64,000 bases of DNA from Heptranchias perlo (taxonomy: Eukaryota), in assembly GCF_035084215.1 (NCBI RefSeq), contig NC_090326.1, forward strand, positions 48,050,001 through 48,114,000. Direction: 5' to 3'. The translations under genes and the position numbers were made by a program. This document shows positions 1 to 64,000 of this stretch, one piece after another (the stretch's first letter is position 1; the number at the start of each line of letters is the position of its first letter). The notes beneath the pieces were generated by a model, which was given only the letters and a program-made list of their open reading frames with translations, was not told the origin of the DNA and did no database searches.

Positions 1-733
1 AGGCCTTTGATGAATTACCACATCACCAATAAACCAAGCTAGGTGTGAAAATGCAGGTGTGGGGAAAGGGCCTGATGCACCACGTTCAGTTACCATTCTA
101 AGCCATATTGAGCAGAGAATATGATGCCTTACCCAGAAAGGGAATTAGGGGTGGGCAGGTAAATAGTCAAACGTGGCTGCTAGCTACAGGAAACAAAAAT
201 GTGTTTGCATTCAAGTAATTTTTGACCATATTGCTTGAACACTCCATAAAAGGTTTCACAACAGGTTAATTTTTTTTTAAATGCTCAATGGTTTGACAAT
301 TCAATTTCATAATAAATAAGAGAAGAAAATGATTAAAGGCAATTAGAAATTGGCATTAATTTTATGGTAGGTTGTTACACAAGGCACACCAAAAATATTA
401 TGAACAGTTCACAAGAAACAAAAATAATCCCTCTCCCACATTTTAGTAAAAATTTTTTTTGTTTTGTATTTCATCTTCAGCAGCATGAAAATTTAAACCT
501 GGCACTGAACATTTTTGGACAGGGTTGCAACTATTTTAGTTGCACCAAATATCCATTTGAGATCCAACTATTCTACCACAACGTTACCAACTTTTATCAT
601 CTGCTTAAATATAAAATACACGCATTTGCAGTCAAGCCATTTCAGTATCCACATTGTCAAAAAAATTATGGCTTGTTTGATTGCAGGTTGTTAAACTAAA
701 AGACACTCAATCTAGAGGGATTTTAGAAATTCA

Positions 734-925
<192 letters not shown>

Positions 926-2257
926 TTAAAAAAAGGTCTGTGGCATGATGATGCACAGGTATAGGCTATGTAGTCCACTGCATTATTTTGTAAAATACTT
1001 TTCTTTTGCATCTCTTTACTCTCTCATCCTTTGTCTTTCAGCTAAGTGTGCAGAACAATTTGAGCTAAACCTCCATTGCCACCAATTCCTCTCCACAAAT
1101 GAAGGTGTGCTGCAGTGAGAAGAAACAGTTCATTTCCTGTGATGGAGCACTCTGCTGTTGTAACACCCCCCCCCCCCCCCCCCACCACCAAATCATCTCA
1201 AACCAATTGCTGGGTTGGAAAGTTAATATTCTCTCAACAGCTACACCACCAAATGATTTTGAAAAACATGCCAAAAATAAATATTTATATACAAATTTTA
1301 AAATAGCAATAGCATGCTGAAATTCAATTATGAAGGACAGAATCAGTAATATCCTACACAATGATTAATTTTAAACTGAAAAAACTCAATTTGCAAGTAG
1401 ACTGCATCAAATATGAGCAAATATCAAAAATTCCACTGGTGTTTGATCAAAGGGAATTTCTCAAAAGGGTATCAATAAACTTAATCTTTGCCACTAGGTG
1501 GTGCCACAACTTCAATGTCAAAATGGATTATTACTGGGAGAATTGCACATAAGTGCCACTGTTCCATAGTGTGGTAGGATACTGATTCACATCCATCATT
1601 CCTACATTGAGTTAATGACCGTGACTATCATTGCAGATGCTGAACAGAAACGAAGCATTTCCCCACAGGGCTAGAAAATACAATGGCCTCCACCACTACT
1701 CAGGACTTCCTAATGTTAGCTCAAGAGCAGTTCAGACCAGTACCACATTGTTACAAAAACCTAAAGAATGTAAAACTTGAAGGAAGGACAGAGGAAATAG
1801 ACATATGTTGACGATGCTGGACGACATTGTGGTCTATGGGTGGTGCAAGCAGCTTCTCCACATCTCAGTTACAATACTGTTTATTTCCTCATAGAATACT
1901 GAGATATAGAATAAGTTTCCACAAGGGAGTCAAATCAGGTTGCAGTCAACTTTACAAGTACATGAATCACAACATGGGATTCTGTAATCTGCAGCAATTA
2001 AATGACTGCAATTTTAGAATGAGGAAAAAGAACGAATTGAAATTATTTAATTAGTTAAAATTACACTCCCTTCCCCTCATTGGTACTAATTTTTCCAGTG
2101 GCATTAGAAACCAACTCACAGCTTGCTGAAAAAAAGAAACAAATCTTTGTAGCCAGGATCAGTTCTTATCAGAAACCCCAATCATTTGTCCATATATTGC
2201 AAGGCAAGTGCCAGTGAAGCACTGACTTTCTTTTCTAAATCTTTTCTCACTCTACTT

Positions 2258-2310
2258 AAAATAAAATTGCTGGACTATAACTTGGTGTTGTAAAATTGTT
2301 TACAATTGTC
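2258..2310 (+). mobile_element. Short Penelope-like 3' fragment
   Basis: aaataaaattgctggactataacttggtgttgtaaaattgtttacaattgtc is nearly identical to 36448-36499. Confidence 0.7.
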
Positions 2311-2571
2311 TAGTTACAGTTGCTGTGGTATATTTTCCACTCTGATGGTGAAACTTTTACAACACCAACTGAAATCAAATTGTAATTATAACTCTGATTT
2401 GGCTATATTTCCTTTGGAACCATTGATGCTTTTTGCTTCAATTAATTATCCAGCTCTTACATGCATGGATTCCTCCTAAACCACAGCTAACAAAAAGATG
2501 GTGATTAGTAATGTTGCTAATCACTACCATTGGACAATTTCCTAAATAAAAAATAATGATCAGAGCATTCC

Positions 2572-4263
2572 ACAATGAGTCAAATCTTGCTAGAGCAGAG
2601 CTGTTAAGACTTTTTCCAGCACCTTTCAGCTCGAATGTAATTTGCATTGCAACTTTCTGGAAGTGCGAGCTGATAACGGTGCAGCAAGGGCAATGGGGCA
2701 CCTGGGACCCAACAGTGTATCTTCTCAACCAGTGAGATTTAAGGACTCGGAAAGAAACAGAAGAACAATGGAGAAGGAAATAGGGTGAATTAGAGTCAAA
2801 CCATGTACAGAAAGAGAAATAAAAAAAGAGGGAAAGAAAGATTGGATTAAGAGAGGGAGAAAAAAAAGACAAAGGAAAAATAAGAAAAAAAAATTGCAAA
2901 TTTTTAAAATCTCAATTTACTACATACAGCAATGAGACTCAACAGCTTAAATTGTTCCCTTTCTGGGCTGGAGTGATTGATTGGCATTCTATTAACAGTT
3001 ATCATGTCATTAAAAAGGTACTTGCGCTGTTAATTATGAGCCCTAACTTTCTGCAGCAAGTTTAATGGGCAATTAATGTGCAAATTCTTAAAAATAATGG
3101 GGATGCTAAGGGCGAGATGCCATTTGTGCAGAGCAAACAGCAGAGGGGCGGAAATCGACCAGCAAGTTTTGGAGATTTGCAACTTACGAAGTATCTCTTC
3201 ATCCCCTGAACTTGCTGGCCGATTTGCACATTAGAAATCATAGAAAGGTTACAGCACGGAAGGAGGCCATTTGGCCTATCGAGTCCATGCCGGCTCTATG
3301 CAAGAGCAATCCAGCTAGTCCCACTCCCCTGCCCTGTCTCCGTAGCCCTACAAACTTTTTCCTTTCAAGTACTTATCCACTTCCCTTTTGAAGGCCATGA
3401 TTGAATCTGCCTCCACCACCCCCTCGGGCAGTGCATTCCAGATCTTAACCACTCGCTGTGTAAAAAAGTTTTTCCTCATGTCACCTTTGCTTCTTTTGCC
3501 AATCACCTTAAATCTATGCCCTCTAGTTCTTGACCCTTCCGCCAATGGGAACAGTTTTTCTCCATCTACTCTGTCTAGACTCATGATTTTGAATACCTCT
3601 ATCAAATCTCCTCACAACCATCTCTGTTCCAAGGAGAACAGCCCCAGCTTCTCCAGTCTATCCACGTAACTAAAGTCCCTCATCCCTGGAATTATTCTAA
3701 TAAATCTCTTCTGTATCCTCGATAAGGCCTTTGCATCTTTCCTGAAATGCGGTGCCCAGAACTGGACACAATACTCCAGTTGTAGCTGAACCAGTGTTTT
3801 ATAAAGGCTCATTATGACTTCCATGCTTTTGAACTCTATGCCTCTATTTATAAAGTCCAGGATCCTGTATGCTTTTATAACCGCTTTCTCAACCTGCCCT
3901 GCCACCTTCAACGATTTGTGAACATGTACCCCCAGATCTCGCTGTTACTGTACCCCTTTTAGAGTTGTGCCCTCTAGTTTATATTGTCTCTCCTCAAACT
4001 TCCTACCGAAATGTATCACTTCGCATTTTTCTGTGTTAAATTTCATCTGCCACGTGTCCGCCCATGCTGCCAGCCTGTCTATATCCTCTTGAAGTCTATC
4101 ACTATCCTCCTCACTATTCACTACCCTTCCAAGTTTTGTGTCATCTGCAAATTTTGAAATTGTGCCTTGTACACCGAAGTCCAAGTCATTAATATATAGC
4201 AAATTATATTAATAACGGCATGCGTCAACACACTTATTTTTCCAGGGAGATTTGGCCCATTAT
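2572..4263. mobile_element. Non-autonomous TIR element (MITE-like), split by a CR1 insertion
   Basis: Imperfect terminal inverted repeats at 2572-2594 and 4241-4263. The body aligns by eye with 62412-63083. Confidence 0.7.
3232..4200 (-). mobile_element. CR1 LINE, 5'-truncated (RT C-terminus + 3'UTR)
   Basis: ORFs with KFADDTK, LEYCVQFW and FFTQRVV..WNALP; octamer-type tail near 3232. Confidence 0.95.
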
Positions 4264-4649
4264 ATTAGTATTGCTGGCAGTAAAGAATGGCCATCATTTT
4301 TTAAAAACTGACCAGCAGTAAAATGGGTTTCAACATTTCAATTCAAAATGTTATTTTTCACAGGTTTTAATGGTGGCCTTAAAATGGAAATGTAGTAAGA
4401 TGGTGCAGCAGTTTATACAATTCAAAGTAGTTTTGTAAAGAAATATCCAGGAGAAAAAGCAGATTTGGCTCATTTGTCTGGAAGTTCTTTCACCATAAGC
4501 AGAGCAAAAAAAATGCTTTTGGAAAACCCAATGCCTGCGCTCAAGGAATACAGAATGCAATTGAAACAATCTCTGAACGAACGCAAAGTAATTTGTTACC
4601 AGGCACCATAGTGCTATTCCATTTCTTAACGAATTAAGCCAGTTGGAAT

Positions 4650-5195
4650 ACAACAACTTGCATTTATATAGCATCTTTAACATAGTAAAGCGTCCCAAGG
4701 CGCTTCACAGGAGCGTTATCCAACAAAATGTGACACCTGGTCGCATAAGGAGATATTAGGACAGTGACCAAAAACTTGGTCAAAGAGGCAGGTTTTAAGG
4801 AGCATCTTAAAGGAGGAGAGGTCGTGAGACAGAGGTTTAGGGAGGGAATTCCAGAGCTTAGGGTCTAGGCAGCTGAAGGCTCGGCAGCCAATGGTGGAGC
4901 GATTAAAATCAGGAAAGCGTACGAGGCCAGAATTGGAGGTAAGCAGAGATCTCGGCGGGTTGTAGGGCTGGAGGAGGTTACAGCGATAGGGAGTGGCGAG
5001 GCAATGGGGAGATTTGAAGACAAGGGTGAGAATTTTTTTTTTTTAAATCGAGACTTTGCCAGATTGGGAGCCAATGTAGGTCAGCAAGCAAAGGGGTCAT
5101 GGATGGACGGGACTTGGTGCGAGTTAGGGTACAAGAAGCACAGTTTTGGATGAGCTCAAGTTTATGGATGGTACAAAGTGGGAGGCTGGCCAGTA
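4650..5195 (-). mobile_element. L2-type LINE 3' fragment
   Basis: Minus-strand peptide LHKLELIQN..TPLLADLHWLP; tail tgctatataaatgcaagttgttg. Confidence 0.85.
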
Positions 5196-7018
5196 GATTA
5201 AGCAACAGACCCTAGATGGCATCAGATATTTTGCTGTGCAAGTTAAACCTCTCCCCTTAACTTATTTTGGCAAATGTCCCTACCCAGCCAGCTGCAAACT
5301 TTATTGTTCTGTATTTCACATTCCCCCGGGCTGCTCAAAAAATCATCAAAAATTTGACTTGTGAATTTACTAAGTCAAATGAAACTCCATAATCCTCCTC
5401 CTGCCAAAGTATGAAACTGAGTTTTAGCCCAGCAGAAAGTGACGTCACTGTCCTGTAAATAGATGGCAGCTAACAAGCAAAGGAGAAAGAAGTTTGAAAA
5501 ATGAAAAGAATGGAGCAGAGAGATGGCAAAACAGTAATGTTTTAAATGACTCATTTTATGTAGACTTATTTCTACATTCACCACTGTGATAAAGCTAAAA
5601 TCTCAGTATTACTGAAATATTAAGTAATTCATTAAAACATATTCCACTAGAATACCCTGGATTATTTTTTTAAAAAGCTGGTGGTATTATTAAAAAAACG
5701 GAAAAAAAACATGAACTATGTATAGAAAGTTACCAAATGGTCTTGATCCAGGAGTGCCAGCAGGTGAGCTTGACCAGTATCAGCACTCAGTTTCCAAACC
5801 AGTGTAACGACAAAGATTTAGCCAACATATTTTGATCAATATCCCCAACAACTTTTCTGTAAATGTGGCCACAGGCACAACCATGTATATTTATCTACAT
5901 AAAAAATATTTCTTCAAAATAGTTTACTTGCATCTATGGTCACATCTACATAACTTCAATACAGTAAAATTGCTGAGTGGGTTGCAACATTCCATTTCAA
6001 AAGGCATTGAAAACTACCATCAAGTTCTCTCGAGGGCAAAATCCATTTTAAAAGTGCGAACATTTATCTGAAGTACCAGTAACATCTCTAGGTGGTGCTG
6101 TGGTCAGCATTTGTAACAACAAACTACTGTCATGCTGATGTTATTGCCAAACCCAATACTTCAGTGATTCTAAATTGGAAGGCAGCTTGTATTTCCTTTA
6201 TTAAATCATGACAGCAAAGAATACAATTTCCCCTCAGCAATAATTAATGACAACCCAATTTTCACACTACCCATACCTCCCAAGCCAACTTCCCTCAGAA
6301 TAAGTGAACACAATTTGGCAATTTTTCTCTGTATCCTCCACCTGCTTACCAAAGATTTGGATTTTGCAACCACCCATTCAGACAGTAATCATAAACCCCT
6401 GGATACAATGTTGTCACACTCTCTCTCTCTCTCTCTCCTCTCCCCACCACACACATTGTACTCTCCTCACAATTGCTAGAAATGGCCTGAAGAACGAGTT
6501 CTCCTCCCTTTAAGACAGCTTTAGAAGCTGGTATGGGAGAGTTTATCCCCACTTGTGCTTATACTGAAAGAGGGGCTGAATACCTCTTGTGCTGGAAGTC
6601 TTTGAGACATCAACATCATGTAGCGAGGCTGTTGAGCGTAAAGGTCAATCTCTGGTTGTGATTTTGAAGTTGGAGCGACATTGCCGTGGCTCCCTCGACT
6701 TAGCCACTTTGACGGTCTCACCATCACCACCACCCCCCCCCAACCCACTTAGCCATTGCGCCAACACCCACCCCATCCCAGTAAGCCACTTTTCTGGTTT
6801 TAAACCAACCTCCCCCTACCCCACAAAAGCATTCATTCCCACACCCACCAGCTGAGAAAGCTTGCCAGCTCCTCTTTCCTCCATCAGTTCTCCGCATCCA
6901 CCCCACTTTGGGCCAATTATCCCCATGCCCTCTAACTCTGACTAGTATCCTTTGTCTTGACTTCTCCATGTGCAATGCCACAGGAGATGGACTAGAACAC
7001 ACACACAAAAATCCTTAC

Positions 7019-7119
7019 CTTTTCCTGACCCAGTCCACACGTGCTGCACAGGTGGGTTTCTAAGAATACCATTACTAACGGGTGTCCTATGGCTCCCTCT
7101 GTCTATTTTGTTTTTACTG
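7019..7119 (-). CDS. ZCCHC2: ZCCHC2 exon (probable 11): (I)SKNKIDRGSHRTPVSNGILRNPPVQHVWTGSGK
   Basis: aacag acceptor, GTAAGG donor, 101 nt. Phase 2/1 fits both neighbouring exons; weak similarity to human ..NGIRLSTPQH.. Confidence 0.85.
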
Positions 7120-7554
7120 CTGTTAAAAAGCAAAAAATCTAATTAGAGATGGATCATAGAAAGACTAATTACTCCTTTCTCTTCCCCAAGTCCAAAATTA
7201 TCACCCTAGTATATAAAAGGAAGCCAAAATAATGTGCCCTGTTACAACATTAAAACACATTGTGTACTTGTCACATAGTTTGAAAACACAAATCTAATGA
7301 ATATAGCAGGACATCTAAACTTCTTACTAGGATAAGCTGCCTAACAAACATGGGCTCTCCCCATTACTCTTCCCCAATAATTTTACCACACTAGCAAATG
7401 TAAAATAATTTCTTTTGACTAGAATGTCTGTGGTACACACTAATGTTAGTTGATTTCTGTTAAGCTATATGGGAATCTAACAAAATTTTTCTGCATAATG
7501 ATATCTAAATTAATTTTAAATCTTCAATATATTTATCATTACTGCAGGACCTCC

Positions 7555-7870
7555 ATTCTCCCTAATCCTCCACAATTTTCTCCTCTCTTTCCCTCCCCCC
7601 TCCCCCAAAAGATGCTAATTCATGCTAGGAGGACAGTTGCATTGGAGCTGTCAGCCAATACTCAGTGACATTCTTCATGGATAAGCTTAAACAGAGTGCG
7701 CTAGGAGGCTTTAAGCCTCCTAAAAGCATGTTGGGCACTGCAACCAAGCGTGAGCTGATCCTTACCCAAGCACTATCCAGCAGGGATCACTGGCCAGCAG
7801 CCAGGACCAGAGACCATGGCTGTTTTATCAGCTCCCTAGCCTAAGTTCACTAAAAGCAGTTGTTGCATCC
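7555..7870 (-). repeat. Old SINE-like interspersed repeat (family shared with 8570-8930 and others)
   Basis: Degenerate similarity by eye to 8570-8930, 14530-15260, 52690-52915 and, inverted, 51800-51965. Confidence 0.5.
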
Positions 7871-7899
7871 CAACTACTACTTGCCTTTTCCTCCTCTCT

Positions 7900-7985
7900 G
7901 CACTGAAATAAAGACTTTTACCATCTATTCTAACTCATTCTTTCCCAGGACCTTCAAACTTGAATTCCTTACATCCCTTAATGCT
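7900..7985 (+). mobile_element. Small LINE 3' remnant
   Basis: Peptide YSNSFFPRTFK followed by NSL, the typical LINE ORF2 C-terminal SFFPRT..WNSL motif. Confidence 0.45.
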
Positions 7986-8047
7986 TACTTAAAAAAAAAT
8001 ACAGCAAGAACACTGAACCCTCTCCCAGCATCTATACTAATACATAC

Positions 8048-8112
8048 ATGTCCGCCTGAGTGTTCAGCTTCTTACTCCCAGATGAAGTATTTCTTTTATC
8101 TTCTGCGAAACA
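8048..8112 (-). CDS. ZCCHC2: ZCCHC2 exon (probable 10): CFAEDKRNTSSGSKKLNTQAD
   Basis: ttgtag acceptor, GTATGT donor, 65 nt. Phase 0/2 bridges the flanking exons exactly; loose similarity to human [21 protein letters not shown]. Confidence 0.75.
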
Positions 8113-8569
8113 CTACAATGAATGGAAAAAAAATGCATGATCAGAATCCATTTGAATATCTGGGGACACAGTAAACAAAGATTAGTACCAGCCAAGACAT
8201 AGGAATGATTGTTTTTCCTGTGTACTGTATTCCAACATTCTAAAAGATATTTGTTTACAGCAAATACTTGCACCATACTGATTTACAGGTGTACAAAACA
8301 CCCTGTGGATAAGCCTGACACTAGCCACACACAATTCTTTTCTTTAACCTTTCTGCAGTTCTACAATACATTATCTTTCAAATGCTTTGTGTCTACCCTT
8401 TATAATACATAGAAGGGAACCAGTTAACAATACAAGATTGCAGTGCTCATTGATAGTTAGCCTATTGCACATTATAGTCACAATATAGGTCTTATTCAGC
8501 CTTCCTTTTTCATAGCAGCACTTTCAGCAGAGGGGAGAAAAGTTGGGAAGGATGGAAGAGAACTTTACT

Positions 8570-8930
8570 CTTGTTGGGACATGGTCCTACAAGGAACCAA
8601 CAGTTTTCTGGTACCTCGCACAACTGCTCATTCTTCACACATGAGCCTAGACAGTGAGTGTCAATGGACTATTTAATTGTGAAGGGCATCAAGCCCAATC
8701 CTATCCTTATCAGATGTATACACACCCACCAGAAAGGGTCATTGGATGGCAAATCAGGAATAGGATTCCTGGCTGAGTTTCCCCCTCCCTAGCTCAGGGT
8801 AAATTATAACACCCCAATTGCTACCCCAGTCGAGATCAGTTAATAGAGAGCAGGACTGGGAATCAAACTTGAGATCTACTGATTTATATGGGTCATTATC
8901 ACACTAGGCAATGTAATCAACATAAGCAGG
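8570..8930 (-). repeat. Old SINE-like interspersed repeat with degenerate tRNA-like head
   Basis: Minus strand has a box-B-like aagtttgattccc near the head. Several degenerate copies occur in the window. Confidence 0.55.
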
Positions 8931-8949
8931 TCGGCCACAGACCACAAGA

Positions 8950-9500
8950 TGTTGCCATCATGCTCTCCCCTCTGCCAGCTCCCAAACCTATCATTTACCC
9001 ATCATAACTTTTCCCATAGTCCAATCATCTCAGCTTTGAGCTTTTGTGGTTTTTTTCCCAGCGGGGACCTATTTGATCAGCTTCAGCTATACGGTTACAC
9101 ATGCGTCACTATCATGCTACTACTGCACTCAAGTCACTCCTCACTAATCTCTCCTGGCACAGCATATTCCAAAAAACATCCAATTTCTGCTTCAGTGCCT
9201 TTACCAGGGTCCATTTCCTAGCCCCATAAAGAATTGCCAGTTGCACCCTAGCCTTATACAATCTTTACATCCAATAATGCATGTCTTCTCTGGAAAGGAT
9301 TAAATACTTTCAGCCTGAACAATGCATTCTCTTCACCTCCTCTTTGTATGCCCAGCCAAATGGGATGCAATTTCCCAGATATACATACCTATTTATCACT
9401 TCCACCTCCTTACCATTAATATTCATTTTTCTTCAGCCTCCCTTATGCTTTTCTTCATGCTATGGATATAATGACTGCACTTGGCAAGTTGATATAAAAT
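8950..9500 (-). mobile_element. Fossil RTE-clade LINE fragment
   Basis: Minus-strand translation NINGKEVEVINRYVYLG...EEVKR and YKARVQLAILYGARKWTLVKALKQKLDVF match RTE ORF C-terminal motifs; contains indels. Confidence 0.75.
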
Positions 9501-11559
9501 CCTGGTCTACAACTGAAGGGCATTCCTCTTCCATCTCACCCAATCAACAATTAACCCAAGTTATACCAACCACAGAATGCCAGATTGCCAAATAATTTCC
9601 CATTAATTTAAAAGTTCTCAACTCCGTGCCAACATTCTTCTACGTTTTTCCTGAACCTTGGAGCTATAGTTCAAGCTTAGCACTGGTTCAACCCCCAAAA
9701 TCTCCAATCCTCTAACTGGTAAGCAGTATGTAATGGTAGCTGGTGAGGAAATGGAGGGAAAAAAAATCTAATCTGAGAAGCTCCACATTGAAAACTATCC
9801 AAGCTAGGTTTTGCTGACACAAGTACCAATTTCAAAAATAGAGATGCTGGGTAGAGCTTGCAGTATATAAAAAGAAAATCAAATTTATAATTATTTGAAT
9901 TCAATATTAGGGCTATCCATAACCATTTACACAATACAAATCATACTTTTGGGGTTGAAATGGGAAGTTAATGTTCTATGTACATTCTAAAATAGCTTTA
10001 GAGTAGACTTTTTTTTGAGGGGACATGGGGTTCAACAGGGAGACAGAGGTCACAGGACTTTAAAGGGTGACAAACCACAGCTCCACCCTGTAGCCCTCAA
10101 GCCAAAATGTAGCAAGTGCGGAGGAGCAAGTTTTTATTTCATTCCAGAGTAGAGACTGAAGTTTAGCTATTATACTACAATATTAGGTAGTATTTTCCAC
10201 TGCCTTTACAACAGTTTTTTTGGCAGTAATGGGGCAGGCATCGGCAGAAAATCGGTTTAGGAATCAGCTGAAGCAGATCCACGCCCATTTCTTTGCCAGT
10301 CAGAATTTCTAGTGTCATTTCCACTGGAGGCCAGAAGTGCCTGCTTAAATATGGGTGGGTGCATTTAAGTGAGGTGGCAACGAGTAATTATGTGTAACAC
10401 TTTCCGTCATTATTGGCAACACTGGATGCTTGGAATTCCAGCATTCAAATGGAATCCAGTGTTGCCAAGGGAGACAGAACAGCAAACAATTTAAACTGAG
10501 AAGGCAGGAGCATTAATCAAGAGTGGCAGTTCCACAGTTAGTAGATTTTGCCACTTCAATGATGGCAGGAATATTAAAACACTCAGCTGCCTGCTCCTTT
10601 AACCTGCTATAGGCATTTGTCTCCTGCAGCACTGGCCATTTCCTTCTACCACCAGCAGTCATCTCCAGAACACAGGCAGGAATGATGCAGAGAGCTGTCA
10701 AACTTAGGCAAATGAATCAGACACCTGGCAATTCACCAGGGCCAGCAATAGGTCAGTCAGAAAACACTAAACTCACCCCCGACCACAGCTTCAGCAACAG
10801 TGCTGCCAGAGGAAAGTCTCAAGTTAAAGTTTTAGGAATACAGCAGTAAATAAGTAATTAATGTGCACAGCTTTAATTCAGAGGGTCAATAAAGGAACAG
10901 TTAAGTGCATGTGTGTGTTTAAGTTAAGAGGGAAGTAGTATTTCCAAAATAAAATTAGTCAAATCCAGACAAGCTTTTTTTTTTGGGGGGGTGGGGGGCA
11001 GGGGGCAGACGGACGGACTTTTAAAAAAAAAATCTCTACTTGTTAGGAGTTTTAGATTTCTTCCAGTCCACAAGACTCACCATTTCACACCAGCAAAATT
11101 CAGCAGGCAGGCTCATCCAAGATTAGGAACTTGAAGAATTCAACTTTATAAGGAATAACTACAATATGTACTCTTTCCTGTCCTGGAGTGGCAAGGTGCC
11201 CAAGGCAGGACATTTCAGTATTAGATGGGCAATAGGAGTCACTCATTGGGTGTTGTAGTTCATGTCAACCGATCAGCTCTCTGCTGACTGTAGAGCCCTA
11301 AAATAGCAGGTCTCTCCAAGGGAAGGAAATACTTCAGCTGTTAAATATGATTACTCAATTTTTTAAAAAAATCTTGGGGTGGGGGGTGGGGGGTGGGGGG
11401 AGGGGGTGCAGTGAAGGTGAAAGAGGCAAGTACTGAAGTATTCAATACAAAAATGCTGGATAATAATCATGGAGATATGCAAGGCATCCATGCAGAACCT
11501 AGAGTTAAGAGTTCGCCTTAAAAGAAAAGAAATTTGGTCAAGCAAAATTTCACACCCAC

Positions 11560-11692
11560 ATGTTCCATCCCAGCTGTACGATGCTCAGTGTTGTGTTTTG
11601 TACTGTAGTTCCTTTTCCTCCAGTCCAGTACACCATTCTGATCAGAGTGCTGTAAGCCCACACTATCCCCTGGAGATTTTACACCAGAGATA
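11560..11692 (-). CDS. ZCCHC2: ZCCHC2 exon (probable 9): (S)ISGVKSPGDSVGLQHSDQNGVLDWRKRNYSTKHNTEHRTAGMEH
   Basis: ttttacag acceptor, GTGGGT donor, 133 nt, phase 2/0. QNGVLDWRK resembles human QNGIVDWRK. Confidence 0.88.
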
Positions 11693-12949
11693 CTGTAAAA
11701 AGAAGAGAAATGTTCAGGAAAACAAGAACCAGAATGGATTGATCTTTAAAGCATGACTTGAAGTGACAGTGGTGTCAGAGTACATGCCATTAAAAGATCT
11801 CCCTGGTCAACAATAAAAAAAAGCTTTAATTCATTGCAAACACTGGACAGTGGAAGTATACACCATAAATACTGAATTTAACATCAGTTCTCTTAAAAAG
11901 GTTTGATTTTTAAAGATGTTATCCATCTCTCTTTCCACCCCCAATTTCTTTGAATTTAGGAAATTATAAAATGATTTTTAAAAAGTGTGCTGACCCCCAA
12001 GAGAGCCAGTTACAATTAGACAGTTGAAGACCCAGCAAGTCTTACTAATTTAAAGTAAGCTTCACCCAGAGCTTAGCTGCAGTATTTAAATATAGAAAAA
12101 GAGTAAATACTTTATGCTCCCCACCCTGTTCTTGTTCACAATTGCTTACATTGAGAGTTGTAGGAGGAAGTTTGAATTTCAAATAATTATCTCTTCTAGT
12201 TTTGTCCTCATTTCATATCTGGAACGCCTTACAAATAAAAATGTGGAGATCTTTATGCTGCTGACACTACCCCTTTGCTTCCCTCCACCCCCCCCCCCCC
12301 CAAGCTGGGAAATTGTTCATTGTTTATTGTTCAAATAACAGTTGCCAAAGATCAGAATTTTGGCATCATTTTTGTATTTGTTAACAAGTTAGGAATAGGA
12401 AAAGTGGCAATGTAAATGTTTTTATATTTTCATTGAAAAGTTTAACAAAAAGTCATTTAGAAGGGCAATTAGAAAATCAATTCATAAAACTAAACAGTTT
12501 TTCTGCAGTTTATAAATCATAAATCCCTTTTTGTTTGAAATGGGACACCCTCCCTCCAAATCAAAATCTGGGATGGCAGAGGTAACCTTGAGTATACAGT
12601 GAAACTAGTCAACTTTACTAAAGTGCAACAGTTTACATGAACAGACTGAACATATACACAGTACTAAAGCAAAGTTTAAAGTATACCATTTATACCCAAT
12701 TAGTATACACATCTTACAATATTCCACCCGTACAACAAACCCCTACAACAGGCAAAGTACCAGAATATTGCTAAATTAAACCTGAAATTCAAGTAATAGC
12801 AACAGGATAAAAAGAATATGAAAACTTTCAAAAAGTTCCGTACAAACATTCTTTTGAATTGCAAAACTATCAGAATGTCTTCAGCATTAACTAGAACTAT
12901 TCCTACATGTCTGCGTAAGAGGAGAAAAATGAGATTTTACTTGACTTAC

Positions 12950-13007
12950 CTGCAGCCTATAGTTTTCCCCATATTTTTCTTATGATGAATCGCTTGCTGT
13001 TGTCCAT
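12950..13007 (-). CDS. ZCCHC2: ZCCHC2 exon (probable 8): (D)GQQQAIHHKKNMGKTIGC
   Basis: tttctag acceptor, GTAAGT donor, 58 nt, phase 1/2. Resembles human DVLQHAIIHKKHTGK. Confidence 0.88.
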
Positions 13008-14268
13008 CTAGAAAAATATCAAAAATCATATTTACAAATAATCTTCCAAACTTTTCCACCTTAAAATGGCTAAACCAGGTCAATTTCTATTGCCCCCCCA
13101 CCCTGATTTGCAAGGATCTTCTAGTGGCAGAATTATATTATGTGTAACTCTTACTTTCAGTTTTGTGATCAAAAACCAGGTAGCCTCAAATTGCATTTTG
13201 TACTAGGCTACCCTTGCATGAAAAAATGATGTCTTGGGAGGACTGGAAAGTCAGGATAATGAGAAATGACTAGTAGATACTGACTACATTGATGAGAGCA
13301 GAGAAATGATGACCACTGGAATGCTAACAATTTGTGGTAAAAGGAATACTCAAGACAAATCTTCACAATGCCACATGTGTTTCAAATTACAGCCACGTAT
13401 AGAATTTTTGAAAATTTCACCTCATGAGTTAGCTAGCCACCCTGCCATCTCTGACATGTGAAGGGTGCAGAAACAGAACAGAATTGGGATCATTTAAGAC
13501 TCAGCTCTAGGCTCCACTTTTTAAAAAAGAAAATTGTAAAGCCTCAGACTATTCCTTTAAAAATGCGATTTGAACCTATAAATATTTTTCATGCAACAGC
13601 ACCACTAGCTGATCACATTAAGTACCATATTAACTTCAATTGCATTAGCACGGCAACTGCCACTTAGATAAATACATGCGTTTACTTGATTCTTTTCCTA
13701 ACCAGAAATGTCCAGAGTTATTTTAACTGTAGCAGATTTTTTTTTTGGGGGGGGGGGCAGAAATAATGAGAAAGAAATAAAAGTTGCATAGGCAGTTGGC
13801 TTCTCTCATCTCACCCAAGTTCAAAAGGGGCTGAAACCCGATTCTACTTGAACTGAAAATTGAACTTGAACTTTACATGTCGTAAAGCGTTAAAGTACAG
13901 GTTAAAAACAACGATTCTAAGAGAAAAACAGAAACAAATACTAGTTAACTGAAAATAAGTACTTCACATCGCAGTGCTCATACTCCACATGGTGCTCTTT
14001 TCATGTCAAGGGCCCCACAATCCAATTAAGAGAATAGTGGTCAGCCTTGCTGTGCTTTTCCCCCAAATTATTTACTGAGAACAGTTATTGTTATAATAAT
14101 CATTCATGACAAAAATGCCACAAGTCAGGCAATGCTTTCTTCATTAGTACGCCTAGAAGGAACTACAAAGTGCTGGTGCATATTCAATATTACCTATATA
14201 GATTTCCCAATTAATTAGCAGGGCAAGGGTTAAAAAGCACATGAAGCACAGTATGTAAAGCCATGTAC

Positions 14269-14352
14269 CTTCTTCCTGGCTGGAAGCCTCAGAACTGTCT
14301 TCTTTGAAGTGTTCTGCAGACTTAGACAACTTTAACGCTGGCTGTAAATTAG
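14269..14352 (-). CDS. ZCCHC2: ZCCHC2 exon (probable 7): (T)NLQPALKLSKSAEHFKEDSSEASSQEE
   Basis: ttttctgcag acceptor, GTACAT donor, 84 nt, phase 1/1. KEDSSEASSQEE is identical to the recalled human sequence. Confidence 0.93.
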
Positions 14353-14649
14353 CTGCAGAAAAAATTAGATACAATTTTTTAAAAATTAAACTAACATCTT
14401 ACCATGTTTATAATACTCCAGTGAAACAGTAACAAAGCCAGTTATGTTAATTCAAGCTAATTACAGGTGCATACACAACTCCAATAAGGTCTCGTGTTCC
14501 TGCAGTGAAAAGATTTCAAGATGTTTCCCTCTCCTAACCTGTCAAGTTTTCTCCTTTTCTGAAGTGTAGACTCTTTTTGCGAGAGCTCCAAAGGCCCTAG
14601 GCACCCTTTAGTAGCTCACTCAAGTAGCTTTTCTTCACGAGCCTAGAAC

Positions 14650-15135
14650 ATTCCTCCACCCCTGCCTCAGCCTGTCGTTGAAATCATCATCCTTGTTTAG
14701 TCACTTCCAGATTTGACTATTCCAGTGCTCTCCCGGCCACCCTACAACCACCATAAACACCAGCTCATCTAAAATTCTGCCGCTTATATTCTAACATGCA
14801 TCAACTCCCACTCACCCATTCCCCCTATCCTCATTGACCTACATTGGCTTCCAGTCCTCCAAAGCAACAAATTTAAAATGAACTCTCTCCATAGCCTTGC
14901 TCCTTCCTATGTTTGCAATCTCCTTCAGCACTTGAACCACCAAACTCTCCGTTCCTGAATCAGGCCTCATGCTTCCGCTCTTCCTTCACCCCATCATTGG
15001 CAAACTTATACTCATCAACCTAGGCTCTGGTGCTCTAGAATTCCCTCCCTACAACTCTGCATGTCCAACTCCCTCTCCTTTGTTAAGGTTCTCCTTGGAG
15101 CCTAACTCTTCAACTAAACTTATGGTCACCCCTCC
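14650..15135 (+). mobile_element. L2-type LINE 3' fragment nested in an old SINE-like repeat (14530-15260)
   Basis: Same family as 4650-5195 in the opposite orientation (gacctacattggcttcc). Confidence 0.75.
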
Positions 15136-15269
15136 TTAACCCAGAGACATTGAGGCCAATTGCATGGCAAATATTAATTCCCCACCCTCGATCGCTAACT
15201 CTATATGGATTGGAGATCAAACCCTAAGACCACTCTCATGAGAAGTAGCTCAGCTACTTATGATCTTAA

Positions 15270-15630
15270 ATAACACAAAACACTCAGAAGAGAAAACACA
15301 TTTATTTTTTGGGTGTAAACTATTTTTCATCAAAACTGAAAAAGATAAGCAAGCATTTTAGGAAGGTTGGAAAAAAGAAAAAAAAAGAAACAGGTACTCT
15401 GATTGGACAGAACAATTTAAAGGGTTGAATACTGTCAGGTAACTGTCTTATATTAAGCAATTTGAAGATTGTCCCCTCTCCCTTTTCTCTTCCTTCTGAC
15501 CTTACTAATATGCTTGCTTTTAGTTTTCAGTTGTGATGAAGAGCTATCCCTGAAATGCTGACTTGTCATTTCTCTTTGCAGATGCCAATTGGCCTGTGTA
15601 TTTCCAGCAATCTGTTTTCAGATTTAGTTT
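15270..15630. mobile_element. Degenerate inverted pair of Penelope-like terminal repeats
   Basis: 15530-15625 resembles 51090-51220, and 15285-15355 is a decayed reverse complement of 15510-15575. Confidence 0.55.
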
Positions 15631-15804
15631 TTTTTCCCTCAGTTTTAACTAGCTGAGTCAAGGGGAGCCCAAGACTTAAAAAAACACCATGAAGTTGAAT
15701 TGTATCTTACAATGTTCCTGCAAGCAAACAGATGAAGCATGCACATACTCCATGTTTATTTCATCAAAGGATTTCATCAATCCCGCATAACGTTGGTTAC
15801 TTAC

Positions 15805-15899
15805 TGTGGTGCTGACTGTAGTCAGATGACTTCCCAAAGAAGAATTCACGAACATGTTCACTTTTTAAGAAAGCTCGCGATGGAGACAAAAACAGTTGC
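15805..15899 (-). CDS. ZCCHC2: ZCCHC2 exon (probable 6): (R)QLFLSPSRAFLKSEHVREFFFGKSSDYSQHH
   Basis: cattag acceptor, GTAAGT donor, 95 nt, phase 2/1. Resembles human [21 protein letters not shown]. Confidence 0.9.
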
Positions 15900-17064
15900 C
15901 TAATGAATAAGGACAGAGATCATCTTACTATATGTAACATTCCACACCAGAAGCAAAATACTGTGTATAGAATTAGCACTTAACCTGGTCTAATTAGTCA
16001 GTTATAGTGTCATAGGGATACAGCACTGATCCTCAAATCAGCATTAAATAAGCTAACTCAGCTCTTTCTGCTGTGCAACTACTAGGTACAATATTAGGAA
16101 CAAGAACCAAAGCTGACCCAAAAAGAATTCCCGTCTGATAGTGTTTCTTACTGGTTAATAACACTCCTCTTATTCTAGCTTTACAAGTACAGGCCCCATT
16201 TATATAGCAGCAGGGCCAAGTTACACTATGTGCTTACAATGCTTGGAGGACTCCACTAATGTGCATTCAGAACAGGGAGCAGTGCAAGGTTTAAAAATAA
16301 AATCCAATCAATTCATGGACTTTGTGCCAGTTATATTGTGAACAGCAGCAATAAAATTTATACAAGACCACCTGGTAGCCACTAGTTATTACTGTATTTG
16401 GTTGTATTGCATTTTGAGGGCAGAAGTGGCCCAAAAGGAATCTAACACGTTATAACAGTTCTTCCATTTCAGCCATTACCCTTCCGTTCAGAAGCAGAAT
16501 TGGAAGGCAATAATATTAACCACCATAAATAAGCTCAAATCATGCAGTAGGAATAGTTTATACCTTGACATGTGCTATACAATAGAGGCAGGATAGGACT
16601 AGACAGGTGAAGATTTGGCTAGAGACATGGTGCAGGAGGGAAGGGTTTAGATATTTGAAGCAGAGTCTCCTCCAGTCCTACAATTTGGCACAAACAGGAT
16701 AGTTTTCACCTGAACCATAATGGCACCAATATGCCAATGGAGAACAGTGGTGGTGAATCAAAATTAGTATGGCAAGGAGAGGGACATTTAAATATCAGGA
16801 AAGAGACAGCATAGAACTGAACCACATAGCAAGCATACTGAAAATAGGGACTTTAAAAGGAGGTTAAGAATTAAAACAGATTGAGGTGAATGGGAACGGC
16901 AGGGAGGATTACCTGAAGGAGTGAAGGCAAATGTCTTAAAATAACGTGCACAAATGCATGAAGCATCAAAAATAAATCAGGTGATCTGGAGCTCTATGGT
17001 GGCAAAATGGATTATGATATTCTAGTACAGATACAAAGTGGGGATGCATCCCAAAGAATTTTTT

Positions 17065-18243
17065 TTTAAAAATTCATTCATGGGATGTGGGCGTCGCTGG
17101 CGAAGCCAGCATTAATTGCCCATCCCTAATTGCCCTTGAGAAGGTGGCGGTGAGCCGCCTTCTTGAACCGCTGCAGTCTGTGTGGTGAAGGTTCTCCCAC
17201 AGTGCTGTTAGGAAGGGAGCTCCAGGATTTTGACCCAGCGACGATGAAGGAACGGCAATATATTTCCAAGTCGGGATGGTGTGAGACTTGGAGGGGAACG
17301 TGCAGGTGATGTTCCCATGCGCCTGCTGCTCTTGTCCTTCTAGGTGGTAGAGGTCGTGGGTTTGGGAGGTGCTGTCGAAGAAGCTTTGGCGAGTTGCTGC
17401 AGTGCATCCTATGGATGGTACACACTGCAGCCACTGTCCGCCGGTGTGAAGGGAGTGAATGTTTAGGGTGGTGGATGGGGTGCCAATCAAGCGGGCTGCT
17501 TTGTCCTGGATGGTGTCGAGCTTCTTGAGTGTTGTTGGAGCTGCACTCATCCAGGCAAGTGGAGAGTATTCCATCACACTCCTGACTTGTGCCTTGTAGA
17601 TGGTGGAAAGGCTTTGGGGAGTCAGGAGGTGAGTCACTCGCCGCAGAATACCCAGGCTCTGACCTGCTCTTGTAGCCACAGTATTTATATGGCTGGTCCA
17701 GTTAAGTTTCTGGTCAATGGTGACCCCCAGGATGTTGATGGTGGGGGATTTGGCGACGGTAATGCCGTTGAATGTCAAAGGGAGGTGGTTAGACTCTCTC
17801 TTGTTGGAGATGGTCATTGCCTGGCACTTGTCTGGCGCGAATGTTACTTGCCACTTATCAGCCCAAGCCTGGATGTTGTCCAGGTCTTGCTGCATGCGGG
17901 CTCGGATTGCTTCGTTATTAGAGGGGTTGCGAATGGAACTGAACACTGTGCAATCATCAGCGAACATCCCCATTTCTGACCTTATGATGGAGGGAAGGTC
18001 ATTGATGAAGCAGCTGAAGATGGTTGGGCCTCGGACACTGCCCTGATGAACTCCTGCAGCAATGTCCTGGGGCTGAGATGATTGGCCTCCAACAACCACT
18101 AACATCTTCCTTTGTGCTAGGTATGACTCCAGCCACTGGACTTTTCCCCGATTCCCATTGACTTCAATTTTACTAGGGCTCCTTGGTGCCACACTCGGTC
18201 AAATGCTGCCTTGATGTCAAAGGCAGTCGCTTTCACCTCACCT
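17065..18243 (-). mobile_element. Second LINE lineage (CR1/L2 group, 'LINE-B'), 5'-truncated
   Basis: RT ORF 17074-18192 with QGSVRGP, MFADD and YKAQVRSVMEY; A-rich tail. Confidence 0.93.
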
Positions 18244-18377
18244 ATATAGTTTGATATGCAAGGATCGAGGTAGGCCACAAGGAGTGGTGTTTTTGTGTAC
18301 AGCTACAAATGCCCTACTGAATCCAGGGTTAATTGAGATAAGGAAAATAAGTTAGTTGTTGAGATCTGTAACAGGTT

Positions 18378-19630
18378 AAATCATAGAATCATAGAAGTTA
18401 CAACATAGAAACAGGCCCTTCGGCCCAACATGTCCAAGTCGCCCAGTTTATACCACTAAGCTAGTCCCAATTGCCTGCACTTGGCCCATATCCCTCTATA
18501 CCCATCTTACCCATGTAACTGTCCAAATGCTTTTTAAAAGACAAAATTGTACCCGCCTCTACTACTGCCTCTGGCAGCTCGTTCCAGACACTCACCACCC
18601 TTTGAGTGAAAAAATTGCCCCGCTGGACCCTTTTGTATCTCTCCCCTCTCACCTTAAATCTATGCCCCCTCGTTATAGACTCCCCTACCTTTGGGAAAAG
18701 ATTTTGACTATCTACCTTATCTATGCCCCTCATTATTTTATAGACTTCTATAAGATCACCCCTAAACCTCCTACTCTCCAGGGAAAAAAGTCTCAGTCTA
18801 TCCAACCTCTCCCTATAAGTCAAACCATCAAGTCCCGGTAGCATCCTAGTAAATCTTTTCTGCACTCTTTCTAGTTTAATAATATCCTTTCTATAATAGG
18901 GTGACCAGAACTGTACACAGTATTCCAAGTGTGGCCTTACTAATGTCTTGTACAACTTCAACAAGACATCCCAACTCCTGTATTCAATGTTCTGACCAAT
19001 GAAACCAAGCATGCTGAATGCCTTCTTCACCACCCTATCCACCTGTGACTCCACTTTCAAGGAGCTATGAACCTGTACTCCCAGATCTCTTTGTTCTATA
19101 ACTCTCCCCAACGCCCTACCATTAACGGAGTAGGAACTGGCCCGATTTGATCTACCAAAATGCATCACCTCACATTTATCTAAATTAAACTCCATCTGCC
19201 ATTCATCGGCCCACTGGCCCAATTTATCAAGATCCCGTTGCAATCCTAGATAACCTTCTTCACTATCCACAATGCCACCAATCTTGGTGTCATCTGCAAA
19301 CTTACTAACCATGCCTCCTAAATTCTCATCCAAATCATTAATATAAATAACAAATAACAGCAGACCCAGCACCGATCCCTGAGGCACACCGCTGGTCACA
19401 GGCCTCCAGTTTGAAAAACAACCCTCGACAACCACCCTCTGTCTTCTGCCGTCAATCCAATTTTGTATCCAACTGGCTACCTCACCTTGGATCCCGTGAG
19501 ATCTAACCTTATGTAACAACCTACCATGCGGTACCTTGTCAAAGGCTTTGCTAAAGTCCATGTAGACCACGTCTACTGCACAGCCCTCATCTATCTTCTT
19601 GGTTACCCCTTCAAAAAACTCAATCAAATC
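18378..19630 (-). mobile_element. Young CR1 LINE, 5'-truncated, uninterrupted 388-aa RT ORF
   Basis: DFSKAFD, PQGSVLG and KFADD motifs; (ATTCTATG)n tail; near-identical to 55853-56995. Confidence 0.97.
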
Positions 19631-19847
19631 AGAATGAGGCTATGGCTGCTGAGCTATGCAAACAGACTAGGGTGGCATTTTGAGTATGAATACGATGGTC
19701 ATTGGTGGTGGGGGGGGGGTTTAAATTTACCAGGATTAACCATGAGGACTAAGGTGGGAACAAAAGCCACCTTACAGTTTGTGGCTATGTCCAGGATTTA
19801 CTTCCTGGACTTGGCCACAAACTGTCTTTTGAACCAGATGGAGCATG

Positions 19848-20279
19848 AAAAAGAAAAGACAGACTTTAATTTATATAGCACCTTTCACAATGTCCCAAAG
19901 CACTTTACAGCCACTGAAGTACTTTTAAAGTGTAGTCACTGCTGTATGAAACACTGCAGCCAATTTGTGCACAGCAAGGTCCCACAAACAGCAATGTGAT
20001 AATGACCAGATAATCTGTTTTAGTGATGTTGGTTGAGGGACAAATATTGGCCAAGACATCAGGGACTCAAATAGTGCCACAGGATCTTTAACATCCACCT
20101 GAGGGGGCAGATAGGGCCTCGGTTTAATGTCTCATCCGAAAGATAGCACCTCAGACAGTGCAGCACTCTCAGTACTGCACTGGAGTGCAGCCTAGAATTT
20201 GTGCTCAAGTCTCTGGAATGGGGCTTGAACCTACAACCTTCTGACTCAGAGGCAAAAGTGCTACCAACTGAGCCAAGGC
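19848..20279 (-). mobile_element. tRNA-derived DeuSINE (SacSINE1-like), near full length
   Basis: Head has box A tggctcagttggtag and box B ggttcaagcc; Deu-domain-like tctttcggatgagacattaaaccgaggccc; L2-like tail. Confidence 0.85.
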
Positions 20280-23200
20280 AAATAACTGAGGGAATAGTAA
20301 CTCTGGACCTGGTTTTATGTAATAAACCATACATGTCCTAGAAATTACATGTTAAAAACATTAACTAGTATTGAATCTGGTGGCAGACTTGCCATGGATA
20401 AGGAGTACAATGAAGACTTTAGATTTTCAAGTAGATGATGTTGAGGGGAAATGAGGAAGTAGTTAATGAAGCGGGACTGAAATATATTAGAGGGATAAAG
20501 TTCGGAGAAGTGCTAAACTTTTAAATGCACCATGCTGCAACTACAAAGTTAATGTACACCATTGGTTAAGAAGCAATAGGAGCAAGTGGAAACCCAGAGA
20601 CATCAAAGAGAGATGATGCAAGGAATAGGGCAAGAAAGGAGTATGTACCTCAAATATAGATCTTCAAGTTCTGTGATAGACAGACATGAGTATAAGGATA
20701 GGGTGAAGACCATTTTTTTAAAAATTGAGCTTCTAAAAAAAAATTAGGATTGCAGGGAGTATAAAATGCTTCTGTAAGTACATCTGGAGTAAACGGGGTC
20801 AAGGAAGCAGTAGTGCCATTGAAAGGCACAGATGTGGAATTAGGCAGCCAAAAATAGTGGATATCCTGAACAACTGTTTTAAAACCAATGCTATTCATGA
20901 AAGGCTTCTTCCATGACCGCCAATTAAAAAACAATTGTTTAGGATAGTTGTCATTTCCAGATTTCCCGATTCTGCATCTACCACTGTGTCTTTTTAATGC
21001 TCTACTACTCTTCTCCTGGAAATAAGGGTTGATTTTCCAAGAAATGAGGAGAAAACTTTAAGGACAACAGTAATTATTGATGAGGAAATGATAGAAATAT
21101 TGAAGACACTGAAGAAGAATAAGGCATAAGGTTGGATGACCTGCACACAATAGTATATAAGGCAATGGCTGACAAAACCAATGGCTGATAAATCAGTCAA
21201 GTTTTGGCAGGGATCTTTAGAGAATCATAGAATTGCAAGTTGTACCTAAAATTGAGAAGGATACAAACACCTATTTTTTTTTTTTAAAAAGCAAAAAGGC
21301 ATATTCCAGAAATTACAGACTGGTGAGCCTGACATGTCATGGGTAAAGCGTATGGGGCTGTCCTGAAAAAGGGAATTGTGAAACACCAAGGAGTATGAAG
21401 TAATCAGGACAAGTCAGCATAGCTTGCGGGGAGAGGAACAATGGTGCTCGATAAACCTGTTAGAATTCATTGAGGAGGTACCAAAGCTTGCGAATAAAGG
21501 GAACTTCGTGGACATTGTTTATCTAGAATTCAGAAAAGCATCTGATTCAGTGGCACATAGGAGGTTGGTCAATAAGGTAGAAAAGTATGGAATAAGTGGG
21601 CAGTTATTGAAGCGCATTGGCCACTAGCTGCATATGGGGACAGGGGGCGGTGGGAAGTGACTAGGTGCCCATGGATCAGTGCTGGAACCATTGTTACTCA
21701 CATTGCATATCAATGATTTGGAAGTGGGAATAAAGGCAAAACAGTCAAAAGTGAGATCATGACACAAAGGTGATGATGGTGGATAGAAAGGTTGTGAACA
21801 AGAGCAGGCTCATCAGGCACAGAGGATTTAGATAGATTGAGATGCTAAGCTGAGAAATGGCAAATTAAATTTAGTGCTGTCAAGTGCAAAGTAATGAGTG
21901 TATGAAAGAATAAATAGTCTACAAGGTACAATATAGGAAAATGAACAGATGACAGATTATCAAACCATCTGTGGCAGCAGTAAATAAGACATAGGATCAT
22001 AGAAAATAGGAGCAAGAGTAGGCCATTCGGCCCTGCTCCGCCATTCAAAATGATCATGGCTGATCGTCTAACTCAGTACCCTGTTCCCGCTTTTTCCCCA
22101 TATCCCTTGATCCCTTTAACATTAAGAAATATATCTATCTCCTTCTTGAATATATTTAATGACTTGGCCTCCACTGCCTTTCGTGGTAGAGAATTCCACA
22201 GGTTCACCACCCTCAGTGAAGAAAATTCTCCTCATCTTTGTTCTAAATGGCATACCCGTATCCTGAGACTGTGATCCCTGGTTGTGGATTCCCCATCCAT
22301 CAGGAACATCCTCCCTGCATCTAGTCTGTCTAGTCCTGTTAGAATTTTATATGTTTCGATGAGATCACCTCTCATTCTTCTAAACTCTAGTGAATATAGG
22401 CCTAGTCGACCCAATCTCTCCTCATAAGTCAATCCTGTCATCCCAGGAATCAGTCTGGTAAACCTTCGTTGCACTCCCTCCATGGCAAGGAGACCAAAAC
22501 TGCACACAATACTCCAGATGTGGTCTCACCAAGGCCCTGTACAACTGCAGTAAGACATCCCTGTTCCTGTACTCAAATCCTCTTGCAATGAAGGCCAACA
22601 TGCCATTCGCCTTCCTAACTGCTTGCTGCACCTGAATTCCCGCTTTCAGTGACTGGTGTACAAGGACACCTAGCTCTCATTGCACATCCCCTTTTTCCAA
22701 TCCATTCAGATAATAATCTGTCTTTCTGTTTTTACAACCAAAGTGGATAACCTCACATTTATCCACGTTATACTGCATCTGCCATGTTCTTGCCCACTCA
22801 CCCAACTTGCCTAAATTACATTGGAGCCTCTTTGCATCCTCCTCACAGATCACATTCCACCCCAGCTTTGTGTCGTCTGCAAACTTGGAAATGTTACATT
22901 TAGTTCCCTTATCCAAATCATTGATATATATTGTGAATAGCTGGGGCCCAAGCACTGATCCCTGCAGTACCCCACTAGTCACTGCCTGCCACCCAGAAAA
23001 AGACCCATTTATTCCTGCTCTCTGTTTCCTGTCTGTCAACCAATTCTCAATCCATGCCAGTATATTCCCCCCAATCCCATGTGCTTTAATTTTGCACACT
23101 AACCTCTTGTGTGAGACCTTATCAAAAGCCTTCTGAAAATCCAAGTACACCACATCCACTGGTTCTCCCCTTTCTATTCTACTAGTTACATCCTCAAAAA

Positions 23201-24653
23201 ACTCCAGTAGATTTGTTAAGCATGATTTCCCATTCATAAACCCATGCTGACTTTGTCTAATCCCATTAATGCCTTCCAAGTGTTCTGTTATCACATCCTT
23301 TATAATAGACTCTAGCATTTTCCCCCACTACTGATGTTAGGCTAACTGGTCTGTAATTCCCTGTTTTTTCTCTCCTTCCGTTTTTTAAATAATGGGGTTA
23401 CATTTGCCACCCTCCAATCTGTAGGAACTGTTCGAGTCTATAGAATTTTGGAAGATGACCACCAATGCATCCACTATTCCCAGGGCCACTTCCTTTAGTA
23501 ATCTGGGATGTAGATTATCAGGCCCTGGGGGTTTGTCAGCCTTTAGCCCCATTAATTTCCCTAGCATATTTTTTTTAACCAATACTGATTTCCTTCCGTT
23601 CCTCCCTCTCACGAGACCCTTGGTTCCCTAATATTTCAGGGAGGTTATGTGTGTCCTCCTTTGTGAAGACAGAACCAAAGTATGTGTTTAATTGTTCTGC
23701 CATTTCTTTGTTCCCTATTATAATTTCCCCCATCTGACTGTAAGGGACCTACATTTGTCTTCACTAATATTTTTCTCTTAACATATTTACAGAAGCTTTT
23801 ACAGTCAGTTTTTAATGTTCCCTGCTAGTTTACTCTCATACTCTATTTTTCCCCTCTTAAATCAATCTCTTTGTTCTCCTTCACTGAATTCTAAACTGCT
23901 CCCAATCCTCAGGCTTGCCGCTTTTTCTGGCAAATTTATATGTCTCCTCTTTGGACCTAATACTATCCCTAATTTCTTTTGTAAGCCACGATTGAGCCAC
24001 CTTTCCGGTTTTATTTTTGTGCCAGACAGGAATGAATAATTGTTGTAATTCCTGCACACTTTCTTTAACTATTAGTCATTGCCTATCCACAGTCATCCCT
24101 TTTAGTAAAGTTCCCCAATCTATCCGAGCCAACTCACACCTCATATCTTCATAATTTCCTTTATTTAGATTCAGGACCCTAGTTTCAGTTTCAACTACTT
24201 CACTCTCCATCTTAATGGGGAATTCTATCATGTTATGGTCGCTCTTCCCTAAGGGACCCCGCACAACAAGATTGTTAATTAATCCTTTCTCATTGCACAA
24301 TACTCAGTCTAGGAGCGCCTGTTCTCTAGTTGGTTCCTCAACATATTGGTCCAGAAATCAATCACGTACACATTCCAGGAATTCCTCCCCCACTGTATTA
24401 TTGCTAATTTGGTTTGACCAATCAATATGTAAATTAAAGTCATCCTTGATTATAGTTGTACCCTTCTTGCATGCATCTCTAATTTCCTGTTTAATGCCCT
24501 CCCCAACATTTCCACTACTGTTAGGGGGCCTATAGACAAGCCCCACCGTTTTCTGCCCCTTGGTGTTTCTTAGCTCCACCCATACAGATTCCACATCGTG
24601 ATTTTCCGAGCCAATATCCTTCCTCACTATTGCATGATTTGCTCCTTTACTAA

Positions 24654-27600
24654 CAACGGGCACGGAGTGAGACAGCGGAGAGTTGAGAGTGTGGGAGTTT
24701 AAGGGTCTATCAACTGAAAGTTCAATTTTAAAGTTGAAATTTTTAAGTTTCTGTCAGGCTTCAGCAGAGAGCACTGCTGTAGTTAGTTAATTGGTTAGCT
24801 AGATTAAACTGGTTCCTGAAAGAGGAGCAGGCCTGACTCATCGGAGTCACAGACAGTAGAAATACAGGGGCCTGTTAGTGCAACGGGCACACAGTGAGAC
24901 AGCTGAGAGTTTGGCGAGTGTGGGAGTTCAATGAAGTGGGGGAAGGAGGTGCTGCTTTGCCTTGCTTTTCCTAACTTTTTCCACAGAGCGGCAGCAGACC
25001 TGAGCAGCAGAAGACGGAGAGTGGGGAATAAAAGCAGCAGCAGACCTGCAACAAGAGAAAACTACTGTGTGACATCACAGATGAGGCAGGAGAGTCCGAA
25101 AGGCGAGCACAGTATAAAAGGAGAGTCCGAGAGCAGGAGGAGAATCTGAGAAGTGAACGCAGCGTAATTCTAAGACAAGTCATGGCAGCACAGCTCGCAC
25201 CCGTGATATGCTCCTCCTGCACTACGTGGGAAGTCATGGACACTACCAGTGTCCCCGACGACACTGTGAGCAGGAAGTGTGTCCAGCTGCTGGCTAACCG
25301 TATTTTGGAGCTGGAGCTGCGGGTAGATTCACTGTGGAACATGCTGAGACTATCGTGGATAGCACGTTCAGTGAGGTGGTCACAACGCAGATAAAGATTA
25401 CGCAGGCAGAAAATGACCGCCAGGCAGAGCAAAAGCACGAGGCAGGTAGAGCAGGAGTCCCCTGCGGCCATCTCCCACTCAAACAGATATACCGCTTTGG
25501 ATACTGTTGGGGGAGATGGCTTATCAGGGGAAAGCAGCAAGAGCCAAGTTCGTGGCACCACAGGTGGCTCTGCTGCTCAGGAAGGAAGGAAGGAAGAAGA
25601 GTGGCAGGGCTATAGTGATAGGGGATTCAATTGTAAGGGGAACAGATAGGCGTTTCTGCGGCCGTAAACATGACTCCGGGATGGTATGTTGCCTCCCTGG
25701 TGCTAGGGTCAAGGATGTCACAGAGCGGCTGCAGGACATTCTGGAGGGGGAGGATGAGTAGTCATGGTCCATATCAGTACCAACGACATAGGTAAAAAAA
25801 GGGATGAGGTCCTGTAAGGTGAATTTAAGGAGTTAGGAGATAAATTAAAAAGCAGGACTTCAAAGTAGTGATCTCAGGATTATTAACAGTGCCACGTGCT
25901 AGTGAGTATAGGAACAGGAGAATAGACCGGATGAATGCGTGGCTGCAGGGATGATGTCGGAGGGAGGGATTTAGATTCCTGGGACATTGGGACCGGTTCT
26001 CGGGAAGGTGAGACCTGTACAAGCAGGACGGGTTACACCAGAGCAGGACCGGGACTAATGTCCTCGCGGGGGTGTTTGCTAGTGCTGTTGGGGAAGGTTT
26101 AAACTAGAGTGGCAGGGGGATGGGAACCTGACAGGGAGTCAGGAGGGAGTAAAGTTGAGAGCAGCAAGAGGGGAAGTCACAGGGGAAATTTACAATACAA
26201 ATAGTACAAACAGTTGTTCAAGAACAAGTGAAAGGGAAAAGCGTAGAGCAGCAGAAAGAAAAAGTGTACTTTAGGCACGACAGATAAAGTGAAAACTAGA
26301 AGGCGTAATGCAATTAACCCAGCATCAAAGCTGAAGGTCAGGCTAGGATGTATGACCCAACTATGGGTTCTATATACAAATGTACGGAGTATAAGGAATA
26401 AATTAAATGAACTACAGGTTCAAATTCAAATGGGAGGGTATGACATGATAGCTATTACTGAGACATGGCTGCAGGATGGTCAGGATTGGGAACTAAATAT
26501 ACCGGGTTATAAGGTCTACAGGAGAGATAGGGAAAATGGAAGAGGGGGAGGAGTAGCATTAATGATTAGAGATGAAATCACTTCCATGATAAAGGAGGAT
26601 ATAACGAGAGGTAAGCAGCCAACAGAGACCTTATGGGTTGAATTGAGAAATAGGAAAGGATCTAAGACTATAGTGGGAGTTGTGTATCGGAGCCCTGGCA
26701 GCAGCTCTGAAGTGCTAGATTGTATAAATGCAGAGATTAGACAAGCATGTAACAAAGGCATAGTGGTCTTAATGGGGGACTTGAACCTTCACATAGATTG
26801 GGAAAAGCAGACTAGCAACTGTCAGAAAGGCAGTGAATTTCTTGAGTGTGTCTGGGATAGTTTTCTACAGCAGTATGTCCTAGAGGCAACAAGGGGGCAA
26901 GCCATACTAGATTTAGTAATGAGTAACGAACCAGATTTAGTTAACAGCTTAACTGTGCGTGAACATCTATCCAATAGCGATCATAACATGATCGAATTCA
27001 ATGTAGTGTTTGAAAGGGAAAAAAGTGAATCAGCTGCTAAGATTCTAGACTTGGGTACGGCAGACTTCAAGGGGATGAGACAGAAACTGTCCACAGTAAA
27101 CTGGGCAAAACGACTGATGATCAGTGGGAAATGTTTAAAGAAACATTTAACATGATACAGAATCGGTTTATACCCGAGGGGCAAGAACTCTACTTGCCAA
27201 AAAAAACCAGCCATGGACAACTAAAGAGGTAAGGGACAGTATAAGACATAAGGAAAGGGCATACAAAGGCAAAAAATGGCACAGATCCTGGCGAATGGGA
27301 AAGATACAAAGATCAACAAAGGGTCACAAAACAGATAGTAAGAGCTACAAAAAGAGAGTATGAAGCTTGCAAGGGATATCAAAACCAATACGAAGAACTT
27401 TTATAGTTATATTAGGAAAAAGAGGGTGGTCAGGAACAGTGTTGGCCCCTTAAAAACTGAAAGTGGGGATATTGTCATTGACAATGGGGAAATGGCTGAC
27501 ATGTTGAACAATTACTTAGCATCAGTATTTACAGTAGAAAAAGAGGATAGCATGCCGGAAATCCCAAGAAAACTAATATTGAATCAGGGACGGGGACTCG

Positions 27601-30600
27601 ATAAAATGAACCTAAGTAAAGCAACAGTAATGAAGAAAATAATAGCACTGAAAAGAGTGACAAATCCCCAGGACCAGATGGCTTCCATCCCAGGGTTTGA
27701 AAAGGAAGTAGGTGAGCACATTGCAGATGCCCTAACTATAATCTTTCAAAATTCTCTAGATTGGAAAATTGCACGTCACTCCGCTTTTTAAGAAAGGAGA
27801 GGAAAACCAGGGAATTATAGACCAGTTAGCCTAACATCTGTTGTGGGGAAAATGCTGGAGTCTATAATTAAGGATAGGGTGACTGAACACCGAGAATTTT
27901 CAGTTAATCAGAGAGAACCAGCATGGATTTGTGAAAGGTAGGTCGTGCCTGACAAACCTGATTGAATTTTTTGAAGAGGTGACTGAAGTAGTGGACAGGG
28001 GAATGTCAATGGATGTTATTTATATGGACTAACAGAAGGCATTTGATAAAGTCCCACATAAGAGACTATGAGCTAAGATAGAAGCCCATGGAATAGAGGG
28101 GAAAGTATGGACTTGGTTAGGATGTTGGCTCAGCGGAAGGCGACAGAGTAGGGATAATGGGTAGGTACTCACATTGGCAGGATGTGACGAGTGGAGTCCC
28201 GCAGGGATCTGTCTTGGGGCCTCAATTATTCACAATATTTATTAACGACTTAGATGAAGGCATAGAAAGTCTCAAATCGAAGTTTGCCGATGACACAAAG
28301 ATTGATGGCATTGTAAGCAGTGTAGATGAAAACATAAAATTACAAAGCGATATTGATAGATTAGGTGAATGGGCAAAACTGTGGGAAACTGTCCCAGCTG
28401 TAGTGCTGAAGACTTGTGCTCCAGAACTAGCTGCACCTCTAGCCAAGCTGTTCCAGTACAGCTCCAACACTGGCACCTACCAGACAATGTGGAAAATTGC
28501 CCAGGTATGTCCTGTACACAAAAAGCAGGACAGATCCAATCCGGCCAATTACCGCCCCATCAGTCTACTCTCAATCATCAGCAAAGTGATGGAAGGTGTC
28601 GTCGACAGTGCTATCAAGCGGCACATACTCACCAATAACCTGCTCACCGATGCTCAGTTTGGGTTCCACCAGGACCACTCGGCTCCAGACCTCATTACAG
28701 CCTTCTTCCAAACATGGACAACAGAGCTGAATTCCAGAGGTGAGGCGAGAGTGACTGCCCTTGACATTAAGCCAGCATTTGACCGAGTGTGGCACCAAGG
28801 AGCCCTAGTAAAATTGAAGTCAATGGGAATCAGGGGTAAAACTCTCCAGTGGCTGGAGTCATACCTAGCACAAAGGAAGATGGTAGTGGTTGTTGGAGGC
28901 CAATCATCTCAGCCCCAGGGCATTGCTGCAGGTGTTCCTCAAAGCAGTGGTCTAGGCCCAACCATCTTCAGCTGCTTCATCAACGATCTTCCCTCCATCA
29001 TAAGGTCAGAAAAGGTGGATGTTCGCAGATGATTGCACCAGGGTTCAATTCCATTCGCAACCCCTCAAATAATGAAGCAGTCCGAGCCCGCATGCAGCAA
29101 GACCTGGACAACATCCAGGCTTCGGCTCATATGTGGCAAGTAACATTCATGCCAGACAAGTGCCAGGCAATGACCATCTCCAACAAGAGAGAGTCTAACT
29201 ACCTCCCCTTGACATTCAACAGCATTACCATCGCCAAATACCCAATCATCAACATCCTGGGGGTCACCATTGACCAGAAACTTAACTGGACCAGTCATAT
29301 AAATACTGGGGGTACAAGAGCAGGTCAGAGGCTGGGTATTCTGCGGCGAGTGACTCACCTCCTGACTCCCCAAAGCCTTTCCACCATCTACAAGGCACAA
29401 GTCAGGAGTGTAATGGAATACTCTCCACTTGCTTGGATGAGTGCAGCTCCAACAACACTCAAGAAGCTCGACACCATCCAGGACAAAGCAACCAGCTTGA
29501 TTGGCACCCCATCCACCACCCTAAACATTCACTCCCTTCACCACCGGCGCACTGTGGCTGCAGTGTGTACCATCCACAGGATGCACTGCAGCAACTTGCC
29601 AAGGCTTCTTCGACAGCCCCTCCCAAACCCGCAACCTCTACCACCTAGAAGGACAAGAGCAGCAGGCACATGGGAATAACACCACCTGCACGTTCCCCTC
29701 CAAGTCACACACCATCCTGATTTGGAAATATATTGCCGTTCCTTCATCGTCGCTGGGTCAAAATCCTGGAACTCCCTACCTAACAGCACTGTGGGAGAAC
29801 GGTCACCACACGGACTGCAGAGGTTCAAGGCGGCGGCTCACCACCACCTTCTCAAGGGCAATTAGGGATGGGCAATAAATGCCGGCCTCGCCAGTGACGC
29901 CCACATCCCATGAACGAATAAGAAAAAATGGAATTCAATGTAGACAAATGTGAGGTCATCCACTTTGGATCAAAAAAGGATAGAACAGGGTACTTTCTAA
30001 ATGGTAAAAAGTTAAAAACAGTGGATGTCCAAAGGGACCTAGGGGTTCAGGCACATAGATCATTGAAGTGTCATGAACAGGTGCAGAAAATAATCAACAC
30101 GGCTAATGGAATGCTGGCCTTTACATCTAGAGGACTAGGGTACAAGGGGGCAGAAGTTATGCTGCAGCTATACAAAACCCTGGTTAGACTGCACCTGGAG
30201 TAATGTGAGCAGTTCTGGGCACCGCACCTTCGGAAGGACATACTGGCCTTGGAGGGAGTGCAGCGTAGGTTTATTAGAATGATACCCGGACATCAAGGGT
30301 TAAGTTACAAGGAGAGATTACACAAATTGGGGTTGTATTCTCTCGAGTTTAGAAGGTTAAGGGGTGATCTGATCGAAGTTTATAAAATATTAAGGGGAAC
30401 GGATAGGGTGGATAGAGAGAAACTATTTCCGCTGGTTGGGCATTCTAGGAGTAGGGGGCAGAGTCTAAAAATTAGAGCCGGACCTTTCAGGAGTGAGATT
30501 AGAAAACATTTCTACACACAAAGGGTGGTAGAAGTTTGGAACACTCTTCCGCAAACGGCAATTGATACTAGCTCAATTGCTAAATTTAAATCTGCGATAG

Positions 30601-30743
30601 ATAGCTTTTTGGCAACCAAAGGTATTAAGGGATATGGGCCAAAGGCAGGTATACGGAGTTAGATCACAGATCAGCCATGATCTTCTCAAATGGCGGAGCA
30701 GGCACGAGGGGCTGAATGGCCTACTCCTGTTCCTATGTTCCTA
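24654..30743 (+). mobile_element. Full-length, frameshifted CR1 LINE: 5'UTR, ORF1 (Cys-rich N-terminus + SGNH esterase), ORF2 (APE endonuclease + RT), 3'UTR
   Basis: CSSC..W at 25182, VIGDSIVRG at 25507-25761, TNVRSIRNK/ITETWL/SDH at 26289-27155, KFADD, and a (GTTCCTAT)n tail. Confidence 0.95.
28386..29928 (+). mobile_element. LINE-B copy inserted into the RT of the full-length CR1
   Basis: NYRPISLLS and DIKPAFD motifs. The host reads GEWAKLW before and MEFNVDK after the insert. Confidence 0.93.
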
Positions 30744-33700
30744 CCCCACCTCCTTTCCCTTTTTGCCTGTCCTTCCTAAATATTGAATAGCCCTGGTTGT
30801 TCAGTTCCCATCCTTGGTCACCCTGCAGCCATGTCTCCGTAATCACAACTATATCATACCCGTTAATATCGATCCGCGCTGTTAATTCATCTACCTTATT
30901 GCGAATGCTCCGTGCATTAAGACACAATGCCTTTAGATTTGTCTTTTTAAGATTGCTAGTCATCTTAGTATTATTTTGCACTATGGCCCTATTTGTTTTT
31001 GGCCCTTGTTTTCTCTGCCTTCCACTATTGTTTCTTTCCTTTGTCTGTTGTTTCCCCCTCCTCTGTCTCCCTGCTCAGGTTCCCATCCCCCTGCCATTCT
31101 AGTTTAAACCTTCCCCAACAGGACTAGCAAACATCCCCGCGAGGGCATTGGTCCCGGTCCTGCTCGGGTATAACCCGTCCCACTTGTACAGGTCCCACCT
31201 TCCCCAGAACCGGTCCCAATGTCCCAGGAATCTCAATCCCTCCCTCCTACACCATCCCTGCAGCCATGCATTTATCTGGTCTCGTCTCCTGTTCCTATAC
31301 TCACTAGCACATGGCACTGGTAGTAATCCTGAGATCACTTCCTTTGAGGTCCTGCTTTTTAAATTTATCTCCTAACTCCTTAAATTCACCTTGCAGGACC
31401 TCATCCCTTTTTTTTAAAAAAACCTATGTCGTTGGTACCGATATGGACCACGACTACTGGCTGTTCACCCTCCCCCTCCAGAATGCCCTGCAGCCGCTCC
31501 GTGACATCCTTGACCCTAGCAACAGGGAAGCAACATACCATCCTGGAGTCCCTAGGAGCTTGGGTTATGCATCGAGTAGAGCCTTAATCACGGAATGTAT
31601 GCCTATACAGTGCATTGGTTCAGCTGTATCTGGAGTAATATGTGCAGTTCTGGTTGCCATATTACAGCAAGGACATGGCGGCATGGAAAAGGTGCAGCAA
31701 AAGGCTTCCAGTCTAATTAATTCTTGGCATCAGGCAGCTGAACTACAAAGACTGTCTACAGAAGCTGAATTTGTTTACATTAGAGAATACAGAGATGGGA
31801 TCTTAAGGTATTCAAGATCCTTAACAGCAATGACAATGTGAACCCTGAAACCATTTACCATATCCCCCCCCCATCTCCCTCCCCGAGAATAGCAACAAGG
31901 GGGAAGGAGATGAAGCTCGGAAGGGTGAATCGACAGATCAGATATAACTATTTCACACAAATCAGCACTTAATATTTGGAATGGACATCCCAGGACAGCA
32001 ATCAAGGCCAGCAACATCAGTTACTTCAAGAGGATGTTGGACAGGCATTTTGCAAGAAAATCAATTGAGAGCTACAGATGGTGAATTCTGCATGCTGCTT
32101 TTGTACTCTGGGGCCAGCCAGATAAGACTGAAATGGGTCTTCTTCAGTCCTGTACATTCCTATGTTTATACTTTTAACTCATCTTTCGATGACTATGCAT
32201 TTTGTGAATCAGGCGTTACTACATTTGACCCATTTTCAATTGGTCCTATGTAATAGGAGTTTTATTATGGCCAATAGTTCGTCCAGCAAGTTGGTTGAGT
32301 AGCATTTAAAGATTCATGCCCTTCAGTCCAGTATAACAAACACCAGAGCATTAGTTTATAACCATTACAACAGTGAAAGCCAGTAAGCAGAGAAATTGTG
32401 TTCTTCTATAGAATACAGTCTTACCATACAATAACCATTAGGCACAGCCCAAAAGACAGTTAAAAGTGTGATTATTTCTCCCCCCCACCCCCTCAGTTTT
32501 TCCATTGCGCGTCTTTGGATGCTTTCAGACAGCCAACAGTTAATAAAATACAAAAGAAACCATTTGCATCTGAAATGTAAATAGTGAAAACAGCTTTAAT
32601 CCTTTCCCTCCTAAAAAGGAGCTTATTTTCTCTCTTCTGATGTTACATTAAAAGGGCTGCCATTCTCACCATTTCTTGCTAAATTAGGGAAGGCTGTCAC
32701 ACAGCTCAGTATGAAGTAGTAGTTTGCAAGCGCACCATAGCACAGCTCACATTTTCCACTTGAGAGCACAGCAATCTATTTGTAGTTACCTTTTATTGGT
32801 TTGCTCAATGTTATTTTGGCTGCGTACTAGACGTTGGAGAGATTCCTTACTAATATCTTGGCAATAGCTCCACGCGGACTGTAGAGTTCAATAAGGATGG
32901 TGTAATTTGGTCATAGCTCCAATTGGGCTGACAAATCTAAGCAGTCCTCAAATGGATAGTTAATTGAAATATTTATTTATTCTCCTTCTTTGGAGAGGCC
33001 CGAGGAGTCCACGATAGATCAACATTCCAGAGGCTGGAATGCTACTTTTATCTAAGAAAGTAGTCCCATAGCAAGAGAATTTTCTCTTGGGCAAAGAACC
33101 ATGCAACTCAACCAGCCCTGAAAGGAAGCTAAAAGTCACTGTAGGAACTGTTTCGTACCAAATATGGGGCAGCTGATGAGGGAAACAAAGAGGGGGAAAA
33201 TGGCTACCGTCATTCATTTTAACTCAAACCGCTGAAAAGTAACAAGTAAAATTCTAAACTCAAGGGAAGTAGTGCTGCTGAAAATGAAGTGCTGGAAAAG
33301 TTGATGCCAACAGTCAACATGAACTACAAGGAAAACAGAACAGAAATTAGATCAGTATGCAAGACCAGAAAGATAAGGCTAAAGATAGAAAAGAAATGGC
33401 AGATAAGAGTAAAAAAGCAATGCAAAAAGTAGATAAAAGGAAAAAAATAGAAATACAATTCCAAAAAAAGGTAACACAGTAAACCATTAAATGAAGAACC
33501 CCCAACTTAGTTACGAGCCTGAAGAGATTTAGCTGTGCAAAGCAAGTTAGTTGGGTCAAAAACTAACTAGTATAACAAAAATTAGGCCAAGAGGACAATC
33601 AGTAATAGTGAGATGTCACCAAACGTCAAAATTAGTCAGATGTTGGATTTAAAGAGATTTTTCTTAACCTGCTGGCAACATGAGCAAGTGCATCAGCTCA

Positions 33701-34910
33701 GATGAGTCTCTCCAAATTAAATTTCCAAGACCAATTGTCCGTAAGGTACAGCTCACACCAATAACTCAGTTCTTACCTTAACAAAAGTGAAGAGCTATAG
33801 ATTCCCCCCTCCCATATTCCAGTTCAGCAACTAGCTTGAAACAGTACAGGTTAGTAATTTAATTCCCTACAGCATGGAAATGATAAAGTACAGAACAGGA
33901 AACGTTCATTCAAAAGCATGGAACAAACTAAAAGAAGATAGGAACAGTGTAAATTTATTCTGAATAGTATGAAACATAAATTGAATCAGCCAAGCAGACA
34001 AACCGTACATGGCAGTGGATGTGGAAAAAAAGATTTTCAAAATGAAGTTTGACGAGAGGACTGGTGGGAAACAACAGGGCAAAATAATACAGCATTTCTC
34101 AAGGTGGGAGGTGGGGGATTTGAAAAATAAAGTTTGCCATTCATGCCAGCAGGGAGAAGAGCAGGCAGTATGAGAGTAGAAGACTCTTACTTTAAAAACG
34201 CAATGCACTGTAGTTATGTATAAAAAGATATTTATGTATGTTAAGAGATTGATTATATCACCAAGAGTTGCACTTGCAGGTCCTTAACTTACATTTGAAG
34301 GATGAAATGTTTTATGACAATATAATAATTTCTTGGACTTGTTCACAACAGAAAGAACTCAAAATCTGCCTCTTTAAAAGAACAGATTGTGCTGCAGGCA
34401 CAATCTTAGAAACCTACACCGTAGAATTCAAACATATCGAACTAGTGTAAACAGTAATTCACAAACAAAGTTTACCTTCGGTGGGGGGTGGGGGGAGGAG
34501 AGGAGGAGAAGAGGGGAAGAGGAGGGGAAAGAGAGGAGGTGTTGAGGGAGAGGGGCAGTAAACAGAGAAAATGATTGCTAAAAACAGGCAAATACATTTC
34601 TGAAATACCACAATAATCTCACTTGCATTGCCTCCTTAATTTTAGCTGCACCTTTCCTGGTAGTACCATATTTTAAAATCAGAAAGGGTTCACTTCCACC
34701 AGCCTGAATTAAGTTTTGTTTTCAATGATTACGTGCTGTTCTGGAGTCGCCATTTAAATTGAATAACCCTGGACTTAGGTAGACATGCACAGCCAGGTGA
34801 AAACAGCAGTAAGTATAAACTATAACAGAGGGGAGATCAGTACAAGATGAGGCCAAATCAGCTCTGTAGTTCCACTAGTTCTTTCATTCCTGTGCCTAAT
34901 AGTTAGTTAC

Positions 34911-35023
34911 CTTACGATTGACTCCAAATCTGAGTGCCGCCTGTCTTCTCTTGTCTGCGAGACATGACTTAGTGCCCATAATGCAGTCTTGCCAGAAGCA
35001 TCAATAGAAAGATCCTTAGGAAG
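34911..35023 (-). CDS. ZCCHC2: ZCCHC2 exon (probable 5): LPKDLSIDASGKTALWALSHVSQTREDRRHSDLESIV(R)
   Basis: gtacag acceptor, GTAACT donor, 113 nt, phase 0/2. Resembles human LPKELSSETFDKTILRAL..REERRHPDLEPILR. Confidence 0.92.
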
Positions 35024-36290
35024 CTGTACGAAACACAGTAGAATAGCGGTTTAGAATCACGCAATAATCAAGGGAGAGGACTTGTCATGCACGATTTCAA
35101 CCCAACACAACTCAAAAACATAAGATTCTTAACTAGGGAATGGTGACATTTATGTTAACTGGTAGTTTCCATTACAAGCCCAAAGTCTGCTTGGTTTCTA
35201 ATATGCACAACCAGATTTACCAGTTAAGAACTGCTTGAATTTATAAGCATTATTCAGTACCCATTTTTCTTCCCCAATATACAATCTGCAATATAATTTC
35301 ACAATCCTTCAGGGGCCAAGTCCAGGAAGAATCAAACCAGCTCAACAGGGAACGTCATCAAACTTAGACACTTAACCAATACAGTTTCTTTTTGGCAGGG
35401 GTGATCAGGCCAAAAAAGCCTTTTATGGTTTGATTCTGAAGGTCGTGTCTTTGTGGACAAGCTGCTTTTTTCACATGGCAGAGAAAAATGCTTTACCAAA
35501 GAATAAACAGTGGCAAGTAAGATTCATCTTGGAAGATAGACTTCTGCTAGAAACAGCCAGAATAGTTTGAACAGAATTTAAATTGCTATGAACCACAAAA
35601 AAAAAATCCTTCTCTCATCCTATACCAATTTTGGAAAAAGCACTCCCTCCTACAATACCATTGTAATATTTGTATTTTCCATATTAGTCATCCTTTTAGC
35701 AACCTGTCAATCTCTGCTATAAACTGGTTGCTACAGGAAGGTATGTTAAACACGTAGGTCTTCCTGGCATCGTGATCCTCACGTGTACAATGCATAGTAC
35801 TTTTTATTAAAATTGCAGTTGCAGGATACTTTGAATCCCTTCTCAGACTTTATCTGGAGCATTTTGGTTGACAAAAGAACCCCATTTGCATCATTAAAAA
35901 ACTGAGAAATATGTCAAATTGCTTGTATCAGAGAGAGGGAGAAAAATAAAAGAAAGAGACACACAGACAAAAACAAACAATGAGAAAGAACAGAAAGACA
36001 ACTGCAAGTGGGACTGAAAACAGTTGGCAGGACATGCTGTTTGTCGCTTGGAGACAGGTAGGAAAAAAAAATTATCCTACTAGGGTGAATGATCTCTCTC
36101 GTACATCCTCCAGTAGTGATATGAAAGAGAGAGAGCACGAGGCCCAGGCCCACTTGATCAAGTGAGTTTGCTATGCCAAGCTAAGTCAGATATTATGTAA
36201 TGAATAATTTTCTGAACCTTGTTCAAGACATCAAACATAACCAGCAGAGTGCCCTTTGAATAATTATAGTGTTTCTCTACTTCCCGTGAT

Positions 36291-36530
36291 GGTGTTGTAA
36301 AATTGTTTACAATTTAAGTTATAGTCCAACAATTTTATTTGAAATTCACAAGCTTTCGGAGGCTTCCTCCTTCCTCAGGTGAATGTTGTGGAATTTCCAC
36401 AACATTCACCTGAGGAAGGAGGAAGCCTCCGAAAGCTTGTGAATTTCAAATAAAATTGTTGGACTATAACTTGGTATTATAAAATTGTTTACAATTGTCA
36501 ACCCCAGTCCATCACCGGCATCTCCACATC
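36291..36530. mobile_element. Penelope-like inverted terminal-repeat structure; perfect 157-bp palindrome at 36316-36472
   Basis: 78-bp perfect arms around a 1-nt centre, a hammerhead core, a PLE-type 3' tail, and a candidate TSD tcccgtgat/tcctgtgat. Confidence 0.85.
36404..36444 (+). ncRNA. Minimal type-I hammerhead ribozyme motif (mirror copy on the - strand at 36344-36384)
   Basis: attcac-CTGAGGA-a-GGAGG aag CCTCC-GAAA-gc-TT-gtgaat: 6-bp stem I, 5-bp stem II, vestigial palindromic stem III. Confidence 0.75.
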
Positions 36531-37009
36531 CTGTGATAAACAGTGAGGACTACATTCTAAAATCTATTTAGCTCATTTTTAATTACAATATAAAAGGTGG
36601 ATTGCTGACAACAAAAGTTTTGTACAATGAACCTAATTTTTTTTTTTAAATACACTACTAGCATCAAATGTAGTGAAATCTAACCAGTTATGGGGAGGAT
36701 AAAAAGTAAACCTCCTATTAGTATAGTATAAAACCACTTTAACTAGGAATTCAGGGTGGCACGCAAGGACTATCAATTAAGCGAGGCTATTCAGTGAACC
36801 AATGCCTGAATCATTGACCTGTTACATCTCAGACTCTCAGATCTGGGCATCTGCCACCATTAGAATGAATACAGAGTTAGGATCTGGCCAAGATCCAGTT
36901 TCTTCCACCTCCAAAAAAGGAAGGATCCCACACTCCAAAGCATGGCAAACAACCGAATGGCACAAGACTCTTCTAAGCATCAATGAATATTAGTTCTGCT
37001 TTGGCTCCA

Positions 37010-37160
37010 ACTATAAGAGCACAAGCTTCTCGTTACTATGCTTAGTTGAGAATTTGTGTCTCTTCCAGAGATGAGGACTAATATATAGTCTTCCTTTTAA
37101 TTGTAAAGAGCTGTTTGGGGAGTAAGTTGAAGAACTGGAGAACTGTGAGCAGGAACTTAT
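37010..37160 (+). mobile_element. Fossil DIRS-like ORF1 (gag) fragment
   Basis: Homologous in inverted orientation to ~40525-40675; peptide LPEMRTNI..PFNCKELFGE. Confidence 0.6.
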
Positions 37161-37261
37161 GAAAATTGAGAATAAACCATAATCCTTGAAAGGTGGCGAG
37201 ATTCGATCCACTGGCACAGCTGTTTAGGCAGACATGAGAAACTTTTGACAATCCAATTGGG

Positions 37262-39800
37262 AACATAGGAATAGGACTAGGCCATTCAGTCCTGCGAGTC
37301 TCTTCCACCGTTCCAGCAGATCGTGGCTGATCTGTATCTGAATACCCTAGCCTAACAAAAAAAAAAAATCTATCAATCTCAGTTTTGAAATTTTCAATTG
37401 ACCTAGCCTCAACAGCTTTTTTTTTTAAGGGGTGGGGGACAGGGAAAAAAAAGTGTTCCAGATTTCCACTACCATTTGTGTGAAGTGCTTTCTGACATCA
37501 CCCCTGAACGGCCTAGCTCTAATTTTAAGGTTACATCCTCCCCCATCAGAGGAAATAGTCTCTCTCCATCTACCCTATCAAATCCTTTAATCATCTTTAA
37601 CACTTCAATCAGATCACCCCTTAATCTTCTGTATTCAAGGGACTACAAGCCTAGTCTGTGTAAACTGTCTTCATAATTTAATCCTTTTAGCCAGAGTATC
37701 ATTCTGGTGAATCTGCTCAGCTAATATATCCTTCCTGAGGTGTGGTGCCCAGAACTGAATGCAGTTCTCATGATGGGGGTCTAACCAGAGCTCTGTATAG
37801 CTGTAACAAACTTCCACCCCTCGAGATAAAGGCCAACATTCTATTAGCCTTTTAAATTATTTTTTTTGTACCTCTCACTAGCTTTTAGTGATTTCTGTAC
37901 TTGGACTCCTAAATCTCTGCTCATCCACAGTTCCTAGTTTCTCACCAATTAGAAAATACTCTGATCTATCTTTATGTCCAAAGTGGATGACCTCACACTT
38001 TCCCACACTGAACTCAGTCTGCCACAGTTTTGCCATTCATTTAATCAATCAATGTCCCTCTGCAACTTTCTGCTCCCATCTACATTATTTAGTGTGCCAC
38101 CTAACTTAGTGTCATCAGCAAACTTAGATATACGGCTCTCTATTCCTTCATCCACGTCATTTCTAAAATGTAGTGAAAAGCCGCAACCCCAGTAGATCCC
38201 TAGGTGACACCGCTAGTCACATTCTGCCAATTTGAGCACACCCATTATCCCTACGCTCTGCCTTCTACCTCCGAACCAATTCCCTATCCAAGCCAATAGA
38301 TTGCCTCCAATTCCATGCGTTCTCATTTTTATTAACAATCTCTTGTGGAATCTTATTGAATGCCATCTGGAAGTCCATATAAATAACATCCATAGACACT
38401 CCCTTATCTACCACGTTAGTTACCTCAAAAAATTCAACTAGGTTCGTTAGACATGACTTGCCCGTTACAAATCCATGCTGGCTCTCTCTGATCAGCTCAT
38501 TTTCATCCAAATGCTCAGTCACTCTCCCTAATAGATTCTAGTAACTTCCCCACAACTGACATTAGACTAATAGGCCTATAGTTTCCTAGTGCATCTCACT
38601 TACGCTTCTTAAACAGTGGAGTGACATGTCAATTTTCCAATCCAAGGGGACAATTCCTGAATCGAGTGGGTCTTGGAAGATCATGCCTTACCGCATCAAC
38701 AATTTCCTCACCTACCTCTTAATATCCTGGAGTGGAAACCATCAGGTCCTGGAGATTTGTCTATCTACAATCTCATTTAAAAAAAAGGAACTAAAGTTTG
38801 TATTGAATCAAGTTAGTTCCTCCTTGATTTATTTTTAGTTTTCTTTGTTTCTGATATTTTATCCTCATATTCTACTGAAGACTGATACAAAGTAGCTATT
38901 TAGTAAGTCTGTCATTTCCTGATTTCCAATTACAGTATCACCTGCTTGTCATTAAGGGGCCTACATTGCTCTTAGCCACCCTGTTTCTCTTAATATATTT
39001 GTAAAAACCTCTGCCTTTTACAAGCCTTTTCTTTTAGTTTTATACTATCTCACACTTGCCTTGTTAACTGAGGTTGTTTAATTAGACAAATAGAGTTCTT
39101 GCTCTTTAGGGGTATGTTCAGGGCTTGTATTCTACCAAATACTTTTTTGAACACCTCCCAATGTTCATCCGTAATTTTATCTGTTAATAGTTCCGCCCAG
39201 TCTGTTGTGGTCAATTCCTGCCTCATCCCTCCAAAGTCAGCCTTACCTAAATTTAAAATCTTGGTTCATGACTTACCCTCCCCCCCCCTACACACCCCCA
39301 AATCTAATATCAAATTCTATTATATTATAAGAACATAAGAAATAGGAGCAGGAGTAGGCCAATCGGCCCTTCGAGCCTGCTCCGCCATTTAATAAGATCA
39401 TGGCTGATTATGGTCACTGTTAGCTAGGTGTTCCCTTGCCATTAGATTGACTAATTCAGGCTCATTACTTAATCTAAGATCGCCTGTTTTCCTGTTGGTT
39501 CAAGAAGATTTTGTTCCAGAAAACTGTCCCGAACACAAGAAATTTGCTGTCTTTATGACTCGAGCTGTTCTGCTTTCCCCAGTCTATGTGAAAATTGAAG
39601 TCTCCCATTATAACTACTCCGTTTTTGCAACAAACTTCTCTAATCACGTTTATGTATCCTGCAACTTTATTGCTGCTATCTGGTAGTCTATAAATGACTC
39701 CCACCAAAGGCTTGCATCCTTTTTTATTCCTCAATTGTACCCATAGCATTTTTACTGCCTGCTCAGCCTTACTGATATCCCCTCTTTCTAATGCTGTGAT
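37262..39800 (-). mobile_element. Decayed CR1 LINE (EN to 3'UTR) containing an ~80-bp CR1 3'-end insert at 39327-39410
   Basis: WVQLRNKKG..MGDFN, SQHGF..SCLTNLVEFF and a 3' tail near 37262. Confidence 0.9.
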
Positions 39801-39814
39801 AGTGGCCCTTAGAC

Positions 39815-40680
39815 ACTAATAGATGTGCATGTGCTACAAACACCAATACATTCTAACAATGGAAAGACATTTTGTGAACACCTGGGAGGCCAAAAGGCCA
39901 TGGAAAAGGACCTGGTATTCATAACTTTTATGGGGAACGGTGAACTTCAAATATTCTGTGACAAAGCCAAATGGCAATGTGGAAGTACACATCGTTCATC
40001 ACACAAAGCACAACCCTTGAACTTTTCAGACGTCCATTTAATTGCCAGAGGTCAAGGATAGGGAAGAACCTCCCTCTCTGTTTATCTCCTCCTCCTTACG
40101 CAATTTGCTGGCGACTACAAAGTAACAAGAATAGAATCTGCTCCATTCCCAATTAACTAGAACCATTAATCTAGATAATGAAGCTCAGCATCTTTTTATC
40201 TCTATCAGAATGGATTTCTGATCAAGGCTCCATAGGTGATCTGAATGCACAATTCCTGTGAAACTCAATGTACAATGAAACCTTTTGATGGCTTCCCTGA
40301 TCAAGCACTTCAGATGCTTGAGTCATAAAAAGGTTTAATTTTATATTTAGCTATTAACTGCCAAGAGTCTCCAACCTTGTAGGGCTCTATCTTCGGGAAC
40401 CCTGGACTGTGTTACAGTCCCAGAAAGGATCAAAGAGTTATTTGCTCTGTGTTGGCCTGCAGATGGGCCACCATGTCCACAGGAATTCAATATGAGCCAT
40501 ACAAGGGATATTAATGAAGGTGTACTGATCCTGCTCATAGTTCTCCAATTCTTTAATTTGCTCACCAAACAGCTCTTCATAATCAAAAGGACATCAGCAG
40601 TATATTAGTTCTCATGTCTGGAAGAGACAGAAATTCTCAACCCAGCTTGGTGACAAGGAGCCTGTGCTCTTATACCAGGT
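39815..40680 (-). mobile_element. Fossil DIRS-type (tyrosine-recombinase) retrotransposon: gag end + RT
   Basis: Minus-strand motifs in DIRS order with indels: FDYEELFGE, RFYSCYFVV (40113-40140), PILDL..LN, DVYFHIAI, YEYQVLFHGL..QVFTKCL. Confidence 0.8.
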
Positions 40681-41162
40681 CACCTACTGCTGCAGTAAAG
40701 TAATGTCAATCCTCAAACAGCAGGGAGCTGTCATTATCAAGAATAGAAGAACTGCCTCAATTCAAAATTACTGCCCTTTCCCCCTTCTAGGGAATCACCT
40801 TGAACTAGGAACTTAAATGTAGAGATGGATTTTAATCTAGCTCACCTAGTACCCAAAGAACTAAGAGGCTAGATGAGCAGAGGTTTTGTAAAATTTAATG
40901 AAAATCCAGAATCATTGAGTAATGTTGGTCAAGCATTACTACACAACAGAAACTCCTCACATATTCAAATATCTAGCAGGACAGAAATTAAAATGTTACC
41001 ACGCATTAATTCTTCCAATTTTATGCAAGTTAAAATTTATGATGTGAACAATAAGAACATGATACTTTATGAACAGTGGGCAGTTGTCCGTGTATCTTAT
41101 TTCTTCAATTCTTCTTGCCCCATCTCCCTACAAATTTGAAATTTTAATCAATAAAAACTTAC

Positions 41163-41234
41163 TTTAGTTAAAAACTCCTGTAGCTCCTGGTGGGTTTTTC
41201 TCACAATACACATGGAGAGGTCAGTCCGCTTGAC
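41163..41234 (-). CDS. ZCCHC2: ZCCHC2 exon (probable 4), PX-like region: VKRTDLSMCIVRKTHQELQEFLTK
   Basis: ttttaag acceptor, GTAAGT donor, 72 nt, phase 0/0. KTHQELQEFL is identical to the recalled human sequence. Confidence 0.93.
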
Positions 41235-41285
41235 CTTAAAAACATTTTTAGAAGTGTTGTGAATAAGGGTACAAATACAATACAA

Positions 41286-41720
41286 AAATCATAGATTATT
41301 GCACAGAAACAGGCATCAATATTCCCCCCCCCCCCAACAAAAGTAACTCATCTAACTAATCTCAGTCCCTTGTTCCCCTTACCCTTTAATATTCCTCTTC
41401 AAACAACTAACGAATTTATGACTCAGCTTCAACAACATATTGTGGTAGAGACTTCCACATTTAACCATCCATTGTGTAAAGAATTTTTTCCTAACCTCCC
41501 CTTTAACTCTTTGTAATTGTCTTAGATTTGTGCCCTCGTTAGTGCTTTCTGACAATTTATCACTATTTAACTTACTATAATTAATCATTAGCTCGAAGAC
41601 ATCCACCAGGTCCATCCTTAATCCTTTTCAGCTCTACAGGAAAAAGCCCCAAGGCTCTGTTCATAACTATATCCCAGGAAACAGGTCTTGTACAACATTA
41701 ACATTCAACATCATCTCCAA
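41286..41720 (-). mobile_element. Old CR1 3' fragment
   Basis: DLVDVF..VRKKFFTQW peptide. Confidence 0.7.
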
Positions 41721-41869
41721 TGCCTGAACATATGAAACCAAAATTCTGTTTGCCTTTTTACAACAGCAAGTCTGTTTTGTAGGTTCCTGTTACTGAATCG
41801 CCTACCATTAGGAGTTATGTCAGCATAATGGGGGGTGGGGGTGGAAGAAAGAGAGAAAGAGAGAAAATG

Positions 41870-42640
41870 AACAGGGTGCCCAGGGCTCAATGTTGGGACC
41901 ACTGCTGTTCCTAATTCACTAAATGACCTGGATTCAGAAACTCAAATGCAAAGTGGTCAAATTTTCAGGCAATGCCAAATGAGAAGAGGCAGTGGAACCA
42001 GCTCAGAAGTTACAGAATGATTTGGATAAAATATATAAGTGGGCAGTAAAATGGCAGATGAAATTTAATGCAGATGACTGTAAAATACTGCATGTAGGAA
42101 CGAAAAATAAGCAACACATGTACTCCACAAATAGTGTTGAAGTAGCCACGGATGAAGCTGAAAGAGATCTAGGAGTCGTAGTGGACTTGACACTCAACAT
42201 GTCCAACCAATGTAGAGCAGTAAACGAAGCTAATATAATGTTAAACTACATAGTCAAAACAGTAGAATACAAGTCAGAAGAAGTTGTGACCAAAATGTAC
42301 AGACTGCATCTCAAGTACAGTGTTCAGTTCTGGTCGCTGACACACAAGGAGGACATTTAAGCACTGGTAGCAGTGCAGACAAGAGTCACAGGGCTGATCC
42401 CTAGTGTCTGAGTTGTGAGGAAAGTGAATGTAAAAGGTAAATCCAGACTATTAAGTTAAATAGCAAGAGTAAGATAAGGGAACACAGAATCAGACCAGTA
42501 AAAAGGTAAATTTAGGACTGACACCAGGAAATTCTTTTTTATGTAAAGAGTGAACAATGTATAGAATCGATTTACAAGAAGAGTAGAAGGCAAAAACCTT
42601 GCAATCTTAACCTTTGGATGCTGAAAAGGGGAACTTTAAG
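41870..42640 (+). mobile_element. Old CR1 RT fragment
   Basis: LQNDLDKIYKWAVKWQMKFN...ERDLGV...YSVQFWS. Confidence 0.85.
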
Positions 42641-43045
42641 AACAAAAGAACTTGCGAATAGAGCCCCTTTCACCACCTCAGGGCATTTCAAAGCACTTTA
42701 CAGCCATTTAAATACTTTTGAAGTGTAGTTACTGTTGTAATCAAGGGAAATACGGCAGCCAATTTGCACAGAGCAAGGTCTCACAAACAGCTATGAAATA
42801 ATGATCATATAATCTGTTTTAGTGATCTTGGTCAAGGAATAAATATTGACCAGAACACCGGGAGAACTTCCCTGCTCTTCTTCAAATAGTGCCATGGGAT
42901 CTTTTAAGTCTCATCCGAAAGACAGCAATGCAGTACTGAGGGAATACGGTGATGTGTCAGCCAAGGTTATGGGCTCAAGTCTCTGGGGCTTGAACCCACA
43001 ACCTTCTAACACAGAAATGAGCGTGCTACCACTGAGCACGGCTGA
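42640..43045 (-). mobile_element. SacSINE1-like DeuSINE, internally deleted
   Basis: Aligns with 19848-20279. Confidence 0.8.
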
Positions 43046-43884
43046 TCTTTTCGGGTGGGTGAAATAAAGCGCCTTTTTCATCCATAACTGCCGAGTGATC
43101 TAATTCATCTTTCAGATTAAAACAAACTTGGTAGTTAAATATGTGCACTAGTCTTGTCAAAGTCAAATATTGTGATCATCTTCTGCCTTTTAATCCATGT
43201 CTTTATGTACTTTAAAGGCTAGTTTAATTGCATCTGTTAGGTCCAGATCCCCTCTCTAATTATACATTTCAAGTTTTTAAAAAGAGGTGCAAGTATGGAG
43301 TACTGCTTCCACAAGAGCTCTCAATCTGAAAATTCTAGCAGAATCATGGTAAACATATACAGTCTCCAAACAAGTCACAATTAAATATTTTGTAAGCACT
43401 AAATTCCCCCTCTGCTGTGTCACTTATGTTATTTAATTTGAATTATTGGATAGTTCAAATTCCTTTAGCACTAAAAACACGACTGAATCATCAGTATACT
43501 ACATCCAGCTCTAAGCATCATGGCCATATCTATTATATTCTCTTTTACATGAACAATGGATCATATGATAACATTTTTATCTTGAAATTATTCCTTCATT
43601 ACAGGCAATGATACACAAGTATACTAAGTCAGAAAAACCATTGGAAGCATACTAATTTTATGCACCACTGCCGTTTTTCAAAAGCCTTGGATACTGGATC
43701 TTCCCATATAGCAAAGCAAAGCGTTTCTAATGCTACTACAAAGAGTAATGGTGAATATAACAATCTTATTGAGCTTAATCATATGGAGTTAAAGATGATA
43801 TTAATAAGGCTATCATTCAATGCAGCTACCAATATGGAAGCCAAATAAATCATCCTTATCTAACTACGACCTTGGACAGCAATA

Positions 43885-46555
43885 AGAAACATAGAAAATA
43901 GGAGCAAGAGTAGGCCATTCGGTCCTGCTCCACCATTCAAAATGATCATGGCTGATCGTCTAACTCAGTACCCTGTTCACGCTTTTTCCCCCATATCCCA
44001 TGATCCCTTTAGCCTTAAGAAATATATCCATCTCCTTCTTGAATACATCTAATGACTTGGCCTCCACTGGCTTCTGTGGTAGAGAATTTCACAGGTTCAC
44101 CACCCTCAGTGAAGAAATTTCTCCTCATCTGTTCTAAATGGCATACCCCGTATCCTGAGACTGTGACCCCTGGTTATGGACTTCCCAGCCATCGGGAACA
44201 TCCTCCCTGCATCTAGTCTGTCTAGTCCTGTTAGAATTTTATATGTTTCGATGAGATCACCTCTCATTCTTCTAAACTCTATAGTGAATATAGGCCTAGT
44301 CGACCCAATCTCTCCTCATAAGTCAGCCCTGCCATCCCAGGAATCAGTCTGGTAAACCTTCGTTGCACTCCCTCCATGGCAAGGACATCCTTCCTCAGAT
44401 AAGGAGACCAAAACGGCACACAATACTCCAGATGTGGTCTCACCAAGGCCCTGTACAACTGCAGCAAGACATCCCTGCTCCTGTACAGTGTCCTGGACAG
44501 TGTCCTAGGCCCAACCATCTTCAGCTGCTTCATCAATGACCTTCCCTCCATCATAAGGTCAGAAATGGGGAGGTTTGCTGATGATTGCACAGGGTTCAGT
44601 TCCATTCGCAACCCCTCAAATAACGAAGCAGTCCGAGCCCGCATGCAGCAAGACCTGGACAACATCCAGGCTTCGGCTCATAAGTGGCAAGTAACATTCA
44701 TGCCAGACAAGTGCCAGGCAATGACCATCTCCAACAAGAGAGTGTCTAACCACCTCCCCATGACATTCAACAGCATTACCATCGCCAAATCCCCCACCAT
44801 CAACATCCTGGGGGTCACCATTGACCAGAAACTTAACTGGACCAGCCATATAAATACTGTGGCTACAAAAGCAGTTCAAAGGCTGGGTATTCTGCGGCGA
44901 GTGACTCACCAAAGCCTTTCCACCATCTATAAAGGCACAAGTCAGGAGTGTGATGGAATACTCTCCACTTGCCTGGATGAGTGCAGCTCCAACAACTCTC
45001 AAGAAGCTCGACACCATCCAGGACAAAGCAGCCCGCTTGATTGGCACCTCATCCACCACCCTAAACATTCACTCCCTTCACCACCTGCGCACTGTGGCTG
45101 CAGTGTGTACCATCCATAGGATGCACTGAAGCAACTCGCCAAGGCTTCTTCGACAGCAGCTCCCAAACGCGCGACCTCTACCTCCTAGAAGGACAAGAGC
45201 AGCGGATACATGGGAACAACACCACCTGCACGTTCCCCTCCAAGTCACACACCATCCTGACTTGGAAATATATCGCCGTTCCTTCATCGTCGCTGGGTCA
45301 AAATGCTGGAACTCCCTTCCTAACAGCACTGTGGGAGAACCACACGGACTGCAGCTGTTCAAGAAGGCGGCTCACCACCACCAATTCAAGGGCAATTAGG
45401 GATGGGCAATAAATGCCGGCCTCGCCAGCGACTCCCACATCCCACGAACAAATTTTTAAAAAATCCTCTCGCAATGAAGGCCAACATACCATTCGCCTTC
45501 CTAACTGCTTGCTGCACCTGAATGCTTGCTTTCAGTGACTGGTGTACAAGGACACCCAGGTCTCATTGCACATCCCCTTTTTCCAATCCATTCAGATAAT
45601 AATCTGTCTCTGTTTTTACAACCAAAGTGGATAACCTCACATTTATCCACATTATACTGCATCTGCCATGTTCTTGCCCACTCACCCAACTTGCCTAAAT
45701 TACATTGGAGCCTCTTTGCATCCTCCTCACAGATCACATTCCACCCCAGCTTTGTGTTGCCTGCAAACTTGGAAATGTTACATTTAGTTCCCTCATCCAA
45801 ATCATTGACATATATTGTGAGTAGCTGGGGCCCAAGCACTGATCCCTGCGGTAGTCACTGCCTGCCACCCGGAAAAAGACCCATTTATTCCTACTCTCTG
45901 TTTCCTGTCTGTCAACCAATTCTCAATCCATGCCAGTATATTCCCCCCAATCCCATGTGCTTTAATTTTGCACACTAACCTCTTGTGTGGGACCTTATCA
46001 AAAGCCTTCTGAAAATCCAAATACACCACATCCACTGGTTCTCCCCTTTCTATTCTACTCGTTACATCCTCAAAAAACTCCAGTAGATTTGTTAAGCATG
46101 ATTTCCCTTTCATAAACCCATGCTGACTTTGTCCAATCCCATTAATGCCTTCCAAGTGTTCTGTTATCACATGCTTTATAATAGACTCTAGTATTTTCCC
46201 CACTACTGATATCAGGCTAACTGGTCTGTAATTCCCTGTTTTTTCTCTCCCTCCTTTTTTAAATAGTGGGGTTACATTTGCCAACCTCCAATCTGTAGGA
46301 ACTGTTCCAGAGTTTATAGAAGTTTGGAAGATGATCACCAATGCATCCACTATTCCCAGGGCCACTTCCTTTAGTACTCTGGGATGTAGATTATCAGGCC
46401 CTGGGGATTTGTCAGTCTTTAGCCCCATTAATTTCCCTAGCACTATTTTTTTAGTAATACAGGTTTCCTTCAGTTCCTCCCTCTCACTAGACCCTTATAG
46501 TTCCCTAACATTTCTGGCAGGTTGTTTGTGTCCTCCTTTGTGAAGGCAGAACTAA
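43885..46555 (-). mobile_element. CR1 LINE, 5'-truncated, close paralogue of 21990-23680, split by LINE-B
   Basis: RT ORF 45802-46443; same 3'UTR as at 21990. Confidence 0.95.
44487..45460 (+). mobile_element. LINE-B copy, 5'-truncated
   Basis: FADD RT and the same 3'UTR as the other copies; 10-nt duplication acagtgtcct at the 5' junction. Confidence 0.93.
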
Positions 46556-46589
46556 GCTCCTGAATCAGGTGGCTATTTCTATTCAACTA

Positions 46590-46700
46590 ATGTTGAAATA
46601 TTAACTCCTCTGTTCTCACCGCAAATACTGCCTGACCTGAATGTTCCTAGCATTTTCAGCTTTTGTTTCAGATTTCCAGCAAGTGCTGTTTTTTTTCCTT
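46590..46700 (+). mobile_element. Decayed Penelope-like terminal repeat
   Basis: Similar to 51110-51220 (ctgcctgacctg..cattttc..tcagatttccagc). Confidence 0.6.
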
Positions 46701-46739
46701 TTTGTTAATAGGGCAACTTAAAGATCATTTATTACTTAC

Positions 46740-46816
46740 ATCAAATGTGTACTCCCAGTAGTTGTCCGATCTCTTTTTTGACAAAGTTTTGAAGGAAATA
46801 TTTTCAATCTGTACTC
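46740..46816 (-). CDS. ZCCHC2: ZCCHC2 exon (probable 3): (G)VQIENISFKTLSKKRSDNYWEYTFD
   Basis: ttttttcag acceptor, GTAAGT donor, 77 nt, phase 1/0. Resembles human AVHIEKI..KRADKYWEYTFK. Confidence 0.92.
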
Positions 46817-48279
46817 CTGAAAAAAGCAGAACAGAAATCCTAAGTTACAAAATAAAGGGTCAATGATTAGTTGGAAATAACTTCCGTCCATTAGAACCCA
46901 ATTAAATGAACATGTAGTCAGCTTGTACGTCATTCTTGACTACTTTGGTGACTCATTGGGAAACCCTGTATTTGTGGATTTGTTGTTCAGTAAAGCTACA
47001 ACAAATGATTTAAAGCAATTCTGTAATCTTCAAGCTTTAATGGTGCAATTACATTCCAGCTAAGGGTTGCAAACCAACAGAACCACAAAGTGGTTTATAA
47101 ACCACATGTGACACCACAATGGATTTACACCCAAGCAGTGTCAAACTGAAGTGGCATGACACTAACCCCTATAGAAAGTCTCACTCAGCTTCGGTCAGGT
47201 TAGGACCTGACTGCACATTTCCAACTCAAGTTTAGCATCTCTGTGAAGCTGAAATTAGTTGCATCGATGTTAAGAGAAGTGTAAATGGAACCCTAAAAAA
47301 CTGAAGCTGATCTGAACACGAGAATTTTGTCTCCAACCAAAAAAGTCTATGATTTCAACTTTAGTCTCAGTTCTCTGCTACACTAGAAAACAGCTCAACT
47401 TGACAGAGTCCCAGAGCACAGGATCAAGCCAAGAAAAGATGGTACACAAGACTGAAGAGGAAACCTCCAAATTAGACAAAAACTTTTTTAAAAATGCTCC
47501 AATACTTCCCTCTGGGTTATAGACTACATTTGTCTATCAGTTGTCATAACATCATTGCAATGAATTGGAGGTGCAGAAGCAAATTTCAATACTATTGCCA
47601 ACATTATGATCAGTTTTTTTTTTTGAGGGGCCATTCATACCTGAAAGGCACTTCTACTTCCAAAAAAAAACATGCAATGGTTCAATCATGTAACTGTAAA
47701 TACACCTGATCTAGAGACAACTTGTTCCATCCTTTAAACGAGTAAACATGAAATAGGAAAAGGAAACAGTTACAGTGGCGAGTATTTCAATTTTATTCAC
47801 TTAATCCATCAGTTTTGCCTTTTGACCTAGTCCTTTTGAAGGCAAGTTTTACAACAAATTCTTCTCTAATCAGAACACCATGGTTTCTTGGTGTACATAC
47901 CAGTCAATGTTAACATAAAATAAAATCTTAGTGTTTTCTTCAATTAGTCTCAGACATTTCAGTGCCCCATTGAGAGCTTTGTTCACTAGGCTCATATGAA
48001 CATCACATGATTCTCACAGTCACCACAATGGTTAAGAGCCATAGTACCAGAATAGCTCTGTTGTTTGAGAGGCAGTCCAACAAAGTAGACCTTGCTTACA
48101 CAGCAAGCAGAAATTTTTCAGTACAATGTTTAATGAGAAGGAAAATTACAAAATATCTGAAGGGAGGGGGAGGGGACGGGGAAGAAAGGGGAGAGAGATG
48201 GGGGGGGGGGTGGGGGTGGGGGGAAAGAGAAAAAAAAAGAGGAAGAGAAGAGAAAAAAGAAAACTGGATTTAATGCTTT

Positions 48280-48600
48280 TTCCTGTAGGATGAATATACA
48301 TTTAGCATATGACCTGCCCATGTGCGTGACACTACACTTTTCTAAGTTAAATGTCATTTGACAAACATGGGCCCAATACCCCAGCACATCTAGATGTGAA
48401 AAATATATAACCACTCTGGGTTCATTAGATAGCATTAGTGACCCTACTCAGCGGCAAGGGTTGACTTGAAAATAAGGATCATTAGGCCTCCTGTTGGTCT
48501 GCAAACTTACAATCAGACCCTGGAAAGATAGCTGAATCCTTTGGAAGGTGGTTAATGGAAATATTGAGCAATTCTGAACGTAAAGATTTGATTGACTAAT
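48280..48600 (-). mobile_element. Old CR1 RT fragment
   Basis: WAHVCQMTFNLEKCSVTHMG peptide. Confidence 0.7.
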
Positions 48601-48658
48601 GGGTCAGAATGGTGTAATTTGAGTGCGATGCAGCAAGTTAAATTAGATCAAAGATTAC

Positions 48659-48764
48659 CTGGTCGTTGAGCGATTGCTTCTGCCCCTTCACAAGATGAGG
48701 GAGGAGTTCTTTCATAGTAGTTACTCTCAGTCCCTAATGAATAATTTTTCCTGGAGAGACGCTC
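48659..48764 (-). CDS. ZCCHC2: ZCCHC2 exon (probable 2): ERLSRKNYSLGTESNYYERTPPSSCEGAEAIAQRP
   Basis: Polypyrimidine tract plus aag acceptor, CAG|GTAATC donor, 106 nt. Phase 0/1 matches the next exon; sequence conservation is low. Confidence 0.72.
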
Positions 48765-49084
48765 CTTTTGAAAAAAACAACATCCAAATAAAAAGTAGTA
48801 CATATAACCAACGGCCATTCTATAGAGAAATAACCAAACCAATTTTCACAATTTCCTTCCCCAAAAGAAGAAAAATCCCTTTTAAATATGGAATTCGTAT
48901 TTAGTGTCAATAGCGTGAGCTAAGTTTGAAAGCTGCATATCCACATAATTTTGATAGGACATATTCAGGTGCAAAATCTTCATTTTTGGACCATTTTTAA
49001 ACCAGGTTATTGAAGTTTGCTTATAGTAGCTTATTTTAATATCCTACAAGGTAATGCAAACAACTTTTTCCCAAATATTGATCA

Positions 49085-49412
49085 ACATGAGATAGGATCA
49101 TAATAGGAGCAGGAGTAGGCCATACAGCCCCTCGAGCCTGCTCTGCCATTCATTAAGATCATGGCTGATCTTCTACCTCAACCCCACTTTCCCACCCTAT
49201 CTCCATATCCCTTGATTCCCTTAGTGTCCAAAAATCTATCGATCTGAGTCTTGAACATACTCAAAAACTGAGCATCCACAGCCCTCTGGGAGTAGAGAAT
49301 TCCAAAGATTGACAACCTCTTGAGTGAAGACATTTTTCTTCATCGCAGTCCTAAATGGCCGACCCCTTATCCTGAGACAAGACCCCTAGTTCTAGACTCT
49401 CCAGCCTGGGGA
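49085..49412 (-). mobile_element. CR1 3' end fragment
   Basis: ataggagcaggagtaggcc 3'UTR; reverse complement of 60840-61140. Confidence 0.88.
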
Positions 49413-49699
49413 GATACTAAAAAATTCCAAAGAATTTTATGAGGGCAACAATCACACTGGAGTATTTAACGGAGAATACTTGTAGAATTTTATTAAAATT
49501 AGTTTTTATGGCAAACTATCTGTGCACCACTCAGGTACGAGACAACAGCTATTCAGAGACAGAAGACGGCAATGGCCAATTTTTAATAAGAGGTACCTAC
49601 AGGTTCAGAACAACGCAATATTTTCCCACAAGTAAAACATGCCATTTTATTATTTCCTCCATGATATCCCACTATCTATTCCCCTCCCAACCTCTGACC

Positions 49700-50450
49700 A
49701 AGCAACTGTCTTTGCTGTTGACATTGTCAATTGCACTCTTCCCTCATGCACTGGTTCAAAACCGCTGTCATCACTCCCTCCTCAAAACCTCACCGTAACT
49801 TCTCAACCTTGCCTCCCGTCTCATCACTTACTTCTCTTTTCTCCTTGAAAATCTTGGAACGTATCAACGCTACCGAGTTTCACATTTACTGCTCCCACCT
49901 GTCTCTTTGGTTACCTTTAGTTTGGTTTCGCCTGCCCACTGCACTGAGACTGCCCTGATCAAAGTAGCCAACAGTCTTTCTGACTGCAACTGTGGTGCAT
50001 TGTCCTTCCTCATCTTCCTTGACCTCTGTATTAAATACTTTTGAACACTCCATCCCCCTCCTAGGTACTGGCTTTGCTTGGGGTCCACTCTCAACCAGCG
50101 TATCTCCTGGGAACAATATCCCCTCCTGGCTACCTATGGTTCCTTCAGAAGCGCTCCCTCCTTGGTCCCCTTATTTGTCTGTATGCTGCCCCATGGCAAC
50201 ATTATCCATAGACATGAGATCATCTTCTATGTGCACATTGATGACACCCAGCTCTACCTCTCCACCACTGCCCTCGAAGAAACAACCACAACCATGCAGT
50301 GACATAGCCACATAAGCCCGAACTTTCTCCAAAATCAATACCAAAACCATCCTTTTCAGCTCTTGCCAAAAACTTTGCATCATAATCCCCAATCCCTGAT
50401 CCCTTCTCAACTACTTAACCAGAGTATATCCAACAGTGTCCAACCTCAGT
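49700..50450 (+). mobile_element. Decayed L2-type RT fragment
   Basis: H.TETALIKVAN and HIDDTQLYLS motifs. Confidence 0.8.
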
Positions 50451-50659
50451 GTCAACTCTGTACTAGTATACAAACTACTTACTACCAACCAGCATATCAG
50501 TCAGTGAAAGACTAGTTGTTGAGGCTGATCTCCAAGCAGGAGGATAGGTTTGCTATGGTCCCAGACACCAACCTGTCCTTCTGAATGGAGCATCAAGTGA
50601 AGCCATTCCAACTTGCTATAAGCAACCTATTTTTGTCCGTCTTTGGTACTGCGATTTTT

Positions 50660-51260
50660 TTTTTCTTTATAATGGAGGGACACAAAGGATATTCATTATG
50701 ATACAGGAATGAGAAGCTTTAGTTATGAGCAGAATCTAAAGAAATTGTGGTTCTTTTCATTAGAACAGAGAGGATTAAAAGAAAATCTTATACAATGTTC
50801 AAAATTATGAGGGCGCTTGATAAGGTAAATTACAAAAGTTTAATTTCTACTGGTCAGTGAAACGGTAACTGGTGGCATAAATAAGACCATCCCCAAAATA
50901 ATGAGGGACGGGTTAGTAGAATTTATTTTTAAAAAAAAATAAATCTTTAGGAGTTGAAATGTCCTACCAGTGAAGGAACCGCAATCCATATCATGGAAGA
51001 GAAAAAATATTTGAAATAGAAACATTTTTTAGGGGTATATGGAAAGGAACTTGGCAGATAGCTTCTTCAGAGAGCAGGCCCAGGTGCAATGTTCTGACAA
51101 AGGGTTATCAACCTGAAACATTAACCGTTTCTTTCTCCACAGATGCTGCATGACTTGCTGAGTATTTCCAGCATTTTCTGTTTTTATTGCGGATTTCCAG
51201 CATCCACAGTATTTTGCTTTGACCTCTTATTCTTTAGTTCTCGGGACCATGATTCTATAA
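50660..51260 (+). mobile_element. Old CR1 3' fragment with a Penelope-like repeat at 51090-51220
   Basis: Decayed LSYEQNL..FSLEQRGL. The PLE piece has a mutated hammerhead core, ctgacaaagggttatcaacctgaaac. Confidence 0.7.
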
Positions 51261-51444
51261 GATTTCAATCAGGTTTCTCAGACTTTAGCTAACTAGACTG
51301 CTCATAATGGAGAAATAAGGCCAGCGGAGGACTGCTACTGCCTCTCTGGCTGAGATCAACTAATAAACTAGATCTTCCTGAATTGTGTGGCTCAGAGAAA
51401 TCAGGTAGGGCTCCCCTCCTAACCACAACCTCTGCTGGAAAGCA

Positions 51445-51800
51445 TAACATTTTTAACAACATCCCAAGGCGCTTTAGCAGAGCATTATCAAACAAAATTT
51501 AACACCGAGCCACATAAGGAGATGTTAGGACAGGTGACCAAAAAGCTTGGTTAAAGAGGTAGATTTTAAGGAACATCTTAAAAAGGAGGAGAGGTAGAGA
51601 GGTTTAGTGAGGAAATTCCAGAGCTTAGGGCCTAGGCAGCTGAAGGCATGGCTGTCAATGGTGGAGCAATTAAAATCAGGGACGTGCAAGAGGCCAGAAT
51701 TGGAGGAGCGCAGAGATCTCGGAGGCTTGTAGTGCTGGAGGAGATTACAGAGATATTGCGGGGGGGGGGGGGGCATAGAGGAACTTGAAAACAAGGATAA
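51445..51800 (-). mobile_element. L2-type LINE 3' fragment
   Basis: Aligns with 4690-5030. Confidence 0.85.
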
Positions 51801-52914
51801 AGCAACGGTCCAGCTGGGCAGTGATGCTGAGAAAGCCTGGCGTTCATTCTAATCTGTGCCTAGACAGTGATCACTTGGATCAGATATCAGAGCTGCTGAC
51901 AGTTGTCGAAACGTACCCCAGCATGGGCAACTTTTAGGAAGGGTGCAGATAAGAATTCTGGTTTTTTGGGGGGGGGGGGGTAGGAAAAAGGAGAAAAAAA
52001 AAGGTGGATGGGAAACCGACAGGGAAAAGGAGATACAACAGAAAACGAGCATCTCAGGTTGATACAAGGCCACGATCTTCCCCCTCCCCCAGTGAGGAGG
52101 AACACCAGCATTGCAGTAAATTATTAGGTTGTACAGTTATCAGAATAGGAGATTTACAAAATGGCTACATAGCATAGTTATTGTAAATCAATGACTTTAA
52201 TTTGAACTTTTGGATCCCAGTCCCAGCCTTCACTAGGACGTCCTCGACAAATGTACCCTTTCTTTTCAATTTGGTCCAACACTGGTGGCATATCTCAGTA
52301 ACTACTAAATGCAAATTTTCTGCTTTGTGAGTACATTTGAGCACAAGACGCAATGAACCACACCTAAAAGTTCAGCGCCAATGGGAACTGGAGAATTGTG
52401 TTATTGGGAATTGCCGGTGCACGCACATATCTTTTCCACCGTTGGTTATACAGAAGCCAGCAGCATGAAATCTTCACATTTTTAAACATTGGTGATTCAG
52501 CTTTTCCTTAACATAATGAAAACCTTCCCACTCCGTTGTTAGCATTATAGTAAAGGCTGCAGCTTAAGATACAAGGTTGCAGCCTCCCTACCCTGCCTCC
52601 ACTGGCATGAACTATTGAGTTCTTATTGTGGTTTGTATTTTTACTGCATTTCTCCTTCCCACCACCCACACCGCCCCCCCCCCCCCCCGCAAACCAAATT
52701 TCTTCTCTTGGTCGGTTTCCAGCATCTTGACCAAGTGACCACTCCATGTGTTAGCTAGACAGCGAGTGTCAGACTAATTAACCAGAGACAGCTTCATATC
52801 CAAGTCCAATCTCACCCCTAATGATGCTCCACCTGAAAGACAGCTCAGTACACACCAGAGATTAAATTTGGGACTTCCCAATCTCTACATTTCAGCTATA
52901 TGACACTGTACTAG

Positions 52915-54322
52915 TTAAAAACCAGAGAACCTGGCAATTACAGGCCAGTCAGTTTAACCTCGGTGTCAGGGAAGCTTTTAGAAACAATAATCCAGGACAA
53001 AATTAACAGTCACTTGGACAAGTGTGGATTAATAAAGGAAAACCAGCACAAATTTGTTAAAGGCAAATTGTGTTTAACTAACTTGACTGCATTTTTTTGA
53101 TGAGGTAACAGGTTGATGAAGGCACTGCAGTTGATGAGTATGTGGACTTTCAAAAAGGCATTTGATAAAGTGCCACATAATAGGCTGGTCATCAAAATTG
53201 AAGCCCATAGCGTAAAAGGGCTATTGGCAGCATGGATACAGAATTGGCTAAGTGACAGGTAAGAGTGTGTAATGGTGAACGGTTGTTTCTCGGACTGGAG
53301 GAAGGTATACAGTGGTGTTCCCCAGGGGTCGGTACTAGGACCGCTGCTTTTTAAAAAAATATATTAACGACTTGGACTTGGGTGCACGGGGCACAATTTC
53401 AAAATGTGCAAAGGACATAAAATTTGGAAGTGAAGTAAACAGTGAAGAGGATAGTAATAGGCTTCAAGAGGACATAGGTAGGCTGGTGGAATGGCCAGAC
53501 ACATGGCAGATGAAATTTAATGCAGAGAAGTGCGAAGTGATACATTTTGGCAGGAAGAACGAGGAGAGGCAATATAAATTAAATGGTACAATTCTAAGGG
53601 GGGGTGCAGGAACAGAGACCTGGGAGTATATGTGTACAAATCTTTGAAGGTGGCAGGACAGGTTGAGAAAGCAGTTAAAAAAGCATACAGAATCTTGGGC
53701 TTTATAAATTGAGGCATAGAGTACAAAAGCAAGGAAGTTATGTTGAACCTTTATAAAACACTGGTTCAGCCACAACTGGAGTATTGCGTCCAATTCTGGG
53801 CATTGCACTTTAGGAAGGACATGAAGACCTTAGAGTGGGTACAGAAAAGATTTACTAGAATGGTTCCAGGGACAAGGGACTGCAGTTATATGGATAAACT
53901 GGAGAAGCTGGGGATGTTCTCCTTCGAGCAGAGACGATGGAGAGGAAATCTGGTGGAAGTGTTTAAAATCATGACGAGTTTAGATAAAGTAAATAAAGAG
54001 AAGCTGTTCCCATTGGCGGAAGGGTCGAGAACCAAAGGACACAGATTTAAGGTGATTGGCAAAAGAACCAAAGGTGACATGGGGCAAAACTTTTTTACGT
54101 AGCGAGTGGTTATGATCTGGAATGAGCTGCCTGAAAGGGTGGTGGAAGCAGATTCAATTGCAGCTTTCAAAAAGGAATTGGATAAATATTTGAAGAGAAA
54201 AAATTTGCAGGGCTACGGGGAAAAAAGCATGGGAACGGGACTAACTGGATTGCTCTTGCAAGGAGCTGGCACAGGCTCAATGGGCCGAATGGCCTTCTGT
54301 GCTGTTACGAGCCTATTCTATG
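52915..54322 (+). mobile_element. CR1 LINE, 5'-truncated RT + 3'UTR
   Basis: NYRPVSLTS, DFQKAFD and LEYCVQFW; same family as 3232-4200. Confidence 0.95.
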
Positions 54323-55852
54323 AGAAGCTTCTTTTAAAATTCCTTAACTTTCTCAACTTTTATCGTTGTTATCTATGTTTTACACAGTCAGTCAGTCATT
54401 CATACACTTCTCATTTTATAGTGCCAACACTAACATAAATGAGGCAGCACCAGTACAGCCAGAGGAGCCAAGAATCACCTCAGGAGATGGTTTTTTTGAA
54501 GCTCCTGCAGAGGTAAAAGACCTGCCAAGAGTGAATGTAAATGGCCAGTGGTTTTGGATGTTACAAGCCACCATTTTTTCTGGCAGGTCAGTAGGTAGAG
54601 GATAAGATTTCCTTTGGCAGTGGCAATTTTGAATCAACTATGCAGGTACACATTTCAGAATTGCCACCCGTAATTTGAATTCTGTCCCGCAACATAAATG
54701 GGGCATGTTAGGAAGAGAACCCAACAGGTAGTACAAAACCTCCAAATAATTGCATTTCTGCAACATGAATGAACCCTACTGTCCCATTTGGGTCTTCTAT
54801 CCAAGCTTTAAATTCCTCCTCAGTGGGAAGTATTTTGCACTCAAAGGGAAATGTCCACACTGTAGAGTAGTCTTCTAGTCTAGTCTTGGCATTCAGGTGC
54901 AGATTAAACCTTCTAAATATGCTTTAGTCCAGTTTTGGAACACCACCTCTTGCTGCATCAATGTGATCATTTCCCCCTTACTTCACACATCTCCAGCATT
55001 TATAGCACCTAAGCAGAACTACAATTTGGTGCAGTATGTGTGGAATTGGGCGTTGTTTTGTGCTATGGACAGATTCATCAATAAAGATTGCTGAAATTCA
55101 TTTTACATAGGATATTTGTGGTCAACGCAGTGGAGATTTGCATCCTCTCAGTCTGGCGTGGACTCAAACCTAGACATTAAAAAGTGAATGGGCAGCAGGT
55201 CTACCTCTAACATAACTGCAAAAAGCAACAGTTTCTGGCATCTGAGCCAAGATTTCAGGATCCATTCTTCTTTTTCCCCCACAACAACGATCTCTGGTAG
55301 GAGAGCACAATTTCTAATTTTTGCATGTGCTGGCAGAATAACTAACATTGTGATTCTATTTTTTGTTTCAAGTAATAACACTCCTCCTACTCTACCAGGA
55401 CAGAAATATTTTCAATATTGATTGAATGAAACAGACTGTAGCTACAGTCACCTCACCCACTTTTTCAGATAAGGGGTGGGGGGGGGGGGGGGGGGGCGGG
55501 TGGCAGAATACAAGTACATTAAAAAGGAGTAGAAAGCAAAATGACAACTGTTGCCATTTGTAAATCAACAACAAAAAAAGTGCAGGGCTTACTTTGGGGT
55601 AAGTTAATACGAAGGACCCTATTACTCATTTATCCAGGCTTTCAGAAAACTCAAGATTCTAGCAAATTATTCCATCTTTATACATTTGTGCTAAAAGTAT
55701 AATATAATCCACAATATCAATGTCTCCCTTTCTCTCAACATGGTAACTCCATAGTCTATTCCTGATAGTTGGAAATCATTTATTGCTATCTAATAACTTG
55801 AATTAAGCAACATAAACAAAGCAAAGTGGGAACTCAGTGCTAAAGAAATTGA

Positions 55853-56995
55853 ATAGAATCATAGAATCATAGAAGTTACAACATGGAAACAGGCCCTTCG
55901 GCCCAACATGTCCATGTCGCCCAGTTTATACCACTAAGCTAGTCCCAATTGCCTGCACTTGGCCCATATCCCTCGATACCCATCTTCCCCATGTAACTGT
56001 CCAAATGCTTTTTAAAAGACAAAATTGTACCCGCCTCTACTACTGCCTCTGGCAGCTCGTTCCAGACACTCACCACCCTTTGAGTGAAAAAATTGCCCCT
56101 CTGGACCCTTTTGTATCTCTCCCCTCTCACCTTAAATCTATGCCCCCTCGTTATAGACTCCCCTACCTTTGGGAGAAGATTTTGACTATCGACCTTATCT
56201 ATGCCCCTCATTATTTTATAGACTTCTATAAGATCACCCCTTAACCTCCTACTCTCCAGGGAATAAAGTCCCAGTCTGTCTAACCTCTCCCTGTAAGTCA
56301 AACCATCAAGTCCCGGTAGCATCCTAGTAAATCTTTTCTGCACTCTTTCTAGTTTAATAATATCCTTTCTATAATAGGGTGACCAGAACTGTACACAGTA
56401 CTCCAAGTGTGGCCTCACCAATGCCCTGTACAACTTCAACAAGACATCCCAACTCCTGCATTCAATGTTCTGACCAATGAAACCAAGCATGCTGAATGCC
56501 TTCTTCACCACCCTATCCACCTGTGACTCCACTTTCAAGGAGCTATGAATCTGTACTCCTAGATCTCTTTGTTCTATAACTCTCCCCAACGCCCTACCAT
56601 TAACGGAGTAGGTCCTGGCCCGATTCGATCTACCAAAATGCATCACCTCACATTTATCTAAATTAAACTCCATCTGCCATTCATCGGCCCACTGGCCCAA
56701 TTTATCAAGATCCCGTTGCAATCCTAGATAACCTTCTTCACTGTCCACAATGCCACCAATCTTGGTGTCATCTGCAAACTTACTAACCATGCCTCCTAAA
56801 TTCTCATCCAAATCATTAATATAAATAACAAATAACAGCGGACCCAGCACCGATCCCTGAGGCACACCGCTGGACACAGGCATCCAGTTTGAAAAACAAC
56901 CCTCGACAACCACCCTCTGTCTTCTGTCGTCAAGCCAATTTTGTATCCAATTGGCTACCTCACCTTGGATCCCATGAGATTTAACCTTATGTAAC
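55853..56995 (-). mobile_element. Young CR1 LINE, 5'-truncated, uninterrupted 352-aa ORF
   Basis: Near-identical to 18378-19520; (ATTCTATG)n tail. Confidence 0.97.
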
Positions 56996-57139
56996 ATTGA
57001 TCAGATAATTTTAACTAAACGACTGAATTAAGAGCAGATTACATATGATAACATTAGCTACAGGTGTTACTGCTTTCTAATATATTTCAGGCATTTGGAA
57101 GACATCAAACTACAAGTATTGCTACACTGAATGTGATAT

Positions 57140-60100
57140 TGCTCTATTTACGATATACCCCGAAGGGGCAAGAGCTCTAATTATCAAATTAAACAGCCAT
57201 AGTCGCCAAAAGAGATGAGAGATAACATAAAACTAAAGGAAAGAGCATACAAAAGTGCTGCAGATGTTCCTCAGGGCAGTGTCCTAGGCCCAACCATCTT
57301 CAGCTGCTTCGTCAATGCCCTTCCCTCCATCATAAGATCAGAAATGGGAATGTTCACTGATGATTGCCTAACGTTCAGTTCCATTCGCAACCCCTCAGAT
57401 AATGAAGCAATCCGTGCCCGCATGCAGCAAGACCTGGACAACATCCAAGCTTGGGTTCATAAGTGGCAAGTAACATTCGCGCCAGACAAGTGCCAGGCAA
57501 TGACCATCTCCAACAAGAGAGTCGAACCACCTCCCCATGACATTTCAACGGCATTACCATCGCCGAATCCCCCACCATCAACATCCTGGGGGTCACTATT
57601 GACCAGAAACTGAACTGGACCAGCCACATAAATTACTATGGCTACAAGAGCAGGTCAGAGGCTGGGTATTCTGCAGCAAGTGACTCACCCCCTGACTCCC
57701 CAAAGCCTTTCCACCATCTACAAGGCACAAGTCAGGAGTGTGATGGAATACTCTCCACTTGCCTGGATGAGTGCAGCTCCAACAACACTCAAGAAGCTCG
57801 ACACCATCCATGACAAAGCAGCCCACTTTATTGGCACCCCATCCACCACCCTAAACATTCACTCCCTTCACCACCGGCGCACTGTGGCGGCAGTGTGTAC
57901 CATCCACAGGATGCACTGAAGCAACTCGCCAAGGCTTCTTCGACAGCACCTCCCAAACCCGCGACCTCTACCGCCTAGAAGGACAAGAGCAGCAGGCACG
58001 TGGGAACACCACCACCTGCACCTTCCCCTCCAAGTCACACACCATCCCGACTTGGAAATATACCGCCGTTCCTTCACCGTCGCTGGGTCAAAATCCTGGA
58101 ACTCCCTTCCTAACAGCACTGTGGGAGAACCTTCACCACACGGACTGCAGCGGTTCAAGAAGGTGGCTCACCACCACCTTCTCAAGTGCAATTCAGAATG
58201 GGCAATAAATGCTGGCCTCACCAGCGACGCCCACATCCCATGAACGAATAAAAAAAGTGTAGATCCAGGGGACTGGGAGAGATATAAAGAACAGCAAAGG
58301 AAGACTAAAAAGATATTAAGAGCTGCAAAAAGGGAATACGAAAAGAAACTTGCAAGGGATATAGAGAATAACACAAAATATTTTTACAATTATATTAGAC
58401 GAAAAAGGGTAGTCAAGGATAATGGGGGCCCTTTCAAAACAGATGCAAGTAATATTGCAAATGAAAATAAGGAAGAATCAAACTTGTGGAATAATTACTT
58501 TGTATCAGTCATCACAGTAGAGGAAGAGGATAATATGCCAGACATTGTAGGCAAACTAATAATGAATCAAGGACTGGAACTCACTAAAGTTAATGTAAGC
58601 AAGAAAACAGTTTTTTTTTTAAAAAAGGCACTATAAAACATATGAATAGTAAAAGAGTAGTCAAAGGAAGGGTGGGACCGATTAGGGACAAAAAAAGGAG
58701 ATCTTCTTGTGGAGCCAGAGGGCATGGCTGAGGTACTAAATGAATATTTCGCATCCGTCTTCACTAAAGAGGATGCTGCCATCGTAGCAGTAAAGGAGGA
58801 GGTAGTAGTGATATTGGATAGGATAAAAATAGATAAAGAGGAGGCACTTAAAAGATTGGCAGTACTCAAAGCAGAAAGGACATCCAGTCCAGATGGCATG
58901 CATCCTAGGTTATGGAGGGAAGTAGGGTGGAAATTGCAGAGGTGCTGGCCATAATCTTCCAATCCTTCGATATAAGGGCAGTGCCAGAGGACTGCAAATG
59001 TTACATCACTATTCAAAAAGGGGGAGGGAGGTAAACCCGGCAACTACCAGTGAGGAAACGGAGACAATAATCTGGGACAAAATTACTTGGCACTTGGAAA
59101 AGTATGGGCTAGTAAATGAAAGTCAGCACAAATTTGTTAAAAGGAAATTTGTGTTTGACTAGCTTGATTGAGTTCTTTGATGAAGTAACGGAGAGCGTTA
59201 ATGAGAGTAATGCGGTTGATCTGTATATGGACTTTCAAAAGACATTTGATAAAGTTCCTCACAATAGACTTGTTAGCAAAATTAAAGCCCATGGGATTGA
59301 AGGGACAGTGGCAGCATAGATACAAAATTGGCTTGGAGATAGAAAGCAGAGTAGTGGTGAACAGTTGTTTTTCAGACTGGAGGGAAGTATACAGTGGTGT
59401 TTCCCAAGGGTCAGCATTAGGACCACTGCTCTTTTTGATATATATTAATGATCTGGACTTGGGTGTACAGGGTATAATTTCAAATTTTGCAGATGACACG
59501 AATCTGAAAAGTGTAGTAAACAATGCAGAGGATAGTAACAGACTTCAGGAGGACACATGCAGACTGGTGAAATGGTCAGACATATGGCAGATGAAATTTA
59601 ACACACAAGTGTTAAGTGATGCATTTTGGTAGGAAGATTGAGGAGAGGTAATATAAATTAAATGGTACAATTTTAAAGGGGTGCAGGAACAGAGACCTGG
59701 GGGTGCACATACACAAATCTTTGAAGGTGGCAGGACAAGTTGAGAAGGCTGTTTTAAAAAAAAAAGCATATGGGACCCTGGACTTTATTAATAGAGGCAT
59801 AGAGTACAAAAGCAAGGAAGTTATGCTAAACCTTTATAAACACTGGTTAGGCTTCAGCTGGAGTATTGTGTTCAATTCTGGGCACCACACTTTAGAAAGG
59901 ATGTCAAGGCCTTAGATAGGGTGCAAAGGAGAATTACTAGAATGGTACCAGGGATGAGGGACTTCAGTTATGTGGACAGCCTGGAGAAGCTGGGGTTGTT
60001 CTCCTTAGAACAGAGAACGTTAAGCGGAGATTTGATAGAGGTGTTCAAGGTCATGAATGGTTTTGATAGTTTCTCCTTATTTACTCTGTTTCCAGTGGGA

Positions 60101-62105
60101 GAAGGGCCAGTAACCAGAGGACACAAGTTTAAGGTGATTGGCAAAAGAGCCAGAGACAACACAAGGAAACACTGCCTGAAAGGGGGGTGGAAGCAGATTC
60201 AATAGTAAGTTTCAAAAGGGAATTAGATAAATACTTGAAGGGGTAAAAATTACAGGGCTATGGGGAAAGAGCAGGGGAATGGGACTAATTGGATAGCTCT
60301 TTCAAAGAGCACAGGAGGAGGCCACCTCCTGTGCTGTACCTACTATAATAAAGACTGACAAATCCCCAGGACCTGATGATTTCCACCCCAGGGCTTTAAA
60401 GGAAGGAGATGAGGAAATTGCAGACGCTTTAGACATAAACTTCCAAAGCGCTCTCAATTTAGGAATTGTCCCTTTAGATTGGAAAATTAGGTAAGTTTCA
60501 GTTAGTTAAAATTAAAGCTCATGGAATTGAAGGCAAATTATTGACCAGGTTTGGCAGTAGAAGGCAGAGTAGGGATAATGGGTATGTACTCAAATTGGAA
60601 GGAAGTGACTAGTGGTGTCCCACAAGGATCTGTGCTGGGGCCTCAACTGCTAGAGGGGGTGCAACAAAGGTTCACTAGATTTTTTTCCTGGGATGAAAGG
60701 ATTGTTCTAGGAGGAGAGATTGAGTAGAATGGGCCTATATTCTCTGGAGTTTAGAAGAATGAGGGGTGATCTCATTGAAACGTATAAAATTTTTAAGATG
60801 GCTTGACAGGGTAGATGCAGAGAGGCTGTTTTCCCTGGCTGGACAGTCTAGAACTATGGGTCATAGTCTCGAGATAAGGGGTCGGCCATTTAGGACAGAG
60901 ATGAGGAAAAATTTCTTCACTCAGAGGATTGTGAATCTTTGAAATTCTCTACCCCAGAGGGCTCTGGCTGCTCAGTCGTCGAATATATTCAAGACTAAGA
61001 TCGATAGATTTTTGGATACTAAGGGAATCAAGGGATATGGGGATAGGGCAGGAAAGTGGAGTTGAGGTAGAAGATCAGCCATAACCTTATTGAATTGCAG
61101 AGCAGGCTCGAGGGGCTGTATGGCCTACTCCTGCTCCTATTTATGTTCTTATTCACTATATTTATTAAATGACTTGGATAACACAATAGAGAGCCATATA
61201 TCCAAGATTGCCATGACACAAAGATTGGTGGCGTGGTAAGTAATGTTGAATTACAAAGAGACATTGGTAGATTGAGTGAGTGGGCAGATGGATTTCAGAT
61301 GGCAGATGGATTTCAACGCAGGCAAGTGTGAGGTCATCCATTTTGGGCAAAAAAAGGTCATTTTTTTTTAAATGGTGAAAAGTTAGGAACAGTGGCGGTC
61401 CAAACAGATTTTAGGGTCCACGTACACAGATCACTAAAATGTAGTAGTCAGAGTGCAAAAAATAATCAAACAGGCTAATGGAATGTTAGCCTTTATAACT
61501 AGAGGACTAGAATATAAAGGGGAGGAAGTTTTGCTGCCACTATACAAAGTCCCGTTAGACCACATCTGGAGTACTGTGTACTGTACTGAGCGTCACATCT
61601 TAGAAAGGATATATTGGCCTGGGAAGGAGTGCAGCACAGATTCACTAGAATGTTATCAGGGCTCCAAGGGTTAGATTATGAGGAGAGATTACATAAACTA
61701 GGCTTGTATTCCCTGGAAGATAGAAGGTGACTTGATTGAGGTTTTTAGGATTTTGAAAGGAATTGATAGGGTAGAGAGAAACTTTTTCCACTGGTGGGAG
61801 TCTGGGATAAGGAGACATAACCATTAAATCAGAGCCAGGCAACTCAGGTGAGATAAGGCCAACTAGGGAACACCTCTTCACACAAAGGGTGGTAGAAATG
61901 GGTACTCACCCACAAAAAGCAATAGATGCTAGCTCAATTAATAATTTTAAATCTGAGATCGATCAATTTTTGCTAGCCAAGGGTATTAAGGGATATGGAG
62001 CCAAGGCTGGTGGATGGAGTTAGGATACAGATCAGTCATGATCCCTCTGAATGGCAGAACAGGCTCGAGGGACTGAATGGCCTATACCCATTCCTATGTT
62101 CCTAT
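57140..62105 (+). mobile_element. CR1 host carrying three inserts: LINE-B 57256-58255, CR1 ~58633-60350, CR1 3' piece 60649-61150
   Basis: Host segments are collinear with 27160-30740 and rejoin at ggcacta|aagactgac and cctcaact|attcacta. Confidence 0.88.
57256..58255 (+). mobile_element. LINE-B copy, 5'-truncated
   Basis: PQGSVLGPTIF, FTDD and YKAQVRSVMEY; tail gaacgaataaaaaaa. Confidence 0.93.
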
Positions 62106-62411
62106 CCACTTTTATTTTGCTACAATACTAAATAACATACACAATTTTATAAATCTACAGCATCCGCAATATTTTCCTTGCAATTTATAATGCGCTGCTT
62201 AAAGCTTTGGATATGTGCAATGATCACAATTCATGTACAGAATTATTAGAGTGCTAAAATATGGTGCAGATTTTCAGACCATAGATAACATATAGAAATG
62301 ATTTTCTCTCTCACTACTGCGCAATCTACTTTCTCAAGTTTCCAACTAAACAAATGGTGGTCAAAGTCTTCTATTTCCCTTCTGCCCAATTATGCTAATT
62401 ACTCTGATTCA

Positions 62412-63083
62412 ATGGCCCAAAGTTTGCTGGGGCAGGGCAACAAACAGCACCCATTAGTTAGACTTGCCCATGCCCATTTAATCTCCATGATATTTTGCAA
62501 TGCAAGTTGCCAGAAGTGCGTGATGGAAACTGGATACAGAACATCTGGGAACTGAGTGAACAGAACAAACAACTGTGTATCTCCCTAACCAATCAGACTA
62601 AAGGATTGTGAAATTAACAGCGCAAGAAGAAAGCGTAAGTTAGAGTGGTAAATTCAATGTCAAATCAGGTAGAGAGAGTTTAAAAAAGACAAAAAAGGAA
62701 AAGTAAAAACATTTTTTTAAAATTTTACATTTTAAAAAAAGCTCCAACAATTAAAACCTGAAGGAATGAGACTCCACACTTGTAATAGTTAATTTTCAGT
62801 GGTTGACCGGCAGCAATTAACACTTATTACGTCGTTAAAAGGGTACTCGGACCTGAAATGACTTGAATTAACTTTCTGTAGCGGGTTTAGTTCATGTCTA
62901 CCACCCAAATACAGGAACTTCAAGCCATTCAGTGGTGAGGCAGGCAGCGAAATTCCGTTTTCGTGGAACAGTGCATCTTGGACAGCAATTTTTGGGTTTC
63001 CGCGTTAACCGTGCATCGGCCCTCACCTGAAGTTGCTGTACGATTTGTGCATCACCGTTATTGTGACAGCAAATTCTGGGCCA
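62412..63083. mobile_element. Intact ~670-bp non-autonomous TIR element (MITE-like)
   Basis: TIRs tggcccaaagtttgctg / cagcaaattctgggcca (15/17 match); body homologous to 2572-3231. Confidence 0.78.
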
Positions 63084-63119
63084 TAATATTTATGATAAAA
63101 ACTGTCCAAGAGCTGTCTG

Positions 63120-63330
63120 CAGCTGACCTGCCCAACATTCTTCACTCAACCAGCAGTAAAGGCAGATTAACTGGTCATTGGGCTTATTACCATTTGTTGC
63201 ATTTTGCTGTATGCAAAATGGCTTCCATATTTGACTAGAAAACTGTCATTGTCAGTCAAAGCAACATATTACTTTAAGTAGTGACATTTGAAAAACATAA
63301 TAAGCCACTGTATAAATGGAAGTCTTTCCT
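63120..63330 (+). mobile_element. Decayed 3' half of a SacSINE1-like SINE
   Basis: Reverse-complement similarity to 19850-20060. Confidence 0.6.
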
Positions 63331-63524
63331 ATTCTTGAAGTTTCGGTCACTGACAATCCTTGTTATTAATAAGCAGACCTATTTAAAGGCAATATATTCT
63401 TGTATATTTAACAACTTCTAGTTCAACTGGTATTAACAGGATGACTACTGTATCATCTGCATAGGAGCACAAATTGTATTGTGTCAAACCCTTTGTTTAA
63501 AAAAAAGGGGCAAGGAAGAGAAAT

Positions 63525-63850
63525 AAAATTCAACACACTTCAAAAGTGGATTAAAATCCTATACTCCAACCTCGTATCCATTATGTGCACCAATGCTTTC
63601 AACTCCTTGCAACCACTTCAACAAGAAATATGCCTTATTCCCCCTTCCTCTTCACTGATGCCATAGAGCCCCTTATAGCAAGCTCATCGAATACAGGCTG
63701 GCTCACCCGAGCACAAAATATCACTATGCGGATGACATCCGACTCTAACTAACCCATCTGCTTTACTGTTCAATATCTTCCAAAAGATCAAAAGAATTCT
63801 GCCGGCCCCCAGGATACAAGATTAATTATTCCTAGATCCAGCACATCCCT
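63525..63850 (+). mobile_element. Fossil L1/Tx1-clade RT fragment
   Basis: KWIKILYSN, LF..AIEPL, EHKISL/YADD and GYKINYS motifs, with frameshifts. Confidence 0.8.
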
Positions 63851-63863
63851 CCACACATTCACA

Positions 63864-64000
63864 TTGGCCCAGAATTTGCTGGGAAAATAATGGCGCGTTT
63901 AATGCGCAGGCCATTAGTGTGTAAATCGTCCAGTAATTTGTGACAAGGCCGAGATTGAGAACAGCCTCACTAAAACGCGCAGCTCATAGTCAACCTCTCA
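63864..64000. mobile_element. Third TIR-element copy, opposite orientation, cut by the window end
   Basis: Begins tggcccagaatttgctg; matches the reverse complement of 4210-4260 and 3205-3231. Confidence 0.7.

What the first reader, a model, noticed from the sequence alone, without database searches (positions are those of the whole stretch)
36282..36537. Perfect 157-bp palindrome encoding a hammerhead ribozyme on both strands, inside a ZCCHC2 intron
Seen: 78-bp perfect arms (36316-36393 / 36395-36472) and an intact CUGAGGA/GAAA core with stems I and II. Stem III is reduced to self-complementary AAGCUU, with a predicted cut after 36438. There is also a 24-bp direct repeat (36291-36314 / 36473-36496) and a candidate 9-bp TSD. 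Established: Penelope-like elements carry minimal hammerheads that work as dimers and form inverted pseudo-LTRs. Inference: a tiny non-autonomous retrozyme-like insertion. In pre-mRNA it would give long dsRNA (Dicer/ADAR/MDA5 substrate) that sequesters the ribozyme. The arms are identical while the neighbouring repeats show mismatches, hinting at arm-to-arm conversion or very recent origin.
Basis: partly seen in the sequence, partly recalled or inferred. Interest (0 to 1): 0.7.

Follow-up and report, generated by a model that had tools for sequence, protein, structure and literature searches.

The report
Penelope retrotransposon mirror-image stub in shark
The palindrome in this shark ZCCHC2 intron is real, but it is an ordinary stub of a very abundant Penelope-like jumping gene: two head-to-head copies of the element's ribozyme-bearing end, with the ribozyme predicted to be locked shut in the hairpin.

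Summary
The palindrome (78-bp perfect arms), a minimal type I hammerhead motif on each strand and the ZCCHC2 intron 4 location are confirmed. It is not a retrozyme. The arm is the end (pseudo-LTR) of an autonomous RT + GIY-YIG Penelope-like element: 12,412 exact copies of the hammerhead core and 56,569 of the 3' end lie in this genome. Of 60 consecutive loci, 29 are short head-to-head palindromes like this one, and 35 of 36 inverted loci carry the ~35-bp 'tail' on one arm only. This is the published PLE layout. Perfect arms need no conversion: 10 of 29 such palindromes have a perfect run of 78 bp or more, and arms mutate as fast as the unpaired tail. The '24-bp direct repeat' is a rare 25-bp micro-inversion (3 loci genome-wide by one exact pattern); allowing for it, the target duplication is 12 bp, not 9. 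Only 110 copies begin at the predicted cut site, against 44,140 that read through it. Copy 5' ends instead cluster just upstream of the hammerhead, a lead on how PLEs integrate. This scan has reported the same kind of stub before, in this genome and others.

The parts
36282..36290 (+). Left target-site duplication, first 9 bp; its last 3 bp were carried into the micro-inversion
   Evidence: with the 3 flipped bases it matches the right copy over 12 bp with 1 mismatch (CpG to TpG)
36291..36315 (.).
   Evidence: its reverse complement continues the family sequence into the arm; same 25-bp flip at 2 other loci (L135, L136)
36316..36393 (-). Left arm: inverted, 5'-truncated, tail-less pLTR copy of the Penelope-like element
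36344..36384 (-). Minimal type I hammerhead motif on the ZCCHC2 pre-mRNA strand; predicted cut after 36350; transcribed after its own complement
36394..36394 (.). 1-nt spacer at the head-to-head junction; 67 loci join at this same place with 0-9 nt spacers
36395..36472 (+). Right arm: 5'-truncated pLTR copy that starts at the family's main 5'-end hot spot
36404..36444 (+). Minimal type I hammerhead motif (stem I 6 bp, CUGAGGA, extra A, stem II 5 bp, GAAA-GC-UU); predicted cut after 36438
36473..36496 (+). Element 3' segment up to the first of the two family 3' ends; two private G-to-A changes at 36476 and 36479
36497..36530 (+). About 35-bp PLE 'tail', on this arm only; in full-length copies it runs straight into the ORF start codon
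36529..36540 (+). Right target-site duplication (12 bp; the first 2 bp are shared with the element end)
35024..41162 (-). Host ZCCHC2-like gene, intron 4 (about 6.1 kb, GT-AG); the insertion is about 1.25 kb from the acceptor

Best explanation
This is a short, 5'-truncated insertion of an abundant endonuclease-bearing Penelope-like retrotransposon of a shark, laid down as two head-to-head copies of the element's hammerhead-bearing end, likely built at the moment of insertion and predicted to be inert because read-through RNA would fold into a hairpin that traps both ribozymes. Shown: identity of the arm with the pLTR of an RT + GIY-YIG element, one-sided tail, 12-bp TSD, copy numbers, and family-wide architecture. 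Inferred: the endonuclease makes staggered nicks about 12 bp apart, and each nick primes a cDNA that starts inside the RNA at one of two sites about 35 nt apart (the two ends of the tail). Both cDNAs stop just 5' of the hammerhead, most likely at the RNA's 5' end (a start site in the pLTR) or at a structural stall, and they are joined head to head. A later or concurrent 25-bp micro-inversion scrambled the left end. The hammerhead is a passenger and was not used to define the copy's ends.
For: Own-genome search: 59 matches from the 40 of 298 candidates scored, many at 100% over the 79-bp arm. Exact counts are 12,412 for the 35-nt core (control 0), 56,569 for the 34-nt 3' end, and 44,140 for one subfamily's post-core 32-mer. 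Upstream of the arm in long copies lies an ORF with Pfam RVT_1 (E 2e-10), YIDD, a CX4CxxC linker, YIGET, RxxxH and EHF; the ORF stops 259 bp before the core. A full-length pLTR-ORF-pLTR copy with an inverted pLTR exists (L084). Among 60 consecutive loci: 29 short inverted, 7 long inverted, 11 short solo, 12 long solo, 1 rearranged. The tail is on exactly one arm in 35 of 36 (p = 1e-9). A TSD-like match of 11-17 bp was found in 29 of 36. The layout matches PMC3846280 and PMC8557442 (passages). Opposite-strand min-HHR pairs and the extra base after A9 are in PMC4209133. Two internal RT start sites that define the tail, and cleavage being dispensable, are in PMC11167929. Neither arm is consistently the longer (10 tailed, 12 tail-less, 11 ties, 2 excluded), and 0 of 36 pairs mix a short with a long arm, against 12.4 expected if arms were independent. 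44 of 95 3'-selected copies start 117-142 nt from the tail end.
Against: At this locus alone, 0/78 arm mismatches against 2/24 or 3/36 next door is borderline (Fisher p 0.054 and 0.030). The order of events is not shown: fold-back self-priming, proposed in PMC3846280, also gives arms that share variants (190 of 199 polymorphic columns agree). No RNA 5'-end data were available, so 'start site' against 'stall' is open. My Pfam scan did not call the GIY-YIG domain; it rests on motifs and on homologues that carry PF01541 (accession meaning recalled). No tree was built, so the clade is assigned by the linker motif only. The palindrome centre is not bridged by the short-read contigs.
Confidence: 0.9

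Rival explanations
1. Same element, but the second arm arises by fold-back: one cDNA runs to the template end, primes on itself and copies itself back, and the endonuclease resolves the intermediate, leaving the tail on one side.
For: Arms share subfamily variants (190 of 199, against 119 expected for random pairs). Spacers are mostly 0-9 nt. Self-priming is proposed in PMC3846280 and EN-mediated resolution of the tail in PMC8557442.
Against: A fixed order predicts that one arm type always reaches further 5'; observed 10 against 12. Both arms end at the same two hot spots as solo copies. Nine discordant columns exceed the roughly 2 expected from later mutation.
Confidence: 0.3
2. A non-autonomous retrozyme-like or MITE-like unit that moves as a whole palindrome through a self-cleaved, possibly circular RNA.
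For: Short, non-coding, has hammerheads, and occurs in thousands of similar copies. PLE pLTRs are reported as the source of animal retrozymes (bioRxiv 10.64898/2026.07.22.740005).
Against: Retrozymes are head-to-tail tandem repeats; no pLTR-sized tandem array turned up in the 60 loci. Central junctions differ from locus to locus. Arm lengths form a continuum up to the full ORF. Copy ends do not fall at the cut site.
Confidence: 0.04
3. The arms are kept identical by arm-to-arm conversion or hairpin-templated repair, possibly because the dsRNA has a role in ZCCHC2 regulation.
For: 0/78 mismatches beside 2/24 and 1/12 at this locus (p 0.03-0.05).
Against: Family-wide, one-arm changes occur at 17 per 1,585 paired sites (0.54% per arm) against 4 per 945 tail sites (0.42%), Fisher p = 0.80, with only 2 shared private changes. 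10 of 29 short palindromes have 78 or more perfect bp. These arms carry no private variant at all. The chance of 0 mismatches at the family rate is 0.24.
Confidence: 0.04
4. Assembly artefact (fold-back read).
For: No contig in the DNA runs bridges the centre.
Against: Both outer junctions, including the flipped segment, are in short-read contigs. The arms differ outside the palindrome (tail, flip, two G-to-A changes), and a TSD flanks the whole. The same centre occurs at 67 loci.
Confidence: 0.02

Closest known systems
EN+ Penelope-like element insertions with inverted pLTR, optional tail and TSD (Pen2a_Av and relatives, PMC3846280; general scheme PMC8557442)
   Same: Direct plus inverted 5'-truncated pLTR head to head, a 30-40-bp tail on one end, a short TSD, hammerhead in the pLTR, single RT + C-terminal GIY-YIG ORF.
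   Different: Here both arms are cut down to about 100-137 bp with no ORF, and this short form is about half of the sampled loci; the TSD is about 12 bp (8-10 bp in the rotifer examples); copy number is in the tens of thousands.
Minimal type I hammerheads (min-HHR) of metazoan PLEs (PMC4209133)
   Same: No stem III loop, palindromic 15.2-16.2 (G-C), an extra nucleotide between A9 and G10.1, G10.1-C11.1 pair, opposite-strand pairs, predicted need for a dimer.
   Different: Shark copies are not among the examples in the parts read; this family is far more uniform (12,412 identical cores) than the variable sets described there.
Poseidon_Ac of the green anole (PMC11167929)
   Same: Two 3' end sites about a tail's length apart near the pLTR-ORF junction; hammerhead cleavage not needed for insertion.
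   Different: In Poseidon_Ac the ORF starts inside the hammerhead and the tail is inside the ORF; here the hammerhead and tail lie wholly upstream of the ATG, and the protein has the Neptune/Nematis zinc-finger linker.
Animal non-LTR retrozymes (bioRxiv 10.64898/2026.07.22.740005)
   Same: Type I hammerhead, pLTR-related, non-coding.
   Different: Retrozymes are head-to-tail tandem arrays; this is a head-to-head pair with a TSD, made by truncation of an autonomous element.

Membership tests
EN+ Penelope-like element | Single ORF with RT and C-terminal GIY-YIG endonuclease linked to this end sequence | tested here: met
   Not in the window copy, but in long copies of the same sequence: RVT_1 E 2e-10, YIDD, YIGET, RxxxH, EHF; ORF stop 259 bp upstream of the core. 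GIY-YIG by motif, not by my Pfam scan.
EN+ Penelope-like element | pLTRs in partial tandem and an inverted 5'-truncated copy at the 5' end | tested here: met
   L084 has inverted copy + pLTR + ORF + pLTR; 36 of 60 loci are inverted
EN+ Penelope-like element | 30-40-bp tail, usually at one end only | tested here: met
   36497-36530 here; one-sided in 35 of 36
EN+ Penelope-like element | Short target-site duplication | tested here: met
   12 bp, 1 mismatch, once the micro-inversion is allowed for; 29 of 36 sampled loci show 11-17-bp matches
Neptune clade | CX2-5CxxC zinc-finger linker between RT and EN (shared with Nematis) | tested here: met
   CX4CxxC at residue 432 of the L032 ORF piece; definition from PMC8557442
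Neptune clade | RT phylogeny groups with Neptune reference elements | not tested
   No named reference set was on hand; no tree built
Minimal type I hammerhead ribozyme | CUGANGA and GAAA core, stems I and II, UH cut site, palindromic stem III | tested here: met
   Across 34 variants 89.8% of cells pair, with wobble and compensatory changes; rows were picked by a core pattern, so core invariance is by construction
Minimal type I hammerhead ribozyme | Self-cleavage (as a dimer or with protein help) | not testable with these tools
   Needs an assay. The predicted double-hammerhead (-22.9) is less stable than an alternative dimer (-31.7 kcal/mol)
Rfam hammerhead families | Covariance-model match | tested here: not met
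   None at E <= 5 in 35500-37500 or at E <= 10 on solo copy L057
Non-LTR retrozyme | Head-to-tail tandem repeats with a hammerhead in each unit | tested here: not met
   Head-to-head pair here; no pLTR-sized tandem array among the 60 loci classified
Non-LTR retrozyme | Abundant small circular or linear RNAs with ends at the cut site | not testable with these tools
   Only contigs of guessed RNA runs were available

The most novel reading that the evidence does not exclude
The tens of thousands of near-identical stubs are a fossil record of Penelope integration: both target nicks prime on the same RNA at two fixed internal sites (one per arm), and both cDNAs run off a transcript 5' end that sits at the base of the hammerhead's stem I, so the hammerhead is a leader structure that sets copy length without cutting. 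The recurrent 25-bp flip, with the same breakpoints at three unrelated loci and spanning the element-target boundary, marks a cleavage-and-rejoin step of that reaction.
Probability: 0.3. Interest if true: 0.5.

Novelty: new member of a known kind. Interest (0 to 1): 0.16.

Why it matters
The locus itself matters little: it is one of an estimated 5,000 or more similar palindromes. The family is useful as a data set. How PLEs make inverted pLTRs and one-sided tails, and what their hammerheads do, are open questions in the papers read. A young family with more than 50,000 copies allows those models to be tested by counting. If transcribed in introns, the palindromes would also put a sizeable load of perfect 80-130-bp dsRNA on shark cells (untested).

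Tried and rejected
Rfam scans gave only generic hairpin miRNA models below their gathering scores, and no hammerhead. Expression: no RNA holder is listed. Contigs of four runs were laid on the locus and four on a full-length copy; they are collapsed repeat contigs that cannot show strand, starts, levels, editing or an intron, so nothing is concluded from them. The protein atlas gave no answer for the short exon. Cleavage-defined 5' ends: 110 copies start at the predicted cut site, 153 start 2 nt further 3' (39 of the first 100 are a sequence variant), and 32 start 3 nt upstream, against 44,140 intact. The roughly 3-fold step over the upstream control is a weak hint for occasional cleavage, but 22 of the first 100 cut-site hits are explained by the antisense arm joining through stem I homology, and the total is 0.25%. 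Arm-to-arm conversion was tested and rejected. An apparent A/G difference between arms in the first hits was a bias of the query and vanished in the unbiased sample. A cap-derived extra G at the junctions was considered; it cannot be told from templated sequence. The 5'-end calls were redone with subfamily references. L065 was dropped from the inverted class as a rearranged copy. Paper searches for a shark PLE ribozyme (penelope + shark + ribozyme, 2 listings, neither evidently on this topic; 5 listings) showed no description of this family. Repbase/Dfam and supplements were not seen and may well hold it.

Full report
Observation. The arms 36316-36393 and 36395-36472 are exact reverse complements around one base. 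A minimal type I hammerhead motif sits in each arm: 6-bp stem I, CUGAGGA, one extra A, a 5-bp stem II closed by G-C, GAAA, then GC-UU, with the predicted cut after 36438 on + and after 36350 on -. Only the four bases AGCU can form the dimeric stem III; pairing all six of AAGCUU would tie up two core bases (own knowledge of the hammerhead core). Rfam has no model that matches the motif. The host gene is ZCCHC2-like: a large exon next to the window is 99% identical to a protein so named from the sevengill shark Heptranchias perlo. Its exons map across the window on the minus strand, and the insertion lies in intron 4 (41162-35024), about 1.25 kb from the acceptor.

What it is. The arm is a high-copy repeat in the 3.25-Gb own genome. 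Exact counts: 12,412 for the 35-nt hammerhead core with 0 for the reversed control, 56,569 for the 34-nt 3' end, and 67 loci with the same head-to-head junction and a 0-9-nt spacer. In long copies the arm is the end of an ORF with Pfam RVT_1, YIDD, a CX4CxxC linker and GIY-YIG-type motifs, stopping 259 bp before the core. Its closest proteins are unnamed shark proteins at 93%, then other sharks and turtles. L084 is a natural full-length unit: inverted copy, pLTR, ORF starting at the ATG right after the tail, second pLTR. This is an endonuclease-bearing Penelope-like element with the Neptune/Nematis linker; no tree was built.

The family's architecture. I took the first 71 of the 12,412 core hits in genome order, which fall in 60 loci on contig C1, with about 3.5 kb either side. 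29 are short head-to-head palindromes, 7 long inverted pairs, 11 short solos, 12 long solos and 1 rearranged (the script's 31 short inverted includes the window and the rearranged L065). Extrapolated, that is about 5,000 short palindromes for this core alone. 3' ends fall at two sites about 35 bp apart, and 35 of 36 inverted loci have the longer end (the tail) on exactly one arm. 29 of 36 show an 11-17-bp TSD-like match, microhomology included. The window copy fits: tail on the right (36497-36530), none on the left. This is the layout described for PLEs in PMC3846280 and PMC8557442 (passages seen). PMC4209133 (parts 1-2 of 4 read) reports such minimal hammerheads in fish PLEs, pairs on opposite strands 100-700 bp apart, the extra base after A9, and low activity even as dimers. 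PMC11167929 (parts 1-2 of 4 read) shows two internal RT start sites that define the tail, and that cleavage is not needed for insertion. The retrozyme preprint (part 1 and passages) defines retrozymes as tandem repeats. PMC2377424 (passages) places the Penelope promoter and start site inside the element.

The direct repeat and the TSD. On the left, the 25 bases 36291-36315 are flipped in place: their reverse complement continues the family sequence into the arm, and supplies the three bases that extend the 9-bp duplication to 12 bp with one CpG-type mismatch. An exact pattern finds this flip at only 3 loci in the genome. At the other two the flipped piece is also 25 bp, also includes target bases, and also hides a 13-15-bp TSD. 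The cause is unexplained; the segment is itself a small hairpin.

Are the arms too perfect? At this locus 0/78 beside 2/24 or 3/36 is borderline (p 0.054 and 0.030). Family-wide it is not special. Outside the selected core, CpG and polymorphic columns, arms differ at 17 of 1,585 paired sites, with 2 shared private changes; the unpaired tail differs from the majority at 4 of 945 sites (Fisher p 0.80). 10 of 29 short palindromes have a perfect run of 78 bp or more, and the window's arms have no private variant. Youth explains the identity; conversion is not needed.

Does the ribozyme act? Structure is conserved across 34 variants (89.8% of cells paired, above all 500 shuffles, with compensatory changes in stem II; rows chosen by core pattern and related by descent), so the motif is probably selected in active source elements. 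In this copy any read-through transcript makes the antisense arm first. The hairpin is -139.5 kcal/mol against -11.9 for the hammerhead fold, and the double-hammerhead (-22.9) loses to another dimer (-31.7). Copies rarely begin at the cut site: 110 against 44,140 that read through. The neighbouring positions give 153 and 32, so a small contribution of cleaved templates is not excluded.

How it was likely made. In 95 copies chosen by their 3' end alone (the first 100 hits; 101 matches in the fetched loci, 95 after removing duplicated junctions), 44 start 117-142 nt from the tail end, just 5' of the core; 11 are shorter, 9 reach 143-200 nt and 31 are longer. Peaks lie at 137 and 126, both at a pyrimidine-purine step and both at the base of a stem I helix; the window's arms start at the first. 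The arms of a pair share subfamily variants (190 of 199) and are both short or both long (0 of 36 mixed, 12.4 expected), and neither arm type is consistently the longer (10, 12, 11 ties). The simplest reading is two cDNAs primed at the two target nicks on the same RNA, at two internal start sites, each ending at the RNA's 5' end or at a stall. Fold-back self-priming remains possible. These steps are inferred.

Verdict. A real but ordinary PLE stub, a new member of a known kind. Searches found no paper on this shark family, but repeat databases and supplements were not seen. Earlier notes of this scan describe the same kind of stub in this genome and in other sharks; none covers this place. The remaining value is in the family as a test set for the PLE integration mechanism.

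Noticed in passing
window 36291-36315; L135 (G000:C3:116004111-116004142); L136 (G000:C31:41484684-41484715): The same 25-bp micro-inversion across the element-target boundary occurs at three unrelated loci, each hiding a 12-15-bp TSD; cause unexplained.
   Followed up: yes
window 36476 and 36479: Two private G-to-A changes 3 bp apart; on the opposite (cDNA) strand both are C-to-T in a WRC context, as AID/APOBEC-type deamination would give (motif recalled; could be chance).
   Followed up: no
L015, L016, L089, L091 central junctions: Short tandem re-copies of the last 5-10 bases at the 5' junctions, as if the RT slipped back at a template end.
   Followed up: no
window 2256-2310: A second, 55-bp fragment of the same family's 3' end (93% identical).
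   Followed up: no
window 10413-10468: A 15-bp perfect inverted repeat with a 26-nt spacer.
   Followed up: no
L067, L074, L093, L099, L117, L121: Older, diverged subfamilies of the same element with variant hammerheads (N7 = C or U; stem II G-C changed to A-U or C-G) and the same palindromic layout.
   Followed up: partly
P0037: A shark gene model named epn2 isoform X2 contains a piece 94% identical to the element's ORF: exonisation or an annotation error.
   Followed up: no
L038 about 9285-9662 (-), upstream of ZCCHC2 exon 1: ORF fragments that look like a Harbinger-type transposase (label recalled, not searched).
   Followed up: no
L161, L163, L164, L165, L169: Identical insertion junctions repeated 2-3 times within a few kb: local tandem duplications that carry the element.
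   Followed up: no
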